NCBI RefSeq assembly: GCF_021028975.2
Contig: NC_059431.1
Coordinates: 41,540,001 to 41,604,000, forward strand
Direction of reading: 5' to 3'
Length of the DNA: 64,000 bases
Source of the DNA: Sphaerodactylus townsendi
Lineage: Eukaryota
Shown here piece by piece: positions 1 through 64,000 of this stretch. A program made the translations under genes and the position numbers. Below the pieces are notes generated by a model. The model saw nothing but the letters and a program-made list of their open reading frames with translations. It made no database searches and was not told the DNA's origin. The stretch's first letter is position 1. Every line of letters starts with the position of its first letter.

Positions 1-1170
1 AAGGTACCTACACAGCATGATCTTGTTCATGATCTTGTTTTCTATCCTTGATGAAGATAGTTAACAACAGAGGTAGTATTCTGTATTGCTATGATGATTT
101 GCAGATGATTATCGAAAGTCCTATTGAGTAAGTGCTTCCGATGGTTCCAGGTTTACTAAAAGTATACCTTCATATGGTCATAACCTTACTACTTTTAGTA
201 GCTGAAGATTTCCTGAATCCATCAGGCAGAATCATTGTTGACACCCTGTCATAGACTCCTTCCAGGGATAGTGACCCGCACACTTGATACCTAGGTTGTG
301 ATGACTAACCAAGTTATACTTATAGTGCTACAAACCAGTATGCCATAGCATGTAACTATGCTTTATTCAGGTTTCCTTACTCCTTCTGACTTTCCCTGCT
401 CAACAGCAGTTCCTTCTCATGCGGATAGAAGGACAAAGTGGAGCATGAGCAAAAGGGCAGATTGACTGTGATCACTTTGCAGCAGGAAAACCTGTTGAAC
501 AGCAAACCACAGGGGAAAAAAGCACACCATTGAGAGGCAAAAACTGCTTTCCCAAAGGACCAGTGTGTCACATTTTCATCTGATAGAGATACATGTAAAA
601 AGAAAAGTTGTAAAACTTATCATATGCCCTCCAAATTAACTTTTGTCTAAATGAAGGACCCTTTTGAACTTGAGATCCAGGCCAAATGACCCTGCTCACC
701 CTATTAGCCCTTGGCTAAAACAGGGATTTGAATTATTCAAATTTAGTTTCTGAATCAATTTTAGTAACTTTAGGTCTTGATTAATTTAATCAAGATCTCT
801 GTACAGTTCTTATTCTAATGAAATCATGAATTCTGATATTTGCTCACTGATGCTTTTCAATTCTATTTTTCTCATCTGTTTTCTTCACTTCACATTATTA
901 AGGCAGTTCAGATAGAATGCAAAATGTTTCCACTGTATTGTGATACACTACATTGCTTCCGCTAACAGCTATTTCCTTGATATTTTGTCAAACTGAGAAA
1001 TAAATTGAGTCATCTGATTGGGTACTGGGACATTGTTTATGCTTAGGCCTTTAACATGTTACATTCCTGCTAAGTTGCATTGTTGCAGTACATAAACATG
1101 GCTTAATATTACTGATTATGTGGAATACTACATTTCATATCAGTTTTTAAACGTTCATCACTGACTCCTA

Positions 1171-1449
1171 GGAGCCGCATGGCATAGTGGTTAAGTGCTT
1201 GCACTGCCACTCACACGGTCAGGAGTTTGAGCCCCTTGTGGGTCAGAAATCCTGGCAGCTGGCTCATGGTCAACTCAGCCATCCATCCATTCTTTGGTCG
1301 ATAAATGAGTACCTAGCACATAGGGGGTAAAAAATAGCCAGGGAAAGCAATGGCAAACTACCCCACAAAAATGGCTTGCCTATAAAATCACTGCTTGCAG
1401 TGGTACCCCAGGGTCAGACATGACTGAAGGGGAAACTTTACCTTTACCA
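1171..1449 (+). mobile_element. Sauria-type tRNA-derived SINE
   Basis: tRNA-like head (GGAGCCGCATGGCATAGTGGTTAAG...GGAGTTTGAGCCCC), body GGTCAACTCAGCCATCCATCC...AAATGAGTACC, 3' tail ACTTTACCTTTACC. Near-TSD CACTGACTCC / CACTGTCTCC. Confidence 0.8.
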
Positions 1450-1594
1450 CTGTCTCCAGTGGCTGCAAGATGGATGAAATCTTGGACGCAGGTTGCTTAT
1501 AACTCTGCAGAGATTTAACAGGGCTCAAGCAGCTTTGCTGTGTTTATCACTGCAGCCAATAACTGTGGATTGCTAAACTAATCTCATATGGTTA

Positions 1595-2708
1595 CCGTAC
1601 ATACTCATGTATAAGTCGACCCGCATATAAGTCGAGGCACCTAATTTTACCACAAAAAATTGGGAAAACTTATTGACTCACATATAAGTCGAGGGTGGGA
1701 AATGCAGCAGCTACTGGTAAATTTCAAAAAATAAAAATAGATACCAATAAAATTACATTAATTGAAACATCAGTAGGTTAAATGTTTTTGAATATTTATT
1801 TCAAAGAAAAAACAGTAAACTAGCTCTGTAAGTGGAAGACTGTCAACAAGAACAATATGGTATCAACAATAACTTTAAAAGTACAAAAACCTTAGCTTTT
1901 TTGTAAGGAAGGGTTTTAAACAATGGATCTTACAATAAAAACTGGAATGAACATGACTGTTCACTGTGACTCAAAACTCCCCTGCTTTTTAAAAGAATAG
2001 TTCATTATTTTTAGTGTACATATTTTTAAAATTGCACATGGCAGGTGTCATTTTAGAAGGGACATTCACACAACCTGTCAGAGGAGGAATGTTTATGTTA
2101 GCAGTACCAACATTTCAGAATATCTTTAGGAGACCCTCCTGATGATACCACCCAGGTTTGGTGAAGTTTGGTTCAGGGGGTCCAAAGTTGTAGACCCTCA
2201 AAAGGGTAGCCCCATCTACTATTCGCTTCCATTGGAAACAATGGGGGATGGGAACACCCACTTTGGGGATCTATAACTTTGGACTTCCTGAACCAAACAT
2301 CACCAAACCTGGCTGATATCAGCAAGAGATTATCCTGATGATACCACCCAGGTTTAGTGAAGTTTGGTTCAAGGGGTTCAAAGTTATGGACTCTCAAAAT
2401 GTAGCCCCATCCACTATTAGCTCCCATTGGAAACAATGGGGGATGGGGGCACCCCCTTTGTGGGTCCATAACTTTGGACCCCCTGAACCAAATTTTACCA
2501 AACTTGGCAGGTATCATCAGAAGCATCATCTGATGATATCCTGAAATTATGGTGCCACTAGTCTGAAAACTGTGCCCCCAGGCGGCTGACAAAATAAAAA
2601 CCCTAAAATATTTTTTTTAAATACAGCTGACTCGTGTATAAGTCGAGGGGGGCTTTTTCAGCACAAAAAATGTGCTGAAAAACTCGACTTATACACGAGT
2701 ATTTACGA
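1595..2708. mobile_element. Non-autonomous Tc1/mariner (Tc2/pogo-like) DNA transposon with internal palindromic cargo
   Basis: TIRs CCGTACATACTCATGTATAAGTCGA ... TCGACTTATACACGAGTATTTACGA, flanked by TA at 1593-1594 and 2709-2710. TATAAGTCGA is repeated subterminally. Confidence 0.85.
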
Positions 2709-3467
2709 TACTTGTTTACAGCATGTGTATATTAGTGCTGGACTTTTCTGTTCCACCATAATGCCTGAATACTTGTAAGGGTCTGTTACTCCAGTCTATA
2801 ATTGAGACTCAGGAATGGTTCAAGGGCGTTATTGAACTGTGTCAAGACCTTAGCTGCAGAAAGCCAGAACTGGTGCTCAAGCTTTTGCAGCCGGTATATA
2901 CTTGAAACACTGCCCATTCAGGTGCTCCTCCCTCCCACTGGTTCCCACAATAGCCTGCATAAGAAAAGGATAGTGTGAAGACAGTATTGTTATGTGTTCA
3001 GCCCAAGGACAGTGACAGAGCTTCTATGGGAAAGGGGGGAGGTATGCATACTTCACTAGGTACAAGCACAGCCATAGAAAACAGAAAGGGCCCTCAGGCC
3101 GCAAATAACAGCAAGTGCAGGTGTGACCTTGGCTCCAGCCCACTAATGCCAGACCCAGGTGGGAGCCTACGTGAAATTATTGCACTTAAACAGTTAGGCA
3201 GTGGAGGAAACTCCACACTGCTGTTGTTAGACAAGAAGGAAAATAGCCTGGCCTGTTCTTGAGACTTTAGTGGTACCTTGATCCACAGTGCTTGACATCA
3301 TAAACTCTATTTGCAGCTAACTGCTGTATGCGTAGCCATGGCTAAAGGTACAACAATGCAGTCAGAACAGTGATAAAAAACAATTGTGCTAGCATTGCAC
3401 TTAATCTATATGTATTAATTTAGGAGGTATTAATCGTTTTAAACCTAGGTAACCAAGTGTGCTCTAT

Positions 3468-3646
3468 CCTGGATAGCCCAGGCTACCCTGATTTTATCAG
3501 ATCACAGAGGCTCACCAGAGTTGGTCCTGGTTACTATTCGGAGGGAAGACCACTGAGGAATACCAAGGTCACTATGCAGAGGTAGGTCATGGCAAACTAC
3601 TTCTGAATGTTTCTTTCCTATGGGGTTGCTATAAGTCAGCTGCAAC
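3468..3646 (+). mobile_element. Degraded 5S rRNA-derived SINE with Sauria/RTE-like 3' part
   Basis: CCCTGATTTTATCAGATCACAGAGGCTCACCAGAGTTGGTCCTGGTTACTATTCGGAGGGAAGACCACTGAGGAATACC is collinear with the 5S rRNA internal control region. It is followed by ATGGCAAACTAC, which is also present in the SINE at 1171. Confidence 0.65.
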
Positions 3647-4814
3647 AAAATGGAAATCATGATCATAGGAATGACTTTTGGTGGAAGAGATGACAAAGTG
3701 ATTACAACTTCTGCCACCATATTTTTGCTAAAGCTGCAGCAAGGAGATTGGGGATATGAATATTTTAAATCAATATCTGGGATTTTTATTTACTTGAAGG
3801 GGGTGGACTTTTTCTCTCCTATCATACCCAGCTCACACCAGGTTTACTGTAATGACATTTTGAGAGACCTCCCCCCCCCCATCATGGCTTTATATCTGTA
3901 GGTAAAGTATCCTTTCAAGTATAGGTACTATTTTATCATAAAATTATTTAAAAATGCCATGCCCTGTAGGTAATTCCATCTCTAAAGGATTCCATGATAC
4001 CTTGTTCACTAATGTGCATATGAGTTCCTAGAATATCCATACAAACTGATTTTGCCAGTGTTTCTAATATATTTAATAGCAATATATCTTCTCAGTACAT
4101 ATAATTGCCTTTTTAATGTATTTATTTACATGCCATTTCTCAGCTTTAAGATGTATGTAATGAAATACACAGTTCTGTGGAACATGAAGTTGGCTAATTT
4201 CTTTCAGTTGAAAGATGAAGCCCTAAGTTATTTTTTTTTCAGGAATTTAATGAATTTGAGTTGATGCAGTTTTATCTTTTACATTAAGATATAAGCATTG
4301 AGGAAAAGGCTGAGAGATTATAAAAGAGACATCATCGTTCTGTCTAATCTCTAATTTTGTGTGGATTCCTTGCACTCCCTGAATTCCAGTCATAATATAT
4401 TTTTAAGCAGTACAAATATTTATTAATCAGAACTTGAAGTCACTTCTAATTTAGAGATAAAGGAATTTAGAGATAAAGGAATCACCTTACAAAAACTTTT
4501 AGTGACAATTAAAAACACACCCACCTTTTGAGAGATTTTGGGCTATTACTTCAAAAGGACACAGAGTCAATTCACTCAACAATGAATGCCATATTCAGAA
4601 TATTCTGTATATTTTTGAATCTAAATGATATAATTCTGGATATTTGGAAAAATTCTAGATAATTGATTCTGCAGAAAGTGATTTGGGTTGCCTGTGGCAC
4701 CTTGGGACCATGTGGTGGATCAGGGAAGAGTGTCAAGTAGCTAGTGTTACCATGGCATTGCCAAGGGAAAGGGAACTGAGATAAGAGCAAAGCCGGTGGT
4801 TGATTGAGATCCAT

Positions 4815-5022
4815 TGTGGTATAATAATTATACTAGGATCTGAGAACTGAGGTTTGAATCCCCAACTTTGCTGTGGATTCACTCTTAGGCCAGTTATACA
4901 CTCTCAGCTTTACATACCTCAGAGGGTAGTTGTGAGGATAAAATGGAGGATGAGAGAATGTTACCAGTCACTTTGGGTCCCTGTTGAGGAGAATGGTGTA
5001 GTTTCAATGAACTAAATAAATA
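4815..5022 (+). mobile_element. Old MIR/L2-tailed tRNA SINE
   Basis: GGTTTGAATCCCC B-box, CORE-like GTTGTGAGGATAAAATG, A-rich tail. Confidence 0.55.
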
Positions 5023-5254
5023 TATAAGTCTAAAATCTAGAATCCTGAAGCAGGTGCAGATGAAACAAAGCAGTTTCATCTTTGTCCTTTCCAAATGAAA
5101 GGCTATTTCACATTCTTGCTATTCCCCAATAGCAATCCTTTTCCTAGGCTGTGTTCTTTGTGCCATCTGCAGTAGTGGTGAGGCCAACAGGAGAAACTAA
5201 GGACATATTTCAGTGTCCTTTAGGAACCATGGCAAAGCATTCCCTTCACCCAGA

Positions 5255-5734
5255 GGCTGTTTCCGCATGGGCGGAATACAGTGCCCAGGGACGCTAAAAA
5301 CAGCGTCCCTGGGGAAGGGTTCACACGGCCGCCACCGCCGCATTGCAGCAGTGCAACCCCGAGCGGCGCGAAGCTGCTGTTTCCGAACCTCGCTCCGTGC
5401 GAATGGCAGTGGCTGGAAGGCACCATTTCCCTGCCCTTTCCCGAATGTCTATCTTGTCTCCTGGCTTCCAGCTTGTTGCAGAGGCCAGGGGACATGCCCC
5501 CTTGGCCTGCGACTCCAGAGCCGTCACTCTAGGCTGTGGGGGCATGTCCCCTGGCTTCTGCAACGAGCTGGAAGCCAGGAGACAAGGTAGGCATTTGGCG
5601 ACGGAGCAGCCTGTGCGAAGGCTGCACTGCTGCCTGCTGCCCTCCAGGGACCATCCATGCAAACGGTCCTGGGGGGGTGCATTGGCATTGTTTATGCTGA
5701 CGCACCCACCCACCGTTGTGGTGCGGAAAGGGCC
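5255..5734. mobile_element. PIF/Harbinger-like palindromic MITE
   Basis: TIRs GGCTGTTTCCGCA ... TGCGGAAAGGGCC, 3-bp TSD AGA, internal inverted repeat centred near 5520. Confidence 0.8.
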
Positions 5735-6282
5735 AGAGTTTTAACTGAAGGGCTCTATTTTTAATGGTTGCTTGTAGCTATGGCAAGTGAGTTGCTTTAT
5801 GGACACTATCACATATATACCCATGCCGGGAGCCCAGTGCTGAGGGAATTTTCCTTTTAACAAAAAAGAATTCTAACTGATATCATAGCTCTAACTGAGC
5901 AGCTTTCTTTCTTTTCTCTTTCCTTCTGTCAGAATAGACTTTTAGTAACTTGAAGAGGGTGTTTGAGAGTTTGTATTACTCCTTAAATTTTTTTTTCACA
6001 TTCATCATTCTATTAAATAGTCAAAATATTTTTTAGCTTCTGATAAAGGGCACTTTTCAGTTACGCAATGGAGCTGCTTTGAAAGGACACCTAAATAACT
6101 CATTTTCTTTCTGACAAGGAATAATAAACTGGCACCAGAAGCTTGTAACATTGAACCATGAAATTGAAAAGATTCTATTTACAGGAACCAAGTGAAAGAG
6201 CTTTACATCTCTTTCAGCTCTTTACAGCTCCTTACAGGTTTTTCATTAACTTTTACCAGTTGATACAGGTTTCACTCAGGTC

Positions 6283-6433
6283 ACTATCTTCTGTACATGC
6301 AGAATAATGCACTTTCAATCCACTTTCAATGCACTTTGCAGCTGGATTTTACTGTGCAGAATAGCAAAATCCACTTGCAAACAATTGTGAAAGTGTATTG
6401 AAAGTGCATTATTCTGCATGTGTGAAAGGGGTC
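6283..6433. mobile_element. Short fold-back MITE (Harbinger-like)
   Basis: Arms ACATGCAGAATAATGCACTTTCAAT / ATTGAAAGTGCATTATTCTGCATGT are reverse complements. Right end GAAAGGGGTC. Confidence 0.7.
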
Positions 6434-8560
6434 TTTATGTCTTCCCATGTTACAGTCATTTCAACTTTAGACAATTCAAGTTTACACCTACTTCCATGTA
6501 GGTGTAAACTATGTAGGTGTAAACTTCCATGTAGTGTAACAGTGTTCTGTTTTGCTTTCTAGCCCTTTGTTTAAAAATTCATTTTCTACTCTCAGGTAAG
6601 TATAACTCACACAGTTGCTGAAACACAAACTCTAAGGCAGACTCTGTACTGGAATGCCTCTCTCACACTTTGCTTCTCATAGAAGGATGGCTGCTCTCCC
6701 TCAGGAAGCTCCATTCCTCTTTATATAACTCTCCCTCTCTCAGGATCTTCCCTGCTCCATATCTGAGCAGGGCTATCTTCAGAGAAAACTACTAAGTCAC
6801 CTATGTGATTTATCAGTGCTACTGTGTTATGGTTAACTCCAGGACCTTGGCACAGATACCCTAAATTAAATCTATCCTTCTTGGCCCTTAATACAGCTCA
6901 CTTTGAACTGGCCCTCAGTTACCAGAGAATGGAGCTACCACAGAAATGTTCCACAGAACTGTTCACTCTGCTGTTTTGCCTTAGAACTCCCTGTCCTCTG
7001 GCTATAAAATGTTGTGCACTTCTCTCAGCCAATCACATGGAGTTCCAGATTAATCCTTTGGGCTCTAAACATTCTACCGCCTGAATGTGCCTGAGTGTCT
7101 GTATACATTACAGACACTATTTTTACAGTGAAATTCTAAACAGAGCTATACTGTTTAAGGTCCATTGATGTCAATTGGCTTAGATGGATGTAGCCCTGTT
7201 TAAGATTGTTTTATGCTATTTCACTAATTCCCAAAACAAAAAACAAATTCTGACCTATCTCTCTTTTAAATCTAGATTATAAAATTTTCACAAATATTCT
7301 CAATAACAAAAGAAAATGTTGACAAATTACATAAATGAAGATTAGGCAGGTTCCTGCCAAACAGACAAGTCTGTCAAAACATTAGAACAGTGATCAACAC
7401 ATTAGAAATACAGAAGGAAGATAACAACATGCCAATGGTACTGATCTCTTTGGATGCAGAAAAAACATTTGATCAGGTCTGTGGGGAATTGACACTACAA
7501 AATATTCATGAAATGAGGATAAAGGGCAAATTTTATGATGCTATAAGTAGTATTTACACAGACCAAAAAGCAAAGTTAAAAATAAATGGAATCTTATCCC
7601 AAGAATTCAAAATCCAATGGGGAACAAGACAGGGATGCCCATTGTTCCCATCCCTTTTCATCCGAACATTAGAGATATTATTGAAAGACATAAGGGAAGG
7701 TAACAACATTACAGGCCTCAAACTTAAAAACCAGCACATAAAACTAAGGGCACATACTGATGACATCAAAATATTCCTCGAAAACCCAAATGAAAATATC
7801 ATCTATCTGTTAGATTCTATAAATAAATTTGGGAACCTGGCTGGCTTTGTTATTAATACAGAAAAAACCAAAATATTTACCAGGAATATCTCAAAGAAAA
7901 ACAGAAAAAAAGTTAGAACTGGTTTCTAAATGCAAGGTTGAACAAAAACTCATACAATATCTAGGGATAATTCCCAACAATAACAACAATCATTTACTTC
8001 AAGACAACTATGAAATCCTATGGCAACACATACAAAAGAAAATAGAAGATTGGAAAAACATTAATTTATCCCTATTGGGAAGGATAGCCCTGATAAAAAT
8101 GTCAGTACTACCTAAGTTCATATATTTGTTCAATAATCTCCCGATTTGGATCAATAACATTTTTAATGAGATGGAAAAGAGAAATCTCAAAATTAATTTG
8201 GAATGGCAAAAAACCTAGAATAAAATATATAGTTCTAATAGATGAAAAATGTAGAGAGGGATTGGCATACCCAGACTTAGAAATATACTACGAAGCATGC
8301 TTTCTACTTTGGATCAAAGAGTGGGTGACTCTACAAAATCCAAACCTATTAGAAATTGAAGGCCATGATCTTCACAAAGGCTGGCATCACTACCTATGGC
8401 AAAATAACTCTACAGCAACTACAGGCTTCTCCAAACATCCCTTGAGAAAGGGACCATTAAAATATGGGAAAAATACAGAAATATTATTTATAATGACAAG
8501 ATTCCATTTTGGCTATCCAGACTGGAATCACTAAAACACACAAATATAAATCATGGCACT

Positions 8561-9191
8561 TAATGAGGCAACAGGGGGCAGGGCATTAGTGAGCTCTGAA
8601 ATAGGGAGCATGAGCGGCTCTGGGCGGCTGAACGGCCAAGCCTTACCACCCGGCAATGTCGTGTGACACGCACATTGGCAAAAGGGGTGGTGTAAGCTCC
8701 CTATATATTAGGCAGCATGCGGTTGCTTCAGCCTCTTTTGGCGCCTTTGCAAACTGACCCACCCACCCACCCTGTTTTGGGATGGTGTTTTGTTGCTACT
8801 ACAAGTCACAGCTCTGGTGGTTTGGGCAGAGGAGTGCATCCTTGTGGGGAGGCTGAGCTTACACAGTGCACCTCCCCATGGCTGGGGGCCCCCATAAGAG
8901 GCTTGGGGTAGGGCGGGCTCATGGTGCATGCCACAGAGGCCTCTGCAATCGAGCCTGACACCCCAGCAGTTAGGGGACCAAAATAGGGTGAGCGCCTGGT
9001 GGCCCGGTACCTTTCTGTCCTCCCCAATAGGGATTGGGATTGTTGCTGGGGTCAGCCACGGGTGCTGACCGGCTGCTACGATGCACTCCTCTTGCTTGCC
9101 CAGCTTCAGCATTTATAAAGGGCTGTGGCACAATTTAATCCAGGAAGTATCCTGAGATTATTCACCTGAAAGGTCTGCACATCTGGCCGCA
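8561..9191 (+). mobile_element. GC-rich LTR-like insert within L1, possibly a solo terminal repeat of a DIRS/Ngaro (tyrosine recombinase) element
   Basis: Abrupt GC-rich block in AT-rich L1 ORF2. Removing it rejoins the frame (..LKHTNINHGT|NNIKDWLRYKDI..). TATA-like CTATATATTAG at 8701. No 4-8 bp TSD. Family assignment is inference. Confidence 0.5.
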
Positions 9192-9390
9192 AATAACATC
9201 AAAGACTGGTTACGGTATAAAGATATTCAAGTCAAGATGACCAATAGCTATGAACTCAGACCGAGAGATGACAGACTAGTAACTGAAACTCCATGTATCA
9301 TCTAAACAATTATCTACTGGAAGGCAAAAATTGTTGAGAATTTACAGAAAGAAACACAACCCTTGATCATATCAGAGCCCTCCAAGGGTG

Positions 9391-9687
9391 NNNNNNNNNN
9401 NNNNNNNNNNNNNNNNNNNNNNNNNNNNNNNNNNNNNNNNNNNNNNNNNNNNNNNNNNNNNNNNNNNNNNNNNNNNNNNNNNNNNNNNNNNNNNNNNNNN
9501 NNNNNNNNNNNNNNNNNNNNNNNNNNNNNNNNNNNNNNNNNNNNNNNNNNNNNNNNNNNNNNNNNNNNNNNNNNNNNNNNNNNNNNNNNNNNNNNNNNNN
9601 NNNNNNNNNNNNNNNNNNNNNNNNNNNNNNNNNNNNNNNNNNNNNNNNNNNNNNNNNNNNNNNNNNNNNNNNNNNNNNNNNNNNNNN
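9391..9687. other. Assembly gap (297 N)
   Basis: Run of N inside the L1. Confidence 1.
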
Positions 9688-10111
9688 TAACCCTCCTAAC
9701 AAAATGGCCATCCGGAAAATATACAAATTACTCCTGGAATACAAAACAGAAACAGAACTAATCAAAGAAAATATTATACGTTGGGCACAAAATTTAAACA
9801 AAACATACAATTGGAGACTTGGGAACGTCTCTGGAAGAACAATACAAAACTAATACTTTCTACTGAAATTAAAGAAAACAACATAAAAATGTTTTACAGG
9901 TGGTATTTAACACCACTAAAAACTTCTAAAATGTACAAAACCTGTTCACCTCTCTGCTGGAAATATGAAGACAAAGAAGGCTCCTTCTTTCACTGCTGGT
10001 GGACCTGCAAAAAACAAAAACAAAAAACAATACTGGAATACAATGCATAAAACTATAGAAAACATAATAAACTACAGATTTGAGAATCTACCAGAAACTT
10101 ATCTCCTAGGC

Positions 10112-10188
10112 CAGGGATCTTCAAACTATGGCCCTCCAGATGTTCATAGACTACAATTCCCATGAGCCCTACCACTTGAAGACCCCTG
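10112..10188. mobile_element. 77-bp hAT (Charlie-like) MITE nested in L1
   Basis: TIRs CAGGGATCTTCAA ... TTGAAGACCCCTG, perfect 8-bp TSD TCCTAGGC. Removal restores the L1 frame PETYLLGIWDY. Confidence 0.9.
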
Positions 10189-13100
10189 TCCTAGGCATTT
10201 GGGACTATAATGATGTTTATCTAAAAAAAATACTTTACTGTTGTTGCCAGACATTGGAAAAGCCATGGCCTACCTTCCATTGAGGAATAGTTATAGAAAA
10301 TTCAAGACTATAGAACAGCAGACTGACGACCCTCCTCAATAAGAAATGTCTTGACTCCTATTTCAAAGTATGGGACCCTATGCTGAAATACCTATATAGT
10401 AATGACCCCAAAAATAGAACAATAATGATAGAAATTTAGAATTTCTCTAACAGCACATAGATATATCATAAGATATTTCCTGTTTTGTTTTGTACTTTTG
10501 TTTCTATTGAATAACAAATGTTACTAATGTTGTCTCACATACAGAATGATATTAACAATGATGTAAAAACTAAACAACATTTTTTCAGACATATAGTATG
10601 TAATATGTCTATTATATCTCTCATTTTCTTCACATATTATATTGAATTATTTCTACATACCTAACTATATATTTTGCTGTATTTCAAAAAACAATAAATA
10701 TACAATTAAAAAAGAAAGCTTTATGCAGTTTTTATGTTTGTGACAGAGAATTCCTTTTCACAATGTTAGCTGCCCTCCCAAAGCATCAGCTTTCTTTTCC
10801 TCTGCTGTATCATAGCCAGTTTCACTTCCCAGGTTACAAACACTGTCAAGTATCCTGATGACCTGCGGAAGGTAATTTTGGCGTTGCTGTGTATTTGGCC
10901 CACCAACTTAGCTCTTTTGGATTGGCAACAGCATTGGGGAGGGTCAGAAGGCTAAGGAAAAACTTTTAAAAGTCAATCTGCCTTGTTTTTGTCAGATAGT
11001 GTTTGTTTCGTGTTGGTTTTAGTGGATTGCCTCCCTCCCACAAAAGATATCAATAGATTTTTAGCCAGAAAACTGAAAAAGGTATATTCATCAAAACTCT
11101 CTTCAAAACAAGGAAATCCAATTTTCACCCCTAAGTGTTTGAAACCAACTTCATACATTTGATTTCTACACACTGTCCCATAAGAATTCAGTCAATGAAC
11201 TAAAATATTTCAAAAGTTAATTAGCCAAGCTACTTTAAAGTCACAGAAAGCCCAATTCTGCATGCATAATAAATAATGCTAATTTCAGACTGGTGTAAAT
11301 TTAGCAATAGCTTTATCAGCCTTCCTAAAGTAACAATCAAAAAGCATCAGTGTTTGACTTGTTCAGATGTCATTGATAGTTTAGTTGTGTACTAACTCTT
11401 TTAGAGGCTCTAAGTGATGCCAAAAGTGATGCCAAAACACAAACTAAATCACCCCAGTGGTAGGTAAGAGCTCAGAATGTATTCACAAATAAAAAGGTAC
11501 CATGTGACCTCGTAGAAGTAAAAATGTTATGTTTGGTAAGATAAGCTAAGATAAATAAATATTCATATATAAATTATACATAATCCAAACTGCATAAATA
11601 TTGCCTCATGAGGAAAGTGATTTTTAAAAAAAATGCTAATTAATTTCCTCTACAGTTAGAGAAAACTGTGTCTGAACATTTTGGTGCAGGAATCCAACCA
11701 CACTTCCTTCCTTAGAAAAGAAACAGAGGTGATTTAAGCTGATTCTCACATCCAGATCATCTAACTTTGCCCTTCATTCTGTTCTTCTGTCTACTAACAC
11801 AGCCAGGAAAAATATGGGAAGCCATAATCAGCAGGAAGGAAAAATGGGAAAGTCCTGCTTGTCAAAGTCCATTAATGGCCAGATTCAAAATAGGATTTCC
11901 AGCATGGATGGGAGAAATGTCCTGCTCTTTTAATAGAGACTTAATCGAATATTATTTATCAGGGGTTGTTGTTCACCTTTATGTCATGAAAATCTTCAAT
12001 TTTCCATTTTTAAACATTTAAGTCCCCATTAAAGAGACTGGGCATTTTCTTTGGGCAGTTAGCAACCTTAATTCTGACCAACATATGTGTTTATCACCCA
12101 GTTCAGACCTGGCCAGGTATCTAAAAATTGGCAATTAAGTCCTCTAAAGGACTGTACACTGCATTGGAAATGGCAAGTGCCCTTGTGCTAATGTAGACTC
12201 TAGCATTCTTTGGTGATGTAAACCCAACCCACTTCCGCTAAAGGAATTCATGCAGATCAAATGACAGAATGACAATAGAGAATTGAGTGAACATAACAGT
12301 GGTTCCTTGGCATCACTCCTCTACTTGAAAGGATCTGAGAACATCAAGGAATATTGTGAGATAGCACATTCTTTTCAACACTTCATAAGCCTTTCATGCA
12401 GGACAAGAAACTAGCCAACTTCAAAATCCAAATTCTTGACTGTAGCTATTTATTTTTATTTGTTTTACAAAATTTAGACCCTGCTGTTCTGCCCTCATGA
12501 GGAAAATAGAAATATTCAGCAACTGTATTTCCTGGTAGGGTTCTTTAATTTACTGGCATCATTGTTTTTAAGTACGGGGAGTGCAGCTTGGTTACATAAA
12601 TAAAATGAGATGAAATAGAGATGCTCCACAGGCATATCCATACAAGTTATTTTACATATACCATTTCATTTATGCATTAGTAATCACTCATGTATATCTG
12701 ATACATAGGACTACTGGGTGAACCATGTGTAAGCCTTTTCCTCTGAGCTGTGGTCTCGACACAGTAGCTCCTGGAATTTGGTGGTAAACTATATATTTAT
12801 TTAGGAGACTATGAGTAATACTTCTTTGAAAGTCAATAGAACATGATCTCTTTGTGATTATCAAACATATTTTGATAGTTTTGTTCCTAGTTTAGAATTA
12901 TTCAGACATTTCTGTTAGTTCCAGCAGTGGTCCAGAGAAACTCCAACTGCATTTAAAAAAATGATGCAATCTCAGAAAACAAATTGCTATGGAAATAGAG
13001 TTCATTTTCATGCTTTAGTGCGATTATTTATTGCAAATGGCAAAACTTGTTCCATACAGTTAAGCAGAATGAAAATTACTTGGGCAATATTATCTTAAAA

Positions 13101-13378
13101 TATGGTCATTTTGCTCAGGTGCTTTTTAATGTTGGAATGAACTTCAGATGTGAAGGCATCCAATACTACAAAGAAAAAAACACTACAAATTTTATTTCAT
13201 ATAGTACTGAATTAGATTCTCTGTGAGAAGCAAAACAGTCAAGTCCAAGACAAAGTAAATCAGCAAAAGACTTGAAGCTGTAATCAATATGTTTGTTTAT
13301 ACAAACTGATTCAAAAATAAAACATGAAGTGGATCCCCCCACTCTAAAGTAGTCTCCTTGTGTAGTGTTGTTTACCAC

Positions 13379-14052
13379 CCTTATATAAAGCAGTGGTGCG
13401 ACCGCACTTGGAGTACTGTGTCCAGTTCTGGTTGCCACATCTCAAAAAAGATATTGAAGAGATAGAAAAAGTGCAGAGAAGGGCAACGAGGATGATTGAG
13501 GGACTGGAGCACCTTCCTTATGAGGAGAGGCTGCAGCGTTTGGGACTTTTTAGTTTGGAGAGGAGACGTCTGAGTGGGGATATGATTGAAGTCTATAAAA
13601 TTATGCATGGGATAGAAAATGTTGACAGAGAGAAATTTTTCTCTCTTTCTCACAATACTTGAACCAGGGGGCATACATTGAAAATGCTGGGGGGGAAGAA
13701 TTAGGACTAATAAAAGGAAACACTTCTTCATGCAACGTGTGATTGGTGTTTGGAATATGCTGCCACAGGAGGTGGTGATGGCCACTAACCTGGATAGCTT
13801 TAAGAGGGGCTTGGACAGATTTATGGAGGAGAAGTCGATTTATGGCTACCAATTTTGATCCTCTTTGATCTGAGATTGCAAATGCCTTAACAGTCCAGGT
13901 GCTCGGGAGCTACAGAAGGCCATTACTTTCACATCCTGCATGTGAGCTCCCAATGGCACCTGGTAGGGCACTGCGAGTAGCAGAGAGCTGGACTAGATGG
14001 ACTCTGGTCTGATCCAGCTGGCTTGTTCTTATGTTCTTATGTTCTTATGTTC
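13379..14052 (+). mobile_element. Young 5'-truncated CR1 LINE 3' end
   Basis: [50 protein letters not shown]; tail (ATGTTCTT)n. Confidence 0.95.
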
Positions 14053-14520
14053 AGTGTTCTTTTACCCACTAGTTACAGGCCATTTGTTGGCCCATTACAC
14101 CAACTTAATTTTATTACAATGAACTTTTGTGTTAAGGATTTTAACAATGAAAAATTGAGGAAAGAGATTCAGTTGTCATTCTGGTTCACTGGTATTTCTT
14201 GACTTTCAAGGTTATTTCAGTTAAAACGCTAACTTTAAAATGTGGTTTGTTAAGTAGGAGTGTAAAAATAAAAAGTTTGATTTAGATTCAGTGATTTTGT
14301 CCTTTTAAACTTATGGCCTTAGTCTAATAAAAGACAGCATTCACTTTTGAAACTCATACACCAATATTTGGTGTTGTTCATTTATAAGATGCTATAACAC
14401 TTCAATCTAGCTGTTCAACTGTAGACCAACATGGCTACTTACTGAAACTAACTCTTGAGTCTGTTAGTATCATAACAGAATCTAACTGAATCTTATTACA
14501 TTAAGGAAACTCATCTGCAG

Positions 14521-15273
14521 CCTGTGTTCCCCGTGCCCCCCCTGCACACAGCACCTTCCCAATGTTCCACACCACCCTCATGCCCCCCGCCCCTCATGTG
14601 CTCCACTTACCTAGAAGCCAGCCAATGGGCTTTGCCTCAGTGCAATGTGCGCGCACCACCCCTGCACCTGTCAGCCAGAGCATGCCCACAGCTGGAGGGC
14701 GGCTGATGGGCACAGACTTTGTGGGCTGAGCCAAGGTACAACGTGCACACATTGCACCAGCCAAGGCCCAGTCACTTCTGGGAAGGAGGAGGGCGGGGCG
14801 GGGCCTCAGCCGGCACAAAATGTGCATGCCACCCCTGCGCCCATTGGCCAGTCTCCAGAGCATGCCCACGACTGTAGGGTGGCTGATGGGTGTAGGTCTC
14901 AACCCGGGCTAGGCCTCAGCATGACACGCGCACGTCATGCCAAGGACCAGCCACTTCCAGGAAGGAGGAGAAGTGTGGCTGGGCTTCAATGCAACGTGAA
15001 TGCCATCCTTGTGCCTGTCAGCTGGCCTCCAGTCATAGCTGCGTTCCCCAGAGCATGCCCATGGCTGGAGGCCAGCCTACGGGTGCAGGCTGAGGCCCAG
15101 CCACTTCCGGAAAGGAGGCAGGGCGTGACTGGGCCTTGGCACAATGTGCCAGGGCCTAGTCACACCCCTTCTCCTTCCCAGAAGTGTGAGGGCAATTTTT
15201 GCGCCCCTACGTGACTCCCACGGGGCACCCATGGTATTTGTCCCCAGAATTTCCCATGACAACTACGCCACTG
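14521..15273. mobile_element. hAT-like non-autonomous element fragment with about 3 GC-rich ~180-bp tandem units
   Basis: Right terminus TACGCCACTG (15264-15273). Repeated CCAGAGCATGCCCA...CAG(T/C)CACTTC..GGAAGGAGG. Left terminus not found. Confidence 0.55.
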
Positions 15274-15611
15274 CTTCAGATTAGAATCCGCCTGCTGTTA
15301 GCCACCACACTATTCTGGCAATATCAACAAGATCAGTGATGCTGAAAATCCTTTAATCTGAAATCTCTGACCCATGATCCAGCTACTCAGGCTGAGGTGG
15401 AGGAGTACAGGGAGCTTTTAAAAACAATTTTGCTGTAGCATTAGGTAAGAAGAAAAAAGGCTGTCTGACTAACTACTTTGCTGGTTGCAGATGACAAAAC
15501 TGTACAATACATTATGTGTCCCATAATGTACTGGGGGGGGGGGTCCCTGAAAAACTGTACCTCACACTGCTCTTCTATAGAATAGTTGCAGGATGTTAAT
15601 GAGAATGGGTT

Positions 15612-15720
15612 CAGAAGGTAAATGTGCTGGTCTCCAGAATAAGAGCTAGATTTGAGTCCAGTAGAACCAGTAGACCAACAACATTTTCAAGGCATAAACT
15701 TTCAAGAGTCAAAGTGCCTT
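15612..15720 (-). mobile_element. Penelope-like element terminal remnant
   Basis: Minus strand reads TTTGACTCTTGAAAGTTTATGCCTTGAAAATGTTGTTGGTCT..CTACTGGACTCAAATCTAGC, resembling reptile PLE ends and the remnant at 26195. Confidence 0.45.
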
Positions 15721-17504
15721 ATATTTATTTTTACATCTTTATTCATAAATATTTATACCTTGCCTTATACCTGTTTCCCTCGTAAGCTTACACAAGTTAA
15801 AAACAATACAGAAACACAATAGAAACATCATAAATAAATTATAGCAATTAAAGCAATAAAAATAGCAGGGTTGTAGGACTTTATTCTGAAATGTGGAGGC
15901 AACAAAATATTTCAGAGAAATCCTTTCCCAACCCTGAACTTGTAGCAGAAATATTCTCATTGCCTTGCAATACTTCAGTGCCATAATAACAATCAGTACA
16001 TGAAGAAAGTTCAACCAAGCCCTGATGTGATTGCCCTGTCCCGAGGAAAAGTAAAGCCTGAGATCAATGTACAATGTGCACAGAGGCATTTTAAAGAGCA
16101 GTGTTGGGTTTGGAGCATAATTTTAATCTGTAGCTGAGCAACTGCAGTCAAGCCAACAGCATACCCAGCTGTCCAACAAACATCATTTCTGCAGTAGCTG
16201 TCCAAGATAATAGAAGCTCAACTCACTCCCCAGCTTTCCTTGTTAATATTGAGGTGTAATTGTAATTTGCTTTGCATTTATACTGGAAAACATAATCACA
16301 TGCTTCTGTTATTTTGGAATACACAATGGCACCTAGAGGTTTAGCAGATTATATTATACTCTTTCATGATCAATGCCATACTATGCTTTAAGAAGAGGAC
16401 TATTTTGACTTCTTTGCAATAGTCTTCCACATAAATGGATTCATTTTAACAAGATTGTATTGTAACTTCATGCATTGCCAGCTGAATCAATTTCAGGCTC
16501 AAGAGGAATCTAGGTTTCATCAGCATCACAATGAAAGCTTGTCTAATGTGTTTGAAGGTCTTGCCCAGTGGCAATGCAAACATTGTGAAGAGTAAATCGG
16601 CCACAGGATGCAAAAAAGTCTCCTGCTGACATAAAATGACATCTGTTAGCAGGATTAAAGCAGAACTAGTGTAATTAGAGTGCTGCCAGTGTGACACTTA
16701 AATCCTGCTTGACACAGGCTCACTGATGTGATGGTGAGCTGTGCTGTGCAGATTGCAAACAGAAAACTCAGAGAACATAACGAAATACTGTTAGGCGATC
16801 AGAGGCCTTTTCCTTCAGTGGAGACCTGTTCTCTTGGAAGAAATATATAGCAAGAAGTGCCATGTTAGCTCACCTCCCAGTAATCGTTTCCAGAATCCAT
16901 TAGCCCAATGCTAAAAGTGTAACCTGATTTTTCATAGGTATTATTTTTATAGCATGATTTTTGAAGTTTGATGTATTATAAACCATTATGTCACATCTGA
17001 TGATGAGTTAGACATTGTTATTTACAGTGGCACAAGCACAGCTGCTGGTTTTAACCAGCATGGACCAAGACAATCTTGTTTCCTGAGTCACTCAGCTATC
17101 TCTGTAACAATACAAGAATGGCCTTTTGCTGATTTTATCCTTTCACCAGTTCCCATGATGAAATATTTTTTTCAGCGGCCTAGAGGGGCATAACAAATTG
17201 ATTGCTGCCATTGTGAGGACAGACTCAATGCTAATAATGGATCTTTTTTCCTTTCTTTTTTATGAAGCTGTTGATTGAAGCAATGGAGGCTTGCCAGATG
17301 TTGACAGATTCCTATGTGGCAAAGTTCTGTTAGAATGTTTTGGTAGGTATACTACCTGTGGGAAGTGTAATGCACACTAACCCCTAACCTTTGATGTTCT
17401 GCACTGATATAAAATCAATTACAATCTTTTAAAAGAAGCCACGTACACTAAAACTGTGTACACCTTGCAATCCTAAGACTACTTTACATGAAGTGTTAAT
17501 CATA

Positions 17505-18138
17505 GTGGCTTTCCGCACGGCAGAGGCGACCTAGGGTCGACTCGTGTCTGCGGAAATCGTTACCTGAGCTCGACTCTTCTGTTACTCTGCACAGCAGCCG
17601 GGTCATCTCTCCCGACCCAAGTTCAGAGGGCAGGGTTACCTCCACGCATCTTTAGCTCCTCATTCCCAATTGGCTGCTGTTCTATGGCAGGAAACGTGTA
17701 TACGTGTCTCTTTTTTTCCCCATTTTGCCATGTAGGAGCTATGTTGTGACAATGTCACAAAGAACTGATTTCCCCCCTGTCACAAACTGGTGGGAATCTG
17801 CATTTTCGCAAGCCTTCTCTGTTGGAGCAGAACAAGCAGAGCTGAGCCATTGCTTCATGCACAAGAAGGTTTTTTTTTGAAGGTGCGCTTTTCACCTCTG
17901 TGAGTCTCCCATTCTGTGCATGGCCGAAGTCGAGGCAAGGGAGATTCCACATTCTGCCGGCTTCAGCTTGAGTGCAACCCGGGTTCCGCGAAAAGTCGTA
18001 CCTCCCAGTCGAGCTTGAAAATTTGATGGTGAGAGGGTGGGAGCAGAGACAGACACGAGTCGAACACTACGGCTGTGCGGAGTACCCAGGTGGGACCTAC
18101 ATCTAACTAAGTTCGAATCCTACAGTGCAAAGGGGCCC
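17505..18138. mobile_element. Harbinger-like MITE (CpG-rich)
   Basis: Imperfect termini GTGGCTTTCCGCAC ... GTGCAAAGGGGCCC, repeated GTCGA motifs. TSD not clear. Confidence 0.6.
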
Positions 18139-19850
18139 AAAGGCAAAGCACTTTCCAGAGCAGGTGGGCTACATGACATATTTAAATGGACCATATTATG
18201 TTGGGCAATCAAACAGCACGTAACATTTTTGCATCAGTTATCTTGAATATGCTGCATATATTTGAGCTAGGGCCTACATTTTATTTTTAAAAATGCCACT
18301 CAGTGGAGTGCTTGAATACAGGCGAATGGTCTGTGACTTGTATCCAGTTATATTAGGTTTTCTCCTGCCTCTGCTTTAGCAAACTAAACTGGTAGCTTCC
18401 TGCACACTTGCAAGATAAATCTGCTTTTATTTATGGCTGAGGAACTAAATCCTGCAGTAATCACAATCAGGTCCCCAATTTGTGAGCAACTAAGTATTGA
18501 AAGATCAGATTCTGTTGTTCTTATATTGCTATTGTGCTCTTACAAAAACAAGCTTTGAAAATTATACAATACTTTCTTTCCCAGCAGAGGTCTTATTTTC
18601 CCTCTACTGCTGACAATTGTGGCTAAATCACTATTGATCATTATCTCCATGTGATCCAAAGTGAAATACAATACAAGTTTTTTCCCCTTTGCTGCTACTT
18701 CTTAATCATCATGTTGTCTTAATGAAGCATTCAATAGAAGCAGCGATATCTATAATTGTGTTTCTTCTTCTTTGTGGCTAATTCTTTTTAGTCTGGAGTT
18801 GAGGAAAATATTTTATCAGGAAGATTAGCACCTGTTAACAGCCAAGTACAGTTATCCTTTTTAATGTCCAAAAGAAGCAGATCTTCACTGCTCAGTCTCC
18901 TTCCCTGGGCACGGCTAGTATTCAATCCATTCAAACCAGCCACTATTGTGGTTCTTTAGAAGTTCTTCTTGTACTCCATTTGACTTTTATATATGATTAC
19001 TGATTGCTTGGTATGCTGCCTCTAATAGTACTTCAGTTTGGTAAGCATTTGTGAGCTGGTGACAGATTTCTGTTGACATCAAAGAATGCAGAGATCACCC
19101 AGAGAAGAGTGTTTTAAAGATTGCCACAATAAATAGTCTTGGAAAAACTAAATAAGCTAAAGCTAAAGAATCCAATGAAGTGAAAGGAAACATTTATTTT
19201 AGCTGGTTTACTTTTAAACATCCTAGTGAAAATGAGAATTTCTTCACATGGCTTAACTTGTATAGAATGGGCCTGACAAAAGTAAGTCATGGCTGTACTC
19301 TGTTTTAAAGAAGCCCAGAGCTTATTCTGATTCCTCATTGAATAAATCAAAAAGGCCTTACTAATACAGATGGATAACTTGTTTATGCATTTGAAACTCA
19401 GGTTGAAGTGGAGCATCCCTGCTTCAGAATGGTCCAGTTGTTTTAGTGGCTTAAAGCACAGGCTCTGGGATCTATCAGCTACAGAGCCATCATTAAATGA
19501 GCAGCAAGACAGATGCAAGGCAGTATGTTATTTGCTTGGTGATATGACACCTTATCCCACAGGAGCCACATAAAATTTACATTTAATTTTTCAGTTAGCT
19601 AATGCTCAGACATTAGTTTAGCATAGTCTTTCCAGATGGACAAAGGTAAAGAAGTGGTTTTTCTATTGTTAACTTTCCACTCACCTAGCTGCAATTACAG
19701 CAATTGATATGTCAATGGTAAGTAGCCAGTAGAACAAAAGACTGCCCCTGCTCCCACCACTGGGGCAGTCATTTTAGAAATGGACTGAGTACACTTGGTT
19801 TTTTCTCCTCTTCTCCTATTAAATGGGGAATGGGGTTTGATGTTATTGTT

Positions 19851-19922
19851 GGAAGGGAAGGGAAGGGAAGGGAAGGGGAGGGGAGGGGAGGGGAGGGAGG
19901 GAGGGAGGGAGGGAGGGAGGAA
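19851..19922 (+). repeat. Polypurine microsatellite (GGAAG)n-(GGGGA)n-(GGGA)n
   Basis: Direct reading. Confidence 0.95.
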
Positions 19923-20280
19923 TGCATTGTTTGTGGTTATCGTGGATTATGATAAATTCTAGATAATGTCTTCAAAGTTTCTGAGAAGATATTCTTGTAG
20001 AAGGAAAAATTATTCCAGAATCAGAAGAACAACTTTCAAAGATGAAACTTACAATTTGATAACTTGAAGAATATTTTGCCTTCCTCTTAATGTATCTGAA
20101 TGTAAATTTTAAACTGGGGGGAAGACAGCTTTGTATATCCCTTATTTCAATTTTTATTTTAAACATACTATATAGGTATTTTAATTCTGTAATGAATGGC
20201 TTTAATTTCAAATAAAATTAATATAGTTTTTTAAGTTTGTTGTTATTGTGATTGTTCTGCACCCATTCCTCCTCCACTCT

Positions 20281-20851
20281 GGCCGTTTCCGCACGAAGGC
20301 GGAAGCAGCCGGGTCGCCGACGACGCTAGGACCGTCCACACGGACGGTCCTAGAAAGAGCTGGGCAGCCGGCGCTGCGGAGCGCCAGCCGTCGAGCTCGG
20401 CATCTGGAAATCATATCGCCGGTGTCTGACACGCTTCTGGTTCTGGCGCTTCGTCAGCGACCCGGCGTAGTGGTCCCGGGCCTCGCGACGCATCGCCCGA
20501 GGCTCTGCGGAATACGCCCCCTAACCTTGCAGCGCCTGCTCAGCGAGCGCCAGGGCAGAACAGCGTGTCCCCAAACCTCGGCGTGCGCATTTTGAAGAGC
20601 CTGGGGACAAAGTAATTACAGGGAGCAAGGGGGGGAAGCGCCAAGAAGCCGCTGCTGGCAGCGGCTTCCAGCCGGCGTTTCCCAAACAAATGCGCTTCCG
20701 AGCGCACTGGGGAAACGCCGGCATGGGGACGGGCGGCCGGCATGAGGGCGGCGCGGCTGTGACGCAGCTGCGCCCCCTGTGCGAACGGCGGCCTGGGGAC
20801 GGCGTTTTTGCCATCCCCAAGCCGCCGTTAATGGCCCGTGCGGAAAGGGCC
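20281..20851. mobile_element. Young PIF/Harbinger-like MITE
   Basis: TIRs GGCCGTTTCCGCACG ... CGTGCGGAAAGGGCC, 3-bp TSD TCT, CpGs largely intact. Confidence 0.88.
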
Positions 20852-21225
20852 TCTGTCTTCAGCCACTCATTTCAAGATACAATAAAAAGCAGGGAAACTT
20901 CTGTCATGATTCAAATTACTGCAGCAGAATAGATTCCCAAGATTCCCCCCTGATCCAAAGTAAATGATAAAAGGTGGTTGGGGGAACACCTGTGATCAAT
21001 AATTTAATTAAATAACCAAATCCAAATCCAAAACCTTTATTAGGCATAAAACCCGTGCCAATAATTAAATAACATGAAAGGAGGATTTTGTTAACAGAAG
21101 AATACAAGGAGGAACCCACACGGACTTGCAGGGGGCATCTTATTTTCTCTTCCTGCACCATTTCCTCTCTTTTTTCGTGAAAACCTCTACACCCTCTCCC
21201 CTTTTCTGGCTTTCTTCTCTCTTTG

Positions 21226-21665
21226 AGGTATTGCCAATCTCCAGGTGGAACCTGGAGATCTCATGGAATCACAATAGCCCTCCCAGCTTATGAGATCAGT
21301 TCCTTTTAGGGTTGCCAATTCCAGGTTGGAAAATTCCTGGAGATTTGGGAGTGGAGCCTTGGTAGAGCAAGGTTTGGAGAGAGAAGTGACCTCATTGAGA
21401 TATAATGCCATGAAGTCCACTTTACAAAACAGCCATTCTCTCCAGGGGAACTGATCTCTGTCTTCTGGATAACAGTTGTAATTCTGAGTGATCTCTATGC
21501 CCCAGCTGGAGGTAGGCAACCCCTACTGTAGTTCCTCTGGGGGAAATGACTGCTTTGGAGGGTGGGGTTTATGACATTATACCCATTTGAGATCCCTCCC
21601 TTCCTTAAACCTCATCCTCCCACAAAATCTCCAGGAATTTCCTAACCTGGAGTTAGCAAGCCTAT
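21226..21665. mobile_element. Cluster of old TAGGGTTGCCA-terminated (hAT Blackjack-like) repeats
   Basis: TAGGGTTGCCAATTCCAGGTTGG at 21307 ... GGCAACCCCTA at 21525. Flanking fragments in the opposite orientation. Confidence 0.6.
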
Positions 21666-22904
21666 CTCCTTCCTACCCAACGGCCAACCTGGGAGTATTT
21701 TCAGCTACAGTGGGAGGGAGAGGTAAGGAGTTCCCTCATGTCCCCAAACCCTGATTTTTATGGATGAGATAGTTTGGCTCATGGGGTTGAATGGATACAT
21801 GATGGGCTAGGTTCAGACCAAATTTTCCACTTCTATCCATGGAACAACATTCCAGCCTCACCCTTCCCACTGCAGTCCAGTGATCTCAATGAAATGCTTC
21901 TATCGGAGGAGAAGGGATCCTCTGGAACAACATGAGAAGCAAATAGGAGGTCTGCTGCAGGAAGAAGCAGTTGGTAGAACTTACTCTACCTGTTCTTGTC
22001 AGTGGAAAACTTAGTCTTGATCTAACTATCCTGCTTAAAGTCGGTGGAATGTAAAAGTGGACCATCTATTCTATGCACACATGATTATTTCAGTTTAGGT
22101 TTTCACTATTTAATATGTTAATTCAAAGAAACCAATGTAAAATGTTTTTTTTTAAAAAAAGCTATGGATACAGTCTAGATTTAATTGTGCACTTTTGAAG
22201 CCCGCCGGTTTAAGAGGATGAGTTAAGATGCCTATTTCTTCCCAGAATATAAGTTTTAAAAATCAACCTTTGTTGAACTTTTAGTCCTGATTTTTTCCCA
22301 TTGTGAGTTCAATAGCAAGCTGTGAAATCAGATTTGTGAAATCAGAGGGAGATTTGCAAAAGTTCACACCATTTTTGTAAAGACAACATTGAAAATGAGA
22401 CACAATGTATTTTAATTAGATTCTCAGTTCTTACATGACAAGTCAGAATAAGATTGAGCTCTTAAATTAGATCAGAAATTTTATATTTCTGAAAGATTTT
22501 TTTACCCTTTTCAGCTCATTAACAAACAAAATTTTATTTGGTTGAGTGGTTTTTTTAACCAGTTATATCCAAATGTTAATATAATGTACATTATAAATAT
22601 AAATTATTAAGTGGGGTGCTGCAAGAAAGAGTGGCGGCTGTTGCTGCCCAGAGCATTTTTTTTGCTCCCCCTCTCTCCTATCTTTTGCCCCCATCCTATT
22701 TTTGCCCCCCTCCATGCTATCACTCTCTTGGCCACATGCTCTCTCACTCCCCCACAATAGTGAAGGACCACCTGACTGTGTGAGAACCTGAGCCTGCTGA
22801 GGAAAAGCAGAACAGATGGCAGTAATATTTCTGTATAGGTGCTGAGAAGTGAGTTTGCAGGGGAGAATCTTTTTAAAAACAAATTATTTTTGATATGTTT
22901 TTAG

Positions 22905-22985
22905 ATTTTTCTACAAACATATGAGGTCCCCAACTTTGCAGAAGAACTTCCTTACTCTCCACCTGGCCCCAATCTGCAGTTCAAG
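22905..22985 (+). CDS. Candidate internal coding exon, unidentified (IFLQTYEVPNFAEELPYSPPGPNLQFK)
   Basis: ttttttag acceptor context, AAG|gtagt donor, 81 nt, phase 0-0, open frame, apparently non-repetitive DNA. No homology recognised. Confidence 0.3.
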
Positions 22986-23344
22986 GTAGTGTTGGCTGTA
23001 AGGTATACAGATATTGTCTTGACCTATAGAGACAGGTGTTTTCTAAAGCTCCTTAGGGAATCACCTCATTTTTCATTTGAAGTATTATTGGTCTTTTAAA
23101 TCAATCCATACTTGCTTTTCAAACAACTAGTATTGTGTGTTTTGTTATATAGGATTAATTATTGGAGATTAAAGGAGACAGTTACTATCTATTGTGTTGT
23201 TATTGTGTCTATTCTGGTTTGTTACAGATGCTCTCTTTTATAGGTTCAGATTATGTCAGCAAAACAAATTAACAATTTTATATCTAAAGATCAACCACCC
23301 CTTCCCCAAAAATAGAGTTATTTGGAGATCAATCCAAAATAGCT

Positions 23345-23414
23345 CTTGTAAGTGTATCCAGCCCTTCGGGGATAGGGCGGTATATAAAACTAAACAATAA
23401 ATAAATAAATAAAA
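23345..23414 (+). mobile_element. L2-type 3' tail fragment
   Basis: AGCCCTTCGGGGATAGGGCGGTATA plus (TAAA)n, the same stem-loop and tail as the L2 at 24830-24898. Confidence 0.7.
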
Positions 23415-23959
23415 TATACCCCAGCAAACATGGTCTCGGTAGATTTCCCAGTACGCCCTTGATTGGCACTAGCCAGATAAAGGCAACTTGGGAGATAGCA
23501 ATTGAGGAAGGGGTGTACCCAAATCCAACAAGTTCCCCATTGGAACCCTATTATCCAAATAGGGAATACTAAATAATGCTTATAGCACATTACCAGTATC
23601 AACTGGGATGATGGCAGATCCCCTCCCCTTGCATCATTTCCCAGGTAAAATGTCTCCCAGACCAAATGCAGCTGCAATTCCAGCTTGAGGAAAAAGGAAT
23701 GGACTGTGCCCTGTCCTGTTAAACTTTTATTATTATTTATTATTATTTATTCAATTTGGTATACCACCCCATCGCTGGAGGGAAACTCCTCCCTTTCACC
23801 CTCTGTAATGCCTCTCTTCTGAACTGACCAGCATGTCCTCCAGGGGATGTAAAGTTACCTGGATATTGACTGATCATAAGAAAAGTAATACTTAAATTTA
23901 ATTTTCTTTCCATACTGGTCACAGCATTTTAACAATCAAACAACTATATCATATTTTAA

Positions 23960-24898
23960 GTGCCTGGACTCCACCTGGACTCTTCATTATCAATGGATGG
24001 CCAGGTGGCCTATGCCACCCGGGTTGCGTTTTTCCATCTTCGCCAGGCACAGCGGCTGGCTCCCTATCTCTCCCAGTCCGACCTGGCCACTGTGATCCAT
24101 GCGACGGTCACCTCAAGGTTGGATTACTGTAACTCGCTTTACGCAGGCCTTCACTTGCGACTGATCCGGAAGTTGAAGCTGGTCCAGAATGCAGCGGCTC
24201 GGCTTTTGACAGGTGGTGATTATTCAGATCATATCACCCCTGTGCTATGCCGTCTGCACTGGCTCCCAGTGGAGTTCTGGATCATTTTCAAGGTGCTGGT
24301 ATTGACCTTTAAGGCCTTATGCGGCATGGGGCCCTCATACCTACGGGACCGCATCACCCCTTATGTTCCACATAGGCTGCTGTGTTCGGCAGCGGCAGAA
24401 CTGCTGGTGACCCCTGGCCCCACAATGATACGGCTGGCCTCGAACCAGGCCAGAGCCTTTACGGCTCTGGCCCCTGCCTGGTGGAATGCTCTACCTCCAG
24501 CTGTCCGGGCTCTGCGGGACCTTAGTGAGTTCCGCAGGGCCTGTAAGACGGAGCTATTCCACTGGGCTTTTGGAAGGGCCGGCCGTGGCCCTACTGCCCC
24601 CCACCAAATCTGAGGCTGCCTGTTCCATCTTTTCTATTTTGGTTGGGCCTGATCTACTGATGACATCGTGGACCCTGCCTATTCCCTCCCTCTTTTGGCC
24701 TTAGTTCGGGCGCCCGTTTTAAACAACTTTTGTTTTAAAACATTTCTGTTGTTTTAAATTATTGCTGCATAGGTTTTAAGGGGTTTAATTTTTTATGTTG
24801 TTGATTGCTGTTCGTCAGAACAGCCATATTGTGAGCCGCCTCGAGCCCTTCGGGGATGAGGTGGCCTATAAGTTTAATTAATAAAATAAATAAATAAA
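23960..24898 (+). mobile_element. 5'-truncated L2 LINE (ORF2 C-terminus, 3'UTR, (TAAA)n tail)
   Basis: AFFHLRQ..LATVIHATVTSRLDYCNSLYAGL..LVQNAAARLL..HITPVL..LHWLPV, open for 217 codons; tail ATAAAATAAATAAATAAA. Confidence 0.93.
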
Positions 24899-26194
24899 TG
24901 CTGTGGCTGCATACAATTATCTAGAAGTGTATAAGTGGGCCACACTCTTATACACCAAGAATAAAATTCCCATTTTCTCTGCTTCATATTGCAGCATCTA
25001 CATTTGTGTCTTCACATGCAAGCCACAAGAATTGCCTTATTAGGAAATCACATAAATTTGCTATAGCTTTGAAGACTATAATGACACTCTTGTAGAACAA
25101 ATTAATATGCCCTCTAAAAACCTCTGCATTCAATGACAATTCAGAGTCACATCATTATAAAACTCCATTAAATGCTGCTAGAATATTGACTTTCTTATAC
25201 AAAAAACATTTCTGAATGTAACTTCTCAATCCAGAGAACAAAGTCCAGACTTTCCATTCTATCTCTTCTTAAACATTTACATTTAAACATTTAAAACATT
25301 TCTACCATCTACCTATTAAACCATACTTATACAAAACGTAAGGCACTTGATATATTTTCTCAGAATTCTATTTCTGTTGTTATATCACATGTGTTAACAC
25401 TAAATTTTCTAGCAGGGCATAGAATAAAGGCAGGTGACACAGTTCTCTTGGAAGTAAAATGGGCTACAAATTTATTAAATACAATGGGCCTTCAGTGTGC
25501 ACAATAATTAACCACATGACTCTAACATGATGCAAGTGATAACCAAGTGGAATGCAGAGGAATCAAGGCCTCTTTGAATCACCACCCATAAACATCTGTG
25601 TGAGTCCATCCTAGGTCCAACAAAAAAATCACAATATTCACAACCCTATGGAGGAAGATAGGCATCTTCCAAGACATTCTGCTGTCGATCTAAAAAGCAT
25701 TGTTCCACCCAAACAAAACAAAGAAAAAAACACCTTCAAACAGAATACACTACATGAATGTGCTGTATTAGCACTCATGAAAAAATTAAGCACAACCTCT
25801 CAACCTGGTTTAATCTATAGATTCTTATCAGTCAACAGAAGAGATATTAACTGGCTCTTCTGAGCATATTGTATCATATTACAACCCTTTACTAATGTTG
25901 GTTAATTTTCTCCTGCTTCAGATTGCTTCTTCCTTGATAAGGTGCTGTTTATCATACTTTAATGACTTTCTGTTTATCTGTGCACTCCAAGAAAGGTAGA
26001 ACCTCTGATCTCTTTCATCACCATTTATAGGCTACAACAAAATCCATTCCAATTCCTTATGTATAGAATTACACCCAAATAAAATAAAAAAGACAGGATC
26101 TATACCAGCATCTTTCTGTCAAAACTCTTCCTCTCTCTCCTCTTAGTAATTTTCCTTATAAATATGTCCAAAATAATTTCCTCATAATATGGAA

Positions 26195-26280
26195 CTGAAG
26201 AAGTGAGCTCTAACTCACAAAAATTCATGCTGGAATAAATGCTGCCAGTTGTTAAGATTCCGCTGGACTACTGTTCTTTT
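26195..26280 (+). mobile_element. Penelope-like terminal remnant with degenerate hammerhead core
   Basis: CTGAAGA-A-GTGAG-CTCTAA-CTCAC-AAAA (GAAA mutated), then GGAATAAA...CTGGACT. Confidence 0.55.
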
Positions 26281-29200
26281 TATTCCAGTCGTCTGAACAG
26301 TCTTCACTAATAAAAGAACATGCTTGACCCCTTCTCCTTAACTATGAGGTTTTTAGGGCAATGCTCATAACTGATCATGACTGATCCTAAGGGGTGTTCC
26401 TGTTAGAGTCCATGTAACCACAGAGGTCCTGAGATTCTGGTCTGAGAAACATCTCTTTCACCTTTGAATTACTTCCTTAGAGTAGTCTCCAAGTTATGTT
26501 TTCAGAATAAATGCTTTTCCCATACTGCAACTGTGCCAGGAGGAAACTAGCAAATGACTTGGTGTTCTATACCCTAGTTATCACAAATGGCCTGAAAAAG
26601 TCCTGCTGGAGATCCCTAAGGCAGATGTTGCAATTGTTCTCCAAGAAATACACATTATCTTTTTTATCCAACTGCAGTGCAGAGTTATTTGTTCATGGAT
26701 TCAGAATGCATAGCTCCATCTGCTACCAAAGCTTTATGAACAAACCAATTATCTTCAACTCAGCTCTGTTTGTACATCATGGATTAGTTGTTTCCAAATT
26801 TTCTTCTGTAGCAATTCCAACCAGATCAAAAACACTCCTATAGGAAAAACTTGACTAGTTGGGATTTCTTCTGTCCAAAATAGACCATAATGAGGTATCT
26901 TACCACTTGTAGAGAATGTCCAATTATGAATTCTCCCCATAACATTACTGGGAGAGACCATCATTGGCCTGCCTCTTTCCTCAGGTTATCCTGCTCCCTT
27001 ATCTGCTGCCTTTTTGTTTACCTTAGGCTGATTATACATTGGTGCTCTGCTCTGCAGTGAGGGTACATTTCCTTTGGGGCAGAGTTTTCATTGCAGATGC
27101 AGTCATACTCAGGGCAGTACAGAACCTGGAAGCCCATGGTTCCTGAGAATGGGCAAACCCCACTGTTTCCCCTGGCATTGGGGTTTCTGCTCCTTCCAGT
27201 CTTTCTCCCTGCTCCCCACAAGTATTTGAAGGATAGCAATTGCCATTTTTCCCAAAAAAACCCAATAATTATTATAATAAGCCATCATAATAGTGATGTG
27301 AAGAATATTGATATAAACTTAAAGGGCTTTTAAAAATTCTGCAATCTTGCACTTAATGGGGAGTGACCCAAAAGTGAAGGCAGACAAGCTGTGCAGCAGA
27401 CAGTGGGCCATCTCCTTATGTGTAAACAAGAAAATGTGTGGAGACCCCACTGTGACCCCACTGTGGAGGTAACAGCATTGCAGAAAGTGTTCCATGCATA
27501 ATGGGCCTTAGTCTGAACTTTCTGTTACTCGAAATGCGGAGAGTCTGTCCCATTTACAGGTGGGGTATTAGTGAAAACAGACTTAGCAAAAGGTTGGGCA
27601 AGCTTGAGATCTTGTTTGCCTATGTATACAAAAGTCAGCTTTTGCAAGAAATCTGTGAGAGCAAGGTAAGGTTAAATTTATTAAAAGGAAAATAATGAAT
27701 GTACAAGCATACAATAATCAAACAGCAAAGTGCATATACAGTTTTAGAATATAAGCAGTGTTGAGATGAAAGGTTGGGATTAGATGAAGGGAATTGTGGA
27801 ATATGAGTTACAGACACCTGATCTTGGAGCAGAATGGTCCAATGTACAGAGCTAGCTTTGGTAGCAAAAAGAACAAAATGTTGGGGACAATATGTACAGA
27901 CAGAGTGGTGTCCAGAGATATTGAGCACTGGCTTCTTATAGGGATAGAGGGACCCTCAGGGTTATACAGACTGGCCATTAATCTCCCAAGACAAAGGGGA
28001 ACATTGCCTTTTCAAGAAAATACAAGAGAGGGGTGATCAACTTCAGTGGTGATACTCAAGTTGATGGGTGAAATAATCAAAATTAAATTTTGGCAGGGTT
28101 TGACTTAATCACAGCTGCAAACAATAAGAATGTAAATAAGGTGGTCCTTAGACAGAAATTAGTCAAAAGTTTTAGTGCAATACTGGCAAAAACAAGGTGG
28201 AGGATTGATTCAGACTTTGCTTCGAGAACTGGTAGGATGCATTTCAATATACATGACAAGATGCTAGGCACATAAAGACAAATATAAGTGATATATAGAC
28301 TTGAAATAAACTGCAGGTCTTTAACTGCAGGACTCTAGTGCCTCCTTTACACTAGTGCATGTCTTGAAGAGCTTTTGTGTTTCTGATGACAGAAAAGAGG
28401 AATATATCTAATACCACTTGAGTTCATGACATGAGAACTCAAACTGCCTGTTTTATCTTCAAAATAAACAAGCAGCAGTTACTGACATTACAGACTACCT
28501 TTACAATCAGTGTGTATCATAGAGTCTGCAAGAATTTTTATTTGCCACTTAATTTTGCATGATTCCAGTAGGGATAAAATGCAAGGGAAACTCCTTTCAA
28601 CTGGCACTTTTTATTTTTAATTCAATTTAACTCTTCTGTTAAATTTCATTTTGTTAAAATAGCCTTTATTTATTTTCCTGTTTAGAACATTTATAACTCT
28701 ACTTTTTAATAAGGTTCTTGAGGTGTCTTCAGAATGTTCTTTAAAAATAATAAAACTATAATAAATATAATAAAAATAAAATAAAACAGAAGCATGAATA
28801 ATATTGAACAGGAATAAAGTCAGAGCTAGCTATTCAGGGCATGAAAATAAAATCATATATCATAAAACAGCAACAGGGATGAAATATTATTTCAGGACTA
28901 AATTGCAGATTAAAGTAAAATCTAATAATAGACTTGCCAACCTATAAAGCAGCAATGGAGACAAAACATTTCAAAGTAAGAGATTCAGGATTAAAATAGT
29001 AAAAATGAGTTGGTGGTGACAAAAGCACTTTAGATGCAGGGAGGAAATGAAAAGAGAATTATCATGGGAGAATTAAAACAGTTTCACATACTGCCTAAAA
29101 GACAATATGAGCACCAGATGAACCTCTAGGAGTTGAAAGGGCTTGCGGGAGCAGTGCTGCCTTGCACCTGCGCATTTGCCCTTCAAGGGGCACTTACCCT

Positions 29201-29511
29201 GATGGAGGGGACAGATGTGCTGGCAGCCATGCATCCTGCAGCCCCACTGCCACATAATTCGGAAGTTTGTGCTGTGGCTTGGCTACTCTGGTATCCTGAT
29301 TGGAAGCCAGAAGGGCAGAAGCATAGCTTCTACATGGACATATGGGGTCATATGTTCCCGGGAGGCTACCATTCAGTCACATGGCGGGAAGGAAATTGCC
29401 TTCCACACTTCTTGCCTGGGATCCTTGGCTTGTGCCAGCAGCCAGGCTTGATGGGGCGGTGGCACAAGTTGGCTGGGTGGACTTTCTGATCAGCGCCCCT
29501 GCTGTTGCTGC

Positions 29512-30408
29512 CAGAGGTACAGGGGCATGACACAGCATACTGCCCAGTTGCCTGCAGGTCAGTGAGCAGTGGGGGGTGGACCCCCTTCCTCCCACCACCC
29601 CAAAGGCCAGCGGGGTCTGCAGGGCCACCAGCAGAGGCTTTCCCACCACCGCCCCCAAAATGGCCAGCTGGGCCAACAGGGCCCTGGCAGAGGCATTCAC
29701 GCACACCCTGCTCCCAAATGTTCACTTTCCCCCACCACTAGCCCTCCCTTGGCATCCTCCCCCACCTCTAACCATCCTAGTCACCTTCCCTCACCTTTAA
29801 CACCTCTTGCCACCCTCCCCACCTCTAGCCAACCCTTCCTGCCATCCCCACCCTAATACTCACCTCCCAACCCCCAATACTCACCTTACCCCACACCTGC
29901 CAATCCTCCTACCACCCCAAATCTCACCTTGCCACCCTCCACCACCTTAACAATCACTTCCCAATCCTTCACCACCTCTAGCCACACCTTCCACACCTTT
30001 CAACCCTTCACCACCTCAAGCCTCACCTTCCAACCTTTCACCATCCCAAGCCTCACCCTGCCATCCTCCCCACTCCAATACTCACCTTCCTACCCTTCCC
30101 CCACCCTAGCCACACCCTCCAACTCTCCCCCACCCCAAGCCTGCTCTGACCCCTGGCTTCCGCTTGCCACCCTGTCCCACCAGAACCCTCCCCTTTCACC
30201 CTCCCCCACCCCAAGTCTCCCCTTTCAACCCTCCCACCATCCCAAGTCACTCTGTTCCAAGCCATTTCTCTCCACCCTCCCCATATCCTCATCAAGATGA
30301 AAAGTGGAGGGAGCCAGAGAGGGCAGCTCCAGAGCCACCCGGGGGGGAGGGGGGTTGCACAAAACTCAGGTTTTTCCCCTGGCTCCATTTTTCCTAGTTA
30401 CACCTCTG
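29512..30408. mobile_element. Old hAT-like element carrying a C-rich minisatellite
   Basis: Termini CAGAGGTAC ... TTACACCTCTG. Right subterminal region resembles 57355-57411. C-rich array at 29730-30290. No TSD recognisable. Confidence 0.45.
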
Positions 30409-31429
30409 CAGCAAGGGGTGGGGTGAGGCAGGGCATTCCCAGGGATAGAGCCAACAGCAACTGGGGTGTACAGTGCACTGGCCCTCAGATGGCATACATC
30501 TGAGGTGAACAGATGTCAAAAGAGGTACAGACACCAAAAAGGCACTGTATATCTTTTAAATTTTATGGAGTTTTCTGGTGGTGGGGGAGTTTGGGGGCTT
30601 TCTTGAGCTCCATGCACCACTGAAAAGTCCTATTGGAGGTGTCGGGGTGATGCTGCAGTGGCTCCAGGTTTGGGTGGAGCTGTTGGCATTCTTAAAAAGG
30701 AAGATTAAATACATTAAAGAAAGATAGATTCCAAAACGTAAGAACCATTTCTCAGTAGTGGTTTTAGCAGATTATACAAGCCACTACAATTCTGTTTGCT
30801 AATGGAGCTTAGCATGTTTGTTAAAACTATTGCCCCAAGACCCTTCAACAAGCCAACCAAATGAAAACATGGCTAACTTCTTTAAAACCTTCTTTCAACT
30901 CTGTTTCTTTCTTCACAGTCTGATCCCAGTATATATTTTGTGAGTTTACCTTTACAAGAAAGCACAATGCCCATGACAGAAATAAAACAAGTCACATGTT
31001 TAGCAGTAAATGCTTATATTTACTGTTTCTTATTATTGCCATGCATTAACAAAATGTATTTAGAAGATTTTAACTCAAAGAACACCATAACCTTTGCAGT
31101 TTTGATTACAATAAACATGATCATTCTGAAAATGCTATTGGGAAGCAATAACATTTAAAAATAATTTAAATGTCAATCTCCCACACAAAATAGCATTTAT
31201 AGCAATATTAGTGGTTGTACAAACTGATTTTATCTCAATTCTTTTATTAAACTGTAGTACATTTTCCAAAAACTGGCTCTATATATGACAATTTGGGTAA
31301 TGTCTGGTTTGTTTCTTTTGAACTCACACAAAGGACATTTTCAACACCAATATTAACATTTATTTTGACAAGCAAGTACTATGTGAAATTGCAGACAAAG
31401 ATGATTAATTTATTTACTTTATGTATACA

Positions 31430-31630
31430 ATCTCTGTAGTCTGGATATTTCCCAGAATTACAACTGACCTCATGACTACAGAGATCAGTTCCATTGGAGA
31501 CAATGACTATTTTGAAGGGTGAACTCTATGGTACTACACCACACTGAGGTCCTCCCCTCCCCAGACCCTCCTCTATGAGCTTCTCACCCAAATCTCCTGG
31601 AATTTTTCAACCTGAAGTTGACAACTATAG
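31430..31630 (-). mobile_element. Old Blackjack-like repeat copy
   Basis: ACTACAGAGATCAGTTCC..CAAATCTCCTGGAATTTTTCAACC..GTTGACAAC is the reverse complement of the 21307 family. Confidence 0.55.
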
Positions 31631-31989
31631 TTCTGCCTCATAAGAATTGCAGCAATACCAGATAAAGCATCAGCCTCCAAGATCATCCTTTTCTAGCAAA
31701 ATGTAGGGAAAATTTGATTTAAAACAAACATCATTTCCCACTTTCCTCCTGAATGGGGACCCACAGAGGCTTACATTGTTCTTGCTTCCATTCCCTCCTC
31801 ACAAAATCCTTAGGTCAGGCTGAGAATGCATGCCTTATCCAAGGTCAGTCAGCAACTTTCAGTAGAAAGGTGTGGATTCACTCCTGGCCCTTCCAGGTAA
31901 ACAACTTTACCTACAAAACCAAATTGGTTTTGATAGCTCAGGAAGGTTCCTAAACTCATTTTGTTTTGTAATGAAGAAAATATATTCCA

Positions 31990-32202
31990 TCTTCCCTGTT
32001 TGTTTTGCCTTTCTACCCAGTGAGGACATAAGCAACTTGTACAATTGTCCTCACCTTCACATTATCCTGACCATAACCCTGTGAGATAGGTCTGGCTGTG
32101 AGTATATGACTAGGAGCAACTGTCAATCAGCAACCTTCATGGCAGAATGGAGATTCAAGCCTAGATCTCACTGATCCATTTCCAAGATTCTATTCACTAC
32201 CC
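31990..32202 (-). mobile_element. Old MIR/L2-tailed SINE
   Basis: AACCCTGTGAGATAGG..CTTCATGGCAGAATGGAGATTCAAGCC. Confidence 0.5.
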
Positions 32203-32645
32203 CAAATATGCTCTGATAGGTCAAGAAAGAGGGTAAATCACCTGTGCTTTTTCACAGAGGGGATAATTTCTACTCTCCTTGTCAGCTTTCAGTGATGCTT
32301 GCACTTTCTTATGAACAAAGCTTTGCTTCCACTGCATACAGCAGGGGGATGCCAAAGAGCTAATCTGTGCCAATTCCCTTCATTTTTTTTCGCTGAAAGT
32401 CCCACTATCAACTTGAAGAGGGAGCATTATAATTTTTCTTGCTTTACTTTTGGATGAGAAATGTCTGCAACACACAACCATTGCTCCCAATGCAAAAAGT
32501 GGGGTGAGGGGTGAGGTTGTTGGGAGGTTGCATGAGCCAGGATGTCTTGATTCCTTTCACATTTGGCACTGCAAAATCCACTGCTATCCTGAAGCCATTG
32601 GCCAGTTATTTTTTGCCTGCCATAGACAGATGGACCAGATAGATA

Positions 32646-32812
32646 GGAGCCAACATGGTGTAGTGGTTAAAAGCAGTGGACTCTAATCTGGAGAACTATG
32701 TTTTATTCCCCACTCTTCCACATGAAGCCTGATTGGTAACCATGGGCCACTCACACTTCTCTCAGAACTCTCTCAGTCCCACCAACCTCACAAGGTGCCT
32801 GTTGCCGGGGGG
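32646..32812 (+). mobile_element. tRNA-derived SINE (3'-truncated)
   Basis: TGGTGTAGTGGTTAA A-box, GGACTCTAATCTGGAGAAC, ACCTCACAAGGTG. Confidence 0.65.
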
Positions 32813-32849
32813 ACATGGATTCTGGTAGACATGTCAGCTGTATCAAGGT

Positions 32850-33345
32850 AAGGAGTCATTTTATTAGTTAGGCTAAGTTGGTAGAAAGCCTGTTTTGCAG
32901 CTGCATTAACTTGCTTCTCCAGCAATAAAGTTTGATCCGGTATGAACCCAAGGCTTTTGACTGAATCAGCAGGGTCAGCTGAACTCCATCGAAAATGAGG
33001 AGAACAATGTCCTTCAATACTTCCTCCATCCTAGCCACCATGATCCCTGTCATTTCATGGTATAGTTTTAATTTGCTCACATCTAGCCAGTTAACCCCCA
33101 TAGCTAAGCACCTCTACCACATCACCAGGAGATTTGGATAAGGATACACACAGTTGAATATTATCAACAAGTTGATTACAACCAACCCCAAAGCTACAAA
33201 TATTTATCCTAAGGACTTTATTACATAGAGATGGAAAAGCACAGGGGAACAGAGTAGCACCCTGCAGAACCCCACAAGATAGATCCCAGACAGACAATAA
33301 CTGGTTTCCAATTGCATAAGAACTAATTACTTTGCATACCACAAA
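32850..33345 (-). mobile_element. Highly decayed L2 RT fragment
   Basis: Minus-strand LSCGVLQGATLFP, LVDNIQL (YADD region), NWLDVSKLKL. Confidence 0.65.
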
Positions 33346-33700
33346 GTGCTGTAAATAATGGTAAGAACAATATCAATGAATTGGATCCATCCCAGCAAAG
33401 TCAGCGGTGTACTTTCCTAGAGCCAAAGATGATACAAGGAGAGCTGCAAGTGCAAAGGATCAGGGGGATCCATTCTCCTATCTCATTTGTCATTATTTTC
33501 AATAAATGCAGCATTTTAAAAATTAATGCCTTCCAATCATAAAATATTAACATTCTAAAAAAATCTGTACAAGGTTTCAGATTTATTTTCAATCCAAAGG
33601 CTAGTACCCACAGAAATATTAATGATGAGCTATGATTTCATTTGCCACTTTGTGCAGCAAGCAAAATATTATAGCCATAACAAGCAATTACTATAGATTT

Positions 33701-33738
33701 ACATGTGTGTGTGTGTGTGTACATGTGTGTGCGCGCAT
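33701..33738. repeat. Alternating purine-pyrimidine tract (TG)n/(GC)n
   Basis: ACATGTGTGTGTGTGTGTGTACATGTGTGTGCGCGCAT. Confidence 0.9.
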
Positions 33739-35809
33739 TTGTTCTGGTTAAATTTCCAGGTTAAAATTGTATGCATGTAAACTTGCCAATTTCAGATACA
33801 CTTATCTTTGATAACCTTTATCTGAAGGTATGCAAAATAAAACATACTGCTCATTCTTATGTATTTGTTTAAAACAATACTTAGGCTTCAATACCAAAGA
33901 GTTATAGCTCTCATTTTCTTTTTCAAGAGGTAATATGCTTTATCAGGAGGCATTATGGGCTACATTGCACTCCTGGTATAACAGATTTACTAAACAGTGG
34001 GTCTGTCTCATAACTGAAGGTTTGCTTTAGATTGCAAAACATTACAAAGCTGTTGGAATTCTATTTGCAATTAAGGGCTGTGTTGATTAGGCATATAAAT
34101 CCATTCTTTGACTAAGGCAAATGAAAAATTGAAGGAATTTCTCATTGCATATTATGTGGCCAAGCAGCTTTATCAGTTACAACTTCTTTGCCATATGAAA
34201 AGAAAAGCTTATTTTGCAACAAGAACTGCTAGTCAAAGCATTTCTGTTTTTTAAATATAGATTTATATTGTCCACTGCAGGCTGAAATTGAAATTGCTTG
34301 CAAAGAAACACATCATTCCCTGTTCTGAAGCAGGGTCTCCTACCGCTAGACATCCCTCGGACTTATGTCATCAGGGCTACAGAGAGAGAGAGAAAAAAAA
34401 AGAAAGCGTAGAAAGCGTAGTTGCCTGCAGGGCAAGAAATAAAGGTGAATTCACACATTCGTGTTTATCACTTTCTGACAGCAACTTGAAGTGGAGAATT
34501 GCATAGCTGAAACTGATCTGATGAAATAGTGCAGATTGGGGCTTCTCATAATTTCAAAGATGCTATTTGTCAGTGTTCACACATTCAACAACAAATAATC
34601 AAGGCTAGCTCCACAGATGCAGTGGGATTTGTTAGGAATGAGACTGTAGAATACTAAAACAGAAACCTGGGCTGTGCCCCTTCAAGCTCAAAATACAGTG
34701 GAGTATACTAGTTCCAATGTTTTCCTCAAGTTTTTTTTAAAAAAAGCTCTAAAAAGAAAGGTTCCAGCCTAGTCAATTGCCTACTGTGCTCCTTTTCTCT
34801 TGGCAGGAAATTTGGCAACCTCCCTCCCTACATTCTGAAATGATCCATTCTGCCATTCCATTCTTTTGCATGTGTAGACCAGGCCCAAGTGATAAATGAT
34901 AATATTTAGGGTTCTCATGATCCCAGTTCTAGCTGAGAAACAACCACTGAAAGCCCCCTCTGCCTGCGAATTAATTTTTCAAAAGTAGGAACAAAATGGC
35001 AATGATGCTTTAGGCTTAAATCTCTATGGAAGGCACACCATAAGACTAAGCAGTCTAGAGCATTGCCCCTACACTTTTAGGCTGATCCACATGTGCCAGC
35101 CCACATGGTTTGTGAGAAAGTGATGAGTTTTTCAGTTCTCACTGCCTTTGACCATTGCAGCAGCCATACTTCCTCAACCTCCAGAAGCCAGCCAGGTGGG
35201 CAGCTGGTTGAGCAGCCAGTCTGAAGCACACTCAGTGGTGCAGTGCCAGACTGACTGCTGCCTTCAGTCCAGGTCAGAACACCACTGGACACCCTTACTG
35301 GCTGAGCTGGCTGAAATCCCAGTGGATGGGGCAGCTGGTTTTCCAGTGGTGATGTGGTGGGTGCTGCTGATAGGAACTAATGCACCCTAAAACTCTGCCA
35401 CAGCTGCACATCATCTCCTTCAGCTGATACCTCTTAAAGGCTGGGGTGAGTGGTGAGCTAGCGGAGTAGTCCAAAGATGCCTCTATTGGTGTTCAAGCTG
35501 TTAATTTTGTTTTAAAACAGCAAATACATTTCTTAGTCACCTCTACTCTCCCAATAAAGCTTTTAAAATGTGCACAATCCCTCCCTGCATTTAGCTTCAC
35601 AGGAGAAAAAGAAATACAACAGTTCGTCCCCCCTGCAAACTGTCCATTGATAGATATTTTGTTTTTTTCTTTCTTCTTTTCCTTCCTTGTTTCCTTGCAA
35701 GCTGTCTTTGTTTTTGTTCTCCCTCCTGCCAGTTTCAGTTGTTCTGCCATTGGCTGGCCAAACACCTTTTCTGTAGGCTGGAGGAAGGAGCTGGGCTGTC
35801 TTTTGCATT

Positions 35810-35998
35810 GGGTTGCCACCTCAAAGTTGGGAAATCCCTGGAGATTTCGGTGGTGGATCATAGGGAGGGTGGGGTTGGGGAAGGGGAAGATATTCAAGGC
35901 AGTACACTGCCATAGATTTCACCTTCCAAAATGGCCATTTTCTCCAGGTGATCTGACTTTTGTTAACTAATCCAGTTGATTCTATTTGGAGGTTGGCA
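35810..35998 (+). mobile_element. Old Blackjack-like repeat copy
   Basis: GGGTTGCCACC..GGGAAATCCCTGGAGATTT..CCATTTTCTCCAGG..GGAGGTTGGCA. Confidence 0.55.
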
Positions 35999-36569
35999 TG
36001 CTGCACTGGGACCTGTTTGCAAGCAGCCCAGTGCATACCCAAGCAGCAGGAACCCTTCCCTAGAAAACAAAGCTATGAAGGGATCCTTTTCCCCACTTTC
36101 ATAATAGAGGTGTCTGAGTTCTTGTGTTGGCTGGGTGGGTCGGGGGGGGGGGCTGAAGGGGTTAACTGAGTTGCACAAATGGGGAGGGAAGTACATTGGG
36201 AACAGCTTAGGTTGCATTGCTTGAAAGGCTCCTAATGCAAAGATATACCCACCAGGACTTTGGAGTTCCCACCTGCAACTAATTTTCCCTGTTTTGTCCT
36301 GTCCCCACTGTGGCAGAAACTTTAATTGTACACAGTTAATTTGCTCATAAACAGATGCAGAGGGCTGGTTAAGACTCTAGTACTTATTAGGAATAGTTCT
36401 CCCTCTGAACTTACACTTAATGTCTAGAATGGAGCTGCACTGCGTATGTCTTTAATCCATATCAGCTCTGCCTTTCTGAATTAAATCTGTTTTTGAGTTG
36501 GCACTTGATTCTCTTCTTCTTTCAGTTGTGTGTTACCTCTAATGGAGGCTAGCTGTCACCTTGTAATTA

Positions 36570-36790
36570 TTATTTGATTAGGTATGCTTACATCCTACTC
36601 TTCCTCCAAGATTCTCAGAGTGGTGTATGTCATCTCCCTCCTTTCATTTAATCCTGACACGAACCTTGTGAAGTAACTTAGTCTGAAAGTGACTGGCCCA
36701 AACTTCATGGCAGAGTGAGGAATTGATCCTAGTTCAACCCTTTCCAGGTCCTAGTCCAACATTTAACCACTGAATCATGCTGGCTCTCTT
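36570..36790 (-). mobile_element. Old MIR/L2-tailed SINE
   Basis: CATTTAATCCTGACAC..GTGACTGGCCCAA..CTTCATGGCAGAGTG..TCCTAGTCCAAC. Confidence 0.5.
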
Positions 36791-37339
36791 CCTTTTTGTA
36801 GTATCACCATATGCTAGCCCTCACTTGAAAGTGCATTGACTTTGCTTGTAGGAAACAGAATATATGCCTTCCTTCCCTTGGGTCCATCGTCTCTGAGTGA
36901 TATCTTCATATTCTGAAATTCTGAATATGTTAAACTGTGAAATTCTGGGTAGCATAGGGTTACCATAACCTTGCTGGAAGCAAGGGATCCCCTGCTTTGG
37001 TGCCCCCACCAGTGCCATTCAGCCAGCCAGTGGTGGCAGACTTAACAACAGTAAACCGAGGCCAATGTCTGTGGCATCTGCAAGGCAGCAACATCATTTC
37101 TGGCATGTATCAGAGGTGATGTCATTGGTGTCACCAATGATGGTAAAAATGGTTTTTAACATAGAATTTAGCCCAAATACCAGAGCATCCCTGTGGTTGT
37201 TGGCAGTGCAATGATGTCCAAAATTACATTTGCCCCATTGCAGATGCCAGAGTTTAGTGGCACTAACTTCACTCCCACTCCTGACACTTGCCAAAAGGTA
37301 TCTGACAACCCTAAGATAGCTGCATATTAGATTGGAGAT

Positions 37340-37552
37340 ATATGTCAGGTCATTACTGATTCATGTGTTGATGTCACATCACAACATTTACTAGGCAGAC
37401 TATGTTTACGAGATGGTTTACTACTGCCTTTCCAAGTTATCTACATTTTTACTCATTTTACCAACATTGGAAGGATGGAAGGCTGAGTCAGTCCTGAACC
37501 AGTTACCTGAAACCCACTTCCATTGGGTTTCCACTCTGCATTTTGCACCACA
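37340..37552 (-). mobile_element. Degraded Sauria-type SINE
   Basis: ACTCATTTTACC..GGAAGGATGGAAGGCTGAGTCA is the reverse complement of the body of the SINE at 1171. Confidence 0.6.
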
Positions 37553-38384
37553 GGGCTGTTATGTAAGCGTGATTAGATTTCTATTAGAACTAATTTCAGA
37601 GTTTCAGCTTTGAAAACCAAAAGAATTTTCTGTAAAACTAGCAGACAATTGTTCCACTATTGCTTTTAAAATCTGTTTTTTTTTACATTTTTACATTTTT
37701 CAGCTGTTTTTCTTTTAGTCTATAAACACAGTGAAAAAACCCAACCACTTCTCTCCTTCCAGTGATTTCACCAGACTTCTTCTGTGCCTTGCCTGCTGAG
37801 TTTGATAAACCTGAGGTTGGGGAAATTCTCAGTTGCATGATACCTCCTTTTACTTTTCACACTCTCAAAGAATTAATACGGTTTTTCGGGCTTGTTACCC
37901 TAAATAGACAGTCTCCACTTCAGTTGGGGAGAATTAGCTGGAGACAGAAAGTGTTATGGAGTAACTGGGGTTAATAACCTATGTATACCAGTATCATCCT
38001 GGGTAAAAACTCTCAAATAACATAATGGGGATAAGATATAATTCTACCAACAGAGAATTAAGTATAGTAGTCAATAGCTTTCCTGCCCAGGATTGACACA
38101 CAAGATAAATCCCAAAATTCTCTGAGAGGCAACCATTTTGTGTGGAGCAGCATCTTGCTGTCAAGCCAGCAATTGACCCTGTGCCTTTATGACCTCCCTT
38201 AGTGGCAGCAGGGGTCCAACTGTTTATAGGCTGTTTAGCTGGCTCACAATGAAGAAATTGCTGTCATAATAGATCAAAGATATTCAAAATTGGGGCTCCC
38301 AGCTCTGGGGTGGGAGCCTGTGGTAGATGGGGTTTGGGAAGGGGTAGAACTTCAACAGTGTATAATGCCTGGAGCAATGATTTC

Positions 38385-38730
38385 TAGTTGTAGAATAAAT
38401 AGAGGTACAAGAAAATGATGTTTTCTCTTCCCATTACTTTTCATTATGGTTTTAGAAGTTCTGATTAATGATATTAGAGAAGAGAAACTGATAAGAGGTT
38501 TTAGGATTACATTACCTCATGGTAATCCTAGAGGACCCTGAAGAAAGTATACAAAAATTTAATGAAAAAATTAGAAATGTTTGGTATAGTGTCAGGATAA
38601 AAAATTAATAAAGATAAATCCAAAATTATTGTTAAAATATGTATCCAAATGCTCAAAAATATTGGAGGAAAAATCTGGCTTTCAAATTGTTAAAAGTATG
38701 TATTTAGGGAATTTATGTGCGTTACTGTCA
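38385..38730 (+). mobile_element. Decayed L1 RT fragment
   Basis: Remnants RGTR..FPLLFIMVLEVL, ILEDP, FG.VSG.KINKDKSK, YLG. Confidence 0.6.
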
Positions 38731-38800
38731 CATGTTAACTGGGCTTTGCTTTTGAACATTTTGAGGTGAGGATGGGAGGAGAGAAGCCTTTGTTTTAGAG

Positions 38801-38919
38801 CAGCAGTCTGCAACCTGCGGCTCTCCAGATGTTCATGAACTACAATTGGCCGTGCTGGCAGGGGCTGATGGGAATTGTAGTTTATGAACATCTGGAGAGC
38901 CGCAGGTTGCAGACCCCTG
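38801..38919. mobile_element. Palindromic hAT (Charlie-like) MITE
   Basis: CAGCAGTCTGCAACCTGCGGCTCTCCAGATGTTCAT / ATGAACATCTGGAGAGCCGCAGGTTGCAGACCCCTG, perfect TSD TTTTAGAG. Confidence 0.92.
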
Positions 38920-39195
38920 TTTTAGAGCATTAAAACTAAACAGCAATGATATGTAAGAAACCCTTGGTAAAATACTGCCATCATCCTTCTTAACTATTAT
39001 ATACATTTCTGATCAGAAAATACTTAGCATTTATAGAACTCTTTCAGTGTTCAAATCAGTTCCCACATATAGTCTCAGTAATCCTGACAACTGCAAGGTA
39101 AGGTAGATTTCTCCCTATATTTCCCTACTTAAGGTAGGTTTATCTGCATATTGTAAGTATGAGGAACCGAGAATAGCTAGCACAACCATCTAGTG

Positions 39196-40673
39196 CAGCC
39201 ATTCTCAACCAGGGTTCCCTGGTACCCTGAGGTGCCATGAGCATGTCCCGGGGGTACCGCGGCAACATTACCACCCCCCCCCCTCATTTTGTGGTGTCTC
39301 CCACCAGTGCCAGCAAGGACATGGAGCTGGCCCATGGGGCAGGGCCTGCCACAAGGTCAGCAGCCACCCCCCCCCCAGTGCTACCCTTAAGAACATAAGA
39401 ACATAAGAACATAAGAACAAGCCGGCTGGATCAGACCAAAGTCCATCTAGTCCAGCTCTCTGCTACTCGCAGTGGCCCACCAGGTGCCTTTGGGAGCTCA
39501 CATGTAGAATGTGAACGCAATGGCCTTCTGCGGCTGTTGCTCCCGAGCACCTGGTCTGTTAAGGCATTTGCAATCTCAGGATCAAGGAGAATCCAAGATT
39601 GGTAGCCATAAAACCGACTTCTCCTCCATGAAATCTGTCCAAAGCCCCTTTTTAAAAGCTATCCAGAGTTAGTTCATGCCCATCACCACCTCCCTTGTGG
39701 CGGCATATTCCAAACACCAATCTACACGTTGCATGAAGACGTGTTTACTTTTATTAGTTCTAAATTCTTCCCCCAGCATTTTCTAAATGAATGCCCCCTG
39801 GTTCCTAGGGTGTTGCCAGGAGAAAGAGAGAAAAATTTCTCTCTCTGGTCAACATTTTCTACCCAGCCATGCATAATTTTGTGAGACTTCAATCCATATC
39901 CCCCCCTCAGCCGCCTCCTCTCCCAAACTAAAGAGTCCCAAAGCGCTGCAGCCCCCCTCTCCTCATAGGGAAGGTGCTCCAGTCCCTCAATCATCCTTGT
40001 TAAAGCCTTTCTGCTGCACTTTTTTCTATCTCCTCAATATCCTTTTTTGTGAGAATCGCGGCGACCATTGAACTGGACACGAGTACTCCAAGTGCAGTTA
40101 AGCATCCACTGCTTTTATATACAAGGGCATGACAATCTTTGCACGTTTTATTCTCAATCTCCTTTTCTAATGATCCCCAGCATAGAGTTTGCCTTTTTTT
40201 ACAGCTGCCATGCATTGAGTGGTGACATTCAGCCATGGAAGACTATCAACTAAAAGAGCGCCCAAATCCGTTTTCCTATGGTCTGCTGACCTGGAAGTAG
40301 CACTGACCCCTGTAGCGATGTATGTGAAGTTTGGATTTTTTGCCCCTATAGTGCATCGCATCTTTACATTTTGCTACATTGAACTGCATTTGCCATTTTC
40401 TGGAGCCCACTCACCCTAATTTATCAAAGGTCCGCTTGGAGCTCTTCGCAATGCTTTGTGGTTCTCACCACCCTACATAATTTGAGTGGCAGGTCATCTA
40501 TACCAAACTTGGCCACCCACGCTACTCCACCCTGGGAGGGGAAGGTGGGGAGTGTATGTGGCAACGTAGGGGCAATGGGAGGGAAGCAGTGGAGGGTTAA
40601 TGGACAGGGGTACCGTGAGATATGAAGAGTGAGGTTAAGGGTACCCTGACCTCAAAAAGGTTGGGAAACACTG
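39196..40673. mobile_element. Non-autonomous hAT (Charlie-like) element interrupted by CR1
   Basis: TIRs CAGCCATTCTCAACC ... GGTTGGGAAACACTG, perfect 8-bp TSD ATCTAGTG. Confidence 0.88.
39388..40531 (-). mobile_element. CR1 LINE 3' portion (same family as 13379-14052)
   Basis: (AAGAACAT)n tail at 39388-39418. Minus-strand [13 protein letters not shown] and KKDIEEIEK. Many small insertions relative to the other copy. Confidence 0.93.
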
Positions 40674-42551
40674 ATCTAGTGCAAGATGGTGAATTGAAAG
40701 CTGCCCCACTAGAAAGCCTACAAGTAGTGCAAAGTGGGGAGGGGGCTGGAAATGATGTAAAGAAATGATTGAAAGGAGCAAATGACATCACAAAAAGGAG
40801 TGGGGTTTGGGAATATAGATGGGAAATGACATAATAATGTGACTCCACTTGCCCTTTGGCCTGAAACTGATGTCACAGGATTTCACAAAGTGGCACCACA
40901 TCCATCCTAAGCTCTACCACTAAAATGTCCAGGTATTTCCCAAGTCAGATCTGGATTCCCTGTTAAATGGTATGACTGACTGAGGTTTGAGTGAATTGAT
41001 GATATGACTGATTAAGGAATGAATTATGCAGTCCTAAAACAGTAATACATTCAAAGTCTAAAGCAATAGGGAAAAATCTGTTGAATTATCATGAGGGAGA
41101 GCAGGCTAAATTTTTTGGTCCAGATCATACTTCAGGGGTGATATTACATAGTACAGAGGAGAATGTCTGCAAAATAAGTACATTATACAGAAATGTGAAG
41201 GGCAAATAATGATATGTTTTTTATTTGACTGTCCTCTGGGAACCATGCATCTCAACTCTGCTATAGTGGAAAACACAGAAATGTAACCACATTAGCAAGC
41301 TATAGTTGTACAAAGCTGAGACCTTTTGCACCGTTAAATGTCTTCATATGTCTATGTTTTATCATTTACACCTCTAATAATAACTTTGTTGTCCTGAGAA
41401 ACCACTACCAAAGCATGGTTATTGCAATAAATATTTCTTTCTATCATAGCCAACAGTGCCAAGGGGCATGCAGCTAGATTGAAAGCGAAGTCAAAAAAGA
41501 TAAGGGTAACAAAGAAAATAAGATATTTTACGTGAAATATTGTGAACTGCACTTAATGCAAAGATTTAATTTTAGAATAGTATTTAGAGTTATTACAAAG
41601 AATTATGCAAAGAATTATGCAAATAATTGAAGAATGAAAATGAGGGAAGGGGTGTGAATATTTTCTTTGACTCACCCCCACCCACCCACCCACTATGGGT
41701 CGGTCTGGTAACAAATGGGTGTATAGGACTGACTTAAGAGTCCTGCTCACATTGTTCGGGTTTTTGTCATTGGTCATTCCAACCCTTAGCAAATTATGTA
41801 TAAGGATACTCTCAGTGGGGTTAGACTGGAATTACTCTTGTACTTCAAGATAAACAAGGACACACATTCTAATCAGTGTCATCAATGCTGTGCAGGGACA
41901 ACCCATCGTCAATTATTGGATTTTTTGGCTTTTATTAGTACAACTGTTTTCTGCCACTCTGTCACCCCTGACTGTTTCTTAACCTAAATTTGTTTTAGCT
42001 TCAGGCTGAAAGAAACGATTCATCATAGGCCAACCTTTGTTTTGAAGGTCTATTTTTTTTTAAAAAAAAATCAAAACAACATTTAGCTGTTCTTGTTTAG
42101 CCATTCACAAAGACTCAGTATATGAAATGTTGCCTGAATTGAGCTGACTATACACGCTTCTCCATTTGTAATAGGAAATGGAAAGGGACCAGGGGAATCT
42201 ACCATCAGTAAATAAATAACATCCTCTGCAACAAGCAGCAAACTTCATCAAACCTTCCCCTTTGGAAAAATGCCTTTCATTATATATCTCACCTGCAGCA
42301 GATCAGTTCTATTGACCAAGAAGACTGGTCCAAGCATGTTATGCTGCAAAAGCTAAAGAAAATTCATGTGTGGTGACCCCAGGTAATCTTTTAAGAATTC
42401 TTGTACTGAAAATACTGGCAGTCACCAATAGTTATTTGCCAACATTTATTCTTATTTACAAAAAACAAAACCAATTCAATTTAATTATCAAAAATTAATC
42501 CTTCAGTTACAGCAACTGACAAATGATTTTGTTTGCATCACTGCCTCCATA

Positions 42552-42784
42552 CCCTGTTTCCCCTAATATAAGACATCCCCGGAAAATAAGACATAGTAGA
42601 GGTTTTGCTGAAGTACGAAATATAAGGCATCCCCCGAAATTAAGACATAGCAAAGTTTTTGTTTGGAAGCATGCCCGACAAACAGAACACAGGAAAAATA
42701 AGACATCCCCTGAAAATAAGACATAGCACATCTTTGGGAGCAAAAATTAATATAAGACACTGTCTTATATTTGGGGAAACACGG
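42552..42784. mobile_element. Tc2/pogo-like MITE
   Basis: TIRs CCCTGTTTCCCCTAATATAAGACA ... TGTCTTATATTTGGGGAAACACGG, TA on both sides, internal ATAAGACA repeats. Confidence 0.9.
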
Positions 42785-43424
42785 TATAAATGTCACCCAG
42801 TGATCAGAACCCTATTCATATCACAGGTTACAACTGAGGTCCTTTTCAGCAATTGGCTAAAACTAAATGTAAAGAACTTTGACTTCAATTCAGTAGCATG
42901 CAGTGTAGGAGAGGGATGAAGTTCAAAGGAATATAGTAGCTTTCCAATACATTAATATCAAAGAGAGTAAAGAAAAGTGGATCAATATTTTCATCAAACA
43001 AAGCAATTGGGAAAGGGTTTTTTTTTCCCTCCTGGAGATAGACTCATCTATGGATGCTGCTTTATCCAGATTGATTTTGCTTAGGTTGAGAACTGTAGTG
43101 TTACCATGCAAGGACAGCTAAACTATACTAGGAAATAGTAGAACTGTGTAGAATAGTAGAATAGGAGAACTGTGTGGCATTAGAGTCTCCTCACTCAGCT
43201 ATGTAAATATCTTGGAGACAGGGTTGTAGTCTGCATTCTACAGATTTTCACCTATATATAGAAGTAGCTTAACCACTGATAGAGAACAATTTAACTTATT
43301 CGTTTAATGTTGTTCTAGATTGTTCTGATCAGGCCTGATTCAGACATCTAGTTAGCTTTCTGATAGCAGATCATTTAACTCCTAGCCAGAGACACACCAC
43401 AGTAATATTTCATTCTGTGTATGG

Positions 43425-44968
43425 AGCAGATAGTCTGTAAGCACCTAGAAGGGAATTCTGTGATTATTAAAAGTCAACATGGGTTTCTCAAAAACAAGTC
43501 ACACCAGACCAATCTTGTCTTTTTTTTATAGAGTGACAAGCTTGGTAGATGAATGCTGTAGTTGTAGAATACATTGACTTCAGTAAGGCTTTTGACAAGG
43601 TCTTGCAAGCAAGCTAGTAAAATGAGGGCTAGACAATGCTGCTGTTAATGGATTCATAATTGGTTGACTGACCAAACTCAAAGGGTGCTCACCAATGGCT
43701 CATTTCCCTCCTGAAGAGAAGTGACTAGTGGAGTGTCACAGGGTTCTGTTCTGGGCCCAGTGCTATTTAATATTTTTATCAATGACTTAAATGATGGAAT
43801 AGAGGGCATGCTAATCAAATTTTCAGATGAAACTAAATTAGGAGGGGTAACTAATACAACAGGGGACAGTGTCAAAATTCAAAATGACCAGGACAGATTA
43901 GACAGCTGTGCCAAAAATAACAAAATAAATTTCAGAAACAACGATTGTAAGACACTACATTTAGGTAGGAAAAAAAATGAATTGCACTGCATGTAGGATG
44001 AGTGACACCTGACTTGATAACAGTATATATGAAAGAGATCTGGGAGTCTTAGTAGCCCACAAACTGAACATGAGTGAGCAGTGTGATGCAGCAGCCAATT
44101 CTGGGCTGTATCAATAGAAGTATATTGTCTAGATTAAGGGACATTAGGGGCCTTTCCCCACTTACCTTAAGCCCCGCGCTACTTGAGGAGAGTAGCATGG
44201 GGTCCCCCGGCACTCCTCACGAGAGGGGCGGCGACAGTACAGCCGCCCCGGCACCGCCATGCCCCCTCAGCGCGTGGCATCCCTGGCGCTCTTGCAAAGG
44301 GCCCCTTTTGATGACCCCAAGACAGCAAAGTGCGGGGTCGTGGTGACTCCCGGGAGCGCGCCAGGGATGCCGCGTGCTGAGAGCAGCGCGCGGCATAGGG
44401 GGGATCATGCTGAGTGGGGAAATGCCCAATAATACCTCTCTGTTCTGCATTGGTCAGACCTCAGCTGAAATACTGTGTCCAGTTCTGGGCACTGCAATTC
44501 AAAATGACATTGGCAAGCTGGAACAGGTCCCAGGAGGGTGACCAAAATGGTTAAAGGTCTGGTTTCTATATCCTACGAGGAGAGACTTAGGGAGCTCAGC
44601 TGGGCATGTTTAGTATGGAGAAGAGAAGGTCAAGGGATGACATGATAGCCATGTTTAAATATTCAAAGGGAAGTTAAGTTGAAGAGGGAGCAAGCTTGGT
44701 TTCTGCTGCTCCATAGACTAGGACAAGGAGTAATTGATTCAAGGTACAGTAAAAAATAATGCCACCTAGCCATTAGGAGAAACCTCCTGAAAGTAAGGGA
44801 TGTTCGAGAGTGGAATACACTGCCTCGGAATGTGGTGGAGTCTCCTTCTTTGGAGGCTTTTAAACAGAGGCTGGGTGGCCATTTGTCAGGAGTGCATTTG
44901 TGTATTCCTGCATGGCAGGGGGTTGGATTTGATGGCCCTTGTGGTCTCTTCCAACTCTATGATTCTAT
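43425..44968 (+). mobile_element. Older CR1 LINE (RT region to 3' end)
   Basis: SQHGFLK, DFSKAFDKV, VTSGVSQGSVLGPVLFNIFINDL, KFSDETKLGG; tail CCAACTCTATGATTCTAT. Confidence 0.92.
44148..44427. mobile_element. Harbinger-like MITE nested in CR1
   Basis: TIRs GGGCCTTTCCCCACT ... AGTGGGGAAATGCCC. CpG-rich block interrupting CR1 ORF2. Confidence 0.75.
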
Positions 44969-45220
44969 AAGTCTGTGTATAGTACACAAGTAAATACTAA
45001 GACAACCTCTGCTTTCATTCTAAGCCTTTATATTAAAACATACACATTTTGTTCTTAACATAGGCTAAATCCACAAAACATTATACTCTCCATCCATCAT
45101 TATTACATAGATAGTGATACTACAGGAATTACATATGTCCATTAAGATTTCTTACCCCAAAAGTAACCAGGTCACTAAGACCTCTCTGAGAAGAAGCTGC
45201 CAATCAATATAACCTCTTTA

Positions 45221-45248
45221 TGTGTGTGTGTGTGTGTGTGTGTGTGTG
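45221..45248. repeat. (TG)14 microsatellite
   Basis: Direct reading. Confidence 0.95.
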
Positions 45249-45455
45249 ATATTTTCAAATCATCTCCTACCAATAGCTAAATGTCACATTTGATAAGGGT
45301 GCACATTCTTGACTAAGGAATTATTTATAACATCATACAAGGTTATCTATACTTAAAATGTCTTTTTTTAGATATGATAAGATGTTAGTGCATTCTTGCT
45401 ACTCTTTATCTTGAAGTTTGTTTTAAAACAATACCATTAAGCATGGAACACTTAC

Positions 45456-45543
45456 CTTGTAGTTCTTCTCTGCACAGTGGGCTTGTAGTGGACTCTACTT
45501 GCATTTCTCTGTTTACACATGAGGAGGCACTCACTTCTGCCAT
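45456..45543 (-). CDS. Candidate first coding exon of an unidentified gene (MAEVSASSCVNREMQVESTTSPLCREELQ, phase 1)
   Basis: gctccATGG start, 29 codons + 1 nt, consensus donor CAAG|gtaagt. Upstream acceptor-like tctctgtgcctttcag at 45606. Apparently non-repetitive sequence. Confidence 0.45.
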
Positions 45544-45659
45544 GGAGCTTTTCTGCAGAGAACTCTCATGGTCCTGATTCCCTTAACTCCACCTGTTAAC
45601 TAATCCTGAAAGGCACAGAGATCTCAAGATTGCTGGTTTAGTTCTTTAAGCCGCACTTA

Positions 45660-45860
45660 TACTGATATTACTGTTCCAAAAATAATCCTGCCTCTTCCCT
45701 CAAATGAAAGAGACAAAGCAATTCCTTGAACCATAGGCAGCTAAAGAAGGGAAACATTCTAGAGCTGATATTCTCTCTCCCTCCCCTCCCCTCCTCTCCT
45801 CTCCCCTCCTCTCCTCTCATACGCACACTTCCTGCTGCTGCTGCTGTCTCCACCACCGTT
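45660..45860 (-). promoter_or_regulatory. Candidate proximal promoter
   Basis: ETS motif CAGGAAGTG (45826-45834), GA-rich tract (45772-45818), MEF2-like CCAAAAATAA (45676-45685), directly upstream of the candidate exon. Motif evidence only. Confidence 0.3.
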
Positions 45861-46370
45861 GGAGAACGTTGTTGGAGATTTGTTATTTCAAAACACGCTT
45901 TGTTATTATTATATTGATATCAATATGAGAATTACAGGTTGGTGTGTTTTGGCTAAGCCCATGTGAGTAAGCTTCTTTTCTGTGACTTGAAGTAGCTGGC
46001 AACATGGAAAGGGGTGGGAGAGGGAAAGCATGGATAGCAGTGTGAGGAAATGGGGATTCTGACCATGGGTGGAGGGAAGATGTCCAGGGCATAGCTATGC
46101 TCACTGGCAAATTTGTCTCACTCTGGTGGTGAAGCAAATTAAAATCATGCTAGAAGTAGTCTTTCTTGCCATGGAGAGAATGAAAAGTGAGAGTGGGGCT
46201 TGAAGAAATACATTTGTACAAGAAATTTTGTTGCAACAGAAATTCGCCCTCATTGCACAGCAGACACCCTGTGCATAATAATCTAATTATAAGTTGATCT
46301 TATATATAGCTTTTGGCCCCCAACCAATACCTCCATCCTTGAACCATATCTTCATGTCTGTGAAACTGAT

Positions 46371-46530
46371 GTTTTGCCTGCAATTGTGGCTGGCATTTTC
46401 AGAGGATCTTCAGAGGATCTTCAGAGGATGCAGGTGAAACGTCAGGAGAGAAGGCTGCTAGAACACAGCCATACAGCCCAGAAACCACACAGCACCCCAG
46501 AGATTCCGGCCGTGAAAGCCTTCAACAATA
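46371..46530 (+). mobile_element. Short Penelope terminal-repeat remnant (inverted piece plus direct piece)
   Basis: GCCTGCAATTGTGGCTGGCATTTTCAGAGG (antisense) joined to GATGCAGGTGAAACGTCAGG..CCGGCCGTGAAAGCCTTCAACAATA. Confidence 0.75.
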
Positions 46531-48024
46531 TATTCTTATTGTGCTACTCAGGCTACCCTTATTGTACTACCCAATCCAAAGATGGAGTGTAGATCCAAAG
46601 CAAGCAGGGACGCACAGCTACACTTCCTCTAAAAATGCATTTAGTGGTGAAGTCAATAGAAAACAAAGGAAAACCCCTGCCAGCTGTGCAAAGCCCCATT
46701 TAGGGCAACAGCTTCCCCCCCTCCCATTTTTGGTGTCATAAGTCTGTGCAAGGAAGAATTGCCATTCCCAGGCCAAAAGAACTTAGGAAGCCAACTAGTC
46801 AACATCACCCCCAGGAATTCCCCTGGAATGCCTCCGTCCATGCCAGCATGGCCTCCTGTATCATAGGAACCCTGCCGTAGGGGTGAACTTCCCCATTCAC
46901 CCACCTGTAGAGTGTAGAGCTGTGCCCATTTAGGTGGCACAAGTGATGATGATGCCAGTGCAGGGTCACACCACTTCCAGTGTGGCTTACTGTTCCCTTT
47001 GGATTGTACTGTTAGAGTACCAAAACACACAGGTCTATAGGGGTCTGAATCAAACAACCACCTTCTGGTGAAGCTGGGCATGGCAACGTTTGAAAAATAA
47101 TAAATATAAAACAGAGAGACCAGGATAAAGTTAGCCTGTGTCAACTTTTGAAATATGTGAAATTACTACATGTCAGGATCCAATACCTGGAATTTAATCT
47201 GATCTATTGGTCCAAGCATATTGATTTTTTCTTTAAAAAACAAAACAAAAAAAACCCTGTTTCCAAATTCACTACATGTCAGGATTTCTTTGGACTCCGT
47301 TTGTTCCAGTGTGTTTTTGACAAACACTTGAGTTTCGGAAAATTGATGCTTGTCATCATCACTTTTGTTTTCAAAAAGACCTTTCGACAGTAGGAAAATA
47401 ATATAGCTTCATGGATTGTAAGAATTTCTCACATGACAGGAATTCATAAGTACAACCAGTAACATACTTGAAGCATGAACTAGGAAGTTTACATTATTCA
47501 CATTCTCAATTCAGAATGTCTGTGCTAATCAAAAGGTGATCCCAATTCTTTTGAAGTACTTAGTTCATAATTAAAAAGGGAAAGGCAGCCCCCCTCTGCA
47601 AGCACTGGTTCTTTACTGACCCATAAGGGGTTCTCACATCACAATGTTTACTAGGAAATGGTTTGCCACTTCCCCTTCCTGCACAGCACAAATAAAACTT
47701 CTTGAGGATATTAAAAGTAGCATTTTGAGTAAGAACTCCACACTGCTTTCCCCCCAAGATATCTTCAGGACATTTTATTTCTGCTCAACCTGGATCTTTG
47801 TGAAAACACTACACTAGTGATCTTTCTCAAAACAGGTTGAAGATGTTTCGTGCTTGCTGTGTGTATTTTCCCCACCCAATTTCTAACAGTTCTTACTTTA
47901 ATTTTCACCACAGCTCACACCTGCCATATTCTTCATGCCTCTGGCCATTTGCTGAAGATTTCTGATGGAGGATTCCTCTGCTTGCAGCTCATCCACCCAT
48001 TATTTCACTATATATCATGTCATC

Positions 48025-48323
48025 AGGCTGGAGTGACAGCTCTAGAGTCGCAGGCCAGGGGGGCATGTCCCCTGGCCTCTGCGACAAGCCAGAAGCCAGG
48101 AGATGAGGTAAGCTTTCAGGGATGGTGCGAGGGACATGGCACCTTCCAGCCGCTGCCATTTGCATGGCAGCGGTTGGAAGCTGCTGTTTCCAGAAAACCT
48201 CACTCGGGGAGCAAGGTTGGGAAAGACCAGCAATGCAGCAGTGCCCCCCATGCGAACAGCTCCTTTAGGGATGGCGTTTTTGCTGTCCCTAGGGTGCTGT
48301 TTTTGGCCTGTGCAGAAAGGGCC
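48025..48323. mobile_element. Half copy of the 5255-5734 Harbinger-like MITE
   Basis: Reverse-complement similarity to about 5255-5535. One TIR TGCAGAAAGGGCC. Confidence 0.75.
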
Positions 48324-48426
48324 TACCTGATAGTTATCTGAACAGCAATAATGAAAAAAGATTGCTTTTGTAATTTTTATCAGGGTGTGGAATGATGTAG
48401 GAAATCTCCAAATTTTGCATAGTAAT

Positions 48427-49090
48427 TGGTTCTGGTGGGTTTTCCGGGCTGTGTGGCCATGGTCTGGTGGATTTTGTTCCTAGCATTTTGCCTGCATCTG
48501 TGGCTGGCATCTTCAGTGTATCACAGAGAAAAGTCTACAAAACACAACATTCAGACCCGTATTAAGGAACACAAAAGACTCTGTAGGCTTAACCATCCTG
48601 AAAAATCTACAGTTGCAGAACATGTGTTAAATGAAACTGGACATAATATTTTGTTTGAAAACACTGAAATTCTGGACAAGTCAGAAGCTTACGATGTCAG
48701 ACTGCACAGGGATACCACTGAAATTCACAAACACCAGGACAACTTCAATAAGAAAGAAGAGACGTTAAAAATAAGCAAAGCGTGGCTCCCAGTACTTAAA
48801 AAATGGAGTGATAACCCCACCCGCAATACAATGCACTCAACCACACCTTTGCATAGCAAGTTCCACCCAAACACTTAATGATTGGTTCCCCACCTGGGAC
48901 ATGGACAATATACCACACTAAACTTTCCCTTCTCACTTAGACACAATGTGAAACAGACTTTTTCTCTGTGATACACCTCTGAAGATGCCAGCCACAGATG
49001 CAGGTGAAACGTTAGGAACAAAATCCACCAGACCACGGCCACACAGCCCAGAAAACCCTCCAGAACCAGTTGAAAGCCTCCGACAATACA
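48427..49090 (+). mobile_element. Truncated Penelope-like element: inverted partial terminal repeat, GIY-YIG C-terminal part, terminal repeat
   Basis: IQTRIKEHKR..PEKSTVAEH..GHNILFENTEIL..EIHKHQDNFNKKEE. 48427-48535 is the reverse complement of about 48955-49069. Confidence 0.92.
48976..49016 (+). ncRNA. Minimal type I hammerhead ribozyme motif in Penelope terminal repeat
   Basis: CCT-CTGAAGA-TGCC..AGGT-GAAA-CGTT-AGG: CUGANGA and GAAA cores with a palindromic ACGT helix III. This is a known feature of PLE termini. Confidence 0.6.
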
Positions 49091-50149
49091 TTTACATAGT
49101 AAGTTGTACATAAGCTCCAGGTAAGTTTACTTAAGATTCCTATTTTGCTTAGTTTTTGGGTTGCTAGTCAGGGGTACAGTAGCCCTTGCAAACTACAATT
49201 TTCAGTAATCCCAGTGGCCAGGAATGTTTCTGTGAACATGTGAGCATCAGGATTCCTTAAATTTGTTCTCTTTAATGAAGGACATAATGCTTTTCATTAC
49301 TGATGTAGGCTGATATAGGGGTTTTTTTGTGATAAGGTAGATGGATGCCTTGTGATGGAATTCAATGTGAGTGGTATATTAATGCTGGCATCTCTTTGTT
49401 TTGATTTCGGCAGACATCAAACAGCTAGTCACACAGTAACTAATCTGGGGACTGCAGTGGATAATACATTCTGTGAACTAAGTGAATTTGTGCAGCCTAA
49501 TAATATTTGTCAATTTTTCTAAGGCAGCAACAGAGTTAGGTACTAAGTGAAGTTCCCAGAATGATAGCATCATGCTTTCATCTGTATTCACAATTATTTA
49601 TGTACAGTCTGGGACATTTAATTAGTTTCAGTTTATGCTGAATGACTGTTTAGAATGCACTCAAATTTATACATCAGCAAAATACAAATTTATATTCTGA
49701 AAGGTTTTTTAAAAATGATTCACGGTTCCTTTAAGATTAGGGTTTTCCTGTGTTTTCTGTTTAAGAAAGCTGATGAACTGCTATTAAAAATATTGCAGAG
49801 ATTTGTATAATTTTGGCTTAGAAAACAAGAATCACCAGTTTGAAATGCTTTTCATCAAAGTGAGATGGCCATCCAGGCCAAAGAAAAATTCTTTCTCCAC
49901 TCTTGTCCATTTTCTGCCCCTTTCCCTACACATTTATTCTGCTGCTGCTATGAAATAAGACTGCTAGTAGATCATCTTATGTAGTAGATCTGCTATGAAA
50001 TAAGACTGGTAGTAGATCATGACTAACCAAAAAAAGTGCTTTCCCCTCCTTCCCTCCTTCTTGTCCTCTCCCCCCTTCCCAAATGACAGTAAACAATGTC
50101 TTAGTAAATTTCACTCTGAAAAAATAACTTGCAGAGAAAAAAAAAGAAT

Positions 50150-51950
50150 CCTTCCCCACCCCCAAAATGCCAGCTGGGCCACCTTGCCTCCTTCTCCCAC
50201 CCCAACCATCTCAATTACACCCTCCCCCACCCTCCCCCCACCTTTCAGCGCTCCCTTCACCCTAACCCTCACATTTCCACCCTCTCCCATCGCAATATTC
50301 ATCTTCAACTTCCCCCCTCTCCTAACCATACCTTCCAATCCTCCCCCATCCTAATACTCACTTTCCAAACCTCCTCCCATTCCAAGTGTGGGGACGGGCC
50401 AGAATGTATAAATTTGTATTTAATCAAGAAACATGGAAGTTGCCTGAACCAAAGATTTGATGAATCAAAATGGTTCTCTGTATAAGTGACCAGAAGCCTG
50501 CATGTTAGCAGCAGGTCAAAAGGAATGTTACCAGCTTGTCAGTGAGTATGCAGGCAAGCAAAGATAACATCTTTAAGGTCTTGTAACTACAGGTTACTAT
50601 ATGACAGAAGCCATATAAATTTATGACTTTGTTTTTGGGTTAGAAATGAATGTGATTAGTTAAATTAATAAGTGTTTTTCTATATAGTTAAATGAACACA
50701 GAAATGATAATGAGTGATTCACATGTATTAGTATTTCACTATAATTCTATTGTTTTAGAATCAGTGTATGTATAATCTGTTAAAATCATGTTTTAATATT
50801 TCAAACTGGGGAACAGAGAAGTTTTATGATCTAAAGGAATCCTGCATACCTTAAGGACATATCTCTCTCTGGGAGCAAAACTAAGAAAACAGGTTTTTCT
50901 TGGAGACAGAGGCTAGTTCTATTGCAGCCCTTTCATATGGGCAGAGAGAGGGCTACAAGCCAACAGCATGTGGCGTTTGAGTAACAGAAGGAATGTAATA
51001 CGTAGAATAAGAGGCTGTCTTCATGTGACCAGGAGACAGTTCTATCCAATGAGATTTTTAAGGTACATGCTTGTAGCACGTGAAAGAGGTATGGATTATG
51101 TACGTGAAACATAAGGGGATGAACTGTGTGACGTCTGTATTCTGTATCTATAAAGACTGGGGTCTTTCGTATGTAGGGTGTGTCTCCTTCGAGAGCCACC
51201 CGGGAGGGGTAACCTTCTGTAACTTTCTAAATTCTGTGTCTATAAAATTGGTCCTTTTGTATCAAGGGGGTGCCTCTTACCCTTAAGGGGACACCCTGGT
51301 CAGATACTTATGCTGTCCAGTAAACTTATCTTCTGTTTCAAAACTGTTTCTTGGGTGTTTTCTAACTTTAAGTTTTTCTTAAACTAATTCAGCTGTGTAG
51401 GACCAGAGACGCGGTCCTGGCCCCACACAAGCCTAACATTTCTTCCCTCACCCACTGCAAGCCTCACCTTGCCACCCTCCCCCAACCCAAGCTACACCTT
51501 GCCACCCTCCACCCTAATACTCACCTTCCAATCCTCCCCATCCCAGACTTACCTTTTAACCCTCACCAACCCCAAGCCTCAGCTTGTCACCCTCCCCTAC
51601 CCCTACTCCTACTCACACCTTTCAACCCCACCCAACCATCACATTTCTACCCCAATATTCACCTTCAGCCTTTCCCACCACACATAGCCACACCTTCCAA
51701 CCCTCCCGCACATCAGGCCTAACCTTTTTACCCTGCTGCTACCCCAAGCCTCACTTTGCCACCAGAACCCTCACCTTTCCGCACTCTCCCACCTGAAGCC
51801 TCTCTGTTCAACCCTCTTCCCATTTGCCACTCCAAGTCTCCCCTTTCAACCCTCCCACCACTCTTTTCCATCCTCCTCCACCCCAAACCTCACCTTGCCA
51901 CCCTCCCCCAACCCAAAGTACTCCTCTTCACCCTCTCCCTATCCTCACCA
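50150..51950 (+). repeat. Degenerate C-rich minisatellite split by a solo LTR
   Basis: Units like CCCAAGCCTCACCTTGCCACCCTCC at 50150-50386 and 51428-51950. Same unit at 29730-30290. Confidence 0.8.
50387..51427 (+). mobile_element. Solo LTR (ERV1- or Gypsy-type)
   Basis: TGTGGGG ... CCCCACA termini, 4-bp TSD CAAG, TATAAA at about 51149, AGTAAA at about 51319; length 1041 bp. Confidence 0.85.
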
Positions 51951-52250
51951 AAAACTTTAGGGTGCTGAACACAATTTCCCCTTCCCTGTTTATTCTCATA
52001 GTAACCTTCTGAGATAGATTAGACAGAGAGAGTGAATAATCCAAGATAATTCAATCAGTTACTAACATATTGGAAATTTGAAACTGAATCTACCAGATCC
52101 TAATTTGATATTCTTAGCTCTTAGCTGTTTAAAATGTACCAACATCAAACTTGGGGGTTTTTTTGTGAAGAGTCTGAACCCCGGCACCAACCCCAATCCA
52201 TACTGGGGAGGACAGAGAAGGTACTGGGCCACCAGCTCCTGGAAAGATCC

Positions 52251-53555
52251 CAGGGGCGTAACGAGGCAGCCCTGGGCAAACTGTAGCCCTGGGCAAAACC
52301 TGAGTTGGATGCCCCCCAATGGGCAGCCACTCCACCACGACCAATTTTTTTGGCACCAGAATATTGGTGCCTGCAGGGGGTGCATTTTTAGACATATCAT
52401 CACCAAAATTTCAGCATATCATCAGGAGACTGTCCTTATGCTACTCCCCAAGTCTGGTGAGGTTTGATTCAAGGAGTCCAAAGTTATGGGATTTCCTCAG
52501 CATCCCCATTGTGCCAATGGGAGCTAATAGGAGATGGGGGCTACAGTTTTGAGGGTCCATAACTTTGGCCCCCCTGAACCAAACTGCACCAAACCTGGGG
52601 GTATCATCAGGGCAGTCTCCTGATGAGACCCTGAAAGTTTTGAGACTGTGCCTTCAGAATGGTTCCCCTCCTGCCTGCTACCTCCATGGACAGCAATACA
52701 GAAAACTCAATGCAGAACAAAGATTCTTGGGCAAATTTCTGGGATGTTCCTGCAGGGGGTGCATTTTTTGATGTATCAGCACCAAAATTTTAGGGTATCA
52801 TGTGGAAACTGTCTTTATGGTACCCCCAAATTTTGGTGCAGTTTGGTTTAGGGGATTCAAAGTTATGGACCCTCAAAGGGGGTGCCCCATCCCCCATTAT
52901 TTGCTAAGGATATGGGGGCTACCCTTTGAGGGTCCATAACTTTGGACCCCCTGAACCAAACTGCACCAAACTTGGGGGGTGCCATCATCTCCAGATGATA
53001 CCCTGAAATTTTGGTGCCGATACATCCAAAAATGCACCCCCTGCAGGAACATCCCAGAAATTTGCCCAAGAATCTTTGTTCTGCATTGAGTTTTCTGCAT
53101 TGCTGTCAATGGGGGTTCCAGGCTGTGGGGGGGGGGACATTTCTGAAGGCACAGTCTCAAAACTTTCAGGGTCTCATCAGGGGACTGCCCTGATGATACC
53201 CCCCAGGTTTGGTGCAGTTTGGTTCAGGGGGGGCAAAGTTATGGACCCTCAAAACTGTAGCCCCCATCTCCTATTAGCTCCCATTGGAAACAATGGGGGA
53301 TAGGGGCACCCCCACTGGGAGTCCATAACTTTGGACTCCCTGAACCAAACCTCACCAAACTTGGGGGGTAGCATAAGGACAGTCTCCTGATGATACGCTG
53401 AAATTTTGTTGTCTCTAGCCTAAAAACTGCGCCCCCTGCAGGCCAGAAATGGAAAACCACTAAAATACCCAAAAACGAACCCAGCATTTTGATGCCCCCC
53501 ACAAGGTGATGCCCTGGGCAGCTGCCCACCTTGCCCAATGGGCATTACGCCAGTG
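52251..53555. mobile_element. Non-autonomous hAT (Tip100-like termini) element with ~1.07-kb internal fold-back
   Basis: Termini CAGGGGCGTAA ... TTACGCCAGTG, perfect 8-bp TSD AAAGATCC. Internal arms about 52369-52885 and 52915-53443 are reverse complements. Confidence 0.9.
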
Positions 53556-54070
53556 AAAGATCCCTCTCCTTTCTTCTACTAGCAAAAGAGGAGAGGCAGA
53601 CACACAGGCACATATAGACTTCCCAGATACCCAGACTGAGCACTTGCATAGATAGTTTGCTGTTCTTATATTTAGTATAAATTCATTTGTTATCTAGTAA
53701 GTTCTACAAAACCACTCACTTTGTTTTGTTCTGCCCTATTATTTGCTTTACTAATTCATTGCAATACATCACCAAGGCTCCATATGCTGTGTTTCCATGG
53801 ACTGTACTCTGTGTGCACATGATGAAAAAAAGATTTGTAGTTGCTTCTTGCATTTTAGGCTAAGAGTGGCTTTACAATAAAATTTTACGTCTACCTCTAT
53901 GGTTCAAATCTACCATAATGTGAAGTAATCTCAAGCCTTCTCTCTGTTCCTTTATGTATCCAAAACTTCTCTTGATGCAAACCTATCCAGAATTTTCATG
54001 GTATTTCTTTTGTACCTGCTCTCATATGCTTCTTTTCAGACTTTTGAGCAGAAACTGTACAGTAATGCCA

Positions 54071-54444
54071 CCAATCCTGGGTGCCTTTTCAGCCCCCAAA
54101 GTACATAGTTGTACTCAGCTGGCCCTGCCAATTCCAGAAATATATAGTTTTCCTCTTTACATTTTTTCCCAATCTTTGAAGACACGCTGATATGTACAAG
54201 AGAAACAACCGCTCAATGGACTCCCATTGAAAAGCATTGGAACTGTGGAGGACAGGTCTACCGTGGTCCCAATGCTTTTCAATGGGAGTCCTCCAAGCAG
54301 CTAAGATTCTCTCATGCATGTCCATGTAGCTTTGAAGAAAGTTTTATAATTTTTAAAAATAGTAAAAATACATATTGCCAGAATTGGCAGAACCAGCTGA
54401 GTACAACCATGCATTTTTGTGGCTGAGAAGGCACCCCGAATCGG
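54071..54444. repeat. Old fold-back element with perfect 23-bp central stem
   Basis: Outer arms about 54071-54150 and 54364-54444. Inner GGACTCCCATTGAAAAGCATTGG (54218-54240) / CCAATGCTTTTCAATGGGAGTCC (54269-54291). Confidence 0.8.
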
Positions 54445-54788
54445 AACCTGCAAAGCTAAGGTCCTGAGGCAACCGTCTGCACATGGTTTTGTGTCAAATT
54501 CCCTCTCCTAAACCAAGCTGTCCAGTCAGTCTGTATGATCGAAACCCACAAAACAACCAAGATTCAAGGTCATAGAACAATTTAAACCATTTTATTTGGA
54601 CTATAACCTGAACAAGTACTATACACCAATGGAGGAATTGCCAACCAACCTTGTGTGTTTTTTGATGTTTCTACTACAGCAGTTCCCACTGGCAAAGAGA
54701 TGTTGAATTTTAAAGTGGTGCTCTCCCCTTAAGTAGTAAAAAAAGTCCTTCCAATAAAAACAGCGGGTTCAAACACAACTGTTTAAGC

Positions 54789-55008
54789 TAGGATTGCCAA
54801 GTTCTCCCTGGCCATCAGCAGGGGTAGATCCAGGTTGGGAAACTCCTGGAGATTTGGGAATGGAGCCTGGGGAAAACAATAGGGTACAATTCCACAGAGT
54901 CCAATCCCTTCAGCATTCATTTTCTCCATGGTGAACTGATCTCTGTAGTCTGGAGATGAACTATAATTCTGGTGGATCCACAGTCATACTTGTAGGCTGG
55001 CATTCCTA
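54789..55008 (+). mobile_element. Old Blackjack-like repeat copy
   Basis: TAGGATTGCCA ... TGGCATTCCTA. Same body as the 21307 copy. Confidence 0.6.
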
Positions 55009-56679
55009 CTGACAGCATATATTATTTTTATGGATTGCTGTGGTTAAAAACTTTCTGGGTTTTGAAGCCTTACAAAAATGCTTGTATAACACACTGAGCC
55101 TCATCTGGTACTTGAAAATGCAAATGTATGTATGTGCTTAAGCTTTACATTTCAGATTCTTCACTTCAATTTGAACCTGCCAGTTTTGCTTGAGAATTTT
55201 TATGCTGCTGCAATATTTTGTCAGAACTGACAGGCAACACCTGACGGCACTATTTGAATGAAGATCTCATGCTTCTATGGCTACTTACAGCTAATCTCTG
55301 TCTCCCTGCTGCATTTTTCTCAGTGAATTTCCCCTGCTGCAGAAACACTAAGACCACACTTGAATGATGAGTGGTATGAAGAGATCAATTTTTCAAGGAG
55401 TGATGGCAGAAACACACAAGGCTCATGTTACGCTAGGGTGTGCTCTATTAATGCTAGAATAATCCTTTCATTTTGCCAGTGTCTCCTTGCTTTTTAATAA
55501 GATAGGTTACTTTCATTTGACACAAACCCAGCTCCAGATGGGCTCCTGTGTTAATTTTTTATGCAACTGCTATAGACTAGATAATGCATATTAATTTTTT
55601 ACTAATGCTTTCTATAATTACCATGGGCATCACATGACCTGCTTGGTATATGGAGCTGGCTGGCATATGAAAATAGTTTCTAAGATGAAAGCCAGATCTC
55701 TGTTTGACAAGCATATAACAAATATAAAGAGAGAAGTGATCAATGATCAGCATGGCATCTATGTATGTGACCCTTTATAGATAACCTGCTCACTGAAGAT
55801 TTTTCTGCATGCTTCTCCATGTTTCCCCTCCCTCATCAGCTCTGCTTCATCTTACTCCCTGATTGCCATGCAAATGTTTGTGCCTTCAGTTTTTATTTCA
55901 ATATATTTTTGGGTTTTTTTCCCCTAGTTGACTTTTTACCCTAAACTTTTTCTGGAAGCCAATTTTGATTTGCCTGCTCCTTTTGATTACTCTTACCTGC
56001 CCCCAGCCCTCTTTTCAATGATAGGATTGTTATGATCATCAAACCACTCCCTCCCCTCCATTAAGGCAAGTGATTTCTTTTTCAATTTAAAGCAACAGCA
56101 CTTATATCACTATATTGATATAAACATGTGCACATGGACAAAAATAGGTTTACCAGGCCCTCTGAAGTCCCAGCTTTCATTTTTTAGAAGTAACTCTCTA
56201 TCACCTTCCCTAGCAGAACTATGCCAGTTTCCTTATATCTCTGTGGCAGAATACAAAGACTTAACTTTTTTTAAAAAAATGAGACTTCAGAGAACCTGCT
56301 AAACCTATCATTACCATGGCATATCAATATAACAATATTTTACAGGGATTTTTAAAATTAATACAAAAGCCCTAGTAATGGAGGGCCATTTCTTCTACCA
56401 GAAAAAAAAAATTAGTGTTGTTTGAAAGTGACATAGCACTTCACATATGGTTCATAATTTAAAATCATCATATAAAATATAAACTGATTGGTGGTGCAGC
56501 TGTTCCTCTTTTAGGCTTTCCCTTGCAAAGACAGGCAGGAATGGGGGAGACTCATATAAACCCTCCCCAACAGCCAGTTGCAGATCACTCCCACCCTGGG
56601 AATGCTACCCTCCTTCCTGCTCTCAACAACCTTGTGTGTGTCAATGGAGCCTTCTGATCTTGCTTTTCATCCTTAAATG

Positions 56680-57411
56680 CAGTGGCGTATGGCCCTAGGG
56701 ACATGAGGTACCACATGTCTCCAGATAAATGCCTTTTGGTCACCTGGGGTGTGCCGGATGGCCCGGAGCCACCAATGGAGCTCCCAGTCCTGCCTTCCCT
56801 GGCTGCAGAGGGAAGGACTGGGAGCCCAGGCAGCCAGCTCAGCTTCTTGCCTCTGGCCAGAGGCACAAAGCTGAGCAGGTCACCAGGTCTCCCAGTTCTG
56901 CCTTCCCTGGCTGGGGAGGGCAGGACTGGCAGCCCCTGCCATGGCTCCTCCTCCCTGCCCAAAAGCCATGGTGTGGGGGAAACTTGCTCTTCAGCTTCTA
57001 GGCAGCAAAATGGGGCTGCTCTGCTCCTCCTCACTGCCTAGAAGTTTCTAATGAAGTGAAGAGGGGCTGCTCACAGGGAAACTCATGCCCTGGCTTCCTG
57101 GCAGTGAAGAGAGGCTGCTCAGCTCCTTCTCCTTGCCTAGAAGCAAAGGACGAGGGGAAATCATGCCCCACCTTCTAGGCAGCGAAGAGGGGCTGCGCAG
57201 CTCCTCCTCCCTGCCTAGAAGCTGGGTGCGAAGGAAACTGCAAAGGAAGGGGCTGGAGCCCAACTAATGAGTAAGTGTGGTCTACTTGTGAGTAAGTGGG
57301 GCTTACTCACGAGCAAGCCACACTTACTCACGAGTAAGTGGGGCTCTGCATGCAGGGGGCACCCAGATAGGTTTTTGCCTCCTGGCACCATTTGGCCACG
57401 GTACGCCTCTG
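56680..57411. mobile_element. Non-autonomous hAT (Tip100-like termini) element with internal tandem and palindromic repeats
   Basis: CAGTGGCGTA ... TACGCCTCTG; TSD CTTAAATG / CCTAAATG (1 mismatch). Confidence 0.82.
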
Positions 57412-58468
57412 CCTAAATGTATTTTCATTTTAAAGATTATTTTAATTCAGCTAGGATATCAGTAAGCATTTATGAAAAAGGGGGAGTGTTATGACCCCAC
57501 CGATTATGCCACTGATGCGGACAGCATCTTCCCTTGAATTGTAATTATTTAAGGCGCATGCAGAAGAAAACAAACTGACTCCATGACTAAAAATGTAGCG
57601 GGAGAGCAGATGTTTGGCAGAACTGTGCCCAAACTGATTCCCGTGCTTATGGATTGATTGCCAAAAATATCAGGGGAAAGCTGAGCATGGGGAAATGCAA
57701 TTAAGCATAACAGAAATTTCCAAATTATAAAACAAGTTTTCTAACTTGAAATCAGTAGCAAAATAATGTAATAGATGTTGTAGTAATTTAATATTTTCTA
57801 TCCCTACTTAATATTTTCTATCCCTATTTATACTAGCATGCATGGCACAGAACTATAATAATGAAATTTTGTACTAAGATACACACATATACAATCATCT
57901 TTTTTGGTGCGCTGAGGATAAATATACCAAAGATGAACAGTATAGATGCCCTAGAAAAGATATGATTAATATGAGACCTTCTTATTTCACTAAATCATAA
58001 CCTGTCCACAATTGTTGCTTTAATTTAATTTCTTTTTTTATTGATGGAAATTTAATCTCATTTACCCTCTAGAACATTAAGCAATGAATCAAGGCTGATA
58101 AGTTAAAATGAGGGAGACAAGCAGTGGACATGAATAAAGTTCTTTCTGTGCTATCATTATTCACCAGATGAAACTGCCAAATAGGCCAAGCAGAGCTTGC
58201 ATGTTGAATTCTGGAAGTTGTACCATTTCAAGTGTGTTAAACATAATTTAGAAGAGCTAACAAGAGAGCTAGAAACTGGCTATTTGTTTTATTCTCCAAC
58301 TTGACCAAGTATACATTAAAGAGCATACAAATACCACTGAAAATGGCAGCTGGTGTCCATTTCTTCACACCCCACTATTTGATATATAATACAATTTATT
58401 ATGCTCCTTTATAGCCTTCTGCAAGTCCATATCCTACTGCTCTTCTCAGAAACGTCTGTAGTCATTTT

Positions 58469-58544
58469 TCAGTCTGAAGTGTCTTCCTTCAGCTTAAGTG
58501 GCTCCTTCTGGACTTGGGTTGGTTTCCAACACTTCAAACAATTT
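58469..58544 (-). CDS. Candidate terminal exon coding part (NCLKCWKPTQVQKEPLKLKEDTSD*)
   Basis: aacag acceptor (weak pyrimidine tract), TGA, AATAAA about 70 nt downstream (58395-58400). Confidence 0.22.
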
Positions 58545-59530
58545 CTGTTTAACCATTTAAAACTTACATTGAAACTCACAAAATAATTTAAAATCTCATT
58601 ACAATCATTAAAACCACATTTCAGTCAATATCTCTCCATCAAGGGCACTATGTTTTTAATACTTCACCAAGGGATGTAAACAGAATGGGACAAGGGGGAC
58701 AAGTATTTTTCTAATACAAGGCTATCATTTGTGGCCTTCATTCATTTTTTGGCCTCATATAGCAAGAGGTCATGATTTAAAAACACATCACGATGTAACA
58801 AGAACATGTACTTTATCCAAAACAGCTTAAGAAGTTTACCATAGAATATGGGGAAATTGGCATATAAATACTTTAATCAATTATAAAAAGACCCATTTAT
58901 AATCTGAACATAGCAATAGACTCTAACTGAAACTTCCTTGTTTACAGTACCTGGTGCTCTACAAAACTAGTTCCACTTAAACAGTCTATATGAACTGTTT
59001 TGTGGAGGAGTTATGCATGAGCTCAGAAGGTACTGGGTCCTGAGACCTCTAGCTCAAAAATATCTCAATAACAAATGTTGGAAAATATTATCTGTGGGAG
59101 AACTGTTGCAATTCAGAGTAGACAGTAGTCCATTCTGCACAGCACAAATAAGACATCCTGAGGACACACAAAAAAGGTGTCTTGGGAAGGAAGCCCACAC
59201 AGCTTTTTCCCAAGGTGACCTCAGGATGTCTTATTTCAGCTAAATATGCTAGGGTGATGTAAGAATAAGCATGTGTTTGTGTCACTCAGTGTCATTGTCC
59301 AGGGCAGGGTAGTTGATGTTTACTAAGTTGACCTTCTGTAAGACCAACTGGATAACCCTCCCATTAGTGATGCAAGATGACAATGTTGATCAACTGAGGG
59401 AAACAACAACAACATGACCACTCTATAAATTAGTCAGTAGGCACAAGAGGGACCTTCAAGCCACAGGACAGATGGCCAGCCAGACTGTCTCTTTCCTTGC
59501 CCAGTAGCATATTGGATAAGTTGAACATAC

Positions 59531-59543
59531 CTGTAGAACATAT
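59531..59543 (-). CDS. Candidate 13-nt microexon (ATATGTTCTACAG)
   Basis: ggtatttttcag acceptor and CAG|gtatgt donor. Confidence 0.22.
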
Positions 59544-59723
59544 CTGAAAAATACCAATAAGATATTTAAAGTATTTAGACCATAAATATACGAACAGACA
59601 TCCCTACCTAGAGCCATGTTTTGATGTGAGCCATAAAATGAGGGTTCAGTGTTTAAGACTGAACAAAACACATTTGCACTTGAAATAACATCATCCCCCA
59701 TACACAGTATAAGCACATTTTAC

Positions 59724-59785
59724 CAGTTCCAAACGTTTGTTTTTCTTTGCATTTGCTCTGTCCTTTGTTCCATTGCTCATGAGTT
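59724..59785 (-). CDS. Candidate 62-nt exon
   Basis: ttaaaccag acceptor, CTG|gtaaaa donor, purine-rich, open in two frames. Confidence 0.2.
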
Positions 59786-59926
59786 CTGGTTTAAGTAAAA
59801 TAATCTATAAAATTAATTCAGGATTTGAAGCACATGCAATTTGAACAATCTGCAGCTCCTTCAGTTCATTTGTCTCTCTCCTCTCTCTTATACCTTACTC
59901 ATGCACATCTGCACTTTGTAGTGTTC

Positions 59927-60071
59927 ATCAGTCTGAATGTGATTGTATGTATGATCACATCAAGACTCTTTGTGCAATGTTTTGCTAATGTGCACATGCC
60001 CTCCTATTCACTGGTAAAACACACAAAAAGAGTCTTGATGCAATCATACATATGATCATATCAATGCTGAT
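59927..60071. repeat. Imperfect inverted repeat / hairpin
   Basis: GATTGTATGTATGATCACATCAAGACTCTTTGTG pairs with CACAAAAAGAGTCTTGATGCAATCATACATATGATC. Confidence 0.75.
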
Positions 60072-62454
60072 TCTTCCTTCCTTCCTTTTTCTTTTCTTTT
60101 TCTTTCTTTTTGCAGTGAATCAGTACTGGGAATGGGGGAAAAAGATAAAGAGCTAGGAATAACCCAAAGGAACAGAATACTGAAGTAATCTGCGCAAACA
60201 TAGTATTCATGATAAAAAAATGGAACAATGGATCCTTAGTACATCAATTCCACTTCAAAAACTAGATACGATAATTAGGAACTTTTAAAAAATGGGTGAA
60301 ATTTTGATGAGGAGAATTTTGGAAAAATCCCCACTTTATATAGAAAGTAACATACCTTTTTTACATAGACTTTTTGTACATTGCATATGTCAATCAAGTT
60401 TCATTGTAGGCTTGTTTTAGACACTGATACTGGAAAGACTCATTTTTACTGAAGTCTTTACTGAAAAAGACTCATTTTACTGAACTCCTGATTTGCTTCA
60501 ATAGCCTATCTCACAGTGATCCAAAGGAAGGGGGCTAGTTGTCTTCTATTCTGTGTAATGTTGTTATAGTTGTTTCTGTCATTAAGTGATTTGGATATCA
60601 CTCCTTTCTTAGGGGAAGACTCTAAATTCTTGGCCGTTCTTAATAGTCTTGTTATAACCCTCTCTTTGCGATTTTTGTTCTATAATTTTAGACTATCAAT
60701 TGGAATAGGAAGCCTAAGAATTCCACAGTGTTTTCACCAAATTGCTGACATGGAGAAGGCTTTTTTTAATCTGTAAAAATATCAGGACCTCCTTTGCTAA
60801 GCCTTTTCAGGGATCATTTATGTTTTGCTTTTTTGCATATAGCACAACTACTGCTGAACCATTATCATGACCTTAAGTAGATGAAAGCAATAAAGTTGCA
60901 GTCAGAATATATTTCACTTTGAATCCATAGGGGCAAGAAAACAAATTCATGTAAAAATGAGCAAGTGTGATCTCCACTTATCTATGATTTTGGGTACATT
61001 TGGGTACATTTGAAATATGATGCAGGGTTAATAGGGTTATACCCAGATAGGGTTGCCAGCTGATGGGTGCAAAATATTAAAGATCTGGGATATGTGTGTA
61101 TGTAGAGGGAGAATCCACACCAATGGCATGATATCATTTAAGGGGTGAATCCATAAATTATTTATTTATTTACTTATTGTGTATTTATTTCCTGTCCATC
61201 CTAAAAGACTCTGGGTAGGGTACATTCCTAAAACACCATAAAAATACAATTCTGAAACCATCATAAAAACTCCTTTAAAAACCCTAACTTTAACCCACCC
61301 TCTTAAAAAAAAAGTCACGACTGTAGGATTCAGTAAAAAAAATATGGTATTACCATAAAGTTTCCATTGAATCCTACTGCGGCGTGATGCTGCTTCCAGG
61401 TTGGCGCAGGAAATGTCACACCATCGACACAATGGTATTTTTTGCTTCCCCCCCATCACCATATCAAATGGTGGAGGGGGTCATGGAACTACCAGTGAGA
61501 GGTCTCCCACTAATGCTGGAGACATGGCAATCCATGGCAAACCAACTGTTTAGTGAAGTCTGGTCAATGGGAAAGGAGGATGAGAAATCTGTTGAAGGTA
61601 TACTTGTCATTTTACAGCAGGTTTATGCTGCTAAAAACTGTCAACAAAGTGAGCCTTCCTAGGAAAAATGGTGATGGTGAGCATCTCTCAGCACAGGTGT
61701 GTGTGTGTTGGCAAAGGAAATTGTGACATGATTGTTTGGTACACTGGGGTTAGCCTATGCAGGTTTGCCCATGTGCCCGAAGGCCCTTTTGAGAACCCTG
61801 AGTAAATAGTTGGGAGTAATTGTAAAGTTCACCTGTTCACCAATAATCCATTATGTGAGGGGTAGCAAAACAAACGTGAATAAAATTTTGGAATACAAAT
61901 TTGGCACTTGCCTCAAAGAGTTTGGGAGATACATAATTAGCAGCTTCTAGGAACTTCAGTTGCTGTATAGATGAACTTACAGTAAGGCTGTTTGCATTCT
62001 GTAACTAGAGGAATTAAAAGTGTGTTCTTTCATTCCTTCCTTCCTGTGTTGGGAGGCAGTGAGCTTTCTTCTTGCTTAGTAGTGATGAGGTACACATTTA
62101 TATAAAACTCCGGTCTGTGATAAGCAATTAAAATATTGTTCCAACATGGCTGAAGGTCAAAAGCACAATGAGCCAAATAATTCTTAGTAGGGATTGTTGA
62201 CTTTTTAGTAATCAGACACATATACCATGTAGCAGCTTTTTTAGTAAAGGAAGAGAACCTATTCCTCTGAAGTTGATACACATGCTTATTTATGAAAACA
62301 TGTTGATCATGTTTTGCTACAGGAGAAAGCTGATGGAAGACAGAATACTGATGTACAAAGAATAAGCTAATAAATTAATATTGATAATTTAAAGACTCTG
62401 TATTTTAAATAAAAATGTGTAAAAATGTTTTTTGTCCTCCCTTTCTTTACACCA

Positions 62455-62630
62455 AGCCAGTGTGATATAGTGGTTAGAATGTCAGAATATGACTGAAAAG
62501 CTGAATTAAATTCCCCACAATCTAACCTTTTTCACAAGGTTGTTTTAAGGAGAAACTGGAGGAGAGCAGAACACTGTAAGTCACAGAACAGTGTAAACCT
62601 ATTGGAGAGAAAGGTGGATGTAAATACATA
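62455..62630 (+). mobile_element. Old tRNA-derived SINE
   Basis: GTGATATAGTGGTTAGAATGTCAG, CACAAGGTTGTT, A-rich end. Confidence 0.5.
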
Positions 62631-62840
62631 CATAGAAAAGCTCCATGGGTGACCTTAAACTACTCACACTCTCTCAAGTCTAATCTACAAATTTGTTTTT
62701 GTAAAGATAATACAGAAAGGGGGAGAACAATGTGCCACCTTCCAGAGCTCCTGAAAGAAAGTGTAGAATAATTATCTAATCAATAAGATGGAACTGCTAA
62801 TTTTTGTTTTAAATCAAAGATTCCTCCATGAAATCTCAAT

Positions 62841-63712
62841 GGCCCTTTCTGCACTGTGGAAATACAATTTCCTGCAGATGTTTTGAAAAGGTCTGTTTTG
62901 ACTTTTTGTGTTCATTCTGCATGGAGAACACACGCATTGATAGCCAAAACAATTCTTCCCCCACCCATGCTGGCCAACAGAGATCTTGTCAGTTTAATAG
63001 TTGCACCTGCCATTTTGTGTTCTGCTGTGGAGATTCTCCTGCCTCCGTCATCTGGTGAAGGTTCCTCATGGAGGTTTCCTCTGCTTGCAGCTCATCCACA
63101 TGCAATTTCACTGTAAAAAGTACATGAATGCAGTTTGTTTTCCCTAGCAATCCAATGCATGTGTCGTTTTGTTCTTTTTTTTTTGTTTTCGGGGGGATGT
63201 CTGTGAAGCTAGATGTCACAAATATGTTCAGTTGCAGATTCTCATGTTGCATCGTCATAGCTTTTCAGAAAACAAACAAAAAGGAAAAACAACACGTGTA
63301 TGGGATTGCCATGGAAAACAAACTTTATTCATGTACTTTTTACAGTGAAATTGTGCATTGATGAGCTGCAAGCAGAGGGAAACCTTCACAAAATGGAGGC
63401 AGGGATGGAGACTCCCTGCAGCAGCACACAAAATGTCAGGTGCAAGCAGTGAAAATGTAAATAAAAGAGCTGGGGAGAGGGACAAATAAAACGTCTCCTG
63501 TCTGCTTTTGTTTGCAAAGCAAGCAAAGAGACATCTCAAACCCATCTTTAAGGGAAAAAGAAGACTGCTAGTTTAGTGATTTTCAGAAACCCAAGTTGAG
63601 AAAAATTTAAAAAAAAACATGAAAATGTTTTGGGGGAGAGAGCAGTGAGAACTTCACCTCCAAAATGCTTTTTATAACATCCTCAAGATGTTATAATTGT
63701 GCTGTGCAGAAA
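62841..63712. mobile_element. Old large fold-back (Harbinger-like) element
   Basis: Left GGCCCTTTCTGCAC, right GTGCAGAAAAAA. Internal arms about 63000-63190 and 63265-63447 are reverse complements. Related fragment at about 47850-48010. Confidence 0.7.
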
Positions 63713-64000
63713 AAAAACACTGTTAAATGCAAATTAGATACTTTTAATATTGGTTACTTCTTGGGAAAAGTCAGTCTAGGGTGGTTACTTAAATTTGCTG
63801 GAAAGATGGGTGAGAAAAATCCCTGGTTTAATCCTCTTCCCATTTACCAGTATGCAACCCCACTCTGAGATTGTGTTGGCCACATTGCTATGGGTTAGGC
63901 ACACCATCAGGCTACCAGACTCCTGATCTGATCTCCTCACACAAAACATTAGTCCTGTTTTCATTTGTGAAATGCTGAAAGGTGTGTGAATGATTGAGAA

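What the first reader, a model, noticed from the sequence alone, without database searches (positions are those of the whole stretch)
2110..2600. The same nested-palindrome cargo sits inside two unrelated DNA-transposon superfamilies
Seen: the unit TGATGATACC(A/C)CCCAGGTTTGGTG(A/C)AGTTTGGTTCAGGGGG(T/G)CCAAAGTTATGGACCCTCAAAA, the spacer CCCATC..CTATTAGCTCCCATTGGAAACAATGGGGGAT and a closing ..CTGAAATT..TAG..T.AAAACTG.GCCCCC motif alternate in orientation here, inside a Tc2/pogo-like shell with TA TSD (1595-2708). The same parts occur at 52369-53443 inside a hAT shell with an 8-bp TSD. Established: these superfamilies use different transposases and TIRs and do not normally share internal sequence. 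Inference: the module is a passenger that moves between non-autonomous elements, either as an independent element (it loosely recalls Helitron/Helentron-type internal repeats) or by capture during gap repair. This is the best candidate in the window for an undescribed system.
Basis: partly seen in the sequence, partly recalled or inferred. Interest (0 to 1): 0.7.

Follow-up and report, generated by a model that had tools for sequence, protein, structure and literature searches.

The report
Hairpin cargo in three transposon superfamilies
A non-coding DNA hairpin found at about ten thousand sites in a likely lizard genome rides inside small jumping elements of three unrelated kinds, has no ends of its own, and is missing from the enzyme-coding parents examined for two of the kinds, so it was likely copied from one kind into the others and then spread by each kind's own enzyme.

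Summary
Observation confirmed and extended. Both window elements are families, not one-offs. A 29-base core of the hairpin has 10,267 exact matches in the genome. Of 84 clusters sampled by that core, 71 sit in CAG-type hAT MITEs, 8 in the Tc2 shell, 3 in a TAG-type hAT, 1 is nested and 1 unresolved. A third superfamily, a PIF/Harbinger-like MITE with 3-bp TSD, carries it in 29 of 30 copies. Seven full-length hATs, six Tc2 transposase loci and one Helitron lack it. No free-standing copy, fixed end or own TSD was found, so an independent or Helentron element is not supported. The Tc2 cargo is colinear with a different hAT MITE (87% over 500 bp), and some Tc2 copies keep extra hAT-internal flank. 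Best reading: passive cargo of a hAT MITE network, moved into Tc2 and Harbinger shells by repair capture or by insertion with end loss. Independent captures are favoured, not proven (AU p 0.195). The hairpin's ultimate origin is unknown. The scan noted similar end-swapping cores, and possibly this module in a Helitron, on other DNA of this genome. New variant of known inter-element capture.

The parts
1595..2708 (+). Non-autonomous Tc2/pogo-like element, TA at 1593-1594 and 2709-2710
   Evidence: family of copies at 90-93% identity
1595..1897 (+). Tc2 shell, long arm shared with transposase-carrying parents
   Evidence: 91% over 305 columns to L363; 84-91% to six DDE_1 loci
1898..2073 (+). Filler of unknown origin, specific to one Tc2 junction class
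   Evidence: outside the 30 best-hit loci it matches only one other Tc2 composite, held twice as L125/L162
2076..2611 (.). Cargo: two tandem hairpin units (period about 195 bp) plus A-rich tail; no hAT TIR or TSD
   Evidence: 87.4% colinear over 500 bp (2076-2574) with hAT MITE L089:1284-2701; tail to 2611 matches hAT MITE L124
2630..2708 (+). Tc2 shell, short arm
   Evidence: 89% over 73 bp to parent L363
52243..52250 (+). 8-bp target-site duplication, left copy
   Evidence: identical to 53556-53563
52251..53555 (+). Non-autonomous hAT element with CAG-type ends
   Evidence: family at 95-98% identity in its right end
52251..52359 (+). hAT shell end shared with an 8.1-kb transposase element
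   Evidence: 73-74% over 109 bp to L251 and L254 elements
52364..53455 (.). Cargo: three hairpin units joined by linkers; 52369-53443 is itself an 85.6% palindrome
53509..53555 (+). Other hAT shell end shared with the same parent
   Evidence: 85% over 47 bp
53556..53563 (+). 8-bp target-site duplication, right copy

Best explanation
The hairpin is non-coding cargo without ends of its own that fills many non-autonomous hAT families and was likely copied from such hAT elements, in probably separate events, into a Tc2/pogo-like shell and a Harbinger-like shell, each of which then likely spread it with its own transposase. Shown: multi-copy composites with the TSD typical of each shell; transposase-carrying hAT and Tc2 parents that lack the cargo; breakpoints that vary between shells; hAT-internal flank inside some Tc2 copies. 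Inferred: the direction (hAT MITE to the others) and the route. I put template switching during repair of an excision gap or a hairpin-stalled fork at about 55% of this explanation, and nested insertion of a hAT MITE followed by loss of both hAT ends at about 45%. Tandem and inverted units likely arise by recombination between the hairpin's own arms.
For: Census: 80 of 97 clusters lie in CAG-type hAT context. 35 have a TIR pair with an 8-bp TSD (23 perfect, 12 with one mismatch) and at least five end types. Parents lack the cargo: best nhmmer E 0.13 over 7 full-length hATs, 6 Tc2 loci and 1 Helitron, against 2e-48 for the control. The window's Tc2 cargo matches hAT MITE L089 in one 500-bp block at 87.4%, but the window's own hAT only at 82.5% over 280 bp. 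One Tc2 junction class carries about 80 bp of a second hAT-internal palindrome upstream of the hairpin (87% over 246 columns to L089). The left-arm tree joins Tc2 with a minor hAT subfamily and Harbinger with the major one (support 86/96; 7 columns against 3). At least four left junctions and two right junctions occur in Tc2; the Harbinger copies break at the apex of the spacer hairpin. Hairpin-bearing hATs were seen inserted in a Harbinger copy (L184) and in a Helitron, so the insertion route has raw material. Capture of other superfamilies' fragments and inter-element recombination are described in Anolis hobo (PMC3014272).
Against: The AU test does not reject Tc2 plus Harbinger as one clade (p 0.195; only 3 minor-hAT rows, 152 columns). 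An earlier run without minor-hAT rows was uninformative (p 1). The trees are unrooted, so back-transfer from Tc2 into the minor hAT subfamily is possible. Divergence does not order the shells clearly: hAT groups 5.3-11.5%, Tc2 8.5%, TAG-type 10.0%, Harbinger 5.8%, with mixed groups. Junction overlap is only about 2 bp in one class, which chance can give. No source locus for the hairpin was found. The TAG-type hAT parent was not examined and the Harbinger parent was not found (0 of 6 loci examined, of 152 matches). The census comes from the first 100 of 10,267 matches, all within 24 Mb of one contig, and its 29-mer under-samples Harbinger copies.
Confidence: 0.68

Rival explanations
1. The hairpin is native internal or subterminal sequence of an autonomous element not examined here (for example the TAG-type hAT parent), and reached the CAG-type hATs, Tc2 and Harbinger from its deletion derivatives.
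For: The TAG-type family (about 2.45 kb, 8-bp TSD in L181) has six hairpin blocks, divergent variants and 10% divergence. Its parent was not searched.
Against: It is a small minority (4 of 97 clusters). Tc2 and Harbinger arms group with CAG-type hAT arms, not with TAG-type arms.
Confidence: 0.14
2. The hairpin is favoured cargo: it works as a transposase-independent enhancer of transposition (bending or bringing the ends together) or as a fragile template-switch hub, so shells of any superfamily that gain it out-amplify their siblings.
For: 27 of 30 Tc2 right ends and 29 of 30 Harbinger left ends carry it, although it makes up only about 0.25% of background DNA (6 clusters in 809 kb). Internal sequences modulate mPing mobility (PMC9921582, abstract).
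Against: The families were found from the cargo, so ascertainment is strong. The number of MITE families without it is unknown. The Harbinger family keeps only half a hairpin in its shortest copies. No functional test was done. This rival adds to the best explanation and does not exclude it.
Confidence: 0.12
3. The hairpin is an independent mobile element (Helentron/HINE-like, or a MITE with its own ends) that inserts into other elements.
For: Strong fold and high copy number. An unreviewed note (e1-9846172) reports a 195-bp palindromic array inside a Helitron in this genome, which may be the same unit.
Against: No free-standing copy: 2 of 97 clusters were unresolved, and both have hAT-type flank. 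The longest direct repeat at cluster edges averages 4.25 bp against 4.36 bp for shuffled pairs (71 clusters). Ends vary by shell. In the Helitron with a 1520-aa ORF it occurs only as a nested hAT with an 8-bp TSD. 13 of 14 Helitron 3' ends have no hit within 1.5 kb, and one has an 18-bp hit. The Helitron-hairpin junction of L292 is spanned only by itself among 40 scored candidates.
Confidence: 0.06

Closest known systems
hobo_AC and hobo-N families of Anolis carolinensis (Novick et al., PMC3014272; read parts 2-3 of 6 and passages)
   Same: Lizard non-autonomous DNA transposons that take up fragments of other classes and superfamilies (Chapaev, CR1, Penelope, SINE), swap ends by inter-element recombination, and amplify the cargo. 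Its tables list TAG-type hAT TIRs and Tc2-related TcMar-N4/N6.
   Different: There one hAT lineage carries assorted old fragments. Here one hairpin is the main cargo of amplified families in three superfamilies. The word 'palindrom' does not occur in that paper.
CMITE families of Acropora corals (Wang et al., PMC2872659; read abstract and Discussion)
   Same: Internal region more conserved than the TIRs, of unknown origin, with tandem arrays.
   Different: All CMITE ends are piggyBac-type, one superfamily. Here the ends belong to hAT (two TIR classes), Tc1/mariner-pogo and a Harbinger-like shell.
Animal Pack-TIRs, gap-filling and FoSTeST models (Tan et al., PMC8277862; passages)
   Same: Filler between TIR ends acquired by template switching, short or no microhomology, occasional de novo insertions at junctions, later amplification.
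   Different: Pack-TIR cargo is non-TE host sequence and multicopy cases are rare (4 in reference genomes). Here the cargo comes from another transposon's interior and reaches hundreds to thousands of copies.
DINE-1/HINE non-autonomous Helentrons (PMC4067079; passages)
   Same: Non-coding, palindromic, may hold internal tandem repeats.
   Different: HINEs have fixed subTIR and 3' stem-loop ends and insert at TT. This cargo has no fixed ends and sits inside TIR shells with TA, 3-bp or 8-bp TSDs.

Membership tests
Tc2/pogo-like non-autonomous element (shell 1595-2708) | TA target duplication and TIRs | tested here: met
   TA on both sides; 22 of 26 TIR bases match
Tc2/pogo-like non-autonomous element (shell 1595-2708) | Ends shared with a pogo-type DDE transposase element | tested here: met
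   6 of 18 DDE_1 loci fetched (of 46 matches) share the long arm at 84-91%; the L356 ORF has DDE_1, HTH_Tnp_Tc5 and BrkDBD
Tc2/pogo-like non-autonomous element (shell 1595-2708) | Catalytic triad spacing and phylogenetic placement among Tc2 proper | not tested
   The label Tc2 rests on TIR likeness to TcMar-N4/N6 in PMC3014272 and on recall
hAT non-autonomous element (shell 52251-53555) | 8-bp TSD and short TIR | tested here: met
   Perfect TSD; 35 census elements with 7 or 8 of 8 matching bases
hAT non-autonomous element (shell 52251-53555) | Ends shared with a hAT transposase element | tested here: met
   8,136-bp element L251+L271 with its own TSD and a 933-aa ORF carrying DUF4371 and Dimer_Tnp_hAT. 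The Tip100 group label is recalled, not tested
PIF/Harbinger (third shell, e.g. L313:1501-1986) | 3-bp A/T-rich TSD and short TIR | tested here: met
   Exact 3-bp TSD in 11 of 22 copies with both ends; 15 of 38 distinct flank pairs against a shuffle mean of 1.7, maximum 8 in 10,000; 16-bp imperfect TIR
PIF/Harbinger (third shell, e.g. L313:1501-1986) | Autonomous partner with DDE_Tnp_4 transposase and matching TIR | tested here: inconclusive
   0 of 6 loci examined, of 152 matches
Helentron/HINE (cargo as its own element) | Fixed subTIR and 3' stem-loop termini, free insertions at TT | tested here: not met
   No shell-free copy in 97 clusters; variable breakpoints
Helentron/HINE (cargo as its own element) | Sequence shared with an autonomous Rep/Helicase partner | tested here: inconclusive
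   Absent from the one near-intact Helitron. 2 of 12 Rep-domain loci had nearby hits: one a Harbinger-shell fragment, one a single-copy junction. Endonuclease-bearing Helentrons were not sought
Independent MITE (cargo as its own element) | Own TSD at constant ends | tested here: not met
   Edge repeats no longer than in shuffled pairs, 71 clusters
Pack-TIR | Cargo copied from a non-TE host locus | tested here: not met
   Nearest relatives of the Tc2 cargo are hAT MITE interiors; no unique host source seen in the loci held
Pack-TIR | Microhomology at junctions | tested here: inconclusive
   About 2 bp overlap in one class; fillers of 4, about 46 and about 175 bp in others
Already catalogued Repbase/Dfam family | Match to a deposited consensus | not testable with these tools

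The most novel reading that the evidence does not exclude
The hairpin is a selfish 'universal cargo' with no ends or enzyme of its own. It promotes its own copying into freshly excised transposons of any superfamily and raises their mobility, so it outlives each transposase wave by changing shells across hAT, Tc1/mariner, Harbinger and perhaps Helitron.
Probability: 0.13. Interest if true: 0.78.

Novelty: new variant of a known kind. Interest (0 to 1): 0.45.

Why it matters
MITEs are classified by their ends, and internal sequence is usually taken as family-specific. Here one interior is shared by amplified families of three superfamilies. Similarity-based repeat libraries would merge or mislabel them, and the cargo's history is uncoupled from any one transposase. 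Transposase ORFs with matching ends exist in the same genome for two of the shells (933-aa hAT, about 480-aa pogo-like). That makes an old open question testable: whether a conserved MITE interior (as in coral CMITEs) helps transposition or is only a hitch-hiker.

Tried and rejected
1. Helitron/Helentron origin: Rep-domain loci, one near-intact Helitron, 14 Helitron 3' ends and the L292 junction gave no native copy. Long tandem arrays were not searched genome-wide, so the array reported in note e1-9846172 remains unlocated.
2. Cargo native to autonomous CAG-type hATs or Tc2 parents: rejected for 7 and 6 elements. Other DUF4371 loci lacked a recognisable TIR pair and were not counted.
3. Harbinger parent: not found in 6 of 152 loci.
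4. AU tests: one search was uninformative; one search gave p 0.195. The 136-row and 84-row trees mix left and right arms and served only for grouping; rows were randomly subsampled.
5. Known RNA family: 9 Rfam hits, all far below their gathering scores, as expected for any long hairpin.
6. Public runs: 19 of 20 listed runs (8 studies, 10 coded organisms) hold part of 53130-53450. Contigs of four runs laid on 1500-2800 cover shell and cargo, but no listed piece spans the whole stretch, so nothing is concluded on age or host range.
7. Earlier-finding look-ups by sequence and by words were empty.
8. Literature: searches returned no papers. Searches were seen as listings only; none described one palindromic cargo across hAT, Tc1/mariner and Harbinger MITEs. 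The library lacks most subscription papers and Repbase Reports. No supplements were read.

Full report
Observation. The two elements are as described. A Tc2/pogo-like element spans 1595-2708 with TA on both sides and 22 of 26 terminal bases inverted. A hAT element spans 52251-53555 with a perfect 8-bp TSD. Their interiors align at 82.5% over 280 bp. The shared unit is a hairpin with arms of about 150 bp around a short spacer that is itself a small hairpin. The Tc2 copy holds two units in tandem (period about 195 bp) and the hAT copy three, whose whole array is an 85.6% palindrome. Folding z-scores are -14.3 and -11.6. The host is a 1.81-Gb genome; 'lizard, likely gecko' comes from unreviewed earlier notes and my recall of the repeat types, not from a test.

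Neither composite is a one-off. All 30 best hits of the Tc2-type cargo (self included) have the Tc2 short arm, and 23 of 30 also have the long arm. Sampling by the shell instead, a Tc2 right-end 27-mer has 1,431 exact matches; 27 of the first 30 carry the cargo and 3 carry other filler. All 30 best hits of the hAT right end have that end and the cargo, and 28 of 30 have the other end. A 29-mer from the arm has 10,267 exact matches and its reversed control none. Background DNA held 6 clusters in 809 kb, which gives about 13,000 loci (95% interval 5,000-29,000) and about 0.25% of the sequence.

Census of shells. I fetched loci around the first 100 matches of the 29-mer (all on contig C1, first 24 Mb), giving 97 clusters outside the window. 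By alignment to reference slices, the 84 clusters holding the 29-mer split into 71 CAG-type hAT, 8 Tc2, 3 TAG-type hAT, 1 hAT nested in a Harbinger-like copy and 1 unresolved. The 13 bystander clusters split into 9 CAG-type hAT, 2 Harbinger-like, 1 TAG-type and 1 unresolved. One bystander (M017) lies inside a TAG-type element but was scored CAG-type through a shared linker. Thirty-five hAT elements have a TIR pair and an 8-bp TSD (23 perfect), with at least five end types. The TAG-type family is about 2.45 kb long with six hairpin blocks.

A third superfamily. A family of about 420-700 bp with a 16-bp imperfect TIR carries one arm plus half the spacer, or one further unit. Its left-end 30-mer has 342 exact matches; 29 of the first 30 carry the cargo, and the last breaks off at the cargo's start. 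An exact 3-bp, A/T-rich TSD is present in 11 of 22 copies with both ends, and in 15 of 38 distinct flank pairs against a shuffle mean of 1.7. This fits PIF/Harbinger (established knowledge of that superfamily's TSD). No matching transposase element was found in 6 of 152 DDE_Tnp_4 loci.

The parents lack the cargo. A DUF4371 search led to seven full-length hATs of 6.9-14.1 kb with TIR pairs and TSDs. One, L251+L271, shares 109 bp and 47 bp with the two ends of the window's hAT and has a 933-aa transposase ORF. Other MITE end types match other parents. Six of 18 DDE_1 loci fetched share the long arm of the Tc2 shell at 84-91%. A profile search at maximal sensitivity finds no arm in any of these 13, nor in a Helitron with a 1520-aa ORF once its nested hAT is removed (best E 0.13; control 2e-48).

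It is not an element of its own. No cluster is clearly shell-free. Direct repeats at cluster edges are no longer than in shuffled pairs (4.25 against 4.36 bp, 71 clusters). Its extent differs by shell: at least four left and two right junctions among 42 Tc2 copies, and a break at the spacer apex in most Harbinger copies. In the Helitron it is a complete nested hAT with an 8-bp TSD. Thirteen of 14 Helitron 3' ends have no hit within 1.5 kb, and one Helitron-hairpin junction is single-copy among 40 scored. The HINE features listed in PMC4067079 (passages) are not met.

Likely donor. The window's Tc2 cargo (2076-2574) is colinear with the interior of a different hAT MITE (L089) at 87.4% over 500 bp. 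One Tc2 class extends about 80 bp further into a second hAT-internal palindrome before joining the Tc2 arm, and no hAT TIR was seen at the junctions. On left arms (39 rows: 12 of 23 Tc2, 12 of 26 Harbinger, 12 of 30 major hAT, 3 of 3 minor hAT) the tree joins Tc2 with the minor hAT subfamily and Harbinger with the major one (86/96; 7 against 3 diagnostic columns). The AU test does not reject a single Tc2+Harbinger origin (p 0.195). Right arms put Tc2 with a subset of the same hAT group. Divergence from group majority (5-12%) does not order the shells. Direction and number of transfers are therefore inferred.

Mechanism. Two routes fit. [quoted passage not shown] The other is insertion of a cargo-bearing hAT followed by loss of both its ends; such nested insertions are seen directly. 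After either, the shell's transposase amplified the composite. Whether the hairpin is favoured is open: near-fixation in the Tc2 and Harbinger families is suggestive, and internal sequence does tune mPing mobility (PMC9921582, abstract), but ascertainment is strong.

Comparison and verdict. Capture of other superfamilies' fragments and end exchange are described in Anolis (PMC3014272), and a conserved interior with variable ends in coral CMITEs (PMC2872659). In nine searches I found no report of one palindromic interior dominating amplified MITE families of hAT, Tc1/mariner and Harbinger; Repbase and Dfam could not be checked. This is a real, well-supported new variant of known inter-element capture, not a new kind of element. 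Interest 0.45.

Noticed in passing
G000:C3, about 5.1-13.1 Mb: Transposase-domain hits cluster here: 4 of 20 DUF4371, 7 of 46 DDE_1 and 8 of 150 listed DDE_Tnp_4 matches, most without stops, in about 0.45% of the genome. It looks like a transposon trap or piRNA-cluster-like region (inference).
   Followed up: no
L251+L271, L253+L273, L283+L255+L278, L259: Full-length hATs are unusually long (6.9-14.1 kb) with ORFs of 870-1040 aa, and form several subfamilies at 74-90% nucleotide identity, each with its own ends.
   Followed up: partly
L327+L328 (G000:C6:121.15-121.16 Mb): Near-intact Helitron with a 1520-aa Rep/Helicase ORF; a copy of the window's hAT family is inserted in its 5' region.
   Followed up: partly
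e.g. L089:1900-2100, L184:4320-4720, L010: A second, unrelated palindromic block travels next to the hairpin in many hAT MITEs and in one Tc2 class.
   Followed up: partly
L156, L164, L175: Cargo-free Tc2 copies carry other fillers, one with a purine-rich tandem repeat shared by L156 and L164.
   Followed up: partly
L184:4078-5367; L303; L066: Cargo-bearing or related hATs inserted inside Harbinger-like copies (in L184 within the hairpin arm itself) and beside a Tc2 end.
   Followed up: partly
window 42547-42788: Another short repeat with three internal direct repeats and up to 15 overlapping hits in held loci; resembles a second Tc2-type MITE (resemblance recalled).
   Followed up: no
window 29717-30239 and 50176-51941: Two degenerate C-rich arrays with a 29-30-bp period, related to each other and 20 kb apart.
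   Followed up: no
window 13908-14052 and 39391-39535: Inverted pair at 92%, part of a common interspersed repeat.
   Followed up: no
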